Assembly: GCA_963663165.1 (NCBI GenBank)
Contig: OY760175.1
Location: forward strand, 1,696,001-1,760,000
Direction: 5' to 3'
Origin: an uncultured Desulfospira sp.
Lineage (GTDB): Bacteria; Desulfobacterota; Desulfobacteria; Desulfobacterales; Desulfobacteraceae
Length of the DNA: 64,000 nt
In this document: positions 1 through 64,000 of the stretch, piece by piece
How the letters are laid out: each line of letters begins with the position of its first letter
Position numbering within the stretch: position 1 is the stretch's first letter
Made by a program: the position numbers and the translations under genes
Notes under the pieces: model-generated
Database searches by the model: none
Told to the model about the DNA's origin: nothing
What the model saw: the letters and a program-made list of their open reading frames with translations, nothing else

Positions 1-49
1 TGAGCCCTGGTTTGTACGATGCTGAAAATTAACCCGGATAATTTAAAGA

Positions 50-1078
50 TTAGGCCGCCTGGAACCCCGGCCTTTCAAGATCAATCTTCACCTTTAACGG
101 CCCCTTTTCTCCCATGGTTTTGCCGATGGCATTGGCAATGCCCTGGGGGTTGGGCAGAACCACATGCTCCAGGGGGCCTGCGGGAACCGGCAGATTCGCG
201 GCCGCCACCCGCTCAACCGGCGCCTTAAGGCTGCCCCATGCCTGTTCCATGATCAGCATGGAAAGTTCTCCGGTAACACCGCAGCGAAGGTTGTCTTCAT
301 CCACAATGACCACCCGGCCCGTTTTGTTGACCGATGCCATGATGGTATCCATATCCAGGGGTTCAAGGGTTCTCAGGTCAATGACCTCAACGCTGATCCG
401 GTCTTTCAGCGCCTGGGCCACGGCCAGGGCCATGTGCACCATATAGGAGGTGCAAAGCACCGTGACCTGTTCTCCGGGCATTTTGATATCGGCCTTGCCA
501 AAGGCGATGGTGTACTCACCCTCGGGCACCTCGCCGGTGGTGTTCAGCAGCTGTTTATGGAACAGATACACCACCGGATTGTTGTCCCGTATGGCGGTTT
601 TAAGCAGTCCCTTGGCATCATAAGGGGTTGAGGGAAGCGCTATTTTCAGCCCGGGCCGGTGCCATAAAAATCCTGACGGCACCTGGGAGTGCATCGGCCC
701 GCCCCCGCTGTAACCGCCCACAGCCGCTTTAATGACCATGGGCACTCGGGTCCGGCCGCCGTTTGAAAACCGGTGGGTGGCGGCCTGATTCAGGATTTCA
801 TCGGTGGCGCAGAACATGAAATCGGCGTACATGATATCCGCGATGGGCCGGTATCCGGCCAGTGCCGCCCCGACAGCGGCGCCCACAATAAAATTTTCGC
901 TGATGGTGGTGTCCCGGATGCGCTCTTTGCCGAATTTTTCCACCAGCCCCTGATGGGTATTCCAGTTGTCCCGGCACATATTCTCGCCCAGAATAAACAC
1001 CTTCTCATCTCTTGCCATTTCTTCGGTAAAGGCTTCGTTGATGGCCTCTCTATAGGTGATGTCTCTCATATCGTTCAC
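50..1078 (-). CDS. 2-oxoacid/acetoin dehydrogenase E1 component beta subunit
   Basis: ITYREAINEA, RIRDTTISE, HSQ, PSTPYDAKGLL and EVIDLRTLEPLD are typical E1-beta motifs. Likely start is GTG at 1078 after an AGGAG RBS (alternative ATG 1069). Confidence 0.9.
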   Translation of the reverse strand: MNDMRDITYREAINEAFTEEMARDEKVFILGENMCRDNWNTHQGLVEKFGKERIRDTTISENFIVGAAVGAALAGYRPIADIMYADFMFCATDEILNQAATHRFSNGGRTRVPMVIKAAVGGYSGGGPMHSQVPSGFLWHRPGLKIALPSTPYDAKGLLKTAIRDNNPVVYLFHKQLLNTTGEVPEGEYTIAFGKADIKMPGEQVTVLCTSYMVHMALAVAQALKDRISVEVIDLRTLEPLDMDTIMASVNKTGRVVIVDEDNLRCGVTGELSMLIMEQAWGSLKAPVERVAAANLPVPAGPLEHVVLPNPQGIANAIGKTMGEKGPLKVKIDLERPGFQAA

Positions 1079-1136
1079 GGTTCTCCTAAATTGCTCGGTT
1101 AAAACATTTGTTTTCAGATAATGCGGCAAGGGGGGA

Positions 1137-2117
1137 TTATTCAGCGTACAATGCGTCTTCTAAGATGCCCGGTTCGGCAACAGGGCTTTCATTGGCGAAT
1201 TTTTCCGCCGCCTGAATTTCCGCGGCCGCCTCATTATATATACGCTCAATGCCGGCCTGATCCAGAATGCCTTCTTTTTTGAGCGCTTCTTGAAACAGTT
1301 TAACAGGGTCCCTTTGTTTCCAGTGCGCCACCTCTTCTTCACTGCGCATGCCGTCCATGCAAAGGTCCGGGGCACCTTCAACCTGGGCGTTATACCGGCA
1401 GGTTTTCAATTCGATGAAACTTGGGCCCTCACCCTTTCGGGCCCTGTCTATAGCCGTCTTTGCGGCGTTGTGTACGGCGCATACATCCTGGCCGTCCACA
1501 ATTTCAGACGGGATATTGTACCCGAAGGCCCAGTCGGCAATGTTTTCTTTGGGATAAGCCACATCCACGGGCACCCACATGCTCATGCCGTTGTTGGAGC
1601 AGATCCAGATCAGCGGCAGCTTCCAGTTGGCGCTCATCAGCATGGCCGTATGGACACTGCCCTCGCCAATGGCGCCGTCACCGATAAAGCAGGCCACCAC
1701 CTGATTTTTATTGGCCAGTTTAGCGGCAAGGGCCACACCGCCGGCCAGGGTGGCCTCTCCGCCCACAGTGCCGCCCATGCCGAATATGCCTTTATCCGGG
1801 CTGCACGTGTTGATAAACCCGATGCCCCGGCATGAGCCGGTTTCTTTTCCATAATGTTCGGCAACAATTTGTCTTGCCGGCACCCCTTTGGACAACACCT
1901 CGCAAATGCCGTGGCCCCGGTGGGTGTACCAGACATAATCGTCCTCATTTAAAAAGGTGCAGACCCCGACACCGATGGCTTCCTGGCCCTGCTGGCTGTG
2001 GTAGAACGGGCCGGCCAGCTTTTTGGTGAAATAGGCGTCCACAAGGAATTCATCCAGGGCCCTGACCCGGACCATGTTGGTATAAAGTTCTAATTTCTGT
2101 TTTTTGTCTAATCCCAT
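1137..2117 (-). CDS. 2-oxoacid/acetoin dehydrogenase E1 component alpha subunit (ThDP-dependent)
   Basis: HSQQGQEA, THRGH, ThDP motif GDGAIGEG...NN, VDGQDV, GPSFIELKT. Confidence 0.9.
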   Translation of the reverse strand: MGLDKKQKLELYTNMVRVRALDEFLVDAYFTKKLAGPFYHSQQGQEAIGVGVCTFLNEDDYVWYTHRGHGICEVLSKGVPARQIVAEHYGKETGSCRGIGFINTCSPDKGIFGMGGTVGGEATLAGGVALAAKLANKNQVVACFIGDGAIGEGSVHTAMLMSANWKLPLIWICSNNGMSMWVPVDVAYPKENIADWAFGYNIPSEIVDGQDVCAVHNAAKTAIDRARKGEGPSFIELKTCRYNAQVEGAPDLCMDGMRSEEEVAHWKQRDPVKLFQEALKKEGILDQAGIERIYNEAAAEIQAAEKFANESPVAEPGILEDALYAE

Positions 2118-2132
2118 AACATTGTCCTTCTT

Positions 2133-3020
2133 TTATGATTCTATGGTTGTGTTGGACATTAACTCCAGTAACTTGACGATACCCGAATGATCCCAGTCCT
2201 TGCCGCCATCCTGGGCCAAAGCCGCATTCCACAGCTGGGACATCATGGATACCCCGGGCAGATAAAGGTTCATTTTCAACGCCGCATCAAGGGCGATCCG
2301 GGTATCTTTTTGGTGAATGCCGACCCTGGCACCGGGGGTGAACTGCCGCCGGGTCATTCGCCGGCCGTGAACCTCCAGGACCCGGCTCTGGGCAAACCCG
2401 CCCATGAGGGCGGCGCGCACTTTTTCAGGATCAACCCCTGACCGGGAGGCCATTAACAGGGCTTCGGCAACCGCCTCAATGGACAGGGCCACGATCATCT
2501 GGTTGGCGCATTTGGCAATCTGTCCGGCACCGCTGTCCCCCACATGGCTGATATTCCGGCCCATGGCCTTAAATACGGGCAGCATCCGGTTAAAGGCGTC
2601 CTCATTGCCGCCGGCCATGATGGACAGCGTGGCCTCCTGAGCGCCGACATCGCCGCCGCTGACCGGGGCATCCAGTAAAAACGCCCCTTTTCTTCGAAAC
2701 AGCGGCGCCATTTTCCGGGGCAGATCCGGCGACGTGGTGCTCATATCAATGGCCACGGCCTCCGGTTCTATCCCTTCCAGAATACCGTTTTCCCCAAGGC
2801 AGACCGACTCGACAACCCGGTCATCGGGCAGTATCGTAATGACGGCGTCGGCTGATTGCGCCGCATCAGCGGGCGAATCCGCTATTTGGGCCCCTGATTT
2901 TGCCAATATTTGAGACGGCTCAGGGCTTCGGTTGAACACCTTGACGGAAAACCCTTTTTGGATAAGGTTTTTCGCCATGGGCCGCCCCATAATGCCCAGG
3001 CCGATAAATCCGATTTTCAA
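2133..3020 (-). CDS. 2-hydroxy-3-oxopropionate reductase / beta-hydroxyacid dehydrogenase (GarR/GlxR family)
   Basis: KIGFIGLGIMG Rossmann motif, LDAPVSGG, GAGQIAKCANQ. Probable TTG start at 3020 after an AAGGGGG RBS. Confidence 0.88.
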   Translation of the reverse strand: MKIGFIGLGIMGRPMAKNLIQKGFSVKVFNRSPEPSQILAKSGAQIADSPADAAQSADAVITILPDDRVVESVCLGENGILEGIEPEAVAIDMSTTSPDLPRKMAPLFRRKGAFLLDAPVSGGDVGAQEATLSIMAGGNEDAFNRMLPVFKAMGRNISHVGDSGAGQIAKCANQMIVALSIEAVAEALLMASRSGVDPEKVRAALMGGFAQSRVLEVHGRRMTRRQFTPGARVGIHQKDTRIALDAALKMNLYLPGVSMMSQLWNAALAQDGGKDWDHSGIVKLLELMSNTTIES

Positions 3021-3033
3021 TTGATCCCCCTTT

Positions 3034-3480
3034 TTACGGCTCATCATATTGTGCCAGTTCAACGATTAACTGTTCGGGCCCCAAGATATAGGTCGCCCAG
3101 ACACCCGGCCGCAAATTCTGGGGGGCTGTGGTAAACCTGGCCCCGCTGTTGAGCATCTGCCCGTAGGCCTTATCAATATCGGCCACCTTAAGGCAGATAT
3201 GGGTAAAACCGTGGTCGCACTGTCTGAACGCGGCCCGGGGCTCCCCCTCAGGGTGCTTAAATTTTAACAGCTCAATATGGACCCCGTAGCCTTTAAGGAG
3301 AACCACATGAGCCTTGACATCTTCCAGTCCGATGACCTTGTCCAAAGGCTCTCCCGAACGGTTCGGATCTTCGATTTCAACTTCAAACCCTAATTTTTCA
3401 CAGAAAAAAGAGACCATTTTTTCCATATCGCCCACAGAGACGGCGACATGGTGAAATGCCGTTACACCCAATGTATTCAT
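3034..3480 (-). CDS. VOC (glyoxalase/bleomycin resistance/epimerase) family protein
   Basis: FHHVAVSV...IELL...THICLKVAD...VELAQ metal-binding pattern. ATG at 3480 after a GGGGAG RBS. Confidence 0.85.
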   Translation of the reverse strand: MNTLGVTAFHHVAVSVGDMEKMVSFFCEKLGFEVEIEDPNRSGEPLDKVIGLEDVKAHVVLLKGYGVHIELLKFKHPEGEPRAAFRQCDHGFTHICLKVADIDKAYGQMLNSGARFTTAPQNLRPGVWATYILGPEQLIVELAQYDEP

Positions 3481-3493
3481 GAACAACTCCCCT

Positions 3494-4804
3494 TTAACGG
3501 ACCAGTATTTTCGGCAGCCAGAGTGAAAGAATGGGAAACGCCACAAGGATGGTCAGCCGGACAAAATCCGCCAGCAAAAATGGAATGATGCCGATAAACA
3601 GCGTCTTTAAGGGATACTGTTCTTTGATAATCCCGTGCAGCATATAAATGTTGATTCCCATGGGCGGGGTGATCATTCCGATCTCAACCAGCACAATATT
3701 GACAATGCCCCACCAGATGGGCGAATACCCCATGCTGATGATCAGGGGCAGCACAAAGGGCATGGTGATCACCATGGCGCCCACGGTATCGAAAATACTG
3801 CCCAGAATGATATAGACCGCCATCAATATAAACAGGATCATAAAATTGGGCAGACCCGACTGAATGATGGTGTTGGCCAGGGTGTCCGGAAAATGCGTGA
3901 TCACAATATAATAATTGAACACCGCGGATCCCAGCAAAATAACATATATCATGGCGGTGTTGTTGGCCGTGTTGACCAGGGCGCCCCAGAACCTTTCCCA
4001 GGTCATCTGCCCTTTGACCAGGGCCAGCAGAAAAGACAGAATCACCCCCAGGGACGCCGCTTCAGTGACGGTGAACACCCCGCCGTATATCCCGAAGGCA
4101 ATGGTCCCGATCAGGACCACGGCAACCCAGCTTCTGGACAGCATTCTGAACCGTTCTGCCCAGGGCAGGGCTTCTGTGGCCGGGCCAGAGTCCGGATATA
4201 TCTTCACATAAATGGCAATGGCAACAAAATAAAGCAAAATGGTGACAATGGCCGGAATAATGGCGGCCACAAAGAGCTCCACAATAAACTGTTCGGATAA
4301 AACCGCATACATGACCAGGATGACCGAAGGCGGAACCAGTGACCCCAGGGTTCCCCCGCCGCCGATACTGCCGGTGGAAAGGGAGGGGGAGTATCCCCTC
4401 TGGGTCATTTCCGGCAGGGCGATGCGGCCGAAAGTGGCCGTCGTGGCCACGGAAGACCCGCAAACCGCGCCGAACAGGCCGCAGCCGCCCACCGTGGCCA
4501 TGGCCAGGCCGCCGCGCCGGTGGCCTAAGAAAGCGGAGGCGATATTGTACATATCCGTGGAAATACCGCCGGCCACGGCAAAATTGCCCATCAGGACAAA
4601 CAGCGGCACCACGGCCAGATCCATGTTGGCAATATTTCGAACCGCCTCTGTGGCCAGAATGGATGACCCCGTATGGAACGAGGCGGTCATCAGGCTGTAG
4701 CCCACCACGCCGACAACGGCCATGGATATGCCGATGGGCACGTGAAGGGCGATCAGAATGAACATGACTAAAATGGCTAAAATGGCAAGGGTAAACGGGC
4801 TCAT
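3494..4804 (-). CDS. dctM: TRAP transporter large permease
   Basis: Highly hydrophobic. AVVPLFVLMG, GTLGSLVPPS, FTVTEAA, EIGMITPPMG. Start re-assigned to ATG 4804. Confidence 0.92.
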   Translation of the reverse strand: MSPFTLAILAILVMFILIALHVPIGISMAVVGVVGYSLMTASFHTGSSILATEAVRNIANMDLAVVPLFVLMGNFAVAGGISTDMYNIASAFLGHRRGGLAMATVGGCGLFGAVCGSSVATTATFGRIALPEMTQRGYSPSLSTGSIGGGGTLGSLVPPSVILVMYAVLSEQFIVELFVAAIIPAIVTILLYFVAIAIYVKIYPDSGPATEALPWAERFRMLSRSWVAVVLIGTIAFGIYGGVFTVTEAASLGVILSFLLALVKGQMTWERFWGALVNTANNTAMIYVILLGSAVFNYYIVITHFPDTLANTIIQSGLPNFMILFILMAVYIILGSIFDTVGAMVITMPFVLPLIISMGYSPIWWGIVNIVLVEIGMITPPMGINIYMLHGIIKEQYPLKTLFIGIIPFLLADFVRLTILVAFPILSLWLPKILVR

Positions 4805-4811
4805 AGACTTC

Positions 4812-5336
4812 TCATGATTGAAGTGGTTTTTGATTTTCTGGTTCAAATTTGACGGCAGCGCCCACGGCGCTGAAAAAACAAACCAGCTCAATGGGAATGC
4901 AAAGGGTAATCAGCACTGCCGCCGCCAGCCACCAGGGGTAAAGAGGGATATGAACGATCCAGGTGCTCTCATGGGTTCCCATGAGCTCCAGGGCATATTT
5001 CCAGAGCTGAACCGTTAAAAATGTAAAAAACACCAGGGAAATAAGGGCACTGAAAGCGTCGAACAGGTGGCGGGTTCTGCCGCCGATGGCGGTCCCCAGC
5101 ACATTGACATTAATATGGGCGCGTTCAACGCTTGTCAGAGGGAAACAAGCGGTCACGATAACAACGACAATCAACTCCGACGCATCATAAATCCCCAGAA
5201 TGGATATTCCGAACACGGCCCTGAGCAACACCGCCCCTACCGTGATAACCGACAGGCAAAGCAATCCGATAAGGCCGATCAGTGACAGCCGTGTCGACCA
5301 CTTTGCGATCTTTTCCTCAATACGTTTCAGTGCCAT
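4812..5336 (-). CDS. dctQ: TRAP transporter small permease
   Basis: About 4 TM segments, ERAHINV motif, located between dctP and dctM. Confidence 0.88.
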   Translation of the reverse strand: MALKRIEEKIAKWSTRLSLIGLIGLLCLSVITVGAVLLRAVFGISILGIYDASELIVVVIVTACFPLTSVERAHINVNVLGTAIGGRTRHLFDAFSALISLVFFTFLTVQLWKYALELMGTHESTWIVHIPLYPWWLAAAVLITLCIPIELVCFFSAVGAAVKFEPENQKPLQS

Positions 5337-5351
5337 TATGATCCCTTTGTT

Positions 5352-6365
5352 TTATTTGTTTTCAGCCCGGACGGCCTCAAGTTCGTTCATGTATTGCTCG
5401 AGCAGTTCCGTGCGCCCGCTTTCCTTTCCCGCCCACCATTCCAGCGTGGGTTTCAAGGCGTCTTTCCATTGCTGGACTTCCCCGGCGGTCAGCTTGATAA
5501 TCTGGGTCTTTGGATCGGTTTGGGCCATGTCGTACAACTCTTTGCCATGGTCGACAACGGCCTGCTGCCACATCAATCCAAGCTTGGGCCCGTTTTCGAG
5601 AATGGCTGACTGCGCCTTTTCAGGAAGGCTGTCAAACTTGGGCCGGTTCATGACCACAGCCAGGGGAAAGGTGCCCAGAGGGGCCACGGTATGGTATTTG
5701 GCCACATCGGCAACCCTGAAGGTAATGACGGCGCTGTCGTCATTAATGGTGCCTTCGATGACGCCGCGGCTTAAATTCTCAGCGGCCTGAACATATTGCA
5801 TGGCCACGGGAACCGCGCCGAGGTTGTGAAGCACCTGGGCCCAGAAGTCATTTCCCGCCCGGATTTTGCGCCCTTTGATGTCCTCAGGCACCCGCACCGG
5901 GAAAGTAGTATGCAAATGAAACACATCGGTGGTGTAATGGGCAACGCAGATCAGGTCTCCCGTATATCCTTTGAGCAGCCCCTTGTCCAGCATGCGCTGG
6001 GAGGCAATGGTGGATTCAAACCCGTTTTCGGCAATCCCCGGCAGGGTGAACACCTCGTCCTGGGGGAACCGTCCCTGGACATAGGGCGGATTAAAATAGG
6101 TCAGATCGGCCACCCCGTCAGCCACCAGTTTGGCCTGTACCCGTGAATCCCGGCCCAGGGTCCCGCCGGGATAGACCTGGATTTTCACGGTTCCTTGGGA
6201 TGCTTTTTCAACAATTTCACACCAGGGCTCGTAGGCCTTTTTAACGGTTGGGGCCTGGGCGGAATCCACCACCGCAAATTTCAAGGTTACCGGATTGGCC
6301 AGCGCTGACTGACCGATGAATAACGCAAACACTGCCAATAAAACTGAAAAACAACCCTTTTTCAT
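5352..6365 (-). CDS. dctP: TRAP transporter substrate-binding protein
   Basis: Signal peptide, VKIQVYPGGTLG, PEDIKGRKIR, LGAVPVAM. Confidence 0.92.
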   Translation of the reverse strand: MKKGCFSVLLAVFALFIGQSALANPVTLKFAVVDSAQAPTVKKAYEPWCEIVEKASQGTVKIQVYPGGTLGRDSRVQAKLVADGVADLTYFNPPYVQGRFPQDEVFTLPGIAENGFESTIASQRMLDKGLLKGYTGDLICVAHYTTDVFHLHTTFPVRVPEDIKGRKIRAGNDFWAQVLHNLGAVPVAMQYVQAAENLSRGVIEGTINDDSAVITFRVADVAKYHTVAPLGTFPLAVVMNRPKFDSLPEKAQSAILENGPKLGLMWQQAVVDHGKELYDMAQTDPKTQIIKLTAGEVQQWKDALKPTLEWWAGKESGRTELLEQYMNELEAVRAENK

Positions 6366-6505
6366 GGAACCTCCTTTTGATTGAACCTGTTGTTGTTAAT
6401 CCGATGTGTCCACCGGTTGAAAACACTATCATTTATATCCCCTTTATCAAGGGGTGACGCCGGTTAATAACAGCGGTTTTTTCTATCGGTTTAGCCCCGG
6501 CGGGC

Positions 6506-7474
6506 TTATGCCTCCTTTTTTCGGGTGATCTGGTGAAACACTTTAAGCTGCATCAGCAGATGGGTATTAATGTCATTTCGAATTTCTTGAATATCCCTGC
6601 CGCTGTAATCATACCAGCCCTTTCCGGATTTAATGCCAAGCTCGCCGCGCCGTACTTTTTCCCGCAGGGATTCGGCGGCTTCCGTCCGGTTGCTCAATGT
6701 CTTGTAAATCAGGTCCGACACCCGCTCAGCCGTATCCAGCCCGATCACATCTTCGGCTTCCATGGGCCCAAGACAGGCCAGCCGGAACCCGTAGCTGGCC
6801 TTTAACACCGCATCCAGGTCCTCAGGGGTGACAATGCCTTCATCCAGCAGATAATCCACCTCCCTTTCCACGGCCCCCTGGAGCCGGTTGACGATAAAGC
6901 CGGGGACCTCTTTGCGGACCAGGGCCGGGGTTTTACCGGCCCTGACCATTAAGGCCCTTGTCAGATCCAGTGTTTCCCTTGACGTCTGCTTTGCCCGGTG
7001 AATCTCAACCGCCGGAATGATATGGGCCGGGTTAAAATAGTGAAGCCCCACCACCCGCTGGGGGTTATTCACGCCATCGGCCATGGGGGTCATGGTTAAA
7101 CTGCCGGTATTGCTGGCCAGGATTGCCTCTTTGGGGGCGGCGTTCCCCAGGCGGGCAAACAGCGCCTTCTTAAGATCAAGGACTTCAGGGATACTCTCCA
7201 CCACGAACTGGCAGCCGCTGACCACCGTGTCCAGGTCTGCCAGCAGATGCGGTTTGATCCTTCCCAGGATATCAGGGATCTCATCTTTCAGAAGGCCGTG
7301 GGCCTCAAGCAATTCCAGGTTGGCCTGAATCTGTGTATGGGCGCCATCCAGGGCGGATGCGGCCTGGTCAATCAACCGCACTGAAAACCCGGCCTGGGCA
7401 AACCCCTGAGCAATGCCGCTGCCCATGATACCGGCACCGATGACCGCTATATCCGTTATGTCTTCAAGCTTCAT
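6506..7474 (-). CDS. 3-hydroxyacyl-CoA dehydrogenase family protein
   Basis: VIGAGIMGSGIA, ESIPE, LASNTGS, GLHYFNP, PGFIVNRL, LGIKSGKGWYDY. Confidence 0.92.
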   Translation of the reverse strand: MKLEDITDIAVIGAGIMGSGIAQGFAQAGFSVRLIDQAASALDGAHTQIQANLELLEAHGLLKDEIPDILGRIKPHLLADLDTVVSGCQFVVESIPEVLDLKKALFARLGNAAPKEAILASNTGSLTMTPMADGVNNPQRVVGLHYFNPAHIIPAVEIHRAKQTSRETLDLTRALMVRAGKTPALVRKEVPGFIVNRLQGAVEREVDYLLDEGIVTPEDLDAVLKASYGFRLACLGPMEAEDVIGLDTAERVSDLIYKTLSNRTEAAESLREKVRRGELGIKSGKGWYDYSGRDIQEIRNDINTHLLMQLKVFHQITRKKEA

Positions 7475-7498
7475 TTTGCTTTTATGTCTCCATTATCC

Positions 7499-8494
7499 TT
7501 AGGGTTTGATCACCGTGTTGCGCAGAATGCCGATGCCTTCCACTTCGAGTTCTATGGTATCCCCGGGCTTGATCCATCGGTCCATTTCATCGCCGCATCC
7601 GTTCATGGGAGTGCCGGAGCCGATAAAATCACCCGGATAAAGGGTTTCCGACTGTGAAATCCATTCGATGATCTGGGGGAACCGCCAGAACATGTCCGAG
7701 GTCCTGGCCGAGGACCAGACCTCGCCGTTGATCCGGGCTTCCATTTTAATGTCCGAGACATCGAGCTCATCGGCCGTGACCATGCAGGGGCCCATGATAT
7801 ACCCGGTGGCCATATCCTTGCCTTTGCCCGGCCCAAGAAAGGTGCTGACGTCCTCGGTGAGGACGTCCCGGGCGCTGATATCATTAAAAATCGTATAACC
7901 GGCAATGTATTCGTGGGCTTTGTCTGCCGGGATATCCCTGCCCTGTTTGCCGATATAGATGCCAAATTCCAGTTCATAGTCCAGCTTGTTTGTAAAGGGC
8001 GGCCAGACCACGGGCTCATCCGGGCCGATCACGTTGCCCGGATTGCCCTTGTAGTAGGACGGCCGCTGATACCAGACCGGGGGACTGGGTTTTCCGGTAA
8101 TCTTTTCAAAATTTTTCATATGCCCTTCAAAACTCATGGTATCCCGGACCAAATGGGGTTTTGGCACCGGGGCATGAAGGGTGACCTGATCCGGGGAAAA
8201 CACCACCTGCTCCCCCTGGGGGCCTGTAATGTCCTGCCCGCCGGCCAGGTGTTTGCCGACATAGCCGGCTGTTTCATCGGCGGCATCCCTTGACAGCTGA
8301 CCGCCCTTTAGAAATTCGAGCATGTCCGGGGGCAGCAGTCCTGCAGCAATCTCGTATGCCCGGCCTGTTTTCCGGGATCCGGACAGCAGACTGACATATC
8401 CCATATTCAGGTCAATGATCCGGTTGTTTGCCAGCATGCCCATGCGGATATGTTTGCCCGCCGGGGTCCGGAAGCTGAATGTGACAAGTTTCAT
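7499..8494 (-). CDS. Fumarylacetoacetate hydrolase family protein
   Basis: LDYELEFG, GYTIFNDISARD, GKGKD, LYPGDFIGSGTP. Confidence 0.92.
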   Translation of the reverse strand: MKLVTFSFRTPAGKHIRMGMLANNRIIDLNMGYVSLLSGSRKTGRAYEIAAGLLPPDMLEFLKGGQLSRDAADETAGYVGKHLAGGQDITGPQGEQVVFSPDQVTLHAPVPKPHLVRDTMSFEGHMKNFEKITGKPSPPVWYQRPSYYKGNPGNVIGPDEPVVWPPFTNKLDYELEFGIYIGKQGRDIPADKAHEYIAGYTIFNDISARDVLTEDVSTFLGPGKGKDMATGYIMGPCMVTADELDVSDIKMEARINGEVWSSARTSDMFWRFPQIIEWISQSETLYPGDFIGSGTPMNGCGDEMDRWIKPGDTIELEVEGIGILRNTVIKP

Positions 8495-8525
8495 AAATCC
8501 ATTCTCTTTTTTTAAATTATGATTT

Positions 8526-8762
8526 TCATTTTAAAGTTTTTTGTTTGGAAAACGGTGAAGAACCGGTCCGGATCTCTTGTTGAAATCTGGCCATGCCCAG
8601 GGTTATCCGCTCTGCCTGGGCATCGGCCAGGCGGCCTTTTTTGACCGCATCGCCAAGGTAATCTCCTAAAGTATCCATGATGAAAACACGATCCAGGCCG
8701 GCATAATCCAGGGCTAAGATCAGTTCTTTTAACAAGTCTTGCGGTTCGATCGTCATAAGCAT
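8526..8762 (-). CDS. Small hypothetical protein (first gene of the catabolic operon)
   Basis: 78-aa ORF co-oriented with and directly upstream of the FAH gene. Protein-like composition but no recognisable motif. Confidence 0.5.
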   Translation of the reverse strand: MLMTIEPQDLLKELILALDYAGLDRVFIMDTLGDYLGDAVKKGRLADAQAERITLGMARFQQEIRTGSSPFSKQKTLK

Positions 8763-8850
8763 ATGGTCAAAATTAAAATGTAAAAAACAGGGTGCAAGCC
8801 AGCACCATGTCCTGACAGTTTTCTATTCTGTTTCTATTCTGTTGCTGTTT

Positions 8851-8866
8851 TGCAAATATGATACCG
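8851..8866 (-). promoter_or_regulatory. Putative sigma54 (-24/-12) promoter for the leftward catabolic operon
   Basis: Minus strand reads CGGTATCATATTTGCA (GG-N10-GC spacing), about 90 bp upstream of the 8762 ORF. Confidence 0.45.
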
Positions 8867-9198
8867 GATTAAAATTAAAGCGCAGGATGAATGGTGAAAA
8901 TATGGTACCGGTCACGGCAAAACAAAAATTTTGTCAATTATTTCAATGGGGAAACATTTAAAATTTTTTATAACAGACCGGCTGAAAATTTATTTTTTGA
9001 AAAAAAGAGGTGGGATTTTCGTGATATTCTGAAGGCAGAAAAAAGAAATGACGATATTTGGTCACAGGAATGTTAACATACGGGCAGCGGCTCGTGACCA
9101 GTTTAAACGCCTGCACCTGATACAGACGTGTAAAGCAAAAGAAACCGGACCAATGCACCAGAAAGAAACGCCCCAGGGCCGGCACGGCATGATTGATA

Positions 9199-9235
9199 AA
9201 AGGGGGCCTTCAGATAGCTCTTTTGGGCCCCCTTT
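9199..9235 (-). terminator. Probable intrinsic terminator after the ior gene
   Basis: AAAGGGGGCC...GGCCCCCTTT inverted repeat 16 bp past the stop codon, with a T-run on the minus strand. Confidence 0.65.
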
Positions 9236-9251
9236 GGTGAGGGGTTACGGG

Positions 9252-11765
9252 TTAGACAAGGCCAACCCCGGCGTTAAAGGCGGCAAAGTTGCTGTCCCAT
9301 ATGGCCGGTTTGGGGCTGACGTTTTTCAAGGCCTTGAGCCAGACCTCTTTGGGTACCGTATTGAACGGGGCAAGGGTGCTCAATGCCCCGAGCATGACCA
9401 CGTTGGCGGTCTTGCCGGTGCTGTCCCCAAGGTCCATGGCTGTCTTTAAGACATCGGCCCGGACCACATCAAACCCCTTCAGGGCATTGTCAATGGCCTG
9501 GTCATCGGGGTAACCGGCCGGGTCCATGCCCTGGGGGACCACCTGGGTATTGGCCATGAGGACAGTGCCGCCGGGTTTGAGGCAGGAGATAAACCCGGGC
9601 CGCAGCACCTCGCTTTTTTCCATGACAATAAGGGCATCGGCCGTTCCGGGCAGGATCTGGGGACTGTAAACCTTGCCGCAGCCAAAGGTGGAGATAACCG
9701 GACCGCCCATCTGGGCCATGCCGTGGGTCTCGCCTTTAATCAGGTTCTGCTCGGCATAACCGGCCAGAAAGGCCATCTGGGCCAGAACCTTGCCGAAAAA
9801 CAGATTCCCCTGTCCCCCGACCCCGCGGATGGCAAGGCTGAGGCGGTCCGGGAGGCTTGAGGGGTCAATTTCCGGCAGATTGATTTCTCCAGGCGCTGCT
9901 TGGGCAGCCGGTCCGGCAGATGAGGCCATGGCGGACTTGGCCGCCTGGATCTCTTCGGGTGTGGCCACCCGGATGGCGCCGGCAGGGCACATCTGCAGGC
10001 AGGCCGGGGTGTTGGACACACAGCCGGAACACAGGTTGTTCCAGACCGGGTGGTTGTTTTCATCATATTCAATGCCCGCACAGAAATTGCAGATCCCGCA
10101 CTCTTTGCACTTGTCCGCATCCACAACCATTTTCTGTCCGTAAGCGGTCTTGGGCACCCGGCGGATGCAGGTTCCGTTAATGACAATGATGGTGAATTCG
10201 CCGCCTTCGGCTTTTTTCAAGGCATCCTTTAAGGCGGCCCGGATGGCCTTAAGGTCATAGGCGCCCACTTCAACCACACTTGCGCCCTCGCCCCGCAATG
10301 CATTGGCCAGGTTAAATTTATTTTCCTGCCCTTTATAATTGACCGGGGAGGCCGGGGAGTTCTGGCCGCCGGTCATGGCGGTCCACTCGTTGTCCAGCAC
10401 CACCTTGACCCCCGGGCTGTTCCGGTAAATGGCGTTCCGGGTGGCATCCATGCCCGAATGGCATTCGGTGGAATCCCCGATGACGGAGATGCACTTTGCC
10501 GCTGATTCCGGCTTGGAGGCGACATAACCGGTCCGTTTGCTTTCGCTGGCACCCATGCCCACGCCCGTGTCCATGGCGTTGAGAAAATACAGCAGGGCAT
10601 TGCAGCCGATATCCCCGAAAATGGCCTCAAGGGCTCCCCGGTTTTTCATTTTGGAAACCACCGCGCCAAACAGGGCATAGGGGCACCCCGCACAGATCAT
10701 GGGCGGCCGGGGCACCGGGGCTGTGGATACGGCAACAGATTCGGTCTGATGGCCAAGAAAGTCTGCCACCAGGGCCGGCGTGTATTCGGTAAGGGTGCTT
10801 TGGAATGGCTTTCCAATGACTGAAAGCCCTGCCTGCATACAGGCTTCCTCAATAAAGCGGAACCCGTCCTCAACCACATAGACATCCCCGTCAATGCGGT
10901 CACAAAAAGACTTGATCAGGTTCATGGGCAGGGGATTGGTGAATGCCAGGGACAGAATGTCCAGGTCCGGTTCAAACCGCTCCCTGTACTCTTCCACAAA
11001 AAGGGTGTTGACCCCGTGGGTAATAACCCCTTTTTTGCCCGCCCCTTTGGTCCACTGGTTTAAGGGGGATTCTTCCACCATTTTGATCAGCCCCGGCACC
11101 CGTTCAGCCTGGATCCGGTCGTAACTGGCCCTGGCCATGACCGGCAGGCAGTTAAAGGCATGCAGGTCCCCCATTTTCACAGGATCACGGCGCTGCTCTG
11201 CCATGAGGGAGATCAATCCTTCACTGTGGCACAGGATGCCTGAGGCCAGGATGACCGTGGAGGTGTTGAACTGCCTGGCAATTTTTACGGCAACGGCGGC
11301 GGCTTCGTGCATTTCCTGGTGGTTCCGGGGTTCAAATACCGGCATAAAGCAGCTTTTGAACAGATATTTGGGGTCAATAACATGCTGGGTGGAACTCGGG
11401 GTAAAATCCGAGGCCAAAAAATAGATCAGGGCGCCCCGTTCCTGGGTAAAACAGGATGCACTGGTCACGATATCCCCGGCCTGGAACAGTCCCGGGATTT
11501 TCATGGTGACCACACAGTCCCGGCCGGCCAGGGAGTGGCCGTGCCCCACGCCGGCAGCCACGGCTTCACTCACGGACCAGTTGGCCTCGATCAGGTCCTG
11601 AACCTGGGAAAGCCCCCGGTCCAGCACTTCGGTACTCGGCGTGCCCGGATACCCGTCAACCGCATGAATGCCGGCCCTGACACAGCCGACGGCAAAGGCG
11701 ATATTGCCCTGGAGGACATGGGGTTTGCCGGGTTTGTCCGTACACATTTGTCTGATGGCGTTCAT
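9252..11765 (-). CDS. Indolepyruvate:ferredoxin oxidoreductase, fused alpha-beta (IorAB) polypeptide
   Basis: GYPGTPSTE, RPPMICAGCP, GDIGC, GDS...DN-W-TAMTGGQ, ferredoxin CKECGIC...CLQMCP, followed by an IorB-type domain GVGGQG...ETHGMAQMGG in the same frame. Confidence 0.9.
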   Translation of the reverse strand: MNAIRQMCTDKPGKPHVLQGNIAFAVGCVRAGIHAVDGYPGTPSTEVLDRGLSQVQDLIEANWSVSEAVAAGVGHGHSLAGRDCVVTMKIPGLFQAGDIVTSASCFTQERGALIYFLASDFTPSSTQHVIDPKYLFKSCFMPVFEPRNHQEMHEAAAVAVKIARQFNTSTVILASGILCHSEGLISLMAEQRRDPVKMGDLHAFNCLPVMARASYDRIQAERVPGLIKMVEESPLNQWTKGAGKKGVITHGVNTLFVEEYRERFEPDLDILSLAFTNPLPMNLIKSFCDRIDGDVYVVEDGFRFIEEACMQAGLSVIGKPFQSTLTEYTPALVADFLGHQTESVAVSTAPVPRPPMICAGCPYALFGAVVSKMKNRGALEAIFGDIGCNALLYFLNAMDTGVGMGASESKRTGYVASKPESAAKCISVIGDSTECHSGMDATRNAIYRNSPGVKVVLDNEWTAMTGGQNSPASPVNYKGQENKFNLANALRGEGASVVEVGAYDLKAIRAALKDALKKAEGGEFTIIVINGTCIRRVPKTAYGQKMVVDADKCKECGICNFCAGIEYDENNHPVWNNLCSGCVSNTPACLQMCPAGAIRVATPEEIQAAKSAMASSAGPAAQAAPGEINLPEIDPSSLPDRLSLAIRGVGGQGNLFFGKVLAQMAFLAGYAEQNLIKGETHGMAQMGGPVISTFGCGKVYSPQILPGTADALIVMEKSEVLRPGFISCLKPGGTVLMANTQVVPQGMDPAGYPDDQAIDNALKGFDVVRADVLKTAMDLGDSTGKTANVVMLGALSTLAPFNTVPKEVWLKALKNVSPKPAIWDSNFAAFNAGVGLV

Positions 11766-11805
11766 TGATATCTCCTTATTAAAATTAGATGTATAGTTTA
11801 TATAT

Positions 11806-13890
11806 TTAAGTTAAAATCCTGGCATCTACGACATAAAGGTTATCTTCCACCCCTTTGACCGGATTCAAATCCAGTTCCTTAATCACGGGAAAATCCGTTA
11901 CCAGCCGTGCCGTGCGGGCCAGGGTCATGGCCAGGGTGTCAATACAGACCCCGGGCTCTCCCCTCACCCCTTCAAGAATGGCATAGGAACGGATCTTTTG
12001 AATCATCTGGGTTGCCTCTTCCAGACTCAGCGGTGTTTCAGGGGTGGACAGGGCAAAGCTGACATCTTTGAGAACCTCGGCATGAATCCCCCCAAGGCCG
12101 AACATGATCAGCTGGCCGAATCCGGGATCGTTCACTGTGCCCATGATGATCTCAGGCCCGCTGACCATGGTCTGGAGCATCACCCCTCTGGCATCGGGGA
12201 TGGCCATCAGTTCCTGCCAGGCTTTCACGGCTTTTTCCGGGGTATCAATATGGAGCCTGACACCGCCCACATCGGTTTTGTGCAGGGGGCCGTCCACCTT
12301 CATGGCCAGGGGAAAGCCCATGGCCTTGCAGGCAGGTTCCAGCTGATCTTCAGCGGCAATGACCTGCTGCCCGGGAAGGGGAAAGCCGGACGCCTTGAGT
12401 ACCTGTTTGGTCAAATCTGACGACAGTGCCCCGGTCTGGCCGGACAGCAAGGATTCCAACGCACCACGGTCATAGCCGGACAGATCGGTTGCTTTATTCC
12501 GGAGCCGCGGCCGGTTGACGATCCTGCCAAAAGCCCTGCCTGCCGGCACCTCATCCAGAAAGTAAACCTTTCCCTGCCGGGCCCAGCCGTTTAGATAGTC
12601 CGCACAGGTGGTGGCCGAAGACAGAACCGGGAAAATGGGAATGGGACAGGTCTTTTTGGCCTCCTGAACGGCATCGTAAATCTGCCCGTTGTCGGACAGC
12701 CCTGAATTGCCGGACAGGAAAAAAGCCGCGTCCAGATTTCCGGCCTCTTTTTCACCGAGAATCTCAAACACGGATTTCAGCTGTTCGGCGGTCCGGCTGG
12801 GCAGGCAGTCAATGGGATTTTTAAGGGATGCCTGGGGGGGCAGCACCTGCCCAAGGGCTTCAAGTGTGTCCTCAGAAAACGAAGGCAGGCAGACGCCGTT
12901 TTTTTCAAGTTCGTCGGTGAGCATCACGCCGGGGCCGCCGGCATCGGTGATAATGCAGGCCCGGCTGCCTTTGGGCAGCCGGTTCATGGAGCTTAAGGCG
13001 CAGGCGGTTTCAATCAGGTCAATCTTTGAGGCCACCCGGATAATGCCGGCCTTGTCAAACAGGGCCTGGACCGTATGGTCGGCGGTGGCCATGGCCCCGG
13101 TATGGGAGGCAGCGGCCCTGGCCCCGGCCCGGGAAACACCGGATTTAATGCCGGCAAGGGTACACCCCTTCCGGATCAGGCTCCGGGCATGTCGCAGCAG
13201 CTTCAGGGGCTTGTTCACGGCTTCCATGTATAGCAGGATGATTTTTGAACTGTCCGGCCCGTGGTTTTCATCAAGAAGTTCGAGCATGTCTTCCACCCCG
13301 AGCTGGATGGAATTGCCCATGTTGACCACATGGCTGAACTTAAGCCCCCTGGTCTGGGCCTGTTCCATAAAATAGTCCACGGTGGCACCGGACCCGGAAA
13401 CGAAATCAATGGTGCCGGGTGACAGATCCGGGAGGATACCGGCAAACTTGCCGGCATACACCGGGGTCAGAAACCCGGAGCAGTTGGGGCCGACAATGGC
13501 CATATCATGGGCTTTGGCCGTGTCAAGGATCTGTTGTTCCACGGCCTTTCCCTCGGGAGAGACTTCCCCGAACCCGGCGGTCAATATAATGGTGGCCCGG
13601 TTTCCTTTCCGGCCAAGGGCATCCACCGTGTCCAGTACAAAAGGGGCCGGAATGGCGATCAGGGCCAGGTCCGGGGCATGGGGAAGGGATTCAATATCGG
13701 CATAGGCCGGTTTATCCATAATCTGGGATTCTTTGGGATTGATTGGCCAGAGTTCTCCGTTATAGCCGCTGATCAGGATATTTTCAAACACCCGCCCCCC
13801 GGGTTTCAGACGGTTTTTGCTGGCGCCGATAACGGCAATACTTCTGGGTTGAAACAGATTCTTAAACATCTCATTGGTGTCCACCATCAC
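11806..13890 (-). CDS. ADP-forming acyl-CoA synthetase (acetate-CoA ligase family, fused alpha/beta)
   Basis: PRSIAVIGAS, GPNCSG, SHTGAMA (phospho-His), NPID, HKTDVGGV and ELDLNP ATP-grasp motifs. Confidence 0.92.
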   Translation of the reverse strand: MMVDTNEMFKNLFQPRSIAVIGASKNRLKPGGRVFENILISGYNGELWPINPKESQIMDKPAYADIESLPHAPDLALIAIPAPFVLDTVDALGRKGNRATIILTAGFGEVSPEGKAVEQQILDTAKAHDMAIVGPNCSGFLTPVYAGKFAGILPDLSPGTIDFVSGSGATVDYFMEQAQTRGLKFSHVVNMGNSIQLGVEDMLELLDENHGPDSSKIILLYMEAVNKPLKLLRHARSLIRKGCTLAGIKSGVSRAGARAAASHTGAMATADHTVQALFDKAGIIRVASKIDLIETACALSSMNRLPKGSRACIITDAGGPGVMLTDELEKNGVCLPSFSEDTLEALGQVLPPQASLKNPIDCLPSRTAEQLKSVFEILGEKEAGNLDAAFFLSGNSGLSDNGQIYDAVQEAKKTCPIPIFPVLSSATTCADYLNGWARQGKVYFLDEVPAGRAFGRIVNRPRLRNKATDLSGYDRGALESLLSGQTGALSSDLTKQVLKASGFPLPGQQVIAAEDQLEPACKAMGFPLAMKVDGPLHKTDVGGVRLHIDTPEKAVKAWQELMAIPDARGVMLQTMVSGPEIIMGTVNDPGFGQLIMFGLGGIHAEVLKDVSFALSTPETPLSLEEATQMIQKIRSYAILEGVRGEPGVCIDTLAMTLARTARLVTDFPVIKELDLNPVKGVEDNLYVVDARILT

Positions 13891-14004
13891 TACTCCCCTG
13901 GTATCAATTATTAAACTGTTCTAATCAACTGTCCTGATAAACTGTTCATCGGCCCCCCGGATTTGCGCCCCGGCTTCGGGCCGGCTGTATCGAATGGTTT
14001 ATTT

Positions 14005-14018
14005 TTCTGCATACAGAA
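14005..14018. promoter_or_regulatory. Palindromic operator copy 1 (TTCTG-CATA-CAGAA), candidate IclR site
   Basis: Identical core to the copy at 14518-14535. Lies upstream of the acyl-CoA ligase gene. Confidence 0.6.
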
Positions 14019-14139
14019 CCTTTTTTTGTATTCTGGAAAACACCCTAATATGGTTTATTGAAGCTTGTCAAGGTCTTTTTTTTTGCTAAGAAACATCCTG
14101 TCTTCAGTGGGTTGGGAGGAGGATGTATATTGTTGAGAC

Positions 14140-14471
14140 GTGGGACTTGGGATATGGGGCAGCAAGGGGTTCTCAATGTATGGAATGCTTTTCTCCTTGC
14201 TCTGTCATCCTAAAATCGAGGGCTTCGCCCTCTTTTTTTATATTCTCACGCAAAGGCGCTAAGGCGCAAAGAATACTATTGCCCAAGGGAAGTTAAGCTT
14301 TGCGCCGTTGCGCCTTTGCGTGAGTTTTTTTTAAAGCGTTGCCCACCATTGTCCATAAAACATGTTGTTTGTGAGGGGTAAATCAAACGGGCCATGCTAA
14401 CTACCGGCTTGGGACTTGGGGAGGCCACGGACCCTGCAATCCCCAAGCCCCAAGTCCCATATCCCAAGTCC
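14140..14471. repeat. Intergenic REP-like / heptamer inverted repeats
   Basis: GGGACTTGGGATATGGGG (~14142) versus CCCCAAGTCCCATATCCCAAGTCC (~14448-14471), and CTCACGCAAAGGCGCTAAGGCGCAAAG versus CTTTGCGCCGTTGCGCCTTTGCGTGAG. Confidence 0.7.
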
Positions 14472-14517
14472 ATTTTATTGGAAATCTAATATTGAGGCCG
14501 GCATTTTTAGATAAAAC

Positions 14518-14535
14518 TTTTCTGCATACAGAAAA
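14518..14535. promoter_or_regulatory. Palindromic operator copy 2 (TTTTCTG-CATA-CAGAAAA), candidate IclR site
   Basis: Perfect 7-bp arms, about 70 bp upstream of the B3/4-IclR unit. Confidence 0.6.
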
Positions 14536-14602
14536 ATGATCTTGTATTTCCCCCAGCCATGATATACCCTGCCACCGGATATCAAACAAAAAAGGAGTTA
14601 TT

Positions 14603-15307
14603 TTGAGGCAGATCATTGTTCAGGATTCTATTTTTGAAATGTTCCCCGAGTTTTACAGAGGGATTATCATTATAAACGATTTCACCAACCATCCCTCTTT
14701 AAAACGGGTGCGCAAGGAACTCAAAAAAGCCGTAGATGAACAGGCCGGCATTGATATTGCCGCTGACGAACGGCTTACAGTATGGGACAAAGCCCACAGG
14801 GAATTTGGTTCCAACCCCAATAAGTTTTTGCCCTCCATTAAATCTTTGCTCAAACGGCTCCAGAAAAATCCGGCCCTGCCCTACATCAACACGGCGGTGG
14901 CCCTGTTCAACTATATCTCCATTAAATACTGCCTGCCCTGCGGCGGGGACGATACCGCCTGCATAGAGGGGGATCTGGTTCTAGGGGTATCGGACGGAAC
15001 CGAATCCTTTCTGGCTTTAGGATCAGATAAAGAAGAAAGCCCGGTGCCCGGCGAGGTGATTTATTTTGACAGCCTCACCAAAAATGTCATGTGCCGCCGC
15101 TGGAACTGGCGCAACGGGGATAAAACCAAAATTACGGAAGACAGCCGGCAGCTGGTCATCAACATTGACTGCATGCTGGAAAACGGCCGGCAGGCCGCCA
15201 ATGAGGCCAGGGATGAAATGGCCGCGCTGCTCAAAGAGCATTGCAATGCCGATCTTGTCACGGATGCCCTGCATGCAGACAGGCCCAAGATCGAAATCGC
15301 CATATGA
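14603..15307 (+). CDS. Stand-alone B3/4 domain protein (PheRS beta editing-domain homolog)
   Basis: WDKAHREFGSNPNKFLPSIKSLLKR, LPYINTAVALFNYIS, GGDD, MCRRWNWR. TTG start after AAGGAG. Confidence 0.88.
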   Translation: MRQIIVQDSIFEMFPEFYRGIIIINDFTNHPSLKRVRKELKKAVDEQAGIDIAADERLTVWDKAHREFGSNPNKFLPSIKSLLKRLQKNPALPYINTAVALFNYISIKYCLPCGGDDTACIEGDLVLGVSDGTESFLALGSDKEESPVPGEVIYFDSLTKNVMCRRWNWRNGDKTKITEDSRQLVINIDCMLENGRQAANEARDEMAALLKEHCNADLVTDALHADRPKIEIAI

Positions 15308-15309
15308 AA

Positions 15310-15380
15310 TTAGCTGTCAGCTGTTAGCTATAAGCGTGTTGCCTTTCACCAAATGGCTAACCGCTAATGGCTAACCGCTC
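15310..15380. repeat. Heptamer tandem repeats in inverted arrangement (TAGCTGT / GCTAACC type)
   Basis: tagctgtcagctgttagctataagc ... gctaaccgctaatggctaaccgct. Same family as 23370-23446. Confidence 0.6.
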
Positions 15381-15402
15381 TCATATGAAAGGACAGAATG
15401 CC

Positions 15403-16203
15403 ATGACACCCGCAGATACCCCCCGGAACAATCAACCGGATGAAAAAAAAAGCCGCTATAAATCCACGGTTCCGGCCGTGGATCAGTGCATGCAGGTCCT
15501 GAACTGCCTGGCCGAATCGCCCCGCCGGCAGCTAAGCCTTTCTGAAATCTGTGATATGGCCGGCATTCATAAGAGCCGGGGGTACACCATCCTCAATACC
15601 CTCATGGCCCACAACTTCATTGAAAAAAACCCCCACACCAAGGTGTACAAGTTAGGCATAGGCATTGTCTCTTTGGCAAGAAACGTCCTCAATGACCTCA
15701 ACCTTGGGGACATTGTCAACCCCCACCTTCAAACCCTGGCCCGAAACACGGATGCCACGGCCCATTACGGCGTCATCTCCGGTAACCGGTTTTATATTGT
15801 GGCAAAGGAGGAAAGCTCCGACACCTTTGGATATACCATGCGTCTGGGGATTCAGCACCACCTGACCCACGGCGCCCACGGCAAGGCCATTGTGGCGCTC
15901 ATGCCCGAAAAGGACAGGGAACAGATCCTGGCGGCCGAGCCCCTTTGCTTTTACGGCGACGGCAAGCCCGTAGACTTAGATTATTTAAAAGAAGAATTTG
16001 AGACCATACGGGAATTAGGCTATGCCGTAGATCTTGGGGAGACAAATCCCAATATCACCTGCATCAGTGCACCGGTCACCAACCTTGAGGGAAAGCTGGC
16101 CGGGGCCATTGTTCTGATCGGGGTGTTTCAGCGCGCCAGGGTCAAAACCTTTGGCCCCATGGTGGTGGAGGCTGCCCGGCGAGTATCCGAGAGAATGATT
16201 TAA
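15403..16203 (+). CDS. IclR family transcriptional regulator
   Basis: VPAVDQ...LSLSEI...HKSRGYTILNTL HTH, GAHGKA, GYAVD-GE...CISAPV. Start likely ATG 15403. Confidence 0.92.
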   Translation: MTPADTPRNNQPDEKKSRYKSTVPAVDQCMQVLNCLAESPRRQLSLSEICDMAGIHKSRGYTILNTLMAHNFIEKNPHTKVYKLGIGIVSLARNVLNDLNLGDIVNPHLQTLARNTDATAHYGVISGNRFYIVAKEESSDTFGYTMRLGIQHHLTHGAHGKAIVALMPEKDREQILAAEPLCFYGDGKPVDLDYLKEEFETIRELGYAVDLGETNPNITCISAPVTNLEGKLAGAIVLIGVFQRARVKTFGPMVVEAARRVSERMI

Positions 16204-16248
16204 TTCTTTCAAAACGAACCGGGGTTTCTTAACCCGGATATATCCGGG

Positions 16249-19242
16249 TCAAACAGCACCGGGACATGAAATACGATTACGCCCCTCCGCTTTGGATTTG
16301 TAGAGCATCTCATCGGTCTTTTTCACCATTTCATCAAAGGATTCAACGCCATCAGAGTAATGGGCCACCCCCAGGCTCAAGGTCAGTTTCAGATGGCCGC
16401 CGCCCTTTACCCCAAAGGTCTTTTTTTCAAAAATAGAGCGAATCTTGTCGGCCACCGGAATGGCGCCCTTAAGGCCGGTCCCGGGAAGGATGATCATAAA
16501 TTCATCCCCGCCATACCTTCCCGGAATATCGATTGCCCTAAGATTTTTCCGGATAATGGAAGACACCTGTTTTAACACCCTGTCTCCGATATCATGGCCA
16601 TACCTGTCATTGACCTCTTTGAAATAGTCGATATCTATCATGATAACGGACAGACTACCCTTTTTACGCCTTACCGTTTCAAATTCCCGTTTTCCGAAAT
16701 CCATGAAATATCTTCGGTTGTAAAGCCCTGTCAAGGGATCGATATTGGCCAGCCGCGCATTTTCAATGGCTCTGGCCGCAGCGTCTTTCAAGGAAAGATG
16801 AATATCAATTTTGGCAGACAGTTCGGTTTTGTCCACTGGTTTTACGATATAATCATTGGCCCCTACTTCAAAGGCGGTGACAATGTCGCCGGGTTGATTT
16901 TTTGCCGTTAGAAATATGATGGGCAGTTCAAACGTGGTGTAATTTTCCCTTAGCTTCCGGCAAACCTCATACCCGGACATTCTCGGCATCATGATATCCA
17001 GAAGGACAAGGTCATACCTGCAGGTTTTAACTCTTTCCAGGGCCAGACGCCCGCTTGGTACAAATTCAGCCCCCAGTTTTTTTACGCCCAGATAGTTGAG
17101 CAGAACCTGGCCGTTTATGGCCTCGTCATCAACGACGAGCACTTTTTCCGAACGTTCACAGATGCGGATATCGGGCAAGAAACCACAGGCGTCGGGAAAA
17201 GGCAGAATGCCGCTTAAAGGCGTTGGATCAAACCGGAACCCTTCAGCTTTTCTCTCATTGGCAGCCGCCTGTGGAAAGGTAAATATAAAACTGGCGCCCT
17301 TGCCCGGTTCTGATTCAACCCGGATATTCCCTTCGTGTAATTCCACCAGTTTTTTAGTGATGGGAAGCCCCAGCCCGGTTCCTTTGTATTCCCGTTCAAT
17401 AGAACCGTCACCCTGCTCAAACGATTTGAAAATTCGCTCTTTTAATGAAGGGTTTATCCCCATCCCCGAATCCTCAACCCGGATCTCCATTGTGCTTGCC
17501 CCGGGGCCTGTCCCCGGGGTGGCACTGACCCTGACATAGCCTTTTTCCGTATACTTTACACCGTTGCCGATGAGATTATACAAAATCTGCTGAAGTCTGT
17601 TTTCATCGCCGTAAGCAAAGGGCATGTCTTCGGGGATATCATTTATTAAATGGATGGCCTTATTTGGCGTGGTGGATTTTATAACGGTCATGACAACCAG
17701 GACCATCCGCCTTAAATCCAGGGGTTTTTTAGAAATCAGGATATCGTTGTTCCTGAGCTTGGAAAAGTCCAGGACATCGTTGATAAGCGTTGAAAGCCGC
17801 TTTCCGCTTGAGGCAATAAGGCCAAGGTTCTGGCGGGCTTCTCCGGACAGAGGCCCGGCCGCACCGTTGATCAATGACTCGGCAATGCCAATGATACCGT
17901 TGATTGGGGTTCTCAATTCATGGGAGGTGTTGGCAAGGAATTCATCTTTGAGGCGGTCAACAACCTTGAGTTTTTCAGACAGCAGGGCAACGGTCCGATG
18001 CTCCCGTGAAAATTTGATGGCCAGCATGAGGGACTCGACCAAAATGAACCCAAGAAAAAACAAGGCCAGGTAATACCCTGTATTGATCAGCTGCAGATAG
18101 TGCAGCATGTCATTGACAACCCCGGCGGCCAGGACCATGCTCCCGGATAAAAAGAGAATAGAGTACGCTGCTTTGTTCCCAATGGCCTTCAAATTAATGT
18201 AAAGGATAAACAAAACGCTGACCGCCACCATTGCCAGGTAATATTTGAACATAGCGGAGTAAGCCATTGTAGATAAAAAAGGGATACAGCCGGCATAAAG
18301 AACATGCACCGCCGTTATTAGCCAGAAGAGGGGCCAGGGAAAATCTTTTTTAAAAAAATAGGCGGTAAACAGCTGAAACGAGATAACACAACAGGGAATG
18401 GTGGCTGTGGCAAGCCGTGATCCGGTTGAAAAGGTCAGGTCAGGGATTATCCAGGAAATCAATGTATTGCCCGTGAATACGGTTCTAAGGGCAAGCATAA
18501 AACAAAACAAACCAAAATAAAGCAGCTCCTTTTCTTTTTGCCGGAACAAAAAGATGATGGTGTGGTAAACTCCGGCAAACAGGCAGATGGAGATCAGCAT
18601 GATCTCCATGGACGTGCTGATCATGAACTTGCGATACACTTGTTTTTCCGTACCCAGAATAAAACTTTGGGCAATGCCCGCGTTTCCATGAAGCCGGTTT
18701 CTTATTTGCAGAACAATTTCCACATCACCTGTATCAGAGGAAAAGGCCAGGATGTCCGGTTTAAGGAACCGGATCGGCTCGTCCGGCAAGATACCGTTCT
18801 GCCGGACCACCCCCCCATTGATCCACAGGCGGTATTCAGTAAACAGTTCCGGGGTCTGCAATGCCAGGCCCCTTTTTTTTTCGGATGTTTTTACAATAAG
18901 CCGGTAAGTGGCACACCCCGCAGCCGAAAAGCTATGGCGAGAATAGGTTGTCCAGAAGCGGGGAACCGGATAAAAAGCGGTCAGGTCAGGATCGGTCCAC
19001 TCCCCTGAATCAGGCCCGAGAAGCCTGTTCCAGCGAAACTGCCAGTTACCGTCAAGTTTAACCGGCCCGGTTTTTTGCAAATCCATGCCTCTTAAGTCTA
19101 AAACCCCGCTGACGATTTCCAGCCCTTCCCCGCTATGGCTCCCGGCCCATACCCTGGGGCCGGGCAGACCCGTGGCAATGGAAATTGCAATTGCCAAAAT
19201 TATTATTTGCAATTTTAAGGAACTCAGAACATCTATCATCAT
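16249..19242 (-). CDS. 7TM-DISM sensor hybrid histidine kinase with REC and C-terminal GGDEF domains
   Basis: LDGNWQFRW extracellular domain, 7TM region, H-box SHELRTP, NLIGNGVKY, GTGLGL, REC DIMMP, DPLTGLYNRR...RYGGDEF. Confidence 0.9.
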   Translation of the reverse strand: MMIDVLSSLKLQIIILAIAISIATGLPGPRVWAGSHSGEGLEIVSGVLDLRGMDLQKTGPVKLDGNWQFRWNRLLGPDSGEWTDPDLTAFYPVPRFWTTYSRHSFSAAGCATYRLIVKTSEKKRGLALQTPELFTEYRLWINGGVVRQNGILPDEPIRFLKPDILAFSSDTGDVEIVLQIRNRLHGNAGIAQSFILGTEKQVYRKFMISTSMEIMLISICLFAGVYHTIIFLFRQKEKELLYFGLFCFMLALRTVFTGNTLISWIIPDLTFSTGSRLATATIPCCVISFQLFTAYFFKKDFPWPLFWLITAVHVLYAGCIPFLSTMAYSAMFKYYLAMVAVSVLFILYINLKAIGNKAAYSILFLSGSMVLAAGVVNDMLHYLQLINTGYYLALFFLGFILVESLMLAIKFSREHRTVALLSEKLKVVDRLKDEFLANTSHELRTPINGIIGIAESLINGAAGPLSGEARQNLGLIASSGKRLSTLINDVLDFSKLRNNDILISKKPLDLRRMVLVVMTVIKSTTPNKAIHLINDIPEDMPFAYGDENRLQQILYNLIGNGVKYTEKGYVRVSATPGTGPGASTMEIRVEDSGMGINPSLKERIFKSFEQGDGSIEREYKGTGLGLPITKKLVELHEGNIRVESEPGKGASFIFTFPQAAANERKAEGFRFDPTPLSGILPFPDACGFLPDIRICERSEKVLVVDDEAINGQVLLNYLGVKKLGAEFVPSGRLALERVKTCRYDLVLLDIMMPRMSGYEVCRKLRENYTTFELPIIFLTAKNQPGDIVTAFEVGANDYIVKPVDKTELSAKIDIHLSLKDAAARAIENARLANIDPLTGLYNRRYFMDFGKREFETVRRKKGSLSVIMIDIDYFKEVNDRYGHDIGDRVLKQVSSIIRKNLRAIDIPGRYGGDEFMIILPGTGLKGAIPVADKIRSIFEKKTFGVKGGGHLKLTLSLGVAHYSDGVESFDEMVKKTDEMLYKSKAEGRNRISCPGAV

Positions 19243-19417
19243 AGATAAAACTCGTCAGATGGAGGACATTTATTTTTTCTTAAGCAAACCTTTAGCGCTT
19301 CCTTTTTTCACTTGTACAGTCAAGATCAGTTCTGGGGTACAACAAAAGAGATAAAAAAACAATAGCCTGAAGCGGTTTTAAAAAGGACGACACAAGTACG
19401 GGCCACTGAAACCGGAT

Positions 19418-20278
19418 TTATCCGAGCTGCATATCGGAAAGGATCGCACCGTTGCTTTCGGCAAGCGCAAGGTATCGGGCTCCTTCTTTTTCCCGGCCCC
19501 GTTTCATGCAGCCGTTGGCGTAAATCCGGCATTTTTCCTTAAATACCGTTAAAGCGGCCTGTTCCTGGTCGCAGGAAAGAACCTTTGACCGGATCAGGTT
19601 CAGGATAGCCTGGATACGGAACCGGTCCTGGGAATGGGCAGCGGACAGCTGGTCTTCATGCCCCCCGGTTTTAATGGTCAGCGGCCGGTCAATGAGGTAT
19701 ACGGGGGTGTCATAAGAGATCCGAAGCCAGAGGTCATAATCCTCGCACACCCAAAAATCCTCGTTAAAGCCCCCTTTTTTTTTAAAAAGCTTCTTTCGCA
19801 TCATGACGGCCGAGGGGCTGACCAGGCAAAGGTGAAGGGAGGGTTCAAAGATCATCCCCGAGGGTTTTTGATGCTTTTTTTTAGGGTTGACCCGTTTCCC
19901 TTTTCTGATCCAGATTTCCCCGGTCTGGCAGATCTGTGCCCCGGGGTTGGCTTTAAAAAACGACACCTGGCAGGACAGCTTTTCTGTTTCCCACGCATCA
20001 TCTGAATCCAGCAGGGCGATAAATTCCCCCCGGCTATGGGCAATTCCGAGATTCCGGGCCGAGCTCACCCCTTTGTTTTCCTGAACCAGGATCCGGACAT
20101 CATTCTGGTAGGCCTTGAGCCGCTCAGGGGTGTCATCCGTTGACCCGTCGTCCACCACAATGATTTCTGTGTTGCCATAATCCTGGGCCAGCACCGAATC
20201 AAGGGCCCGGTTCAGGGACCATGCCCGGTTAAAGGTCGGGATGATGACACTGACCATATCTGTTGTTTCACATGCCAT
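19418..20278 (-). CDS. Glycosyltransferase family 2 protein
   Basis: VSVIIPTFNR, VDDGSTD, GVSSARN, LDSDD, EDYDLWLR. Confidence 0.92.
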   Translation of the reverse strand: MACETTDMVSVIIPTFNRAWSLNRALDSVLAQDYGNTEIIVVDDGSTDDTPERLKAYQNDVRILVQENKGVSSARNLGIAHSRGEFIALLDSDDAWETEKLSCQVSFFKANPGAQICQTGEIWIRKGKRVNPKKKHQKPSGMIFEPSLHLCLVSPSAVMMRKKLFKKKGGFNEDFWVCEDYDLWLRISYDTPVYLIDRPLTIKTGGHEDQLSAAHSQDRFRIQAILNLIRSKVLSCDQEQAALTVFKEKCRIYANGCMKRGREKEGARYLALAESNGAILSDMQLG

Positions 20279-20618
20279 GGCAGTTGGTTATCCCACTAAA
20301 CCGGTGGCCCTGTCAACGGGTGCAAAAAAAGCTTTCAAAAAACTCAAAAGGCTGTAAAATTTAAATCAAGGCTGATGCCGGTTTTATTCCAAAACCGTAA
20401 TTTTTTTATTTTTTTTAAAGAAAATAATTGTAAACCCCCCTTTGTTTCTGATAAAAGCATGGGTCAAATTTATACAGCAAATATAAAGCAACCCATCCAT
20501 ATTTAACCACAAACCATCATAGACCAAACTATTGATAATCCTTGAGACAACAAATTGGACATCGCTTAAGGAAGAGCCCGGCTATTGAACGGGCTCATCA
20601 ACCCGCAATGAGGATACT

Positions 20619-20840
20619 ATGGGAAAAGGCAAATCCGTTAAACACATTATTGACAAAGAATGGTGCAAGGGATGCGGCATCTGCGTTCACTTCTGCCCGA
20701 AACATGTTCTGGAACTGGACAACAACGGGAAAGTGACGGCGGCCCGCCCCGAAGACTGCATTGCATGCATGCTGTGCGAACTTCGGTGCCCTGATCTGGC
20801 AATCCAAATCATAAACCATCAGGAAGGGGAAAATGACTAA
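20619..20840 (+). CDS. korD: 2[4Fe-4S] ferredoxin (delta subunit of 2-oxoacid:ferredoxin oxidoreductase)
   Basis: CKGCGICVHFCP and CIACMLCELRCP. Overlaps the start of korA. Confidence 0.88.
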   Translation: MGKGKSVKHIIDKEWCKGCGICVHFCPKHVLELDNNGKVTAARPEDCIACMLCELRCPDLAIQIINHQEGEND

Positions 20841-21981
20841 TACCATCAAGTTTGTCCAGGGAAACGAGGCCTGCGTTGAAGGGGCCCTTTATGCGGGACT
20901 GAACTTTTTTGCCGGCTACCCCATCACCCCGTCCACAGAGATCGCAGAACACCTGTCTTCCGCCCTTCCCCAAAGGGGGGGGAAATTCATCCAGATGGAA
21001 GACGAGATTGCCTCCATGAGCGCCATCATCGGGGCATCGCTGACGGGCAACAAGGTCATGACCGCCACATCCGGCCCGGGATTTTCCTTAAAGCAGGAAG
21101 CCTTGGGATATGCCTGCATGGCCGAGATTCCCTGTGTCATTGCCAATGTCCAGCGGGGCGGCCCGTCCACGGGCAACCCCACCCATGTCAGCCAGGGGGA
21201 TGTGAACCAGGCCCGGTGGGGGACCCATGGGGATCATGCCATTGTGGCCATGACCGCCTCCAACCACCAGGATGTATTTAAAATCACGGTGGAAGCCTTT
21301 AACATCGCTGAAACCTACCGGACCCCGGTGATTCTTCTTTTAGACGAGGTCATCGGCCACATGAGGGAAAAACTCGTGGTGCCGGCACCGGGCGAGATCC
21401 CCGTGGTGGGGCGCCTGCGAACCTCGGTTCCCAAAGGGGTGGACTACCATCCCTATCTGCCCAGGGAGGATGACCGGCTTCCCATGTCGGATTTCGGCGG
21501 GGAACACCGGTACAATGTCACGGGCCTGTTCCATGACATGTGGGGCTTTCCCAGCAACAACCCCTCCCTTGTCAGCAGCCTGCTCCACCATCTGGTGGAT
21601 AAAATCGAAAACAACGTCAACAGTATTGCCATGTATAAAAAACACTGGCTGGACGACGCCGAATATGTCCTGATTTCCTATGGATCTTCTGCCAGGAGCG
21701 CCATCCATGTGGCCAAAAACCGGCGGGCAAGGGGGGTCAAAATCGGTGTACTTGAACTTCAGACCATCTGGCCTTTTCCCGTGGACATTGTCAGGGAAAG
21801 TTGCGCCAATGCCAAAGCCGTGCTGGTGGTTGAAATGAACATGGGCCAGGTCATCACCCAGGTTAAAAATGCCGTGGACAATCCCCACAACGTATTTTTG
21901 GCCAACCGGATCGACGGACAGCTCATCTCACCCACCGACATTAAAACCGTTCTGAGAATGATCCAGGGAAAGGGGGTCTAA
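20833..21981 (+). CDS. korA: 2-oxoacid (2-oxoglutarate-type):ferredoxin oxidoreductase alpha subunit
   Basis: GYPITPSTE, QMEDEIAS, TATSGPGFSLKQE, QRGGPSTG, VVEMNMGQ. Confidence 0.9.
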   Translation: MTNTIKFVQGNEACVEGALYAGLNFFAGYPITPSTEIAEHLSSALPQRGGKFIQMEDEIASMSAIIGASLTGNKVMTATSGPGFSLKQEALGYACMAEIPCVIANVQRGGPSTGNPTHVSQGDVNQARWGTHGDHAIVAMTASNHQDVFKITVEAFNIAETYRTPVILLLDEVIGHMREKLVVPAPGEIPVVGRLRTSVPKGVDYHPYLPREDDRLPMSDFGGEHRYNVTGLFHDMWGFPSNNPSLVSSLLHHLVDKIENNVNSIAMYKKHWLDDAEYVLISYGSSARSAIHVAKNRRARGVKIGVLELQTIWPFPVDIVRESCANAKAVLVVEMNMGQVITQVKNAVDNPHNVFLANRIDGQLISPTDIKTVLRMIQGKGV

Positions 21982-21985
21982 GAAA

Positions 21986-22810
21986 ATGAACCAGAAACCA
22001 TTTGATTTTAAAGATTATATCAGGGCCCGGTTTTTCCCCCACATGTGGTGCCCGGGCTGCGGCCACGGCATTGTTCTGGGCTGCCTGCTCAGGGCGGTTC
22101 ATGAACTGGAACTGGATAAAAATGAAATTGTCATGACCTCGGGGATCGGGTGTTCGTCCAGAATATCCGGGTATGTGGATTTCCACTCCCTGCACACCAT
22201 CCACGGCAGGGCCCTGGCCTTTGCCACCGGTGTCAAGCTGTCCAAACCCAGCCTCAAAGCCATTGTTCCCATGGGGGACGGAGATGCCTTAGCCATTGGC
22301 GGCAACCACTTTATTCACGCAGCCAGAAGAAACATCGACATTACGGCCATTGTCATGAACAACCGGATCTACGGCATGACCGGCGGGCAGTTTTCCCCGC
22401 TTTCGGGAACCGGAAAAAAGGCCACCACAGCGCCCTACGCCACCATTGACCCGCCCTTTGATGTGGTGCAGTTAGCCCAAAGTGCCGGGGCCACCTTTGT
22501 GGCCAGATCCACCACCTTTCATGCCAGCGAGGCCAAGGACTTCATCAAAAAGGCCATCCAGCACAAGGGCTTTTCCGTGGTTGAAATTCTTTCCCAGTGC
22601 CCCACTTATTACGGCCGGAAAAACAAGGAAGGGGATGCGGCCCAGATGATGGAAAGCTATAAAACCAACACCGTAAAAATCGGGTCCAAAAAGCTGGAAA
22701 CCAATCCCGGCCTGATTCAACGGGGAATCTTTGTGGATGATGCCGATAAACCCGAATACTGCGAAGCCTACGATGCAATCATTGAAACAGCCATGAAAGG
22801 AAAGGCATAA
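21986..22810 (+). CDS. korB: 2-oxoacid:ferredoxin oxidoreductase beta subunit
   Basis: WCPGCG, SGIGCS, HGRA, GDGD...NN-IYGMTGGQ. Confidence 0.9.
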   Translation: MNQKPFDFKDYIRARFFPHMWCPGCGHGIVLGCLLRAVHELELDKNEIVMTSGIGCSSRISGYVDFHSLHTIHGRALAFATGVKLSKPSLKAIVPMGDGDALAIGGNHFIHAARRNIDITAIVMNNRIYGMTGGQFSPLSGTGKKATTAPYATIDPPFDVVQLAQSAGATFVARSTTFHASEAKDFIKKAIQHKGFSVVEILSQCPTYYGRKNKEGDAAQMMESYKTNTVKIGSKKLETNPGLIQRGIFVDDADKPEYCEAYDAIIETAMKGKA

Positions 22811-23364
22811 TGGAACGGTCAAGAATTGTTTTTTCAGGGTCAGGCGGCCAGGGGGTCATCACCGCAGCCATTATCCTTGCCAAGGCAGCCGTGATTTTTG
22901 AGGGCAAGAACGCCATCCAGTCCCAGAGTTACGGGGCAGCGGCCCGGGGCGGCGCCACCCGAAGCGATGTGTTGATTGCCGAATCCGAGATCTACTTTCC
23001 CAAGGTAAACCAGCCCAATATCCTGATCAGCTTAACCCAGGAAAGCTATAATACCTTTTCACCTATTATCCGGCCGGGGGGGCTGCTTCTGGTGGATTCC
23101 CGGTACGTTACCATCGGCAAAAAAATTGATGCCAAACATGTGTCACTGCCCATGTATGACACGGTGATGGCAGACATTAAAAACCCCATTGTGTTTAACA
23201 TCTGCATGCTTGGCGCACTGATCGGGCTGACTCAAATCATAAAACCCGAGTCTATCCTTAAAGTCCTGGAGACCACCATTCCCAAAGATTTTATGGAAAT
23301 GAACAAAAAAGCCCTGGATCTTGGAATGGATATGGGCAGTACCGCTGCAAATGGAGAAGGATGA
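22810..23364 (+). CDS. korC: 2-oxoacid:ferredoxin oxidoreductase gamma subunit
   Basis: SGSGGQG, QSYGAAARGG, NICMLG. Confidence 0.9.
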   Translation: MERSRIVFSGSGGQGVITAAIILAKAAVIFEGKNAIQSQSYGAAARGGATRSDVLIAESEIYFPKVNQPNILISLTQESYNTFSPIIRPGGLLLVDSRYVTIGKKIDAKHVSLPMYDTVMADIKNPIVFNICMLGALIGLTQIIKPESILKVLETTIPKDFMEMNKKALDLGMDMGSTAANGEG

Positions 23365-23369
23365 TTTTA

Positions 23370-23446
23370 AGCGTTTAGCTATCAGCCTTTAGCTGTTAGC
23401 AATTAGCTTATGGCCGGCTTTGCTAACGGCTAATAGCTAACAGCTG
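23370..23446. repeat. Inverted heptamer repeat array between convergent genes (possible bidirectional terminator)
   Basis: ttagctatcagcctttagctgttagc ... gctaacggctaatagctaacagctga. Confidence 0.6.
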
Positions 23447-23453
23447 AATTCTT

Positions 23454-23981
23454 TTATTTCATCAGGCTTTTTACAGCTTTCTCCATCCCTTTCCAGTCAA
23501 ATCCTTTGGCCAGGGCCAGGCTGTCATCTTCGGAAATGCCCTCGTAGGCAATGGAAAAAATGGCCGATTTACCCTGGCCTGGAGACTCGAATAAAAGGAC
23601 GGTCACGGTGCCAGCTTTTTCTTCCCCGTCATGGGCTTCAAGCACTTTAAATCCGTCCATCTCACTGGTTTTAACCTTTACCTGGCCCTGTTCCATGCTC
23701 ATCTGCTGGAACCCGGCCATTCCCATGGAACCCATCCCCGTGGATGAGACCATAACGGTGGCGGTAACGGTCTGATCGCCTTTTTCATAAACCCGAACCG
23801 CATTGATCATCTGCATGCCGTTCATGTTCATGTTCATGTCCTGGGCCTCTTCGGCCTGCCAGCCGTCAAGGGCCGGCAAGAATTCTTTAAGGGAATCGCC
23901 GGCAAGCAGGGTTGAAGCAAAGAAAGCGATATACAGAATCGCGGTCACAGGGATAAAAAACAATCTGGATGATGTTTTCAC
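23454..23981 (-). CDS. Hypothetical exported protein
   Basis: N-terminal signal-like segment followed by a Met-rich soluble domain (FLPALDGWQAE). Confidence 0.75.
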   Translation of the reverse strand: MKTSSRLFFIPVTAILYIAFFASTLLAGDSLKEFLPALDGWQAEEAQDMNMNMNGMQMINAVRVYEKGDQTVTATVMVSSTGMGSMGMAGFQQMSMEQGQVKVKTSEMDGFKVLEAHDGEEKAGTVTVLLFESPGQGKSAIFSIAYEGISEDDSLALAKGFDWKGMEKAVKSLMK

Positions 23982-24184
23982 AACGCTCTCCTTTAATCGT
24001 GGGGTAAACCAAAAAACTTACGAACAATTGTGGGATAAATAACACATTTTTTATTCAAAAGGAAATGAATAAACGGGAGGGCAGAAACCGGAAGTCCGCA
24101 GACCGGATACCAAACCCGAGTGTACGCGACATCCGGTCTCCATTCATTATCATCCCGGATTACAAATGAGGGGGGCCGGAATGT

Positions 24185-26251
24185 TTATTTGGCTTCCGTA
24201 TTTTCCAGCACCACGGCGGTCCGGGCCGGCAGGTAAAGGCTAAGATCATTGTGAATGCGGGGCTTTTTCTCAAACAGGGTGAAATGGACCTGGCCGGTTT
24301 TAAGCCGTCCCTGGCCGAAGAACTCGGTTTCGTCACTGTTGAAAACCATCTTGTATTTACCGGGCCGGGGGGCCTCAAACCGGTAGTCTGAAAAGGACCT
24401 TTCAGCGTGAAAGTTGAATACAAACACCAGGTCATGGCGTTCAAAGGCGATGATCCGGTTGGTCTCGTGGATATGGATGAGCCGGGGGGTACAATCGAAA
24501 AACCCTTCCCGTTCCCGGATCAGGGAAACCATCCCCTGGTCAAAGGCCCACAAACAGGAATAGACCAGGTCCTTGTCATAGGCCAGGGACCACTGGCGGC
24601 GGGCATAGTGAAATGAAAATTGATTCCGCTCACTGGGAAAATCAATCCATTCGGGATGGCCGAACTCGTTGCCCATGAAGTTAAGGTACCCGGAACCGGC
24701 ACAGGCAAGGGTAATCAGCCGGATCATTTTATGTAAAGAGGCCGCCCTGAAGGCATAAACGCTTTGGTCACAGGTTCGCATGTCCGTATAGATCCGGTCT
24801 CCCATCAACCGCATGATCAGGGTCTGGTCCCCGACCAGGGCCTGGTCGTGGGACTCGGCATAGCTGATGGTTTTTTCTTCTTTTCTGCGGCAGGTCAGTT
24901 CATACCAAAGAGAACCCAGGTGCCAGTCTTCATCCCTAACTTCCTTGAGCAGCTTGATCCAGTAATCGGCAATGCCCATGGCATACCGGAAATCAAATCC
25001 AACGCCCCCCTCTTTTATAGGGGCGGCAAGGCCGGGATAGCCGCTCACATCTTCGGCAATGGTCACAAATGAAGATTTCAGGTCATGGACCAGGTGATTG
25101 GCGCACCGAAGATAGGACAGGGCGTCTTTGTCCACATCATCCCCGTAATAGGCCGCGTAATTGTTAAAACTTATGCCAAGGCCGTGATCCTCAAACAGCA
25201 TGCTGGTGACCCCGTCAAACCGGAACCCATCCACGTGGAATTCTTCGATCCAGTACCGCAGGCAGGACAGTAAAAACCGGGCCACCTCGGGCTTACCGTA
25301 ATCAAAACACTTTGAATCCCACTGCCGGTGATGGCCTTTGGGGCCGTCATGGAAAAACTGAAAAGCAGTGCCGTCAAATCTTGACAAGCCCTCCACCTCG
25401 TTGGCCACGGCATGGGACTGGACCATGTCTATAAAAACCGATAGCCCGGCCCCATGGGCGGTATCAATCAGGGATTTTAACTCTTCGGGGGTGCCAAACC
25501 GTGAGGATGGGGCAAAAAAACCAGCCACATGATACCCTATAGAACCATAATAGGGATGTTCCAAAAGGGCCATAATTTGAAGGGTGTTGTACCCTGATGT
25601 CACGATCTTGGGCAGGATATACCGCTCAAACTCGGCAAAGGTCCCTACCCTGCCGTCCTCTAAAGCCATGCCCACGTGGGTTTCGTAGATGAGCAACGGA
25701 TGTTTGGATGGGGTAAAATGGGGGATCTTCCATTCATAGGGATGTTCCGGCTCCCAGACCTGGGCATTGAAAATCAGGGTTTCCGGGTCCTGAACCACCC
25801 GGCGGACCGCCGTGGGGATACGGTCCCCTTCCCCGCCGGGCCAGGATACCTTGAGCCGGAAAAGATCGCCATGATGAAGCATGTTTTTTTCAAACCGGGC
25901 CTCAAAGATCTGATCGTCTTTCTTGGGGACCCTGAACCGTTCCTGCTTTTCCCAGCCCGAAGCCGGACAGACCAGGTGCATGTCACGGGCATGGGGGGCC
26001 CATTCCCGGAACACCCAGCCGTCACTGTCCCGATGGAGGCCAAAGTCCTCGTGATAGTCGGACACATCCATCAAGGACCGGCCAAAGGTTTGAACCAGTT
26101 TTTTCTCATAGGCCAGGGCATGGTCCTGACGACCTGAAATCACAGGCTCAAAAGGAATCAGCAAAGGATCGTTGAACAACCCCTTACCGGAACCGTTGAT
26201 ATCCGGCTGTTTAATCTTAGACAATGAAGGGCCGCTGGAGCATTTTTTCAT
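24185..26251 (-). CDS. glgB: 1,4-alpha-glucan branching enzyme
   Basis: FREWAP, IYETHVGM, SSRFGTPEELK, DGFRFDGVTSM, AEDVSG, YAESHDQALVGD, NFMGNEFGHPEWIDFP. ATG 26251. Confidence 0.93.
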   Translation of the reverse strand: MKKCSSGPSLSKIKQPDINGSGKGLFNDPLLIPFEPVISGRQDHALAYEKKLVQTFGRSLMDVSDYHEDFGLHRDSDGWVFREWAPHARDMHLVCPASGWEKQERFRVPKKDDQIFEARFEKNMLHHGDLFRLKVSWPGGEGDRIPTAVRRVVQDPETLIFNAQVWEPEHPYEWKIPHFTPSKHPLLIYETHVGMALEDGRVGTFAEFERYILPKIVTSGYNTLQIMALLEHPYYGSIGYHVAGFFAPSSRFGTPEELKSLIDTAHGAGLSVFIDMVQSHAVANEVEGLSRFDGTAFQFFHDGPKGHHRQWDSKCFDYGKPEVARFLLSCLRYWIEEFHVDGFRFDGVTSMLFEDHGLGISFNNYAAYYGDDVDKDALSYLRCANHLVHDLKSSFVTIAEDVSGYPGLAAPIKEGGVGFDFRYAMGIADYWIKLLKEVRDEDWHLGSLWYELTCRRKEEKTISYAESHDQALVGDQTLIMRLMGDRIYTDMRTCDQSVYAFRAASLHKMIRLITLACAGSGYLNFMGNEFGHPEWIDFPSERNQFSFHYARRQWSLAYDKDLVYSCLWAFDQGMVSLIREREGFFDCTPRLIHIHETNRIIAFERHDLVFVFNFHAERSFSDYRFEAPRPGKYKMVFNSDETEFFGQGRLKTGQVHFTLFEKKPRIHNDLSLYLPARTAVVLENTEAK

Positions 26252-27719
26252 ACAGGTCAATATACCCCTGGGCGCACCGGCTGTGGTTAAACTCAAGAAT
26301 CCCCTCAATCATGATCCGGCGAATCTGGGTCTCTTTAACATCCGGATCCATCCGGGTAAACGCCATGGCCCGGTCAACGGCCCAGAAAAGCCCCTGGCTA
26401 TCATGGACGTTGAACAAAAACCCGTTGCCCGTATCGTGGTCCGTATCCAGGGGATGAACCGTGTCGTGGAGCCCGCCGGTATCATGGACAATGGGCAGAC
26501 TGCCATAGATGGTGCCGATCATCTGAGGCAGGCCGCAGGGTTCAAAGGATGACGGCATGAGAACAAAATCGCTGGCCGCAAAGCCCTGATGGCTCAACCC
26601 CTCGTTAAAACCGCACACGCATACCCGCCGGCCGATACCGTGGAGCCGGACAATATCATGAAAATGTTTCTGGAATTCGCCGCTGGCCACCAACACCACC
26701 TGAAGGTTGGACTCCCAGTACTTGGCCACCATGTCATAAAGGATCCGGGTTAACAGCTGGGGCCCTTTTTGGACCGGGTCCAGGCGGGAAGGCCAGAAAA
26801 ACATGGCCGCGTTCTCATCCTGGTCCAGATCCAGAATTTTCTGCAAAAACAGCTTGTTCTTCTTTTTTTCGTCCCTGTGGTTTTTGGGGCCGAAGGGATA
26901 CCGGATCATTTCATCCACGGCCGGGTTCAGCTCCGGTTCCGGGGCATTTAAAATCCCGGTGGCGCATCCGGCATGGTATTTATGGGTCAGTTCGGCCTTA
27001 AGGCAGGGCTCCACAAAAGGGTGGCGGTTGTCCACGATCTCCTTTAAAAAGGTAGGGCTCACCGTATTGACATAATGGGCCGAAAACACCCCGGAGGTTA
27101 AGAAATCCACCCGGTTCCAGTCCCGGCTTTCCTCATAATTATGGGGGGTTTTCTTAAAAAACAGCCATTGCCAGAACGAGGCGGCATCAATGCCCCGGTC
27201 CTCAATTTCGGCCATGGTGGATGTCATGGTGTGAATATTATGGATGGTAAACAGGCAGGGGATCTCCAGCTGCCTTGCCATGGCCGGGATCAGGCCGGTC
27301 ATCCAGTCGTTGCAGTGAATAATATCCGGGTTGACCCGGGGGATGATATTGTTGATCACCTCCCGCTGAAAGGCCAGGGACGCCTTGAGGTCCTGGTCGG
27401 AATAGCCTGAATACACGTTGTTCAGATAGTAAAAGGCCCGGTCCTGGGCCAGGTGGATCCGGTCTTCATCCAGCTTGGTCCGGATCCGTTCAAGTTTTCT
27501 GTCCCGATTGGCCGACACTTTCCCGTCAAATATGGACCGGTAATCGGGGAGGGCCACATGAACATCGCACTGAAGTTCAAACAGGGCGCTGATCAATGCG
27601 GCAGACACATCGGCCAGCCCCCCGGCCTTGGCCGAATACTGGGAAGAATCATCCATATCCTTGGGAAGATAGGTCACTTCAGGGGTCACGATTAATATTC
27701 TGGGTTTTGTCTGGGGCAT
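26217..27719 (-). CDS. glgA: Glycogen/starch synthase (GT5)
   Basis: KAGGLADV, HCNDW, FTIHN, MPSSFEPCGLPQM, TGGLHDTV. Confidence 0.92.
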   Translation of the reverse strand: MPQTKPRILIVTPEVTYLPKDMDDSSQYSAKAGGLADVSAALISALFELQCDVHVALPDYRSIFDGKVSANRDRKLERIRTKLDEDRIHLAQDRAFYYLNNVYSGYSDQDLKASLAFQREVINNIIPRVNPDIIHCNDWMTGLIPAMARQLEIPCLFTIHNIHTMTSTMAEIEDRGIDAASFWQWLFFKKTPHNYEESRDWNRVDFLTSGVFSAHYVNTVSPTFLKEIVDNRHPFVEPCLKAELTHKYHAGCATGILNAPEPELNPAVDEMIRYPFGPKNHRDEKKKNKLFLQKILDLDQDENAAMFFWPSRLDPVQKGPQLLTRILYDMVAKYWESNLQVVLVASGEFQKHFHDIVRLHGIGRRVCVCGFNEGLSHQGFAASDFVLMPSSFEPCGLPQMIGTIYGSLPIVHDTGGLHDTVHPLDTDHDTGNGFLFNVHDSQGLFWAVDRAMAFTRMDPDVKETQIRRIMIEGILEFNHSRCAQGYIDLYEKMLQRPFIV

Positions 27720-27726
27720 AGCTTAT

Positions 27727-27900
27727 CAAGAAACTGGAAACAAGAAACAAGAAACAAGATTTTTGAATATCCTGTCTTCTTGTCTTCCGCTATTTGTTCC
27801 CCGTCTCCTGTCTCCTATTTTTTTCCAATCTTCTGTCTCTTGCTTCTTATCTCTTGTCTCTCGCCTCTTGTTTCTTGTTTCTTGTCTCTTGTCTCTTGCT
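27727..27900. repeat. Heptamer tandem repeat (AAGAAAC / TCTTGTY) array
   Basis: gaaacaagaaacaagaaacaag and tcttgtttcttgtttcttgtctcttgtctctt between glgP and glgA. Confidence 0.75.
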
Positions 27901-30454
27901 AGTCTTCCGCCCAGGTCATCAGCCCGGGCGTGTTGGCCAGCACCTCATCCCCCTCGGGGACCACCCTTGCCGTATACCCGAACCTTCCGGAATCCAGGCA
28001 GGGGATGGTGCAGCTGTACAGGTACGTCCCCTCTGACAGGGTTTGCACAAGTTCCATGGATTCAGACCGGGCACCGGCCAGAACGTTGGAACCGGTAACC
28101 CGGCCATGGTAAATCTCAACCTTTACCTCACCGGGTGCAAGCTGTCCTAAGGCAACTTCCACACTGATCTTGAAATGGTCCCCTACCTTGAAATTTTCAC
28201 CGGAATCCAATTTTGGCCGGGACAATTTGATATCCCCCCACAGGGCCGTAAGTCTTGCCTGAACCCTGGCTAGTTCCCCGGCTTTTTTTGCGTTGTCCTG
28301 GGTCAGGCGCCGAAAATAGGTTGAGGCCGGCACATAAAACCGGACCGCGTAATCCCTGACCATCCGGTCGCTGGAAAACTCGCTGATGGCCATTTTCATG
28401 GACTCTTTCATCATGGTGATCCACCGCAAGGGCGGGTTTCCCCTGGTCCGTTCATAATACGTCGGGATCACATCATTTTCAAGGATATTGTACAATGTTT
28501 GGCTTTCCATATCGTCCTGGTAGACCGGGTCATCAAAAATATTCCCGTTTCCAATATTCCAGCCCCGGTCCCCCCGGTACCCTTCGCACCACCACCCGTC
28601 AAGGATGGACAGGTTAAGGGCCCCGTTGGCCGCAGCCTTCATGCCCGATGTCCCGCAGGCCTCCATGGGGCGCCGGGGGGTATTGAGCCAGACATCGCAG
28701 CCCTGGACCATGTACCGGGCAATATTAATGTCATAATTTTCAATAAACGCCACCCGGTGCCGGACATCGTGCCGATTGGCAAATTCCACGATCTGCTGGA
28801 TAATGTCTTTGCCTTCGGTATCGTTGGGATGGGCCTTTCCGGCAAAAATAAACTGGACCGGGAACTCATCATTGTTGACCATCCGGGCCAACCGCCTGAT
28901 GTCTGATAAAATCAGGGAAGCCCGCTTATAGGTAGCAAACCGCCGGGCAAAACAGATGGTCAGCACATGGGGGTCTAAGACCCCGGACACTTCGTCGAGC
29001 AGGTTTCTCGGGGCATTTCTGCGTTCATACTGGGTAATGAGCAGTTCCCGGCATTTTCGAATCAGGTTGGACCGGTCCAGTTCATGGACATGCCACAGGT
29101 CTGAATCCTCTATGGTCTCAATCCGCGTGATCAGGCCGGCATCAGACATTCTCTCAGCCCAGTCATGGGCCAGATACCGCTCTAACAAGGCGTTCTTATG
29201 CCGGGACAAATAGGAGCAGACATGGACCCCGTTGGTAATGTGGGAAATGGGGACTTCCTCTTCATACCGGTTGGGCCATAAATGGCGCCACATTTTCCGG
29301 GCCACCTGGCCGTGGAGCCGGCTGACCCCGTTGATGTGGCTGCACATCTTGGCCCCGAGGATGAACATGGAAAATTTATCATCCTTGCCGGCGTTCCGGA
29401 CCTTTCCCCAGGCAAGGATCTCTTCCTCCGAAACCTGGAATTTACCGAGATAAGGGGTGATATAGGGCCGGACCAGGTCGTTCTCAAATTCATCATGGCC
29501 GGCAGCCACCGGGGTATGGGTGGTAAACAGGCTGGTCCGCCGGGCAATCTGAAAGGCCGCATCAAAATCGGTCTTATGCCGGTCCATAACCATTGATATC
29601 CGTTCTAAGCCTGCAAAGGCGCAATGCCCCTCGTTCATGTGGCAAACCGCCGGAAAAATATCCATGGCAATGAGGGCCTTGATCCCGCCGATGCCCAGAA
29701 GAATTTCCTGGGCCACCCGGATCCTGCCGTGGCTGGCATAGAGTCTCGACGTGATATCCCTGATACTCTGGGGATTTTCAGCAAGGTTGGTATCCAGAAG
29801 ATAAAGCTTGATCCGTCCGACCTTTAACAGCCAGATACAGGCGATCATGTCCCCTTCAGGACCGGGGACCCTGATCCGGATCTCTTTGCCTTCCTGGTCC
29901 AGGACCTTTTGAAGGGGCAGTTCAAACACATCGTTAATGGGATAGGTTTCCTGCTGCCAGCCGGTATGGTCCAGGTACTGCTGGAAATACCCTTCCCGGA
30001 ACATCAGTCCCACGGCGGTTAAGGAAAGTCCCAGGGAAGAGGCCGCCTTTAAATGGTCCCCGGCCAGGACCCCCAGGCCCCCGGCAAACAGGGGAAGGGA
30101 TTCGTGAAGCCCGAATTCCATGGAAAAATAGGCAACGGTTTCTTTGGGCTCCAGATCAAATCCCTTGATCCTTACATCTGTGGAAAACATGTACTCAAAC
30201 TTGTTTTTCACCCGGGTCAGATGGCCCAGAAAACTTTCATCCTTTTCCAGCTCTTTAAACCGGCGCTGGGAAATATGGGTTAGAAACACCACCGGGTTTT
30301 TTCCTGATTTTTCCCACCTTGCGGGATCGATGCGGTGAAACAACTCTATGGCTTCATGGTTCCAGCACCACCACAGATTCCTTGCCAGATAATCCAGAAA
30401 TTCGAGAGACTCGGGAATGGCCGGGTAGACCTTATAAATGTTTAAATTTTTCAC
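27899..30454 (-). CDS. glgP: Alpha-glucan (glycogen) phosphorylase
   Basis: LARNLWW, YFSMEFG...GGLGVLAGD, HMNEGH, FARRFATYKR, EACGTSGMK (PLP lysine). Confidence 0.95.
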   Translation of the reverse strand: MKNLNIYKVYPAIPESLEFLDYLARNLWWCWNHEAIELFHRIDPARWEKSGKNPVVFLTHISQRRFKELEKDESFLGHLTRVKNKFEYMFSTDVRIKGFDLEPKETVAYFSMEFGLHESLPLFAGGLGVLAGDHLKAASSLGLSLTAVGLMFREGYFQQYLDHTGWQQETYPINDVFELPLQKVLDQEGKEIRIRVPGPEGDMIACIWLLKVGRIKLYLLDTNLAENPQSIRDITSRLYASHGRIRVAQEILLGIGGIKALIAMDIFPAVCHMNEGHCAFAGLERISMVMDRHKTDFDAAFQIARRTSLFTTHTPVAAGHDEFENDLVRPYITPYLGKFQVSEEEILAWGKVRNAGKDDKFSMFILGAKMCSHINGVSRLHGQVARKMWRHLWPNRYEEEVPISHITNGVHVCSYLSRHKNALLERYLAHDWAERMSDAGLITRIETIEDSDLWHVHELDRSNLIRKCRELLITQYERRNAPRNLLDEVSGVLDPHVLTICFARRFATYKRASLILSDIRRLARMVNNDEFPVQFIFAGKAHPNDTEGKDIIQQIVEFANRHDVRHRVAFIENYDINIARYMVQGCDVWLNTPRRPMEACGTSGMKAAANGALNLSILDGWWCEGYRGDRGWNIGNGNIFDDPVYQDDMESQTLYNILENDVIPTYYERTRGNPPLRWITMMKESMKMAISEFSSDRMVRDYAVRFYVPASTYFRRLTQDNAKKAGELARVQARLTALWGDIKLSRPKLDSGENFKVGDHFKISVEVALGQLAPGEVKVEIYHGRVTGSNVLAGARSESMELVQTLSEGTYLYSCTIPCLDSGRFGYTARVVPEGDEVLANTPGLMTWAED

Positions 30455-30475
30455 CGGATTCGGCTTTGCTCCTGA

Positions 30476-33400
30476 TCAAGACGGTTTAAGTTTATGAATC
30501 ACCCTTGCAAATTCACTGCTGGACCACCCCTGGGCATCACATCCCCTGGGGGTATGGGGAAAATCCCCGTCCAGGATCTCGGGGATGTACCCGGCAGATC
30601 CGGTCCGCATCAAATCTGCCACACTGCCAAGCCAGGCCAGGCAGGTGGCATAGCTCTTCTGGCCGAAGACATGGGCCCAGGCTTCACAAAAGACCGGAAA
30701 GGGCCAGGTCCAGGCCGTGCCGTTGTGATAGGCCGGCTTTCGTTTTGTATCCTCGTCCCCCTGGTAGGTTCCGGCGTAGGGCCGATGGGGGTCGTTTAGC
30801 AACTGGTCATTATAGAAGATATGCAGGCCGGTTTCAAGGGGGCGGTCCGAAAGACTTCGAATGCCGCCGGGCACCAGAAGATCCATGCAGGTTTCAAGGC
30901 AGACACAGGCTTTTTTCGGGTCATCCACCACCCCGAAGGGGATTAGAAACAGCTGGTTGGGCCGCAGGGCATCGTCAGGCCTGGCATTTTGGGCGCCCAC
31001 AGGCCCGTCCCCATGAAGGCAGTCAGAAAAATACCCCTTGTCCTGCAGATAAAACAGATCGTTAACCGATGTCCTGACCTGCCTTGCCCGGTCAGCCCAT
31101 ATGGCTTCATCCGGCCCTGGGATATGGGCAAGAAAGCTTAAGGCATGGTGCCACAGGCCCTGGATCTCCACGGGATACCCCTGCCTGGGGCTGCCGGCCG
31201 GATAGTTGGTGTCCATCCAGGTAAAGTGGGAGGGGCTGTACAACAAAAGGGTGTCGGGATCAGCCTTGACCCCGGTCGGGGTGCCTTCCATCATGGACCC
31301 TGCCATGGAAAAAAGGATCTCCTTAATGGTTCGTTTGGACAGTTTTTCATCCAGGAAAGCCAGACTGCCCTCTTTATCACAAAGCTCTTTGCAGCAGGTG
31401 AAAAACCATAAAGGGGCATCCGAGGTCTCAATGTTGCCGGCGTCTTTTCCCCGAATCATATTGGGCAGGGTGCCCTTGTTTTCAAACCGGCCGAACAGTT
31501 TTAAGACAGCCCGGGCATCTTCAAGCCTTCCAAGCTCAATAAGCCCCCGGCAGAAGATCAGGCTGTCCCGGCCCCAGTCCAGGAACCAGGGGTACCCGGC
31601 AATCACGCTTTTATCCTTGTCCCGGTCTACCAGAAAGGCGTCCATGCTGTCATAAACAGCCTGTTCCAGGGGAAGGGTTTCAGGGAAATCCCCTTTGACC
31701 TTAACCGTTTTTTTAGCTTTTAACTGCTGTTCATTCTCCCCTACCCGGCCCCAGAGACTGACGGTTCCCCCTCCCAGGCATTCGGCGATAAAATACCCCG
31801 GGGAAAACAGGTCCGAATCCGGGTCAAGCCCCCGTTGGGCTTCCAGGGGCCGGTACACCATATAATGCCATTCAGGTTCCGTAAAATATTGGCCCGAAGA
31901 GATATCCAGCCGGAAGGTCTGTCCCCTTGACAGGGAAAAATCAAAACCGGTTTCAAAGGCTAAAACCGCCCGGGGCCAGTCATTTTCCGGCCCGGTAAAG
32001 GCCTTGACCGGCTCGTGGAAGCTTCTGTCTTCAATATCCGGCCTGAAAATCAGGGACACGGGCCGGTCATCTTCTAAAAATCCGGCCCTCTTTTTGGCCT
32101 TTTTCCGCTCAACGGACAAAGTCACGGCATTGGTGTTCCGGTCCAGGGTCAACTTAAGATTAAGCACATAATACTTGCCCTGGGACGTGGGCACATGAAA
32201 CCGCCACTGGCCGCCCTGGGAATGGGAAAAGACAAACCGGTCCAGGCAGTCCGGGGCAAGTTCCCGGGAATACCCCTGGAAAACCGCCCAGATCCGGCAC
32301 CGTGAAAATACCATCCACCGGTCTTCAGGGGTGGTGGCAGACAGGTTGGCCGAAAGCAGGGCATCATACCGGCTGTAAAGTTCGGGCCAGCAGACCGCCG
32401 CGCGCATCATCCCGCCATGGCGGGTGGTGCCCAGCAATTTTAAAAAACCGCTTTTAATAATTTCCTTTCGGGTAAAGGCGTAGTTCATGACAAGCTTGTC
32501 AAAGGGAGCCAAGAACATCAGGCCGATCCGTTCCACCCGGGTGGGCTGTCCTTGAAAAATTCTTAAATCCAGGAAACAGTCCTGGGGAACCTCTTTGACG
32601 GCCATGGGATGGAACAGGGCAAAAAAAGCCGTCCCATCCTCCCGGGACAAGGATTCCCGGTATCCCACAGATTTTTTGTCATTTCCGGTTTCATCCATAA
32701 TCCAGGCCCGGAACGGATAAGGGCTTACAATCAGAAAAAAGAACCCGGGCGGGATCATGACCTTCCGGTGCAGATCCTTTTGTGTATCAAGCACAATGAC
32801 CCGGCTCTCTTTTGCGTCCGGGTACAGGGAGCGGATGAACTGCCGGGGGTTCTGACCCAAGGCGCCGGCCTGTTTTTCAAGGTCAAGCCCTGACACATCC
32901 TTATACCCGTGAACCGCGACAAAGGCCCTGAGGGCCTCGGCCTTAAGCCGCTGGTGCCGGGCCGCCAGGGGCTGGCCCGCCCCTGAGGTCCCGTTCACAA
33001 GCGCAAGATCCGCCTGGCGTGACGTTAAGGCCAGGACCTGTCCGGGGGAGAGGTCTGTTTCAAGGCGGTCACCGGCCTGGCCCAGGGTCACCTGGTCCCC
33101 GGTCAGCAGATCAAAAAAATCAGGGCCGGACCCCAGGCAGGGCTGTGCCGGGAAAACCGCCCTTGAAGGCCGGTCACAGTCCAGGTTGACCAGGATCACC
33201 AGGGCGGCATCCTTTAATTTGTTCTGCCGGAGAAGGACCAGGCACTGGTCATGATTTTCCTGGATCAGGGACAGATCAGTCCCGGCAAAAAAGGCCGGGT
33301 GGACGGCCAGAATCCGGTTGATGCGCGAGATCCGGTCCACCTGGTTGACCGGACTGCCCCAGTTCAGGCTCCGGGATTCATGGACATCAATCTTTTCTTT

Positions 33401-34768
33401 GGCAAACCATTCCACCCCGTTGGCAAAGCCGAACCCGCCATTGACGCTGAACAGGGCGCAAAGGGCGGTTCTCATGGCCGCATAGGTTTCAGACCGGGCG
33501 GCCAGGCGGTTGTTGTCATGGGTTTCGGCAAAATGAATGGTATGGCCACAGGTTCTTGAAATATCAAAGGCTGAAGGCAGATAGCCGGAAATCTCTTCTC
33601 TGGAATAGTTTTGAAACAGTTCGGAATAGGCCCAGTTGAAATTGGCCCGGGACAAAATATCCCGGGTGACGGCCACGGGGCCGCCAAGGCCTTCAAGGAA
33701 AAACAGGGTGCCGGGATACTGGCGCCTTACCTTGGCCACGATATACTCCCAGGCCTCCACGGGAATCATGTACCCGGCATCGCACCTGAACCCGTCCACC
33801 CCCCGCTTGCACCAATGAAGAAAAATATCCGCGATATAGGTCCAAAGCCCGGGCCGGGTATAATCCAGGCTGGTGAGATCCGCCCAGACCACCCCCCATG
33901 CCCCGGGGTTCTGAATTTTCTTATCCTCTCCCCTGACCAGCCACTCGGGATGGGTCTCATGGATGGCGGCGGCCCAGCCGGTATGGTTTACGGCAATGTC
34001 CATGAACAGGTAACCGTTACAGGCATGAACCCGGTCCGTTAATTCCATGAACTGGTCCAAAGGCGTTGCGGCCGGGTCAAACCGGGCCAGGGCCGGGTCC
34101 ACCTGGGTAAAGTTCAAGGCCGCATAGGGGCTGCCGAACCGGCCCATCCGGGCATAGGTGGTGGGGGTGGGATGGATGGGCAGCAGCAGCAGGGCACGAC
34201 ACCCGAGCTCATCAAAAATAAAGGGGACCTGCTCGGCCAGATCCCTGAACTTTCCGGATTCCGGAATCACCGTATACCCTTTTTCATCCAACATGGAAAC
34301 GGCCTGGTCCCTGGCCGGATCATCCACGGGCCGTTCCTTTGTCGCGCCGAACTGCCGGACAAAGGCATTGTAGATAATGTTGGCGCAGCAGGTTCCGGCA
34401 GGCTCCACACTGATACAGATATTGTCCCCGCCCGGCCAGACCGGCACGGTATCGTTTTCAGGCAGAAAATAACATTTGGCCTGGAAAAACCCGGTTTCGT
34501 GAAGGGGCAGAACAATGTTGAACCCTTCTTTTACCGAACCTTTCATAGGGATGTCATACCAGGCCTCATCCAGCTTGATTTCATCTTTTTCCACCCGGTT
34601 GATGATCTCGTTCCTGGCAACGGCCACGGCACCGAAGTTGGTCCGGACAAAGGCCGTGCCCTTACCCTTGCCTTGAACATCAAGGGACAGGGTAAGGGTA
34701 TCGCCGGCGTACATGACAAGGGACTGCCCCGGTAAAGGGGACTGAATGACAGCTGTTGGATGGTTCAT
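30476..34768 (-). CDS. Large glycogen debranching enzyme (GH13 glucanotransferase-like domain plus amylo-alpha-1,6-glucosidase domain)
   Basis: N-terminal GH13 motifs (GSPYA, NHTGW, DGFRCDAG, ETHDN) and C-terminal AGYPWFLDWGRD, FTWMD, LRPNQ, YHNGTAW, GCDAQGWS. Confidence 0.88.
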   Translation of the reverse strand: MNHPTAVIQSPLPGQSLVMYAGDTLTLSLDVQGKGKGTAFVRTNFGAVAVARNEIINRVEKDEIKLDEAWYDIPMKGSVKEGFNIVLPLHETGFFQAKCYFLPENDTVPVWPGGDNICISVEPAGTCCANIIYNAFVRQFGATKERPVDDPARDQAVSMLDEKGYTVIPESGKFRDLAEQVPFIFDELGCRALLLLPIHPTPTTYARMGRFGSPYAALNFTQVDPALARFDPAATPLDQFMELTDRVHACNGYLFMDIAVNHTGWAAAIHETHPEWLVRGEDKKIQNPGAWGVVWADLTSLDYTRPGLWTYIADIFLHWCKRGVDGFRCDAGYMIPVEAWEYIVAKVRRQYPGTLFFLEGLGGPVAVTRDILSRANFNWAYSELFQNYSREEISGYLPSAFDISRTCGHTIHFAETHDNNRLAARSETYAAMRTALCALFSVNGGFGFANGVEWFAKEKIDVHESRSLNWGSPVNQVDRISRINRILAVHPAFFAGTDLSLIQENHDQCLVLLRQNKLKDAALVILVNLDCDRPSRAVFPAQPCLGSGPDFFDLLTGDQVTLGQAGDRLETDLSPGQVLALTSRQADLALVNGTSGAGQPLAARHQRLKAEALRAFVAVHGYKDVSGLDLEKQAGALGQNPRQFIRSLYPDAKESRVIVLDTQKDLHRKVMIPPGFFFLIVSPYPFRAWIMDETGNDKKSVGYRESLSREDGTAFFALFHPMAVKEVPQDCFLDLRIFQGQPTRVERIGLMFLAPFDKLVMNYAFTRKEIIKSGFLKLLGTTRHGGMMRAAVCWPELYSRYDALLSANLSATTPEDRWMVFSRCRIWAVFQGYSRELAPDCLDRFVFSHSQGGQWRFHVPTSQGKYYVLNLKLTLDRNTNAVTLSVERKKAKKRAGFLEDDRPVSLIFRPDIEDRSFHEPVKAFTGPENDWPRAVLAFETGFDFSLSRGQTFRLDISSGQYFTEPEWHYMVYRPLEAQRGLDPDSDLFSPGYFIAECLGGGTVSLWGRVGENEQQLKAKKTVKVKGDFPETLPLEQAVYDSMDAFLVDRDKDKSVIAGYPWFLDWGRDSLIFCRGLIELGRLEDARAVLKLFGRFENKGTLPNMIRGKDAGNIETSDAPLWFFTCCKELCDKEGSLAFLDEKLSKRTIKEILFSMAGSMMEGTPTGVKADPDTLLLYSPSHFTWMDTNYPAGSPRQGYPVEIQGLWHHALSFLAHIPGPDEAIWADRARQVRTSVNDLFYLQDKGYFSDCLHGDGPVGAQNARPDDALRPNQLFLIPFGVVDDPKKACVCLETCMDLLVPGGIRSLSDRPLETGLHIFYNDQLLNDPHRPYAGTYQGDEDTKRKPAYHNGTAWTWPFPVFCEAWAHVFGQKSYATCLAWLGSVADLMRTGSAGYIPEILDGDFPHTPRGCDAQGWSSSEFARVIHKLKPS

Positions 34769-34864
34769 GGGCTTTTTGCGAACCTCCTTAATGTGAAAGG
34801 ATGAAGGATGAAGGCTAAAGGATGAAAAAAAATGATCCGATACACCTCATCGTTTTCAATACAC

Positions 34865-35170
34865 CTATTTTGAGTCTTTGGGCCTGCCTGGTTTTGAAGG
34901 TGCCGGTTTGGGGACGGCTTTTGGAAAAATGTCTTCCAGGTTCAGGCCCTTGATTTTTTTTAAGCAGTCTTCCAGGGCCTGTTGCTCGCTGTCCCCGGCG
35001 CCCTGGTGTTCAGGCCTTGCCACAATATTGACCAGGTTGGGCACGGCAATGTACGCCCCAGCCAGTTTTCCCTGAATTTTCTGATGAACATCAATATAAA
35101 TCATCCGGCCGTTACGAATCAGATTGTACCGGACCACCCGGGTCAGAATATCATTTACGTGCAGATCCAT
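34865..35170 (-). CDS. Hypothetical protein
   Basis: 101-aa ORF with an AGGG RBS and protein-like composition, co-oriented with the glycogen operon. Confidence 0.65.
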   Translation of the reverse strand: MDLHVNDILTRVVRYNLIRNGRMIYIDVHQKIQGKLAGAYIAVPNLVNIVARPEHQGAGDSEQQALEDCLKKIKGLNLEDIFPKAVPKPAPSKPGRPKDSK

Positions 35171-35369
35171 GTCAGATTTTCCCTATGATGATGAAGTGCT
35201 TAAAATTTTTAAATAATTTTACCATTAATTTTTATTCCAGGCAATGGCCGGCCCGGATATTCTCATCACCATCTAACATAGTGCGGCAGATCAGCCGGCA
35301 AAGCCGCTGCCAAACCATATGTTCCCTGCCGGCAAACACCACCTTCCAGGCGCTTGATGGTCATGGCCG

Positions 35370-35569
35370 TTTATATGAAAGTCTCACTAACAAGCTGAAA
35401 AGACTTTTATTTTTCGTTGTGGGCGGTGCTTGGTTGGATAACCAAGGCGGCCCGTGGCCGTTATATGAAAGAATCTGCAGCCTGCTGTAATTCTTTCATG
35501 ATTTGTTGTGGGCCGAACCGGATTAACAATCCAATCGGCCCATGGCCGTTAGTGAGACTTTCATATAAA
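35370..35569. repeat. 200-bp MITE-like element with 22-bp perfect terminal inverted repeats. Contains copy 1 (35429-35569) of a 141-bp direct repeat
   Basis: TTTATATGAAAGTCTCACTAAC (35370-35391) is the reverse complement of GTTAGTGAGACTTTCATATAAA (35548-35569). Confidence 0.7.
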
Positions 35570-35867
35570 AAATTTTGCGTCATCTTAGGCTTTGGGATAT
35601 CCGTAACCATGATCCGCCGCAACCTGTTACTTCCGACTCTATCCCTGATTTGGTTTATGTGTGACCTTCGGGTTATGACTTTTCTGACTCCCAAATCCCG
35701 GCCAGCGGCTTTCATTAATTCCAGCGTTTTGGGGGATTTCCGGTGAGGTATGCTCAAAATTAGCCAAAAAAATAGCTATTCCAGCCCTTTTCTAATGAAT
35801 TCGGTCCGATTTTATAATGTACTCTATTTGGGATTGTTTTTATCTCAACGGCCTTTCTGATGCCGAA

Positions 35868-35915
35868 GCCCCAGCCGGGCACAGCCACAACATGATGGCC
35901 GTGCCCGGCTGGGGC
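35868..35915. repeat. GC-rich hairpin downstream of the TA operon
   Basis: GCCCCAGCCGGGCAC...GTGCCCGGCTGGGGC perfect arms. Confidence 0.65.
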
Positions 35916-36048
35916 CATATTTCAAACTTAATCATCTTTGTCAAACGTTGGTCATCCTTTGCTTGACAAAAAGCGTCTTCCTATCCTACACCAGTTTATC
36001 CGACGCATTTTCTGGTTGGGATCATGTTCCCCAATAAATCATTATCCA

Positions 36049-36348
36049 TCATAATTTCAGCAACTTTGCACCATGAAATATTCGCAGAATATATACTGTT
36101 TTTTCAGCGATTCGATAAACTACCCGATATCTTTTATATATCAGATGGCGGTAGTTGGTTCCGAAGAATTCATTTTCCGGTATGAATGGGTTGCGGTCTG
36201 GAAATGTCTCAAGAGAATATACCTTTTCCTCCAATTGCAAAATAAAATGCCTTGCATTGTTGAAGCTGTCGTCTGCAATATAATAATAGATTTTTTCCAA
36301 ATCATTTTGCGCTTCCTGGGTCAATCTAACCTGATATTTCTTTATCAC
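36049..36348 (-). CDS. RelE/ParE family toxin
   Basis: YQVRLTQEAQNDLEKIYYYI...YRVVYRI...ILRIFHG. Overlaps the antitoxin stop. Confidence 0.9.
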   Translation of the reverse strand: MIKKYQVRLTQEAQNDLEKIYYYIADDSFNNARHFILQLEEKVYSLETFPDRNPFIPENEFFGTNYRHLIYKRYRVVYRIAEKTVYILRIFHGAKLLKL

Positions 36349-36610
36349 GTTTAAATTCCTCGAAAAAGTTCCGCACTTCTTTATATCGCTTGTTTTTTAT
36401 GTCTTCCTCTGCTGACATGAGAAGCTTGAGCAGGTTAAATGCATTTGCAATTTTCTCATATTCATTTGCGCCAAGAAGTACAGCCTCGGCTTTCCCATTC
36501 ACCGTTAGAACAACGGGTCGTTTAGTCTTATTTATTTGTTCAAGCACAGAGTTTGTATTCCTTTTTAAATCTGTAATTGAACGGATATCTTCTGTTATAC
36601 GTAATGTCAT
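36326..36610 (-). CDS. Phd/YefM family antitoxin
   Basis: IRSITDLKRN...RPVVLTVNGKAEAVL. ATG 36610 after GGAGG. Confidence 0.9.
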   Translation of the reverse strand: MTLRITEDIRSITDLKRNTNSVLEQINKTKRPVVLTVNGKAEAVLLGANEYEKIANAFNLLKLLMSAEEDIKNKRYKEVRNFFEEFKRDKEISG

Positions 36611-36663
36611 TAGGCACCCTCCGACCACTTAAAAGATTTAATTTGATGTTTTTACTATGCACT

Positions 36664-36685
36664 ACTTGATGATAATAAATCAAGT
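36664..36685. promoter_or_regulatory. Candidate TA autoregulatory operator
   Basis: ACTTGAT-N8-ATCAAGT inverted repeat just upstream of the antitoxin gene. Confidence 0.4.
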
Positions 36686-36780
36686 TGTTTTAATTAAATC
36701 CATTCTTGAAGGCAAACATCTGCGGCCAGTCCGCAGCATGTTACTTGTTGAAGAAAGTTCCTACATTAATGCTTTCAACT

Positions 36781-36937
36781 AACGGCCACGGGCCGTCTTG
36801 GTTATCCAACCAAGACGGCCCGTGACCGTTGTATAAAAGAATCTGCAAGCTGCTGTAATTCTTTCATGCTTTGTTATGGGCCGGACCGGATTAACAATCC
36901 AATCGGCCCGTGGCCGTTAGTGAGACTTTCATATAAA
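36781..36937. repeat. Copy 2 of the 141-bp direct repeat (36797-36937), overlapping a 50-bp near-perfect palindrome (36781-36830)
   Basis: AACGGCCACGGGCCGTCTTGGTT-ATCC-AACCAAGACGGCCCGTGACCGTT, then AAAGAATCTGCA...GGATTAACAATCCAATCGGCCC...GTTAGTGAGACTTTCATATAAA, matching 35429-35569. Confidence 0.8.
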
Positions 36938-37451
36938 CTTTTCCATGGTTATGTAGTATCATTTTTTTTATCACATGCAGCACATTTTTTTCGAGGCCCT
37001 TATCCTCAATTTTATATCAGGTAGCAGGTAGCAACACATTATAATCGACGATAAGGCTGCTAATCAGCGGCGCGGCGTCTTGAGTTCCGCTGCAAAAGCC
37101 TTGTCCAGCTTTCGATGTTGCGTATCGTATTCTCATGATTGAAAATGGGGGTTTTCTTTCAGACACCCCGCTTGACTGTACCACCATGTGGCATTATCTT
37201 CTCTTTGTTATTGATCGGAAGGATAGCTGGAAGACGGGTAAAGATTTCCTGTCATTCATAGCTGCATGTCATTACAAAGTGGTATTGGGGACATGTTTAT
37301 CCCCCCCCGGGAATGTGCCTCCGGCTTGGTTTAAGAGCATTTATGCCAATGTCCAAGGAGATTTATCGAAAGGGAAAACAATACCATAAGGCAAACTTGG
37401 ACTTCGTATTTGTTGACAATTTCAAATGGTTGAAACGACCAGGGAGGTTGT

Positions 37452-37594
37452 ATGCTTTATCGTAAAATCAAAAAAAATGGGGACGAATTATCGATTCTTG
37501 GATTTGGGTGTATGCATCTGCCGCAGACAAACAAGGGACAGTTCGGCTATGGTTTCGGGAAAATAGATGAAGAGCGGGCGAGAAACCAAATTTA
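37452..37594 (+). pseudogene. 5' fragment of aldo/keto reductase gene interrupted by the IS
   Basis: GGAGG RBS, then [24 protein letters not shown]...DEERARNQI. Joins in frame to the 3' fragment when the IS and one TSD are removed. Confidence 0.88.
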
Positions 37595-37767
37595 CAGTGC
37601 TGACGCATGAAAATTTATAGTCAATGATATCAATGACGCAGCTCGATATCCAAAATTATTTTGTCGCAAAATTTAAATAGACAAAATTTCGGCCTTTTGA
37701 TAATGTAGCATAGGGTACGAATGAGCGCCCCCCCAATCGAGACACTACATTTGAAGAGGAGGATGTC

Positions 37768-38643
37768 GTGATTGTCCAATGTGGCCGGAAAATTAAAGAC
37801 GAAGAGCTTATACAGATTTGCGAGACAGTAGAGACCTTTTCGAATTTGAGTCAGACTGAACTGGCTCATACAATATGCGAACATTTGGGCTGGTATACCG
37901 CTTCTGGTAGGAACAAGGTGGATGCCTGCCGGAAATTGCTTCTGCGACTGGAGTCCCAAGGTCTCATACGGTTGCCTGAAAAAGAGAAACTCGGTCCCAT
38001 AAAGGGCTCTCAACAGAAACTGCCGGTAGCGGACGACAGGACCCAGCCCCAAGATAAGGTAGCGGGCACGCTTTCGGATATCGGGCCGATCGTTGTCAGG
38101 GTCGCACAAGACACGGAAGAACGCTCACTGGTTAATGAATACCTGCACCGTTACCATTATCTTGGCTACAAGCGGCCGTTCGGATGTCATCTGCGTTATT
38201 TGATACAAGCTCAAGAGCGCATATTGGGATGTATGCTGTTCTCAGGGGCGGCCAAGGCGCTGACCCCGAGGGATCGATGGATCGGCTGGAGCACCAACGA
38301 ACGCTTAAGAAACTTGGGATTTGTTGTAAACAATGGACGCTTCCTGATTTTTCCGTGGGTCAAGGTCCGGTATCTGGCAAGTCACGTATTGGGTAAAATT
38401 GTCAGAGATCTGGTGCAAGACTGGGAGCGGAGCTGGGGGTATCGGCCGGCTTTGCTGGAGACCTTTGTCGACCCACAACACTTCGATGGGACGTGCTATC
38501 GGGCGGCCAATTTTAGACACCTTGGCATGACCAGCGGAAAGGGGCTTGTCCGGCAGGGTAGAAGTTACAGGACCAGTCCCAAAAAAATCTTCGTTTATCC
38601 GCTGGTGAATAATTTCCGTCAGGTTTTGAGGCAGATCGGATGA
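37768..38643 (+). CDS. DUF4338 / Druantia DruA-like protein
   Basis: ELAHTICEHLGW, YHYLGY, RDRWIGW, VVNNGRFLIFPWV, LASHVL, LLETFVD, GTCYRAANF, G-TSG-G. Confidence 0.8.
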   Translation: MIVQCGRKIKDEELIQICETVETFSNLSQTELAHTICEHLGWYTASGRNKVDACRKLLLRLESQGLIRLPEKEKLGPIKGSQQKLPVADDRTQPQDKVAGTLSDIGPIVVRVAQDTEERSLVNEYLHRYHYLGYKRPFGCHLRYLIQAQERILGCMLFSGAAKALTPRDRWIGWSTNERLRNLGFVVNNGRFLIFPWVKVRYLASHVLGKIVRDLVQDWERSWGYRPALLETFVDPQHFDGTCYRAANFRHLGMTSGKGLVRQGRSYRTSPKKIFVYPLVNNFRQVLRQIG

Positions 38644-40166
38644 GCAAGCCTATCCGACGCCCCAATCGTGAGGAGATAAAGGCCAAAAGAAAGCAGTTTA
38701 AAAAGGAGCAGAGAAAATTACGTCGGGATGAAGAGGCCAGGGGATTTCAGCCGCCCTCTCATGGCACAATTTCTAACTGCAAATGCCGATATGAAAGTGT
38801 AGAACAGGAGGGGCGCATCCGCAATGAGGCCGTGGCTGAGAAAATGAGTATTTTTCGCGCTAAGCTGCCCATTCTGCTCAAACGTATGGCCAAGATTGAA
38901 GACCCTCGAAACCCTAAGAAGATAAAACACCAAATATCCACACTCATGATCTATGGGATACTGACCTTTGTGTTTCAGATGGCTTCTTGCCGTGAGGCCA
39001 ACAAAGAAATGAGCCGGCCGATGTTCTGGAAGAATCTTCAATATTTTTTCCCGGAGCTTGAAACGCTTCCCCATCATGATACGTTAAAACGCCTATTGTC
39101 TAAGATTGATATCAATCAAATCAAGAAGCTTCATCTCGATCTGGTCAGAGATCTGATCCGGAAAAAGAAATTTCGACGGTACCTGGTCAATGGCTGTTAT
39201 CCGATTGCCATAGATGGTACAGGTAAATTCAAACGCGACTGGCTTTGGGATGAAGAGTGCCTGGAACGTAACATCAAGAAAGAGGATGGCACCAGGAAAC
39301 AGTATCATGTCTATGTTCTGGAAGCTAATCTTGCGTTTTCCGATGGCATGAGCATTCCGCTGATAAGCGAAATCCTGAGCTACACCGAAGGAGATACCGC
39401 TAATGATAAGCAGGACTGCGAACTCAAGGCGTTTTACCGGTTAGCCTCTTGCCTGAAGGCGGCATTTCCCGCCCTAAAAATTATGGTGCTTTTGGATGGG
39501 CTTTATGCCAAGGGCCCCGTGGCAGAAATTTGCCGAACAAACAAATGGCAGTTCATGATTGTACTGAAAGATGACGCTCTACCCAGCGTAATGAATGAAT
39601 TTGAAACGCTTGCCGCACTCGATACAGAAAACTGCCACCAACACACATGGGGCAATAGGAAACAGGTTTTTCGGTGGATCAACGCCATTGACTACCGGTT
39701 TGGTCCGAACGGCAAGAAAAGTCAAATCCTGCACGTTGTTGAATGCAAAGAGAGCTGGAAAGAGGTTAGCCGGGAAAGCGGTCAACCGGAAAAGAAAAAT
39801 AGTCGTCATGTGTGGTTGTCCAGCGAACCTTTGGACAGATTTAATCTTCACGAACGATGCAACATAGCCGCCCGTTCCCGTTGGTGTATTGAAACCGGTA
39901 TTCTCGTTGAGAAACATCATGGATATGAGTACGAGCACTGTTTTTCGTATGATTGGAACGTCATGAAGGGGTATCATGCCTTGATGCGCCTGGGCCATAT
40001 GTTTAACGTTTTGGCCAGATACTCGCAGCGGCTTGCCAGGATTATTGAAGATACCGGCGCACGGGGCCTGATTCGTTTAGTCCGGGATACCATGTCCGGC
40101 CCGTGGCTGGATTACATGTGGCTGGAAGATCGTCTGTCCACTCCCTTTCAACTCCGATTAGTATGA
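38640..40166 (+). CDS. DDE transposase
   Basis: IEDPRNPKKIKH, LPHHDTL, IAIDGT, KQDCELKAF, LLDGLYA, ARSRWCIE. Lies within TIRs. Confidence 0.88.
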   Translation: MSKPIRRPNREEIKAKRKQFKKEQRKLRRDEEARGFQPPSHGTISNCKCRYESVEQEGRIRNEAVAEKMSIFRAKLPILLKRMAKIEDPRNPKKIKHQISTLMIYGILTFVFQMASCREANKEMSRPMFWKNLQYFFPELETLPHHDTLKRLLSKIDINQIKKLHLDLVRDLIRKKKFRRYLVNGCYPIAIDGTGKFKRDWLWDEECLERNIKKEDGTRKQYHVYVLEANLAFSDGMSIPLISEILSYTEGDTANDKQDCELKAFYRLASCLKAAFPALKIMVLLDGLYAKGPVAEICRTNKWQFMIVLKDDALPSVMNEFETLAALDTENCHQHTWGNRKQVFRWINAIDYRFGPNGKKSQILHVVECKESWKEVSRESGQPEKKNSRHVWLSSEPLDRFNLHERCNIAARSRWCIETGILVEKHHGYEYEHCFSYDWNVMKGYHALMRLGHMFNVLARYSQRLARIIEDTGARGLIRLVRDTMSGPWLDYMWLEDRLSTPFQLRLV

Positions 40167-40371
40167 CGGCAACGACGGACGGGTAATCGAAAACACTCTC
40201 CCAAGCAGAGAGGTGGGAACGCTATGTTCGGACCGAAGGACCGTCTTTCGTTTCGGCCATAGTCAGTGTCTGAAGGACTGCCTTTTTGAATTAAAAAAGG
40301 CTGGATCTCCCCCCAAAGGGAGTGGTTAGATCGACTAAAGCCAACCTTTTTTTATTCATGCGTCAGCACTG

Positions 40372-41173
40372 CCAAATTTACGAGGCAATTGACAATGGCG
40401 TCAATTATATCGATACGACAATGATTAATCAAAATGGGGAGTCTGAAACTTTTTTAGGAAAAATATTGTCTGATGGATATCGGGATAAAATACATCTTAC
40501 GACAAAGCTTTTACCCGCTTATGTAAAAAAGCGTGAAGATATGGATCGACTTTTAAATTCGCAACTGGCAAATCTGCAGACTGATTATGTGGATTATTAT
40601 TTTCTTCATGCCATGAACCGGTCGTATTGGAACAGGCTTAAGTCATTGGGAGTTCTTGAGTTTCTTGAAGCCGCCAAAAAGGATCAACGCATTAAAAATA
40701 CGGGTTTTTCGTTTTATGGCGATCTTGATACGTTCAAAGAAATTATTGATTCCTATGACTGGCCGGTCTGCCAGATTCGATACAATTATTTGGATGAATT
40801 GACTCAAGCCGGTAAAAGTGGATTAGAGTATGCAGCAGAAAAAGGCGTTGGCGTGATCGTTATGGAATCTTTAAGACGGGGGCGGCTTGTAGGAGAAACA
40901 CCGGAAACGGTTGAAAAAATTTGGGAAGAGGCTGAACAAAAAAGGAGTCCGGCTGAGTGGGCTCTTCGGTGGGTCTGGAATCATCCGGAAGTCTCGGTGG
41001 TTCTTTCCGGCATGAATGAAGAAGAACATGTCAGAGAAAATATAAAAATTGCAAACCAAGCTATGCCGCAGTCATTGAGTCCGCATGAAGTGGATGTAAT
41101 GAACAGGGTTAAACATCAGTATAACGAATTGAAGAAAAATGGGTGTAGAGGATGCGGTTTGTGTAATTCATAA
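40372..41173 (+). pseudogene. 3' fragment of aldo/keto reductase gene (ends after a single CxxCxxC)
   Basis: AIDNGVNYIDT, LTTKL, LQTDYVDYYFLH, GFSF, VIVME, WALRWVW, VVLSGM. The ORF-track start at 40322 lies inside the IS end. Confidence 0.85.
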
Positions 41174-41339
41174 ACATCAATCTCCCTGTCAAAAACGATA
41201 ATGGAAGGGCTGATAAGGGATTTTCCGGGGACAGTGTACCTATTAGTCTAAATCAAAACAGGGATGCTGTCCCCTGATTCTTATGATCTATCCTCGCCCA
41301 AGCCTATTTCAAAGCAGCATTCAATGGCAGAAGCCAGGG

Positions 41340-41456
41340 GGGGGGCGCGCTTTTTGTGCCCACCATTTGTCAAAAATTCGATTCCATCATATTCATCGTT
41401 TAGAGGCCAGGTGTTATGCCCCAAATGGTGGGCAACGCTGCGCTTTTGCCCACCCA
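41340..41456. repeat. REP-like palindromic elements
   Basis: GCGCGCTTTTTGTGCCCACCAT and ATGGTGGGCAACGCTGCGCTTTTGCCCACC hairpin-forming motifs. Confidence 0.55.
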
Positions 41457-41733
41457 AATGGTCCTTCATAGTATCTACTTTTCTGAGTTTTCGTATACCG
41501 ACATCTGTCGACCGGGAGTTCACATTACGGTGCTCTTCCCGGCGAACTGTCACATATTTTCTGACAGTTGCCTCTGGTGCCGGCCCACCTCCTTCATCAA
41601 TTGAAATGACGGACAGATAGAACAAACAGGTCAAGGACAATTAACTTGCCATGAGAGACGTTCTACGTCACCACAGGCAAGTTGGGGATTTTTGGAATTC
41701 AAAAAAATGATTGACTAATGGTCATTTCCATGC

Positions 41734-41751
41734 AATGAATGATCATTCATT
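41734..41751. promoter_or_regulatory. Perfect 18-bp palindrome, candidate TetR/FadR-type operator of the acyl-CoA dehydrogenase gene
   Basis: AATGAATGATCATTCATT is self-complementary. Adjacent weaker box TGACTAATGGTCA at 41712-41724. Confidence 0.55.
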
Positions 41752-41944
41752 TTTGATAAACGGGATTATTGATGGGGAAACAAAAAATCATATCATCTGG
41801 GAAATAAGATTAACTCAATAGTTTAATTAGATAAATATAAAATCAAAACATTGTCTTGAGACCAGAATAACAGGTTGCTCACTGGAAACAACTCAATGAG
41901 GATAAATTCATCAAAATTTCTCAAACCCAACAGGAGGCTTTAAA

Positions 41945-43759
41945 ATGGCACAGGTACTTTCCGACAAACGGGATATTGAATTTGTCATGCACGAAATGCT
42001 TAATGCGGGACAAATTGCAGATCTGCATGAAAATTTTACCGATTTTAACAAGAAAACCATTGACCTGATCATCTCCGAGGCCCGGAACTTCGCCGTCAAG
42101 GAACTGCTGCCGGCCAATAAAGAAGGTGACGAACAGGGTTGCACCCTTAACGACGGAAAGGTTACCACCCCGGAACCGTTTAAGCGCCTGTTTGAACTGT
42201 TCACTGAAGGCGAATGGCTGGCCCCCACCGAAGCCGTGGAATGGGGCGGCCAGGGCATGCCAAGGACCGTGGCCTCCCCGGTTCTCGAATATTTTAATGC
42301 GGCCAATTTTCCGTTCATGATGTACGGTGCCCTGACCCAGGGAGCCGGCCACTTGGTGGAAAACTTTGGCACAGATGAGCAGAAAAACACCTATCTTAAA
42401 AACATGTATACCGGCCAGTGGACCGGCACCATGCTGCTCACAGAGCCCGGCGCCGGATCAGATGTCGGGGCACTGACCACCAAGGCCGTTCCCAACGGCG
42501 ACGGCACCTATGCCATCACCGGTGAAAAAATATTTATTTCCGGCGGGGAGCATGATCTGGCTGAAAACATCATTCATCCGGTTTTGGCCAGGATCGAAGG
42601 CGCACCCGAAGGCACCAAGGGGATTTCCCTGTTCCTGGTGCCCAAGTTCCGGGTCAATGAAGACGGCTCTTTAGGGGAATTCAACGATGTGATCTGCACC
42701 GGGATTGAACATAAAATGGGCATCCACGGCAACTCCACCTGTTCCCTTTCTTTAGGCTCCAAGGGCGGCTGCATCGGCACCCTCCTGGGCGAAGAGAACA
42801 AAGGTATGAAGGCCATGTTCCTGATGATGAACGAAGCCCGGCGCCTGGTGGGATTCCAGGGGTTTGCCTGTGCCAGTGCCGCCTATATGTATGCCCTGGA
42901 TTATGCCAGAAACAGAATCCAGGGGAAAAACCTGCTTGAAATGCTCAACCCTGAAGCCAAATCCGTTTCCATCTTCCGGCACCCGGACGTCCGGCGCCAG
43001 CTGATGATGATGAAAACCAACGTGGAAGGCATGAGAACCCTGCTGTACTACGTCCAGTTCTGTGCCGACATGGCCAAATACGCTGATTCCGAGGAAGAAA
43101 AGGCCAAATACCAGGGGTTTGTTGAAATTCTTACCCCCATTGTCAAAGGGTATATCACCGACCGGGCCTTTGAGGTGTGCAGCCAGGGTGTTCAAGTATA
43201 CGGCGGTTACGGCTTTATTGAAGAATACCCCATGGCCCAGCTGCTCAGGGACTGCCGCATCACCCTGATCTACGAGGGGACCAACGGGATCCAGGCCATG
43301 GACCTGTTAGGACGAAAACTTGGCCTGAACAAGGGAAAACCCATCATGGACCTGTTCGGGGAAATGCAAAAAACCATTGCCCAGGCCAAACAGATTCCCG
43401 AGCTTGAAAAATTTGCCGTCAAGGTGGAAGAGGTCATTAACAAACTGGCGGAAGTGGCCCTTCACATGGGGCAGACCGCCATGTCTGAAAAGGTGCTGAC
43501 CGCCTTTGCCAATGCCCATCCCTTCCAGGACGCCACCGGCGACGCCGTCATGGCATGGCTGTTGCTCTGGCGGGCCGTGGTGGCAACCCAGAAACTTGAA
43601 AAGGCCAAGAAAAAGGACAAACCCTTTTACCAGGGGATCATCAAGTCCCTGCAATACGTTGTGGAGACCCAGGCCCCCATCACCTTAGGCCGAATGGCGG
43701 CCCTGATGAACACCAGTGCGGTGGCCCTTGAAATCGAGGACGATATGTTTCCCAGTTAA
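41945..43759 (+). CDS. Acyl-CoA dehydrogenase
   Basis: GGQGMP, GTMLLTEPGAGSDVG, GEKIFIS, EHKMGIHG, QVYGGYGF, IYEGTNGIQAMDL. Confidence 0.95.
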   Translation: MAQVLSDKRDIEFVMHEMLNAGQIADLHENFTDFNKKTIDLIISEARNFAVKELLPANKEGDEQGCTLNDGKVTTPEPFKRLFELFTEGEWLAPTEAVEWGGQGMPRTVASPVLEYFNAANFPFMMYGALTQGAGHLVENFGTDEQKNTYLKNMYTGQWTGTMLLTEPGAGSDVGALTTKAVPNGDGTYAITGEKIFISGGEHDLAENIIHPVLARIEGAPEGTKGISLFLVPKFRVNEDGSLGEFNDVICTGIEHKMGIHGNSTCSLSLGSKGGCIGTLLGEENKGMKAMFLMMNEARRLVGFQGFACASAAYMYALDYARNRIQGKNLLEMLNPEAKSVSIFRHPDVRRQLMMMKTNVEGMRTLLYYVQFCADMAKYADSEEEKAKYQGFVEILTPIVKGYITDRAFEVCSQGVQVYGGYGFIEEYPMAQLLRDCRITLIYEGTNGIQAMDLLGRKLGLNKGKPIMDLFGEMQKTIAQAKQIPELEKFAVKVEEVINKLAEVALHMGQTAMSEKVLTAFANAHPFQDATGDAVMAWLLLWRAVVATQKLEKAKKKDKPFYQGIIKSLQYVVETQAPITLGRMAALMNTSAVALEIEDDMFPS

Positions 43760-43802
43760 TAATTAAACGGAGACCGGATTTGCAGTTCCCTCTGGTTGTG
43801 GC

Positions 43803-43855
43803 GTAGGAGCGGGCCATGCCCGCGATCCGATCGCGGGCATGGCCCGCGCTCCTAC
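43803..43855. repeat. GTAG-type REP doublet (REPIN-like)
   Basis: GTAGGAGCGGGCCATGCCCGCGATC-C-GATCGCGGGCATGGCCCGCGCTCCTAC. Confidence 0.8.
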
Positions 43856-44130
43856 AGGGTTGGTTTTCTTGCCCTTGTTCAAACTATTCAGAGCAAGATG
43901 CTAATCCCCGAATTTGCTATCTGGTCTCCTGTCTCCATTTTTCAATACCATTCCCCCTGATATTTTCCTTGACCCAAGCATCCCTTAAGTTTAAAATTCA
44001 GTTTAAGCAGAAACACTTGAAACGGCCTTTCTTATTCCTGTTCATGGCTGGTTTCACTGATCGACTCTTTCCTGTTTCTCTAAGTTAACTTCCAACCTGC
44101 ACAACCGGTTTTAATTAAAGGAGGTGACCC

Positions 44131-45051
44131 ATGAGAATAGCCCCCAAAAAAATTATGTGTGCCGTTGATTTCAGCGAGCATACCGGCCAGGTCCTGACCA
44201 CCGGCAGCGGCCTGGCAAAGGAGTTCGGCTCACAGCTTATCGTGTGCCATGTGTTGTCCAATGTGGTCCTGGTTTCCAGCGCAGGCCAGGCCTATATCGT
44301 TGCCAGAAGAATAGAGGAGGAACAGCGCCAGGAAGTTGAAACCCGCATGGAAAACTTAAAAGAGCTGCTGGACATTCCTTTTCAACCCCTTGTTCTGTCC
44401 GGGCACCCGGCCACTGTCCTGACCCAGACCGCCCTTGAGGAAAAAGTCGATCTGGTGATTGCCGCCACCCACGGCAGGGCCGGCATAAACCGGTTTCTGG
44501 TGGGCTCAGTCACGGACCGGCTGGTCAAAACCCTGGCCTGCCCGCTGATGGTGCTGCCCCCCGGGGGGCCTTCGGACCAGGATGTCCGCCGCCTTCAGAT
44601 AAACCGGATCCTGGTGGGATGCGATTTTTCCAGGGACTCAGCCCTTGCCTTCAACTACGGGTTAAGCCTTGCCCAGGAATTCCAGGCAGATCTTTTTCTG
44701 GCCCATGTCATAAGGTTCCCGGACCGGCTTGAATTTATCAGTGCGGGCAATGACGGCCAGGCCATGCCCGGGTACGATCGCCCAGTGACCGGCACCCTTG
44801 CAAGGATCGAACAAAAACTGTTTGAAATGGTTCCCGAAGACTGCCGGAACTGGTGCACCCCCATTACCGCCGTTCTTGAAGGGGAGCCCTGGTCTGAACT
44901 GATCCGCTTTTCCAAGCAGGAGAACGTAGACCTTATCGTGCTTGGCATTCACGGCCGAAGCCTTTTGGAACAGTTTTTGGTGGGGTCCACCACGGACCGG
45001 GTCATTGGCCGGGGGAAATGTCCGGTACTGGCGGTCAGACAGGAAGCATAA
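44131..45051 (+). CDS. Universal stress protein (tandem Usp domains)
   Basis: KIMCAVDFS...DLVIAATHGR...GSVTDRLV and ILVGCDFS...DLIVLGIHGR...GSTTDRV. Confidence 0.93.
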   Translation: MRIAPKKIMCAVDFSEHTGQVLTTGSGLAKEFGSQLIVCHVLSNVVLVSSAGQAYIVARRIEEEQRQEVETRMENLKELLDIPFQPLVLSGHPATVLTQTALEEKVDLVIAATHGRAGINRFLVGSVTDRLVKTLACPLMVLPPGGPSDQDVRRLQINRILVGCDFSRDSALAFNYGLSLAQEFQADLFLAHVIRFPDRLEFISAGNDGQAMPGYDRPVTGTLARIEQKLFEMVPEDCRNWCTPITAVLEGEPWSELIRFSKQENVDLIVLGIHGRSLLEQFLVGSTTDRVIGRGKCPVLAVRQEA

Positions 45052-45139
45052 AAAAGGTTTTTCTTCCGGTCAAAAAATGTGGTATATTCCATAAAAGCTA
45101 TAACAACATATCAACATATTTTAATATGGAATAGACAAC

Positions 45140-46204
45140 ATGACCCGTTTCAAAGCCAACAGCTTTGCCCTGCTCATCGGCAGCCTTCCCATGGACGACC
45201 ACAAGGCCGCAACCGACCTTGTTTTTGATCATACCCCCCAGGTCCCCCTGTGGGTCCAGCTTCCTGCGTTCAAAAAGGAAGGCATGATTGAGCAGTTCCT
45301 TTCAGGCCTTCCCGGGCTGACCCGGGAAAAAGACAAATCTTTTTTAGATACCAGCAAGCCGGGCTTTGATGAAGCGTATCTTGCCTTTTATGAAAATTAC
45401 CTGGCCCTGTCTGAGTCTGGTGCTGATTTAAGCGACTCCACCTTTGCCTTTAATCAGGAGAATGGCAAAGGGTTTTTTGAATTTACCCGGCAGGTTGATG
45501 AACGAAAAGGGCCGTTTCATGCCTTAAAAGGCCAGATTACCGGTCCCGTCACCTTTGGCACGGCCGTCAAAGACGAGAATGACCGGGATATTTTCTACAA
45601 TGACCAGTTAAGGGATGCGGCTTTAAAGAAACTGGCCCTGAATGCGAAATGGCAGACCCGGGAACTTGGCAAACGGGCTGAAGTTCCAATTTTGTTCATG
45701 GACGAACCGGCCCTGGCGGGATTCGGTACATCCGCCTATATCACCATCACCCAGAAGGATGTGGTTGACAGTTTAGAAGAAATTGCCACGGAAATCCATG
45801 CTGAGAACGGCCTTGCCGGGGTTCATGTCTGCGCCAATACCGAGTGGGATATGCTCCTCACCGCCAATATCGACATCATATCCTTTGACGCATTTTCCTA
45901 TTTTGACCGGTTCATTCTCTACCCGGACCAGATCAGATCCTTTTTTGGCAAAGGCGGTATTCTGGCCTGGGGGATTGTTCCCACAGACAACGCCGACCTC
46001 ATTGCCGACCAGACCAAAGAAGGGTTAACGCAAAAGCTCCAAGACCAGATTCAGCAGGTGGTTGATCTGGGGATTTCCCGGGAAACCGTCTTAGAGCAGA
46101 TGTTTGTCACGCCCAGCTGCGGTACCGGATCATTGGATTTTGGCTCGGCCAAAAAGGTGCTGACACTGACCCGGGAAGTTTCTGAAGCCATCAGAACCGT
46201 TTAA
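45140..46204 (+). CDS. Cobalamin-independent methionine synthase catalytic-domain protein (core synthase, MesB-like)
   Basis: IGSLP, WVQLP...EGMIEQF...LPG, KGQITGP, DEPAL, Zn-ligand motifs HVC and TPSCG, WGIVPT. Only one MetE barrel. Confidence 0.75.
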   Translation: MTRFKANSFALLIGSLPMDDHKAATDLVFDHTPQVPLWVQLPAFKKEGMIEQFLSGLPGLTREKDKSFLDTSKPGFDEAYLAFYENYLALSESGADLSDSTFAFNQENGKGFFEFTRQVDERKGPFHALKGQITGPVTFGTAVKDENDRDIFYNDQLRDAALKKLALNAKWQTRELGKRAEVPILFMDEPALAGFGTSAYITITQKDVVDSLEEIATEIHAENGLAGVHVCANTEWDMLLTANIDIISFDAFSYFDRFILYPDQIRSFFGKGGILAWGIVPTDNADLIADQTKEGLTQKLQDQIQQVVDLGISRETVLEQMFVTPSCGTGSLDFGSAKKVLTLTREVSEAIRTV

Positions 46205-46214
46205 AATGAAAAAA

Positions 46215-46874
46215 TCAGTTCTCTTTTAACGCCTCAGCCTTAAAATCGGCCTGTCCCCGGTCTTTATTTTGAAAGTAGCCGGGGTAGGCCTTAATCGAAT
46301 CTGCCATGATCCGTTCAAAGGGAAGATCGGCAAAGGTGCCGTGGTCCCGGACATACTCCATATGCCGGTTTCCCCTGGCGTCAAAGGGATGAAAGATGGA
46401 GTCACTGATGCCGTCAAACTCCAGGGGCTTAACCTTAAAAGCCTTACAGAGGCTTAAGTTAAATGCCGGGGTGGCCTTGACCCATTGGCCTTCCAGAAAA
46501 ACATCAGTATACCCGTGCCAGATAAAGAGGTCTGTTTGCATTAAGGCTTTCAAACGGCCGGTAACCAGGTGGTTTTTCACATCGGCAAAGCCCAGGCGGG
46601 CCGGAATCCCAAGACTTCTCAAACAGGCGGCTAACAGCACGGCCTTGGCCACACAATACCCCTCTTTTTTTTCCAGAATCCGGCTTGCCCGCATATTTTC
46701 TTTTGCCTGGTCCATCCCATAAGGGTTATAGCGGATCTGATCCCTGACCCCGTAATAGATGGCCACGGCCCGGTCCGTATCGGTTTGTTTGCCCTTGGAA
46801 ACCTTTTGGGAGAATGCCCGAATTTTTGGGTGGTCCTTTTCAATAAAATAGGTGGCCTTTAAGTACGCTTCCAT
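46215..46874 (-). CDS. Transglutaminase-like domain protein
   Basis: VRDQIRYNPY, GYCVAKA (catalytic Cys), GIPARLGFADVKNH, HGY, WVKATPAF. Confidence 0.88.
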   Translation of the reverse strand: MEAYLKATYFIEKDHPKIRAFSQKVSKGKQTDTDRAVAIYYGVRDQIRYNPYGMDQAKENMRASRILEKKEGYCVAKAVLLAACLRSLGIPARLGFADVKNHLVTGRLKALMQTDLFIWHGYTDVFLEGQWVKATPAFNLSLCKAFKVKPLEFDGISDSIFHPFDARGNRHMEYVRDHGTFADLPFERIMADSIKAYPGYFQNKDRGQADFKAEALKEN

Positions 46875-47161
46875 TTTTTTGCCCCTTTCATCCGGGCTGT
46901 TTTGTAAACTGACGTGCCTCTATTGAGCCGCCCGAACATGGATTTTCGCCCAACTGTCCAATAAGATGGCCTGGTTTTACCTATACTCAAAATCCCCTGG
47001 ATGAACAAGGTACTTCTAAAAGATACAACCTTTTTACAATGGGCCGGCCCTCTTCCCATAAGCCCCATGGGCAAATTTACGCTAAAAATTATGCCTCAGC
47101 TTGAAATAGTGGTATACTTTTTTTAGTCCCAACCCAATTGGTATGCTGATTAAAGGAAAAA

Positions 47162-47653
47162 GTGATGACCGAATATCGAAAACTTGAACATGTTGATATG
47201 GACTGTTTTGCCTGCGGCCCGGAAAATCCCCACGGACTGCACATGACCTTTGAAACCAACGGGGAAGCCCTTAGATCCACGGTAACCATCCCATCCTACC
47301 TGAGGGGTTGGCACAACCTGGTCCACGGGGGAATTTTGTCCACCATCTGCGATGAGGTCATGTCCTGGGCCGCCATCTACTTAACCCAGCGGTTTATCCT
47401 CACCCGGGGCCTGAATGTCCGCTACCTGAAGCCGGTTACCATTGGTGAGACGGTCACGGCCACAGGGTTTATCAAAGAACGAATCGACAAGCGAAATGCC
47501 GTTGTCTGTGCTGAAATTAAAAATGAAAAAGGGGAGCTTTGCACCACAAGCCAGGGGGATTTTGCCCTGTTTTCCCCGGAGAATTTCCGAAAACTCAACA
47601 TCATGCCGGAAAATTTGATTGATGAGATGTTGGCAACCTTTGAGGATTTCTAA
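47162..47653 (+). CDS. PaaI-family (hotdog) thioesterase
   Basis: CFACGPENPHGL, VHGGILSTICDE, VRYLKPV. Confidence 0.88.
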   Translation: MMTEYRKLEHVDMDCFACGPENPHGLHMTFETNGEALRSTVTIPSYLRGWHNLVHGGILSTICDEVMSWAAIYLTQRFILTRGLNVRYLKPVTIGETVTATGFIKERIDKRNAVVCAEIKNEKGELCTTSQGDFALFSPENFRKLNIMPENLIDEMLATFEDF

Positions 47654-47665
47654 ACCGTAAGGATA

Positions 47666-48361
47666 ATGAATTCAACAAAAAAATCACCATCTCCCCGGGG
47701 AAGACAAACCCGGAAAAATGTTCTAAGGATTCTTAAATTTTCAGACAAAGAACAGGCCTTAGAACGTCTGGCCCAAATCCCCGATGAACAGCTGGTGGCC
47801 CACCTGTTCTCCCATTTTTACCGGGGAGACGAGCTGGTCAAGTTTCGAAGCGCGGCCGCCATGGGAGAACTGGTCAGCCGGATGGCGGCCCAAAGCATGG
47901 AAAAAGCCCGGATTGTACTGCGAAGAATCATGTGGAACCTGAACGATGAATCCGGCGGCATCGGCTGGGGATCGCCTGAGGCCATGGGGGAGATTCTATC
48001 CCGGAACCCTGCGCTTGCCGCTGATTTTAAGTCTATTTTGTTTTCCTATCTGGATGACAAAGGCAACTTTATTGAACATGAACTGCTTCAGCAAGGGGTC
48101 CTGTGGGGGGTGGGGACCTATCTTAAAACAAGTCCCAAGGATCTGGATAAGACAACCCAAAAAATTCTTGAAAATTTCCTGACATCACCGGACCCGGTCA
48201 AACGGGCCTATGCCCTTCGTGCCCTTGTGAACGCCGGGCAACCCCTGGAAACGGCTGCTTTAGAAAAGCTTAAAGGCGACGGTACCCGTGTGGATATCTT
48301 CAATGGCTGGGATTTTGAAAACAGCCGGATCTGCGATATGGTTCCGGAAAATCCGGCCTGA
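47666..48361 (+). CDS. HEAT-repeat protein (DVU0298-like)
   Basis: RRIMWNLNDESGGIGWGSPEAMGEI signature. Confidence 0.75.
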   Translation: MNSTKKSPSPRGRQTRKNVLRILKFSDKEQALERLAQIPDEQLVAHLFSHFYRGDELVKFRSAAAMGELVSRMAAQSMEKARIVLRRIMWNLNDESGGIGWGSPEAMGEILSRNPALAADFKSILFSYLDDKGNFIEHELLQQGVLWGVGTYLKTSPKDLDKTTQKILENFLTSPDPVKRAYALRALVNAGQPLETAALEKLKGDGTRVDIFNGWDFENSRICDMVPENPA

Positions 48362-48371
48362 TCCGGCAGCG

Positions 48372-48872
48372 TTAAGATTCATCCTCGCTGGTGGATTCAT
48401 CGGTTGTGGTGGTATCTTCATCGGTTTCCTCGGTGGTGGTGTCATCTTCGCTTTCATCTTCCTCACCGCTGATGGCCGAAATCGTAGTACTGCTGGAGTC
48501 TGTGTCGGTGAAAATTTCCTCAAAGGTGTCCGGATCCGACGTGGCCAGTTCTTCGGCCTGTCCTAAGGCATCCAGGATAGTGAGGGTGTCGTACCCTTCT
48601 GCCTGAAGCTGGGAGGCAAAGGCCCAGACATTGGTAATGGCTTCCTCGGATATGCCCGATTCTTCAGCAGCCTTGACAACGGCGCTGGCAGCCGCTGAAA
48701 TGGATGAAAGGGTACAGATATCGGTCTGGGAGGAACACAGGGTTTCTGTGAAACTCGCGATGGATGTATCGCCGGACAGGAGGATGGATACTGAATTGGC
48801 CTTGGCCTCAATCATCTGCGAGCCAACAGTGCTGTACTGGGATAAAACCGAACTGCTGATGGAACTTGTCAT
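48372..48872 (-). CDS. Hypothetical Ser/Thr- and acidic-rich protein
   Basis: 166-aa ORF with GGAGG RBS and a strongly acidic low-complexity C-terminus. Confidence 0.65.
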   Translation of the reverse strand: MTSSISSSVLSQYSTVGSQMIEAKANSVSILLSGDTSIASFTETLCSSQTDICTLSSISAAASAVVKAAEESGISEEAITNVWAFASQLQAEGYDTLTILDALGQAEELATSDPDTFEEIFTDTDSSSTTISAISGEEDESEDDTTTEETDEDTTTTDESTSEDES

Positions 48873-48971
48873 GGGACCCTCCTGACGGATGTAATTTATT
48901 GCTCAACTACATCATCGGCAGATTTGATCAAAAAATTAGAGGAAAAGAAATTCTTCATATTCTCCACACAT

Positions 48972-50423
48972 TCAAATTCCGCCCATGCACAAATATTTAA
49001 TCTCAAGGTAATCGTCCATCCCATATTTTGACCCTTCCCGGCCGTTTCCTGACGCCTTGATGCCGCCAAAGGGGGCGGCCTCATTGGAAATAATACCCTC
49101 GTTGATGCCGACGATGCCGTATTCAAGCCCTTCGGCCACCCGCCAGACCCGGCCAATGTCCCGGGCGTAAAAGTAGCCGGCCAGGCCAAATTCCGTATCA
49201 TTGGCCATTTTTATGGCCTCTTCTTCGGTATCAAACTTTAATACCGGGGCCACCGGCCCGAAAATTTCCTCTTTAAAGACCCGCATTGAAGGGGTGACCC
49301 CGGTTAAAACAGTGGGCTCAAAAAAGCAGACCCCCAGTTCCGAGGGCTTTCCGCCCAGAACCGCCGTTGCCCCTTTTTCAAGGGCGTCTTCCACCATTTG
49401 GGCCACATTGGCCACAGCTGAAGTGGTAATCATGGGCCCCACAGCTACCCCTTCCTGGGTTCCGGGACCCATCTTCAACGCTTTAACTGCAGCCACCAGT
49501 TTTTTCACAAACGCATCATAAATCCCTGACTGGACAATCAAACGGTTGGAGCAGACACAGGTCTGGCCGGCATTCCGGTATTTGCTGGCCACAGTCCCTT
49601 TGACGGCTTCATCAAGATCCGCATCATCAAACACAATAAAGGGGGCATTGCCCCCCAGTTCCATGGAGGTTTTTTTTACAGTGTCGGCGCAGGCCCGGAT
49701 CAGTTGACTTCCGACCGCTGTAGAGCCCGTAAAAGCAAGCTTTCGGACAACGGGATTCGAGGCCAGTTCGTCCCCGATGGCATCGGTGGCCCCGGCCACG
49801 ATGTTGATCACCCCGGAAGGAATCCCTGCCCTGTGGGCCAGTTCCCCCAGGGCCAGGGCCGATAAGGGGGTAGCCGTGGCAGGCTTGCAGACCACGGTAC
49901 ACCCTGCAGCCAGGGCCGGGGCAATTTTGCGGGTCAGCATGGCATTGGGAAAATTCCAGGGGGTGATGCAGGCCACCACGCCGACCGGCTGTTTGATACA
50001 GACAATCCGCTTGTCCTTTGAAGGTCCTGGAATGGTATCCCCGTAAATGCGCCGGGCCTCTTCTGCAAACCAGCGGATGTAGGATGCCCCGTACCGGATC
50101 TCACCGGCCGCCTCGGCCAGGGGTTTGCCCTGTTCGGCCGTTAAAATCCAGGCCAGATCGTCCACATGGGCCATGACCTGTTCATACCACTTCATCAACA
50201 GGTCCGATCTTTCAAGGGCCGTCAAGGCTTTAAAGGAAGCAAAGGCCCTGTCGGCGGCCTCAATGGCCCTGCGGGTTTCAGCCCCGCCGCACCGGGCCAC
50301 CGAAGCAATGGTCTTTCCGGTGGCCGGGTTGGTCACGTCAAACAGACTGCCATCATCACTGTCCATCCACTGGCCATCCACATAGGCCCCTGTTTTCAAC
50401 AAGCCCTTATCCCTTAATTCCAT
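48972..50423 (-). CDS. gabD: NAD(P)-dependent succinate-semialdehyde dehydrogenase
   Basis: ITPWNFP, FTGST, MELGGNAPF, RNAGQTCVC, EEIFGP, PFGGIKASG. Confidence 0.92.
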   Translation of the reverse strand: MELRDKGLLKTGAYVDGQWMDSDDGSLFDVTNPATGKTIASVARCGGAETRRAIEAADRAFASFKALTALERSDLLMKWYEQVMAHVDDLAWILTAEQGKPLAEAAGEIRYGASYIRWFAEEARRIYGDTIPGPSKDKRIVCIKQPVGVVACITPWNFPNAMLTRKIAPALAAGCTVVCKPATATPLSALALGELAHRAGIPSGVINIVAGATDAIGDELASNPVVRKLAFTGSTAVGSQLIRACADTVKKTSMELGGNAPFIVFDDADLDEAVKGTVASKYRNAGQTCVCSNRLIVQSGIYDAFVKKLVAAVKALKMGPGTQEGVAVGPMITTSAVANVAQMVEDALEKGATAVLGGKPSELGVCFFEPTVLTGVTPSMRVFKEEIFGPVAPVLKFDTEEEAIKMANDTEFGLAGYFYARDIGRVWRVAEGLEYGIVGINEGIISNEAAPFGGIKASGNGREGSKYGMDDYLEIKYLCMGGI

Positions 50424-50457
50424 TGCCTTAAGTTTCCTTCCTTTAATAATGATTCAG

Positions 50458-50540
50458 CCCCCACCGGCCCACCGGCCCACTTTCTCACTTTCTCACTTTC
50501 TCACTTTCCCACTTTCCCACTTTCCCTTCAGCCTTCAGCC
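50458..50540. repeat. Octamer/heptamer tandem repeats
   Basis: (CCCACCGG)x2, (CACTTTCY)x6, (TTCAGCC)x2 between clpB and gabD. Confidence 0.75.
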
Positions 50541-53131
50541 TATCGACCTAATTTCAAATGCTCGCCTGAGGGATCCGCCGTAAACCGAATCACATCCCCT
50601 TTGGTAAACTCTCCTTTAAGCAATGCCATAGACAACGGATTTTCAATTTCCCGCTGGATCATCCGTTTCAAAGGCCTTGCACCGAATCCCGGATCATACC
50701 CGTTCTGGGCCAGCCAGTCCATGGCTGCGTCATCCAGGTTAACCTCAAGATTCCGGGATCTTAACCGCTTGTTCAGGCCGTTGATCTGGATTTTGGCAAT
50801 ATCCTGAATATCTTCCCGGCTCAGGGCATGGAAGGTAATGATCTCGTCAATCCGGTTAAGAAACTCGGGTCTGAACGCCTGTTTTAATGCCTGAGTGACC
50901 CCTTCCTGCCGGTCGGACTCAGACAGGGTGGCATCTTCGCCGGCCGCCTGGATAAACCGGGACCCCACATTGGAGGTCATGATGATAATGGTGTTTCTAA
51001 AATCCACGGTCCGCCCCTGTCCGTCGGTCATCCTTCCGTCGTCCAGCACCTGGAGCAGCACGTTAAACACATCGGGATGGGCCTTTTCAATCTCGTCAAA
51101 CAGGATCACCGAATAGGGCCGCCGTCTCACCGACTCGGTCAGATAACCGCCTTCATCATATCCCACATATCCGGGAGGGGCACCAATCAGCCTTGCCACC
51201 GAGTGTTTTTCCATGTACTCGGACATGTCCACCCTGACCATGGCCTGGTCGCTGTCAAACATAAATTCAGCCAAAGACTTGGCAAGCTCGGTCTTGCCCA
51301 CGCCCGTGGGTCCCATGAAGATAAAGGTCCCGATGGGCCGGTCTTCGGGCTGAAGCCCGGATCTTGCCCGTCTGACGGCATTGGATACGGCGTCAATGGC
51401 GGTCTTCTGGCCAATGACCCGTTTCTGGATATAGGATTCCATGGCCACCAGTTTTTCCTGCTCGCCCTGGAGCATCTTGGATACCGGAATCCCGGTCCAG
51501 GAAGAGACCACCTCTGCCACGTCAGCTTCTTCCACGTCCTCCCGGAGCATCTTCCGGTTTTCCTGGAGGCGGTTCAGCTCCTGCTTCTTGGCTTCAATCC
51601 GTTTTTTTAATTCTTCAATGGTGCCGTACCGGATCTGGGCCACTTTTTCAAGGTCCCCGCTGCGTTCGGCCATCTGGGCCTGGGTCTGGGCCCGGTCTAC
51701 ATCTTCCCTTAACCCGGAAATCTCCTGGATCAGGGATTTTTCATTATCCCAGTGAAGTTTTAAGGGACCCATCTCCTCCTGCATGGCCGCGATCTGCCGT
51801 TCAAGAACTTCGAGCCGTTCTTTTGAGGCGGCATCCTTTTCCTTTACCAGGGCCTGGCGCTCAATCTGGGCCTGGGTGATTTTACGCTGAATCTCGTCAA
51901 TGGCCCGGGGCATGGAGTCGATCTCAATCCGAAGCCTTGAGGCACACTCATCAATCAAGTCCACGGCCTTATCCGGCAAAAACCGGTCGGCAATGTACCG
52001 GTTGGACAGGGTGGCGGCCGCCACGATGGCCGAGTCTTTGATCCTTATGCCGTGGTGGACCTCGTATTTTTCCTTAAGTCCCCTTAAAATGGAGATGGTA
52101 TCCGCCACGGTGGGCTCCTTGGCCATGACCGGCTGGAACCGCCGTTCTAAGGCGGCATCCTTTTCAATATACTTTCGGTACTCGTCCAGGGTGGTGGCGC
52201 CCACGCATCTTAAGGTGCCTCTGGCCAGGGCCGGCTTGAGCATGTTGGAGGCATCTACGGAGCCTTCGGCGGCACCGGCGCCCACGACGGTATGAAGCTC
52301 GTCAATAAAGAGGACCACTTCCCCTTCAGCCGCTTCCACCTCCTTTAAAACCGCCTTTAACCGGTCTTCAAACTCGCCCCTGAACTTGGCACCGGCCAGC
52401 AAGGCCCCCATATCCAGGGCAATCACCCGCCTGTTTTTCAAGCTGTCGGACACATCGCCTTCCACGATTCTCTGGGCCAAGCCTTCCACAATGGCAGTTT
52501 TTCCCACCCCGGGATCACCGATGAGAACCGGGTTGTTCTTCCGTCTGCGGGACAGCACCTGGACAATCCTTCGGATTTCCTCATCCCGTCCGATCACCGG
52601 ATCCAGTTTGCCGGACCGGGCAAGGTCGGTGAGGTCTCTGCCGAATTTTTCCAGGGCCTGGTACTTTTCTTCCGGGTTCTGGTCAGTGACGGTCTGATTT
52701 CCCCGGATATCCTTTAACACGGACAAAATCGCCTCCCGGGTAACCCCGGCCCCTGACAGGATATCCCGGGTCTCCCCTTTCTGGCCGGCAAGGGAAAGGA
52801 AAATGTGTTCTAAACTGACATACTGGTCCTTCATCTTTGAGGCTTCATCAAATGCCAGGTCCAGAATTTTCTTGCCGTCCCGGGAAAGGTACAGATCCGC
52901 CCCCCCGGACACCGTGGGCTTTTTCCCAAGGCCCTCATCAACGGCCCGGTTCAGGGACGCTGTGTCCACCCCGATTTTTTTTAAGATGGAAACCGCCACC
53001 CCCTGATGATCCCCGAGCATGGCTTTAAGGAAATGAATGGGGTCAATGGTCGGATGATGGGCACCCGATGCCAGATCGTGGGCTGCTTGAACCAGTTCCT
53101 GGGACTTTACCGTGAGCTTGTCATATTTCAT
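50540..53131 (-). CDS. clpB: ATP-dependent chaperone ClpB
   Basis: Two AAA+ modules ([16 protein letters not shown]), coiled-coil middle domain, GAPPGYVG. Confidence 0.97.
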
Positions 53132-53333
53132 TTATTTTTCCTTTTCATTATCATTTTCAGTTTATAACAAAAAGTAATGCGATTTGGACCTTGGTCAAGC
53201 CACGCTGAAAAATAAATTTACATTATCCCAAACCAATGCCATTAACTTAAGAGTTTTCATCACTATAAATTGGAACGGCTCTTATTAACATCATGAAGTG
53301 CACATCTCCCAATGCCTGACCCTGTCCGTTACT

Positions 53334-53514
53334 CTCTGTGAAGTTTGGCGCAACCAAACCTTAAGTGTCCTCTGTGGTTTAAAAACATGAAATCCCAAAG
53401 GGATTGAAAGGTTTTTCTTGAAATTCCTGGTTTGTGAAATCAGCGGGCTTCGCCCGCATTTTCTATTCAACCACAGAGAGAATAGAGGTTTGGCTTGCGC
53501 CAAACTACACAGAG
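53334..53514. repeat. Inverted REP/MITE-like repeat pair
   Basis: CTCTGTGAAGTTTGGCGCAACCAAACC...CTCTGTGGTT versus AACCACAGAG...GGTTTGGCTTGCGCCAAACTACACAGAG. Confidence 0.65.
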
Positions 53515-53570
53515 GAAACCTACAAATAACATACTCGATGCTTAAGTTAATGACATTGTATCCCAAACAC

Positions 53571-54734
53571 CTAATTTGTCTCCCAGAAAGGCGACATCTG
53601 CCTTAACCGTTCAATAATGGGCACCATGGCCTCAACAATGTCATCCATTTCCTGGCGGGTATTGTAATGGGACAGGGAAAACCGGATGGTCCCGTGAAGG
53701 GATTTCTGGGGGACCTTCATGGCCATGAGCACATGGGAGGGATCAAGAGAGCCCGAGGTGCAGGCCGATCCGGAAGAGGCGCAGATGCCTTTCTGATCCA
53801 GGAGCATGAGAATGGACTCCCCCTCTACGGCGTCAAAGCCGATGGACAGGGTATTGGGCAGCCGGTGGTCCATATCCCCGTTCACGGAACAGGCAGGAAT
53901 GGTGTCAAGCAGCCGGTTCTGGAGACAATCCCTTAACTCCTTAACCCGGGTGTTCATTTCATCTAAATTCTCTTTGGCCAGTTGGGCGGCCTTGCCAAGG
54001 CCGATAATGGAAACCGTGTTTTCCGTTCCGCCCCGCCGGCCCTTTTCCTGGTGGCCGCCAATAAGAAATGGCGTGAACTTGAGGCCGTTTTTGATATACA
54101 GCACACCAATGCCCTTGGGGGCATGAATTTTATGCCCGGACAAGGAGAGCATGTCCACACCGGTTTTCTTCACGTCAATGGGCACCTTGCCCGTGGCCTG
54201 GACCGCGTCGGTATGAAATAAAATCCCTTTTTGAGCCGCTTCTTTAGCAATCTCGTCAATGGGGAAAATCACGCCTGTTTCGTTGTTGGCCCACATGACG
54301 GATACGATGGCGGTATTCTCAGACATGCTTGAATAGAGCAGGTCCAGGTCCAGCCGCCCCCTGCTGTCCACGGGCACCAGGGTAATCTCATACCCCCGGT
54401 TTCTTTTTAGGTGTTTACACAGGTTAAGAATGGCCGGATGCTCAACCGCTGTGGTAATGATATGCTTTTTTTCGGGGAAAGCGGCAAGGGCCGTGTTAAT
54501 GGCCGCATTATCACTCTCCGTGCCGCAGCTGGTAAACACGATCTCATCCGGGTCCGCATTGATCAGGCCGGCCACATGTTCTCTGGCCTGTTTAACCTTT
54601 TGGGCCACCTGGTCCCCGAAGGTATACATGGAAGACGGGTTCCCGTACATCTCGCCGAAATAAGGAAGCATTGTCTCAATGACCTCATCAGCGACTTTGG
54701 TGGTGGCGTTGTTATCCGTGTAAATAATAGTCAT
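53571..54734 (-). CDS. nifS: Cysteine desulfurase NifS
   Basis: DNNATT, TSCGTESDN, NNETG, HTDAVQ, SGHK (PLP Lys), SSGSACTSGS. Confidence 0.95.
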   Translation of the reverse strand: MTIIYTDNNATTKVADEVIETMLPYFGEMYGNPSSMYTFGDQVAQKVKQAREHVAGLINADPDEIVFTSCGTESDNAAINTALAAFPEKKHIITTAVEHPAILNLCKHLKRNRGYEITLVPVDSRGRLDLDLLYSSMSENTAIVSVMWANNETGVIFPIDEIAKEAAQKGILFHTDAVQATGKVPIDVKKTGVDMLSLSGHKIHAPKGIGVLYIKNGLKFTPFLIGGHQEKGRRGGTENTVSIIGLGKAAQLAKENLDEMNTRVKELRDCLQNRLLDTIPACSVNGDMDHRLPNTLSIGFDAVEGESILMLLDQKGICASSGSACTSGSLDPSHVLMAMKVPQKSLHGTIRFSLSHYNTRQEMDDIVEAMVPIIERLRQMSPFWETN

Positions 54735-54750
54735 GGGTCACCTTCTCGGG

Positions 54751-55323
54751 TTATGCCAGGCCTTGAGCAGCCCGGGTGGATTCAATGATCTGTTCGATCC
54801 GGTCAATGCATTTGCCGCAGCCGCCGCCAGCCTTAAGATAGTTGGTGACATCTTCGGTGGTCTTAAGGTCGTTGTTTTTGACGGCATCCTTAATTTCAAG
54901 ATCGGTCACATCAAAACATTCACAGACCAGGTCTCCTGGTTTCTCAAGGATCTGAACGCCCCGGTAATTGGCAATGGCCTTTTTCAAGGCGGCATGGCCC
55001 ATGACCGAGCAGTGCATTTTGGCTTTGGGAAGCCCCCCTAAATAATCGGCAATATCGTCGTTGGTCACCTTGATAGCCTCATCCAGGGTCATGCCCTTGA
55101 TGATTTCCGTCAGGGCCGATGAGGACGCCACGGCACTGGCGCAGCCAAATGTCATGAAAGAGGCATTGATGATTCTTTCATTTTCATTCACCTTTAAATA
55201 TAAGGTCAGGGCATCCCCGCAATTGAGGGACCCGGTCTCTCCCACCGCATTTGCATCTCTCATGACCCCTACGTTCCTGGGGTTCAAAAAATGGTCTTTG
55301 ACCTGATCAGAGTAATTCCACAT
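54751..55323 (-). CDS. nifU: Fe-S scaffold NifU (IscU-like plus BFD-like domains, no C-terminal Nfu domain)
   Basis: HFLNPRNVG, CGD, FGCASA, LPKAKMHCS, VCECF...GGCGKC. Ends at 190 aa. Confidence 0.9.
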   Translation of the reverse strand: MWNYSDQVKDHFLNPRNVGVMRDANAVGETGSLNCGDALTLYLKVNENERIINASFMTFGCASAVASSSALTEIIKGMTLDEAIKVTNDDIADYLGGLPKAKMHCSVMGHAALKKAIANYRGVQILEKPGDLVCECFDVTDLEIKDAVKNNDLKTTEDVTNYLKAGGGCGKCIDRIEQIIESTRAAQGLA

Positions 55324-55615
55324 GACAGCCTCCCTTATTGATCTGTTTTACGGCCTGCCCCGGGAATCGTGTAACAGGCCTGATGATTTTGCCATGATTT
55401 AAAATACTACATGGTGGTAGATTGTCAAATAGAAACAATGGAGACCGGAAGAAGGGAAACCGCCAGACCGGAAACGGGAGACCGGATGTTACGGACCCTT
55501 TAGGCTGTCTTTTTTTCCATGGTGTAAAAAAACCCGACAAAATGCGGTGCCATTCCCTGCATTGTTTTCCATTCATTTCATTGAATTACAAGCAGTTAAA
55601 CAAAATCCCCCCCAT

Positions 55616-55631
55616 TGGTATGGTCATTGCT
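55616..55631 (+). promoter_or_regulatory. sigma54 (-24/-12) promoter of the aspA-hydF operon
   Basis: TGGTAT-GGTCA-TTGCT fits TGGYAY-N5-TTGCW with GG-N10-GC spacing. Confidence 0.7.
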
Positions 55632-55770
55632 CATACAGGTTTTATCAGCCGTCCGGTACAAGGATATCCCGGCCGGGCCAAGATGAACCGGCAGATTGGA
55701 CGTTTGGGGCATTAAACTTTTAAATTAGGTTGACAAGAGGCAATGACTTATCATATGACCACCGTAACGG

Positions 55771-55838
55771 AAAACAGCCACGAAGGCTTAAAGGTTATCC
55801 CCAGGGATAGGTTTAGGCTTTTGTGGCTGTTTTTTTTT
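55771..55838 (+). terminator. Long leader hairpin followed by a U-tract (attenuator/terminator candidate)
   Basis: AAAACAGCCACGAAGGCTTAAA pairs with TTTAGGCTTTTGTGGCTGTTTT (three G-U pairs), apical TATCCC-CA-GGGATA, then a T-run. Confidence 0.6.
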
Positions 55839-55945
55839 GCGCCGTTGCCCACCCCTTGCAAAAGGGTGCCAAAAAAAGGGAAGGGCCATGGCCCGGTCTG
55901 CCCGTTTGAACTTGATGAAGCACTGTTTTTTACAGGATATCAACC

Positions 55946-57382
55946 ATGAGCAGCAACCAGACATTAATGCGCCGGGAGCGTGACACCTTAGGAGAACTCG
56001 ATGTTCCGGCCACGGCCCTTTACGGCATCCATACCATGCGGGCCATCCACAATTTCCCCTTTTCAACGGCCCGCCTTCCCGAACCGTTCATAAAGGCCAT
56101 GGGACAGGTAAAACAGGCCTGTGCCCTGACGAACCAGACCCTTGGCTATCTTGATCCAAATCCGGGCGAGGCCGTTATCACCGCCTGCAAAGAGCTTGAA
56201 AAAGGCGATCTGTCAGACCACATTCTGGTGGACCCCTTCCAGGGCGGGGCCGGCACCTCCACCAACATGAACGTTAACGAGGTCATTGCCAACCGGGCCG
56301 AACAACTCCTGGGCGGGAATCTAGGCGAATACCGGATGGTTCACCCCATTCATCACGTCAATATGCACCAGTCCACCAATGATGTGTATCCCACGGCTCT
56401 GAAGGTAGCAGCGCTTAAGCTGCTGGTGACCCTGGAAAACGAGATAGAAAAGCTGCAACAGGCCCTCCAGGAAAAGGAGGGGGAATTTCGCAGCATTGTA
56501 AAGGTGGCCAGAACCGAGCTTGTGGACGCCGTTCCCATGACCCTGGGCATGACCTTTGGGGCCTTTGCCGATGCCGCGGCCCGTGACCGCTGGCGTATTT
56601 TCAAGAGCCGGGAACGGATCAAACGGGTCAATCTTGGGGGAACCGCCATTGGTACGGGGCTGGGCGCGCCCAGGGACTATGTGCTGAAGGTGACTGAAAC
56701 CCTGCGGAATATCACCGCTTTACCGGTATCCCGTGCTGAAAATCTCATCGACGCCACCCAGAATATGGACCCTTTGGTAGAAGTTTCGGGCATGCTCAAG
56801 GCCTATGCGGCCAATCTGCTCAAACTGTCCTCGGATTTAAGGCTGCTGTCCAGCGGGCCTGAAACCGGCATCGGGGAGATCATTCTTGACCCCTTGCAGG
56901 CGGGATCTTCCATTATGGCCGGCAAGATCAATCCGGTCATGCCCGAAGCCGTGACCCAGGTGGCGATCAAGGTGATGGGCAACGACCAGACCATCGCCTT
57001 TGCCGCCGGCATGGGCCAGCTTGAACTCAATCACCTCCTGCCGCTGTTAACCCACACTTTTTTAGAATCACTGATGCTGCTGATCAGCGCCACAAAAGGG
57101 CTTTCCACACACTGTATCCCTAAAATCCAAGCCAACCCAAAACAATGTCTGGCCCATTTAGAACGAAGCCATGCGCTGGCCACGGTCCTGGTCCCGGCAC
57201 TGGGATATGCCCGGGTGGAGGAGATCGTCAACGCCGCAAGGGCATCGGGCAGATCCATAAAAGAGGAGATCATCCATCAGCATCTGGCATCACGGGAAAT
57301 TGTCGATACGCTGCTGTCGCCCAAACGGCTGTGTAAACTCGGGTTTACGCCAAATGAATTTGACGGGGTGAACCGGCCATGA
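55946..57382 (+). CDS. aspA: Aspartate ammonia-lyase
   Basis: RRERDTLGE, YGIHT-RA, QGGAGTSTNMN, HVNMHQSTND, GSSIMAGKINPV fumarase/aspartase signature. Confidence 0.9.
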   Translation: MSSNQTLMRRERDTLGELDVPATALYGIHTMRAIHNFPFSTARLPEPFIKAMGQVKQACALTNQTLGYLDPNPGEAVITACKELEKGDLSDHILVDPFQGGAGTSTNMNVNEVIANRAEQLLGGNLGEYRMVHPIHHVNMHQSTNDVYPTALKVAALKLLVTLENEIEKLQQALQEKEGEFRSIVKVARTELVDAVPMTLGMTFGAFADAAARDRWRIFKSRERIKRVNLGGTAIGTGLGAPRDYVLKVTETLRNITALPVSRAENLIDATQNMDPLVEVSGMLKAYAANLLKLSSDLRLLSSGPETGIGEIILDPLQAGSSIMAGKINPVMPEAVTQVAIKVMGNDQTIAFAAGMGQLELNHLLPLLTHTFLESLMLLISATKGLSTHCIPKIQANPKQCLAHLERSHALATVLVPALGYARVEEIVNAARASGRSIKEEIIHQHLASREIVDTLLSPKRLCKLGFTPNEFDGVNRP

Positions 57383-57424
57383 CCCCTGTGGCAGGACTTA
57401 TAAAAACACCGGCTGAAAGGAGAA

Positions 57425-58636
57425 ATGCTTATGTCCAGTAAGGCCCCCCGGGGTGTACGCCTTGTTATTGCACTGGTGGGCCGGCGCAATGCCGGAAAAT
57501 CATCCCTTGTCAACGCCATTGCCGGGCAGGAGATTGCCATCGTTTCCGATCACCCGGGCACGACCACGGACCCGGTGGCCAAGCCCTACGAACTGCTGCC
57601 CTTAGGGCCTGTCACCTTTTATGATACGGCAGGCCTGGATGACGAAGGGGAACTTGGAGACCTGCGGGTCAGGGCCACCCGGAAAATCCTCTGGCGGTCG
57701 GATGTGGCCGTGGTGGTCATTTCAGAGCAAGGCATCACCCATTATGAAAAAAAGATCGTTGATGAAATCCGTGATCTGGACATTCCCTTCCTCATGGTCT
57801 TTAACAAGAGCGATCTGGCCAGGCCTTCAGACCCGGATCTTGCCTTTTGCAGGGAAAACAGCCTGCCTTATCTGATCATCAGTGCAAAAGACAATGTGAA
57901 TATTACGGCAGTAAAAGAGGCAATTATCGACATTGCCCCGCCGGAAATAAAGCGGGAGCCTTTGCTGGCCGGCGACCTCATCAATGAGGGCGACTGGGTG
58001 GTCTGTGTGGTTCCCATTGATCTGGCAGCCCCCAAAGGCAGGCTCATCCTGCCCCAGGTTCAGGTTCTTCGTGAAATCCTGGACTGTGATGCCTTGGGGC
58101 TCATGGTCAAGGAAAAAGAAATTGATGCGGCCCTTTCCGGCCTGCATCGAAAACCGGCCCTGGTGATTGCCGATTCCCAGGTGGTGATGAGCGTGGCCGG
58201 GGACGTGCCCGAAGATATCCCCTTAACCACTTTTTCCATTCTGTTTGCCCGGTACAAGGGGGACATCACAAAGCTTACGGCCGGTGCGGCCGCCATAGAC
58301 GATCTTAAGGACGGGGACCGGGTCCTTATTGCCGAGGCCTGTTCCCACCATCCAGTGGCCGACGACATCGGCCGGGTCAAGATTCCCCGCTGGATCACCC
58401 AGTACACGGGCAGGGATTTGAACTTTGATGTCTATTCCGGCCACGATTTTCCTGAACATCTGGAAAAGTACCGGCTGGCCGTTCATTGCGGGGGATGCAT
58501 GATCAACCGCGTTGAAATGCTGCGCAGAATCAAGGAGTGCCGCCGCCGAGGGGTGGCCATTACCAACTTTGGCCTGGCCATCTCAAAGGTCCAGGGGGTG
58601 CTGGACAGGGTCATAAAGCCCTTTGGAGGGATATAA
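57425..58636 (+). CDS. hydF: [FeFe]-hydrogenase H-cluster maturation GTPase HydF
   Basis: GRRNAGKSS, GTTTDPV, DTAG, NKSD, PIDLAAPKGRLILPQVQ, and EACSHH...HCGGC Fe-S motif. Confidence 0.95.
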   Translation: MLMSSKAPRGVRLVIALVGRRNAGKSSLVNAIAGQEIAIVSDHPGTTTDPVAKPYELLPLGPVTFYDTAGLDDEGELGDLRVRATRKILWRSDVAVVVISEQGITHYEKKIVDEIRDLDIPFLMVFNKSDLARPSDPDLAFCRENSLPYLIISAKDNVNITAVKEAIIDIAPPEIKREPLLAGDLINEGDWVVCVVPIDLAAPKGRLILPQVQVLREILDCDALGLMVKEKEIDAALSGLHRKPALVIADSQVVMSVAGDVPEDIPLTTFSILFARYKGDITKLTAGAAAIDDLKDGDRVLIAEACSHHPVADDIGRVKIPRWITQYTGRDLNFDVYSGHDFPEHLEKYRLAVHCGGCMINRVEMLRRIKECRRRGVAITNFGLAISKVQGVLDRVIKPFGGI

Positions 58637-60309
58637 TGCACCTTCAGGAAAACGGCATTACCTTCGCAGCCCCCCCCTTGAACCGGCTGCCGTCGGTTCA
58701 CAGGAAAATTTTCTGTCCGGGAAACACCTTGATTGTCTGCGTGCAGCTGGCAGACGGGCGGGTGGAAGATGCCTGGAGTACCGGCCGGATGATGCGCAGC
58801 ATGAACCTTTTGCTGCAGGTTATTTCAGATGACCCCGGCCGGCCCTGTTTTGTCCGGCGCGCCCATTGCCTGTGCAACGACGGACATGCCCTGGCTGCGG
58901 TTCGCGCATTAGAGGACCTGGCCGGGATAGCGCCGCCCCGCAGCGCGCTTCTGGTGCGCAGCCTGGTTCAGGCCCTTCGATGTATCCAGGAGCACCTGCT
59001 TCACTTTTATCAATTTCACCTGTCCAACTGGGTCTGTTTAGGGCCGGCCCTGGGGGCTGATCCCGGTAAAACCGCCCGGCTGGCAGATCCATTGAACCGG
59101 GGACCTGATTATTTCAGGCAGGTCCAGGAGCGGTTGCGGCCCCTGGCTGAAAATAAAGGGATCAATGGATTTAATGACCGTTTCTGTGATCATCCGGATT
59201 ACCGTGGAGCCGACGAATTCCATCTGCTGGTTCACAGCCACAGCCTGGAATCCCTTCAAATACAAAGTCTTCTGAACAAGGCCCTGGGGCTGCTTGGCTG
59301 TAAAAACGGCCGGCATCCGGCCTATCAGACAGGCGGGCTGTCCCCGGACATGAACCTTGGACAGGCCGTGCTGCAGCAGCTGCACGGCCTGGTTCGCCAC
59401 TGCCGGGATTTTATTAACACCTCTTTTCTTACCGATCTTGAACAGATGGCCAGGGCCTACCCCCATTGGAAGGACCTGGCCATTGGCAGCACGTTTCTTT
59501 GCCTGGGCGATTTTGCCCGACCCCATGACAGGGGCCTGCTGTTTCCCAACGGCATTACCCGGACGGCAGGCAAAAATCAAATCGTTGATCCGGCCCGGCC
59601 CGATCGGGTCACGGAAGAACACACCCCTAAATGGAAGGACCTGGACACAGAACGGTACCGGCTCAACTTCGGCAGACACGGCCCGGTATTTTTCTGGAAC
59701 AAAGGAAATTTGCCTTGGATTTTTGCTCCCCGCCACGGCAAAGATGCCTGTGAGGCGGGATCCCTTGCCCGGGTGATGGGGGCCTTTACCCAGGGCCGGC
59801 AGGAAGTGTGTAAAGCCGTAAATAACAGCCTGAAGGCCTCCGGCCTTTTGCCGGGGGATATGAACTGTGCACTGGGGAGGCTGTTGTCCCGGGGCATTGA
59901 ATCTTCGGTTCTTTCAAAGGCCGCTTTGGACTGGCTGGATGAACTCAAGACTGAACCGGTCGGCAAACGGGCATTGATGAACCAGAACTTTCGTCTGCCC
60001 CGTACCGGTGTGGGAACCGGAAAGGTGGAAGTGCCAAGGGGATCTTTGATCCATACCATCCAAATGGACAAACACAGAATCATCCGCCATGACTGCCTTA
60101 TCCCGTCCATGTGGAATTTTTCCGTCCGGGATTCAAAGGGCCGGCGCGGCCCCCTGGAACAGGCGCTGCTGGGGACACCGGTGAGAAACCCTGATCATCC
60201 CCTGGAACTTTTACGCATTGTCCACGCCTTTGACCCCTGCAACCCCTGCCATGTGGTGGTCCAGGATGCGGACACCGGAAGGGTCACCCTGTCAGGCCCC
60301 GGGACGTGA
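58636..60309 (+). CDS. Divergent [NiFe]-hydrogenase large-subunit-like protein
   Basis: HALAAVRALED, HLLHFYQFH, APRH, CEAGSLAR, EVPRGSLIH, PSMWNFSVRD-KG-RGPLEQALLGTP, ELLRIVHAFDPCNPC. ATG overlaps the hydF TAA (TAATG). Confidence 0.85.
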   Translation: MHLQENGITFAAPPLNRLPSVHRKIFCPGNTLIVCVQLADGRVEDAWSTGRMMRSMNLLLQVISDDPGRPCFVRRAHCLCNDGHALAAVRALEDLAGIAPPRSALLVRSLVQALRCIQEHLLHFYQFHLSNWVCLGPALGADPGKTARLADPLNRGPDYFRQVQERLRPLAENKGINGFNDRFCDHPDYRGADEFHLLVHSHSLESLQIQSLLNKALGLLGCKNGRHPAYQTGGLSPDMNLGQAVLQQLHGLVRHCRDFINTSFLTDLEQMARAYPHWKDLAIGSTFLCLGDFARPHDRGLLFPNGITRTAGKNQIVDPARPDRVTEEHTPKWKDLDTERYRLNFGRHGPVFFWNKGNLPWIFAPRHGKDACEAGSLARVMGAFTQGRQEVCKAVNNSLKASGLLPGDMNCALGRLLSRGIESSVLSKAALDWLDELKTEPVGKRALMNQNFRLPRTGVGTGKVEVPRGSLIHTIQMDKHRIIRHDCLIPSMWNFSVRDSKGRRGPLEQALLGTPVRNPDHPLELLRIVHAFDPCNPCHVVVQDADTGRVTLSGPGT

Positions 60310-60340
60310 CAAGAAACCGGAAAAAAAGATAAAAGAAGCT

Positions 60341-61351
60341 ATGAACCGGAACACCATATTAGATGCACTTAAAGACCAAACCGGACAAACCGGCCTGTTT
60401 GCGGCAGCCGATCGGGTGCGCAAAGAAAACCTTGGCGACACCGCCCAGCTGCGCGGCGTGGTCCATTTCTCAAATTACTGCCGGTGTAATGACCTTTATT
60501 GCGGCCTGCTTAAAAACAACACCCAATGCCGGCGGTTTCGCATGAGTGAGGATAAGATTGTCGACACGGCCCTGGCCATTGCCCGGGCCGGGTTAAAAAC
60601 CGTGGTGCTTCAGTCGGGTGAGGACCTTTACTACACCCGGCCCATGATCAGTTCTGTGATTGAACGAATCCTGGATAACGCCGATGTGGCCGTTACCTTA
60701 AGCTTGGGAATGCGGTCCAGAGACGACTTTAAGGCCTTTCGGGACGCCGGGGCCCAGCGGTATCTCATGAAGCACGAAACCATGAACCCCGTTCTCTATT
60801 CCAGGATGCGCCCGGGCCAGCAGCTTGCGGACCGGCTTAAAACCATCCATGAGTTGCGGGAACTCGGATACCAGGTGGGGGTGGGCAATATCGTGGGCCT
60901 GCCCGGCCAGACCCTTTCAGATCTGTGCGAGGACATCCTTTTTTTCCAGGATTTCCAGCCGGACATGATTAATATCGGCCCGTTTATTCCCCATGCCCAG
61001 ACCGTGCTTAAGGATGAACCGGCCGGGGACATGGACCTGATGCTGCGGGTGTTTGCCTTAACCCGGATGGTGACCGGCAACACCCATATTGCTGCGGCCA
61101 ATACCGTGGCCACCCTGGACCCGGAACAGGGGCAGTACCGGGCCTTGACTCAGGGCGGCGCCAATGTAATGATGCCCAATTGCAACCCGTTTCAAAAAAG
61201 CCAAAAGGATAAAATTGAATACGAGTTTCAGATAACCACCCATAAACGCTACGTTTCCGTTAACGAGGCCCGAAGCGTCCTTGCCCGGGCCAACCGGACC
61301 GTGGACAAGGGAAAGGGACACTCCCTTAAAATACGAGGAGAACAGGTTTGA
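60341..61351 (+). CDS. HydE-like radical SAM protein with altered cluster motif
   Basis: RGVVHFSNYCRCNDLYCGL, TVVLQSGED, VTLSLG, RYLMKHET, VGLPGQT, IGPFIPH, GANVMMPN. ATG 60341. Confidence 0.85.
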   Translation: MNRNTILDALKDQTGQTGLFAAADRVRKENLGDTAQLRGVVHFSNYCRCNDLYCGLLKNNTQCRRFRMSEDKIVDTALAIARAGLKTVVLQSGEDLYYTRPMISSVIERILDNADVAVTLSLGMRSRDDFKAFRDAGAQRYLMKHETMNPVLYSRMRPGQQLADRLKTIHELRELGYQVGVGNIVGLPGQTLSDLCEDILFFQDFQPDMINIGPFIPHAQTVLKDEPAGDMDLMLRVFALTRMVTGNTHIAAANTVATLDPEQGQYRALTQGGANVMMPNCNPFQKSQKDKIEYEFQITTHKRYVSVNEARSVLARANRTVDKGKGHSLKIRGEQV

Positions 61352-62103
61352 TTAAGGTAGCCATATACGGTAAGGGGGGCATTGGCAAATCCACCGTGGC
61401 CTCATGCATATCCGCCGCTTTAGGGATACAGGGAACCCATGTCATGCAGATCGGCTGCGACCCCAAAACCGATTCCACCATCAATCTTCTGGGGGGAACC
61501 CCGCCGCCGCCCATCCTGCAGTATCTTCAGGAAAACGGGCGGCCCGACACCCTGGACGCCATTGCCAGACGGGGCTTCGGCAATACAATCTGCATGGAGG
61601 TAGGCGGCCCGACCCCGGGTGTGGGCTGTTTTGGCCGGGGCATGCTCACCGCTTTTGAGCTTTTGGACGACATGGGCGCCTATGATGTTTACCAGCCGGA
61701 CGTGGTGCTTTACGACATTCTGGCCGATGTGGTGTGCGGCGGCATTGCCGTGCCCATGCGCGAAGGATTTGCCGATAAGGTCTGTATTGTCACCTCAGGT
61801 GAAAAAATGGCCCTGCTGGCCGCCCAGAACATTATCCTGGCCCTGCGCAATTTTGCAGACCGCAACTATGCTGAACTCGGCGGGCTGATCCTCAACTGCC
61901 GGGATATGGAAAACGAAGCGGAACGGGTAAAGGCCTTTGCCCAGAAAATGGAAACCGCCATTTTAGGGGTGATTCCCCGGGACAGGGCCATCCACACATT
62001 TGAAGAAGAAGGCAAGACCATTGTTGAGGCAGACCGTACCCTGCCCACCTCGGCCCGGTTTTTTGAACTGGCCAAAACCATTGCCGGGTTTGGGGACCTT
62101 TAA
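61348..62103 (+). CDS. NifH-like (nitrogenase iron protein family) ATPase/reductase
   Basis: YGKGGIGKST, GCDPKTDST, GGPTPGVGCFGRG, DVVCGG. TTG start overlaps the upstream TGA. Confidence 0.9.
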   Translation: MIKVAIYGKGGIGKSTVASCISAALGIQGTHVMQIGCDPKTDSTINLLGGTPPPPILQYLQENGRPDTLDAIARRGFGNTICMEVGGPTPGVGCFGRGMLTAFELLDDMGAYDVYQPDVVLYDILADVVCGGIAVPMREGFADKVCIVTSGEKMALLAAQNIILALRNFADRNYAELGGLILNCRDMENEAERVKAFAQKMETAILGVIPRDRAIHTFEEEGKTIVEADRTLPTSARFFELAKTIAGFGDL

Positions 62104-62148
62104 AACATTGCTCAAGGATTGAACAAACACGACCGTAAGGATATTTGT

Positions 62149-63447
62149 ATGGACCTGGATCATGCCCGCATCAGGGTTGAAAACCTGCGTGAGAAATCGG
62201 ATTTTCCCTTTGCCCCCCTGGAAGGGGTGGGCCCTAACCTGGCCGGCTGGGGCGTCATCGAGACCTGCCTGCTGCTGCCGGAGTCGGTGGCGGTCATGGT
62301 CGGGCCTTCGGCCTGCCTGCGCCATTCAGCCTTTATGGCCCATGCCAGGGGATTTACAGAACGGTTTTATATGCTGTGCGTGCCTGAACTTGACATGGCC
62401 ATGGGCAATCACCTGTCCGTGGTGGAAAAGGGCATCAGGGACATTGCAAAAACGCGGCAGGAAAAGGTAATTTTCCTGATTGTGGGGTGCCCGGATTATA
62501 TTCTGGGTACGGATCTTACCGGGGTCATCCGGCGCCTGGAAGCCGCCACCGGGAAAAAGATCATCCCCGGGGCCATGGCACCCATTACCATCGGGCTTAA
62601 ATCATCCCCCTTTGCCTCGGCCTATACCTCGTTTTTCGAGTTCCTTAAGGACACACCCCGGGGTCAAGATGACCGGGTCCTCAACCTTTTGGGCACATTT
62701 ATGCCCCTGTCGGATTCCGGGGAGCTTTATCAGGTTCTGGCCGCCGCCGGCATGGACACGGTACTTCAAATCCCCCTGTGCCGTGATTTAACACAATTCT
62801 CGCGCATGGCCCATGGCCGGGCCTCAGTGGTCCTGCACCCGCTGGCCAACGGCCTTTCCGGCAAAATGGAACAAGAGATGGGCATTCCGGCCTGTTTTGC
62901 GCCAACGTCCTATGGATTTTCCATTATCCGGGAACAGTATGAGAAAATCAGTGAGGCTGTGGGACAGCCCCTTGATACCGGGCCTTATGAACAGGCGGCC
63001 CGGCAGGCGGCGGCCCCCTTGCTGGAGATGCTTTACGGCAAATCGGCCGCCGTGGGATGCAGTATCAACGGCAGCCCCTTTGAGCTTTCCCTGTTTCTGG
63101 TCCAAAGCGGTGTCAATGTGGAAGCCGTTTTTGCCCGGGGCGCCATCAAGCCCTATGAATGGGACCTGATCCAGCAATTGCGTAAGGTAAAACCGGACAT
63201 CCATGTGTACAACGCATCCCATCCGGCCCTGTGCGGACACACCCAACCTTTTGACACCGTGGAACTGGCCTATGGCGTTGATGCGGGTATTTTTTGTGCC
63301 CAGGCCGCCAATGTGCCCCTGTCCCGCTACCAGGAACAAACATACGGGTTTGAAGCCGCTGTCTGGATGCTTGAACAAAGCTGCCGGGCCCTGACCCATC
63401 CGGTGGACAACTATGAGTGGATATACAAACACAACTTTCTCATATGA
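62149..63447 (+). CDS. Nitrogenase component-1 type oxidoreductase subunit (NifD/NifE-like fold)
   Basis: MVGPSACLRH, ELDMAMG, GCPDYILGTD, LNLLG. Follows the NifH-like gene. ATG 62149 after AAGGA. Confidence 0.8.
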   Translation: MDLDHARIRVENLREKSDFPFAPLEGVGPNLAGWGVIETCLLLPESVAVMVGPSACLRHSAFMAHARGFTERFYMLCVPELDMAMGNHLSVVEKGIRDIAKTRQEKVIFLIVGCPDYILGTDLTGVIRRLEAATGKKIIPGAMAPITIGLKSSPFASAYTSFFEFLKDTPRGQDDRVLNLLGTFMPLSDSGELYQVLAAAGMDTVLQIPLCRDLTQFSRMAHGRASVVLHPLANGLSGKMEQEMGIPACFAPTSYGFSIIREQYEKISEAVGQPLDTGPYEQAARQAAAPLLEMLYGKSAAVGCSINGSPFELSLFLVQSGVNVEAVFARGAIKPYEWDLIQQLRKVKPDIHVYNASHPALCGHTQPFDTVELAYGVDAGIFCAQAANVPLSRYQEQTYGFEAAVWMLEQSCRALTHPVDNYEWIYKHNFLI

Positions 63448-63457
63448 GGGATCACCC

Positions 63458-64000
63458 ATGAAAGCATATCATCATCTCCTTCCCCTGGCCACGGGCTATT
63501 TCGGGGTCAGTTCCGCACTTTACAACTTTGGCGGCCTGGTGGTCATCTATGGACCTGCAGGCGGGGCCTGGCACATCAATATCGAGGATGAACCGCGCTG
63601 GTACCGGGGGCCGGCCACAGTGGTGGGGGCGGGCCTGCTGGAAATGGACGTGATCCTGGGCAATGATAACAAATTTATCACCCATATCGTTGAGACCGCC
63701 AAGGGGTTGAATTCCCCTTTTGTGGCCCTGTCAGGCACCCCCATCTCAGAGATTATCGGTACCGATCTTAAGGGATTTGTGCGGAGTGTTGAAAGCCGTA
63801 CCGGCATCCCGGTGTTCATGGTGCCCACGGCCGGTTCCGAACCCTATCCCGAGGGGGCGTCCAAGGCGCTTCTGGCCCTTTCCGACAAAATCATGGATCC
63901 GGATGCCCCTAAGCAGCCCAAAGGGGTTAACATCCTCGGGGCCATTCATCTTTCCACGGGCCGGCAGGCCCATATCGAACCGTTGCTTAACGCCATCCGG
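63458..64000 (+). CDS. Second nitrogenase component-1 type subunit (partial, runs off the window; absent from the ORF track)
   Basis: Open frame from ATG 63458: MKAYHHLLPLATGYFGVSSALYNFGGLVVIYGPAGG...DEPRWY...LLEMDVILG...GTPISEIIGTDLKG...GVNILG. Confidence 0.8.
   Translation, partial: MKAYHHLLPLATGYFGVSSALYNFGGLVVIYGPAGGAWHINIEDEPRWYRGPATVVGAGLLEMDVILGNDNKFITHIVETAKGLNSPFVALSGTPISEIIGTDLKGFVRSVESRTGIPVFMVPTAGSEPYPEGASKALLALSDKIMDPDAPKQPKGVNILGAIHLSTGRQAHIEPLLNAIR

Follow-up and report, generated by a model that had tools for sequence, protein, structure and literature searches.

In the canonical maturation of [FeFe]-hydrogenases by HydG, HydE and HydF, HydG is, to our knowledge, taken to be the only source of CO and CN ligands for the H-cluster, and HydF, AspA-derived ammonium and the glycine-cleavage H protein provide for the bridge and the loading of HydA. 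For [NiFe]-hydrogenases, cyanide is made by HypF and HypE, and Fe(CN)2CO is assembled by HypC and HypD. AspA is a known partner in hyd operons and can provide ammonium for the dithiomethylamine bridge (PMC11736057). According to the available part of PMC12134894, HoxV/HupK scaffolds are large-subunit paralogues that carry Fe(CN)2CO without Ni. [FeFe]-hydrogenase genomes devoid of hydG are a noted puzzle, as in acetogenic Clostridium (PMC9431212, in its available part), and an alternative pathway was inferred for such genomes in the accessible text of PMC11216029. Dos Santos et al. (2012) described 'red' NifHEN-like clades in Coprococcus, Dorea, Desulfitobacterium and Methanocorpusculum (PMC3464626). 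In the portion of that paper available to us, one sentence ties the Firmicutes relatives to hydrogenase maturation proteins, with a possible role in metallocluster assembly; the same portion makes no mention of the absence of hydG, of Hyp genes or of a pathway.

We analysed a stretch of 64,000 nucleotides of an uncultured Desulfospira sp., hereafter the window, which contains an operon of the order aspA–hydF–[NiFe]-large-subunit-like–hydE–nflHDK, with the nflHDK trio at the 3' end:

55946..57382, + strand: aspA, aspartate ammonia-lyase (NF008909, 605 bits, cut-off 510)
57425..58636, + strand: hydF, H-cluster scaffold GTPase (TIGR03918, 548 bits, cut-off 326)
58636..60309, + strand: [NiFe]-hydrogenase large-subunit-like (LSU-like) protein (PF00374)
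60341..61351, + strand: hydE*, divergent HydE (TIGR03956, 265 bits, cut-off 255)
61348..62103, + strand: nflH, ATP-dependent Fe-protein-like reductase (PF00142, E 1e-74)
62149..63447, + strand: nflD, nitrogenase component-1 fold
63458..64000, + strand: nflK, 5' part of a gene of 399 codons

The nflH gene has a TTG start codon and overlaps hydE* by 4 nt; nflK continues to position 64657, i.e. 657 nt beyond the end of the window. The hydF and hydE genes lie directly upstream in the same window, and H-cluster assembly was not considered in an earlier, sequence-only reading of this DNA. The evidence in hand, which consists of gene content and linkage, of altered motifs and of co-occurrence, makes it probable in our view that this operon encodes a way to the [2Fe] subcluster of the H-cluster that does not depend on HydG.

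The genome is closed (one contig, 96.7% complete). It codes for two [FeFe] large subunits that score above the cut-off for group A and have the three H-cluster motifs intact, and for a single HydF, whose GTPase, CxH and HCGGC motifs were all found by motif reading. No hydG was detected in it by HMM search or by tblastn with a relative's HydG; a missed hydG was rejected, both searches matching hydE* only (36.8 bits; 23% identity), which is also the sole hydE of the genome. The operon itself is devoid of hyp genes, and hypFCDE and a glycine-cleavage H protein are encoded elsewhere. The locus and its relatives thus share hydF, hydE, aspA and intact HydF and HydA motifs with the canonical system (along with TM1266 and hydA in relatives), but they lack hydG or keep a relic of it, their HydE is modified, and nflHDK, the LSU-like gene and hyp genes have been added. 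With HypCDEF and HoxV/HupK systems they share intact hypC, hypD, hypE and hypF genes in or near the cluster and a large-subunit paralogue; in contrast with those systems, the genes are linked with [FeFe] maturases and not with a [NiFe] operon.

Gene counts by tblastn at 33 related loci showed that nflH is present in all of them, hydE* in 32, nflK in 30, the LSU-like gene in 24 and aspA in 15. The trio is accompanied by a HydE with a CxxxDxxC motif and often by hypC, hypD, hypE or hypF, 13 of the 33 loci being without any hyp gene. One operon (L034) combines the whole set as hydA-hydB-TM1266-hypE-hypC-aspA-hydF-hydE-nflHDK-hypF-hypD. Cultured carriers of the module include species of Pseudodesulfovibrio, Maridesulfovibrio and Desulfobaculum. 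Among trio-carrying genomes, 28/31 have hydF and 2/31 a hydG above the cut-off; hydA was found in 30/32 genomes (the 31 trio carriers plus G413). In a phylum-wide sample of 401 genomes, the six that harbour the module are all hydF-positive, with none among 344 hydF-negative genomes; for the 57 hydF-positive ones, hydG occurs in 0/6 with the module vs 49/51 without it (Fisher p 8e-7). Similarly, in an order-level sample of 251 genomes, all 15 module carriers have hydF (0/136 hydF-negative genomes), and hydG is found in 5/15 hydF-positive genomes with the module vs 95/100 without (p 1e-7); both p-values overstate the effect, as related genomes are not independent and the genome samples overlap the locus set.

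Within one genus, the arrangement TM1266-hydG-aspA-hydE-hydF-hydA of one genome (G323) recurs in another (G413) minus hydG and hydE and plus the module, and hydG relics with in-frame internal deletions are found in G014 and G007. The exclusion is not complete. Full hydG and the module occur together in six genomes (G021, G022, G503, G524, G557 and G647); in at least three of them, G021, G022 and G557, the core module is intact. In two others it is damaged, with hypD reduced to a fragment in G647 and a frameshift in the nflH of G503, a mirror image of the hydG relics. Seven hydF-positive genomes, all multi-contig, have neither (G080, G347, G541, G595, G607, G665 and G668). The conserved maturase context and the near-exclusion with hydG argue for a role of the module in [FeFe] H-cluster assembly. 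We did not retain the Hyp genes as stand-alone proof of that role: the five module genomes tested all carry real [NiFe]-hydrogenases and HypA, and the Hyp proteins therefore have another client. In three of five genomes tested, the hypD of the cluster comes in addition to another hypD.

The cluster HydE proteins form one clade in the tree (SH-aLRT 100). They have CxxxDxxC in place of the CxxxCxxC of HydE, with Asp in 30/30 readable cluster copies and Cys in 8/8 resident HydE rows, and 29 of the 30 cluster copies harbour an extra Cys one or two residues past the first motif Cys. The C-terminal pocket of HydE* is also altered, YEFQ replacing YxLY/YxIY. As for the LSU-like protein, alignment of 22 homologues indicated that the N-terminal bridging Cys (22/22), the Arg of the PRG motif (22/22) and the C-terminal Cys residues (21/22 and 20/22) are retained, and that the first Ni Cys (Cys in 1/22), the Glu of RIEGH (3/22) and the terminal His (1/22) are lost. 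No [NiFe] small-subunit gene was found at the 33 loci, and the features of a [NiFe] large subunit (a pair of CxxC motifs, the Glu of RIEGH, a terminal His and a cognate small subunit) are thus not assembled here. The protein is probably non-catalytic, as judged from these residues. Its motif pattern, with the Fe-side Cys and Arg present and the catalytic and processing residues missing, resembles that of HoxV/HupK, and by analogy it is a candidate carrier of Fe(CN)2CO.

An alternative is that the module makes a different CO- and CN-containing metal cofactor, for instance in the LSU-like protein as a novel enzyme, and that the loss of hydG is a separate event. The two new conserved Cys residues gained by the LSU-like protein (20/22 and 19/22), the strong divergence of HydE* and the ability of hydG and the module to coexist are in keeping with this idea. 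However, the complete operons L029, L030 and L034 and the gut loci described below do without the LSU-like gene, the module occurs only together with hydF in the two genome samples, hydA is present in 30/32 genomes, and both hydG and the resident hydE have been lost where the module is present. We consider this alternative unlikely.

The sequence-only reading had described NflH as an Fe protein with an intact P-loop and both cluster Cys residues, which its GKGGIGKS, GVGCFGRG and DVVCGG motifs bear out. It had also called the two catalytic subunits Cys-depleted. This holds for the ligand columns and not for NflD overall, which contains 10 Cys residues, several of them conserved outside those columns (C211 in 74/79, C304 in 72/79 and C383 in 78/79 homologues). 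P-cluster positions were assigned by alignment to NifD of the same genome. As the earlier reading had noticed, Cys is missing at position 1, occupied by Leu31 (NLAGWG), with no Cys there in 79 close D homologues; positions 2 and 3 are Cys56 (74/74 covering rows) and Cys114 (76/76). The absence of Cys from the 181 in-window codons of nflK was likewise correctly seen, and it extends to the ligand positions of the whole protein: they are occupied by Thr12, Gly36 and Pro95, i.e. by neither Cys nor Asp, and its only Cys residues, Cys193 and Cys289, lie elsewhere. Gly36 and Pro95 are found in all 81 covering rows of 84 close K homologues. The loss of Cys in D and K is therefore a clade trait, not chance. 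More distant K homologues have Cys at the Gly36 column in 30 of 33 cases.

With two Cys residues in D and none in K, of six, the full alignment did not reveal the complete ligand set that would have contradicted the earlier reading, and by these residues no P-cluster can form in NflDK. The FeMoco ligands (Cys275/His442) are not kept in NflD either, by alignment to the genome's own NifD, and a separate nifHDKENB cluster exists in the genome, so that the trio was rightly excluded from N2 fixation. The conserved His59 of NflD and the conserved His39 of NflK, which also has a DEPRW motif, are candidate interface ligands on the basis of conservation, and the two-Cys interface may hold no cluster whatever. 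The pattern of D fits the 'red' clade of Dos Santos et al., in which D has Cys at alpha88 and alpha154 only. In contrast, the single K Cys of that clade at beta95 corresponds to Gly36; this locus thus differs by the loss of the K Cys and Asp, by one trio instead of two and by the presence of HydE* and the LSU-like gene.

The trio shares an ATP-driven Fe protein and the component-1 fold with CfbCD, DPOR/COR, Mar, Isr and Nif/NifEN, but identities are 12-19%, scores fall under every family cut-off (for NflH those of nifH, CfbC, BchL and BchX) and no NifB is present. Nitrogenases (Nif/Vnf/Anf) have 3+3 P-cluster Cys residues, and no nifB or nifEN is linked to nfl. Monomer fold predictions with Foldseek (TM 0.6-0.75) and ESM Atlas recovered the general component-1 fold only. 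In a tree that compared them with Nif and group-VI-like proteins of the same genome and with one group-IV-like pair, and whose deep branches are unresolved, D and K group with the gut D1/D2 and K1/K2 proteins, respectively (SH-aLRT 100 each), and the Nfl proteins branch apart from the genome's H-D-fused proteins, whose group-VI label is inferred.

The best match of D among solved structures is methylthio-alkane reductase (E 3.5e-11). Together with the precedent within the family, this match would suit an organosulfur C-S reductase of the Mar or Isr kind serving sulfur acquisition, and an organosulfur substrate had been raised by the earlier reading. However, at 46 bits and a structure-based identity of 18-19% the match is a weak one, P-cluster and L-cluster ligands are missing, nifB/marB is found in 0/33 related and 0/80 gut and rumen loci, the context is not one of sulfur uptake and the genes conserved nearby encode hydrogenase maturases. 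Mar (group IV-C) requires the P-cluster Cys set and a linked marB/nifB, according to the available parts of PMC13753814 and PMC13474568, and neither was found for Nfl. Isr (group IV-F) is encoded as isrBHDK with the radical SAM protein IsrB, whereas the radical SAM gene adjacent to nfl is hydE, not NifB-like. We regard a sulfur-acquiring reductase as very improbable; C-S cleavage of an Fe-bound cysteine may occur within the maturation route, and would fall under our main hypothesis.

A tetrapyrrole reductase akin to DPOR/COR, CfbCD or the group VI proposal is the least credible of the alternatives. D does resemble CfbD in its two-Cys pattern, the modelled K can be superposed on BchB (TM about 0.75), and gut relatives carry a DPOR-like set of three Cys and one Asp. 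Nevertheless, scores are far below every Bch and Cfb cut-off (31 bits vs 420 for BchN; 23.5 vs 268 and 268 vs 402 for TIGR03282/NF033200), and tetrapyrrole genes are not among the recurrent neighbours at the 33 loci or the 80 gut and rumen loci. CfbCD (group IV-B) relies on a single D-type homodimer with two Cys residues, whereas Nfl has a K partner. DPOR/COR (group V) use three Cys from N/Y plus Asp (B) or Cys (Z), compared with two Cys in NflD and Gly in NflK. The group-VI-like system with an H-D fusion is encoded at another locus of the genome and branches separately. The earlier assignment to a group IV-like reductase of unknown substrate was right in setting the trio apart from Nif, but it undersells the conserved maturase context and the near-exclusion with hydG; its suggestion of a cofactor precursor as substrate agrees with the maturase neighbours.

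A gut-type operon, hydA-TM1266-hydE-hydF-2x nflHDK-hypFCDE, is present in two Desulfovibrionaceae, G496 and G617. G617 is without hydG, and G496 has only a 326-bit HydG paralogue of a type that also occurs in hydF-negative genomes. No hydG was found at 80 gut and rumen loci, counted per locus; among the 44 loci of at least 10 kb, hypF was found in 35, hypD in 32, hydE in 27 and hydF in 25. A family member in Treponema saccharophilum adjoins an ABC transporter, with no hyd gene within 15 kb. The metal-chelate ABC importer beside nflHDK at that locus and at some gut loci might indicate salvage or repair, Nfl reductively activating an Fe-CO/CN complex that was imported or had been damaged by oxidation, without making a synthon de novo, and an auxiliary role of this kind is compatible with the coexistence with hydG. 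However, the importer is not among the recurrent neighbours at the 33 Desulfobacterota loci, HypF, HypE and HypD, a de novo cyanide route, are encoded together with nflHDK, and repair alone does not explain why hydG has been lost from closed genomes. We therefore hold salvage to be quite improbable.

In the HydG-independent route that we propose, Fe(CN)2CO would be supplied by HypF, HypE, HypC and HypD, whose genes belong to the cluster in many of the relatives and lie outside it here, and would then be held by the LSU-like protein on its retained Cys and Arg, as suggested by its motifs and the HoxV/HupK analogy. The latter step appears dispensable, because thermophile loci lack the LSU-like gene. 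NflH would hydrolyse ATP and deliver electrons of low potential to NflDK. The interface cluster of the latter would be bound by two protein Cys residues and probably has open or His-held sites. There, the ligand ratio would be changed from one CO and two CN to the two CO and one CN of the HydG synthon, by reduction of CO2 to CO and/or by reductive release of one cyanide. We put this ratio correction at slightly less than an even chance. We place the step there because the gut versions retain canonical HydE, so that the common job of all versions is presumably upstream of HydE. HydE* would accept the synthon and form the Fe(I)2(SH)2(CO)4(CN)2 dimer, and, given the change in its SAM-cluster motif, it may depend on Nfl for the reduction of Fe(II) to Fe(I). 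Finally, HydF, AspA-derived ammonium and the glycine-cleavage H protein would add the bridge and load HydA.

Taken as a whole, this would be a complete second H-cluster route, used by sulfate reducers and, in a version with two trios, by bacteria of the gut and rumen. It would draw Fe(CN)2CO from the [NiFe] maturases, with the under-ligated Nfl as an ATP-driven organometallic reductase that reduces CO2 to CO or strips cyanide and here also takes over the reducing role of HydE*. The odds of this full scheme seem to us about even. The data point to an undescribed, HydG-independent and nitrogenase-like second way to the cofactor that uses [NiFe] assembly parts, and the module is a concrete candidate for solving the puzzle of hydG-less [FeFe]-hydrogenase genomes. 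If this is true, it would offer hydrogenase biotechnology a tyrosine-independent maturation kit and would bear on H2 production in the gut and rumen. [NiFe] and [FeFe] maturation have long been regarded as unrelated; at the level of Fe-CO/CN they would then be able to replace each other, and the nitrogenase superfamily would gain a new reaction class, the assembly of an organometallic cofactor for a hydrogenase.

The operon to which the nitrogenase-like trio belongs comprises the following genes:

55946-57382, aspA, product passing the AspA cut-off (605 vs 510 bits)
57425-58636, hydF, product passing the HydF cut-off (548 vs 326 bits)
58636-60309, gene of the [NiFe]-hydrogenase large-subunit-like (LSU-like) protein
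60341-61351, hydE, product passing the HydE cut-off (265 vs 255 bits)
61348-62103, nflH
62149-63447, nflD
63458 to 657 nt beyond the window, nflK

Intergenic gaps from aspA through nflK range from -4 to 45 nt, and the gene 3' of nflK is convergent. The nfl genes are real and could be co-transcribed with aspA, hydF, the LSU-like gene and hydE. A nifU/nifS-type Fe-S assembly pair (53571-55323, - strand) lies just upstream of aspA in divergent orientation. Since no relative but the closest one, L005, shares the pair, it probably does not belong to the module. Some kb past the downstream end of the window stand three RHS/YD-repeat genes of very large size in tandem, two of them of 2765 aa and 1992 aa (L001:16448 onward, L002:1214-20000).

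The sequence-only reading had proposed that both catalytic subunits are depleted in P-cluster cysteines. Alignment to the genome's own NifD, NifK, NifE and NifN bore this out: NflD keeps positions 2 and 3 (Cys56, Cys114) with Leu at position 1, and NflK has Thr, Gly and Pro in the three columns, so that neither has the complete ligand set. FeMoco ligands were absent from the same alignment. The two cysteines that full-length NflK does contain, Cys193 and Cys289, do not fall in those columns. Among 84 close K homologues, Gly36 and Pro95 are found in all 81 covering rows, whereas distant K homologues have Cys in 30 of 33 cases, and Asp beside position 1 in all 33. Cys occurs at D position 31 in none of 79 rows; P0116, P0121, P0200 and P0201 are excluded from these counts. 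The pattern in the ligand columns is thus a fixed trait of the clade. NflD and NflK are predicted to fold as component-1 proteins (pLDDT 87-88), with 12-19% identity to solved structures, and they score far under all NCBIfam cut-offs for Nif, Cfb and Bch. NflH proteins of the mesophile subclade, including that of the window (61348-62103), carry GCFGRG in place of the GCAGRG of NifH and thermophile NflH copies, and their second motif reads CGGIA or similar instead of CGGFA; the mesophile swaps adjoin both cluster cysteines.

The 33 loci analysed (the window's own and 32 related ones) contain nflH (33), hydE (32), nflK (30), the LSU-like gene (24), hydF (16), aspA (15) and hydA (6), and at least one of hypC/D/E/F is present in 20 of them (18 of the 25 loci of at least 12 kb). 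None of the 33 encodes HydG, and nifB is absent from them and from 80 gut loci. In Ca. Thermodesulfobacterium syntrophicum, the genes form a single run, hydA hydB TM1266 hypE hypC aspA hydF hydE nflH nflD nflK hypF hypD.

Two of the partner proteins are altered. CxxxDxxC is found in all 30 readable copies of module HydE and in three more copies, and 29 of the 30 have an additional Cys placed one or two positions past the first; all 8 resident HydE rows and all 32 readable gut HydE copies have CxxxCxxC. In a quick tree, the module copies fall into a single clade (SH-aLRT 100). Across 22 rows of the LSU-like protein, the PRG arginine and the cysteines on the Fe side are retained and two further conserved cysteines have appeared, but the first of the Ni cysteines, the glutamate of RIEGH and the histidine at the terminus are gone. 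A small subunit was never seen beside its gene in these rows. Its motif pattern fits the description of HoxV/HupK in PMC12134894, as scaffolds that carry Fe(CN)2CO and no Ni.

Of the 31 genomes that contributed loci, 28 have hydF and two have hydG above the cut-off; when the closed genome G413 is added, hydA is present in 30 of 32, and the two without it also lack hydF. Because many of the 31 are incomplete MAGs, two evenly drawn samples (completeness at least 90%) served as controls. In the phylum sample (401 genomes, 57 with hydF), the module occurs in six genomes from four families, all hydF-positive and hydG-negative. In the order sample around G413 (251 genomes, 115 with hydF), it occurs in 15 genomes of seven genera, all hydF-positive, and in none of the 136 hydF-negative ones; there are within-genus contrasts. 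HydG is encoded in 49 of the 51 hydF-positive genomes without the module in the phylum sample (Fisher p 7.7e-7), and in the order sample in 5 of 15 with the module vs 95 of 100 other hydF-positive genomes (p 9.7e-8). Both p-values overstate the case, as related genomes are not independent observations and some genomes of the samples also belong to the locus set. In G496, one of these five, the match is only a 326-bit paralogue of a type that hydF-negative genomes have as well.

Genus g73 of the order sample (e.g. G226, G277, G346, G484, G575) has a full-length HydG paralogue just above the TIGR03955 cut-off (316-339 bits), found also in genomes without hydF. Many genomes of genus g288 have a second, divergent HydF (frame about 505 aa, 346-367 bits; e.g. 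G547:C1:1448772-1449926) apart from the hyd operon.

Strict exclusivity is contradicted by three genomes with both hydG and the module intact (G021, G022 and G557; the co-carriers inspected were these, G503 and G647) and by seven hydF-positive genomes, all multi-contig, with neither. Locus L051 (G080:C37) has hydA-aspA-hydF, and neither hydE, hydG nor component-1 genes were found in its genome (99% complete, 50 contigs), which may mean that the pathway is decaying, that the assembly has a gap or that a further route exists.

Several genomes offer natural experiments. G323 has the operon TM1266-hydG-aspA-hydE-hydF-hydA; its congener G413 has the matching operon minus hydG and hydE. The only hydE of G413 lies with the module, at another site. 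G014 and G007 harbour short hydG relics, the N-terminus joined in frame to the C-terminal tail, and the resident HydE of G011 lacks conserved motifs and has a long branch in the tree. Of the genomes that have retained hydG, G647 has its module hypD reduced to a C-terminal scrap and G503 a homopolymer frameshift in nflH that may be a sequencing error.

The window's own genome (single contig, 96.7% complete) has its sole hydF, hydE and aspA in the operon. It has genes for two [FeFe]-hydrogenase large subunits of group A, each with all three H-cluster motifs, and for a glycine-cleavage H protein, and hypF/C/D/E at a separate site. It has no hydG: searches with the HydG HMM and with the HydG of a relative matched hydE only. 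Elsewhere it has a genuine nifHDKENB cluster and another Nfl system, in which H and D are fused; the latter (L004:8312-11966; G000:C1 about 2.838-2.842 Mb), NifH fused to a 3-Cys D followed by a 1-Cys K, with a radical SAM gene nearby, appears to be group-VI-like.

Gut-type relatives, analysed as the best 80 of 572 metagenome matches to 27 distant K homologues (many near-identical), usually have the order TM1266 hydF hydE nflH1 D1 K1 nflH2 D2 K2 hypF hypC hypD hypE, and none of these best 80 loci has hydG. In two Desulfovibrionaceae genomes, hydA is attached to such an operon. Gut-type D and K group with those of the window (SH-aLRT 100) and keep three Cys and an Asp, a set similar to that of DPOR. 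In many cases (P0204-P0252 and others), D2 and K2 are fused into one protein of about 770-1000 aa. The Treponema saccharophilum member adjoins an iron-chelate ABC transporter, with no hyd genes within 15 kb; therefore, the role need not be common to the whole family.

In the canonical route, according to PMC11736057, HydG makes [Fe(II)(Cys)(CO)2(CN)], HydE reduces and dimerises the product, and HydF adds the bridge, whose ammonium AspA can supply. HypCDEF produce Fe(CN)2CO, and CO2 to CO conversion would require about -530 mV and ATP (PMC12134894). Were Hyp to act in place of HydG, a ligand set of 1 CO:2 CN would have to become 2 CO:1 CN, a gap that Nfl would fit, as it is putatively a low-potential reductase that runs on ATP and has an under-ligated cluster. 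As the gut versions retain canonical HydE, the shared Nfl job would lie upstream of HydE. We consider it likely that the module replaces HydG; that Nfl performs the ligand-ratio step is a more tentative proposal, the alternatives being that it reduces Fe(II) to Fe(I) or cleaves an Fe-bound cysteine.

In a single sentence, Dos Santos et al. (2012; PMC3464626) linked uncharacterised NifHEN-like relatives in Firmicutes to hydrogenase maturases and suggested that they may act in metallocluster assembly. In the text available, a 2026 review of Nfl systems (PMC13474568) mentions neither HydE nor the H-cluster, and PMC13753814 does not mention hydrogenase. Acetogens with hydE/F and no clear hydG were left unexplained (PMC9431212), and an unknown alternative pathway was inferred in archaea (PMC11216029), both as far as the available text goes. 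In the full-text literature searched, which takes in only a minority of subscription journals, no description of Nfl/Hyp replacing HydG was found.

The sequence-only interpretation, a group IV-like reductase perhaps acting on a cofactor precursor or an organosulfur compound, was partly right. The nfl trio is best read as the reductase at the core of an uncharacterised module that would mature the H-cluster independently of HydG. The window's version would be the variant of sulfate reducers, in which K has been stripped of ligands and HydE remodelled, and which has a putative scaffold derived from a hydrogenase.
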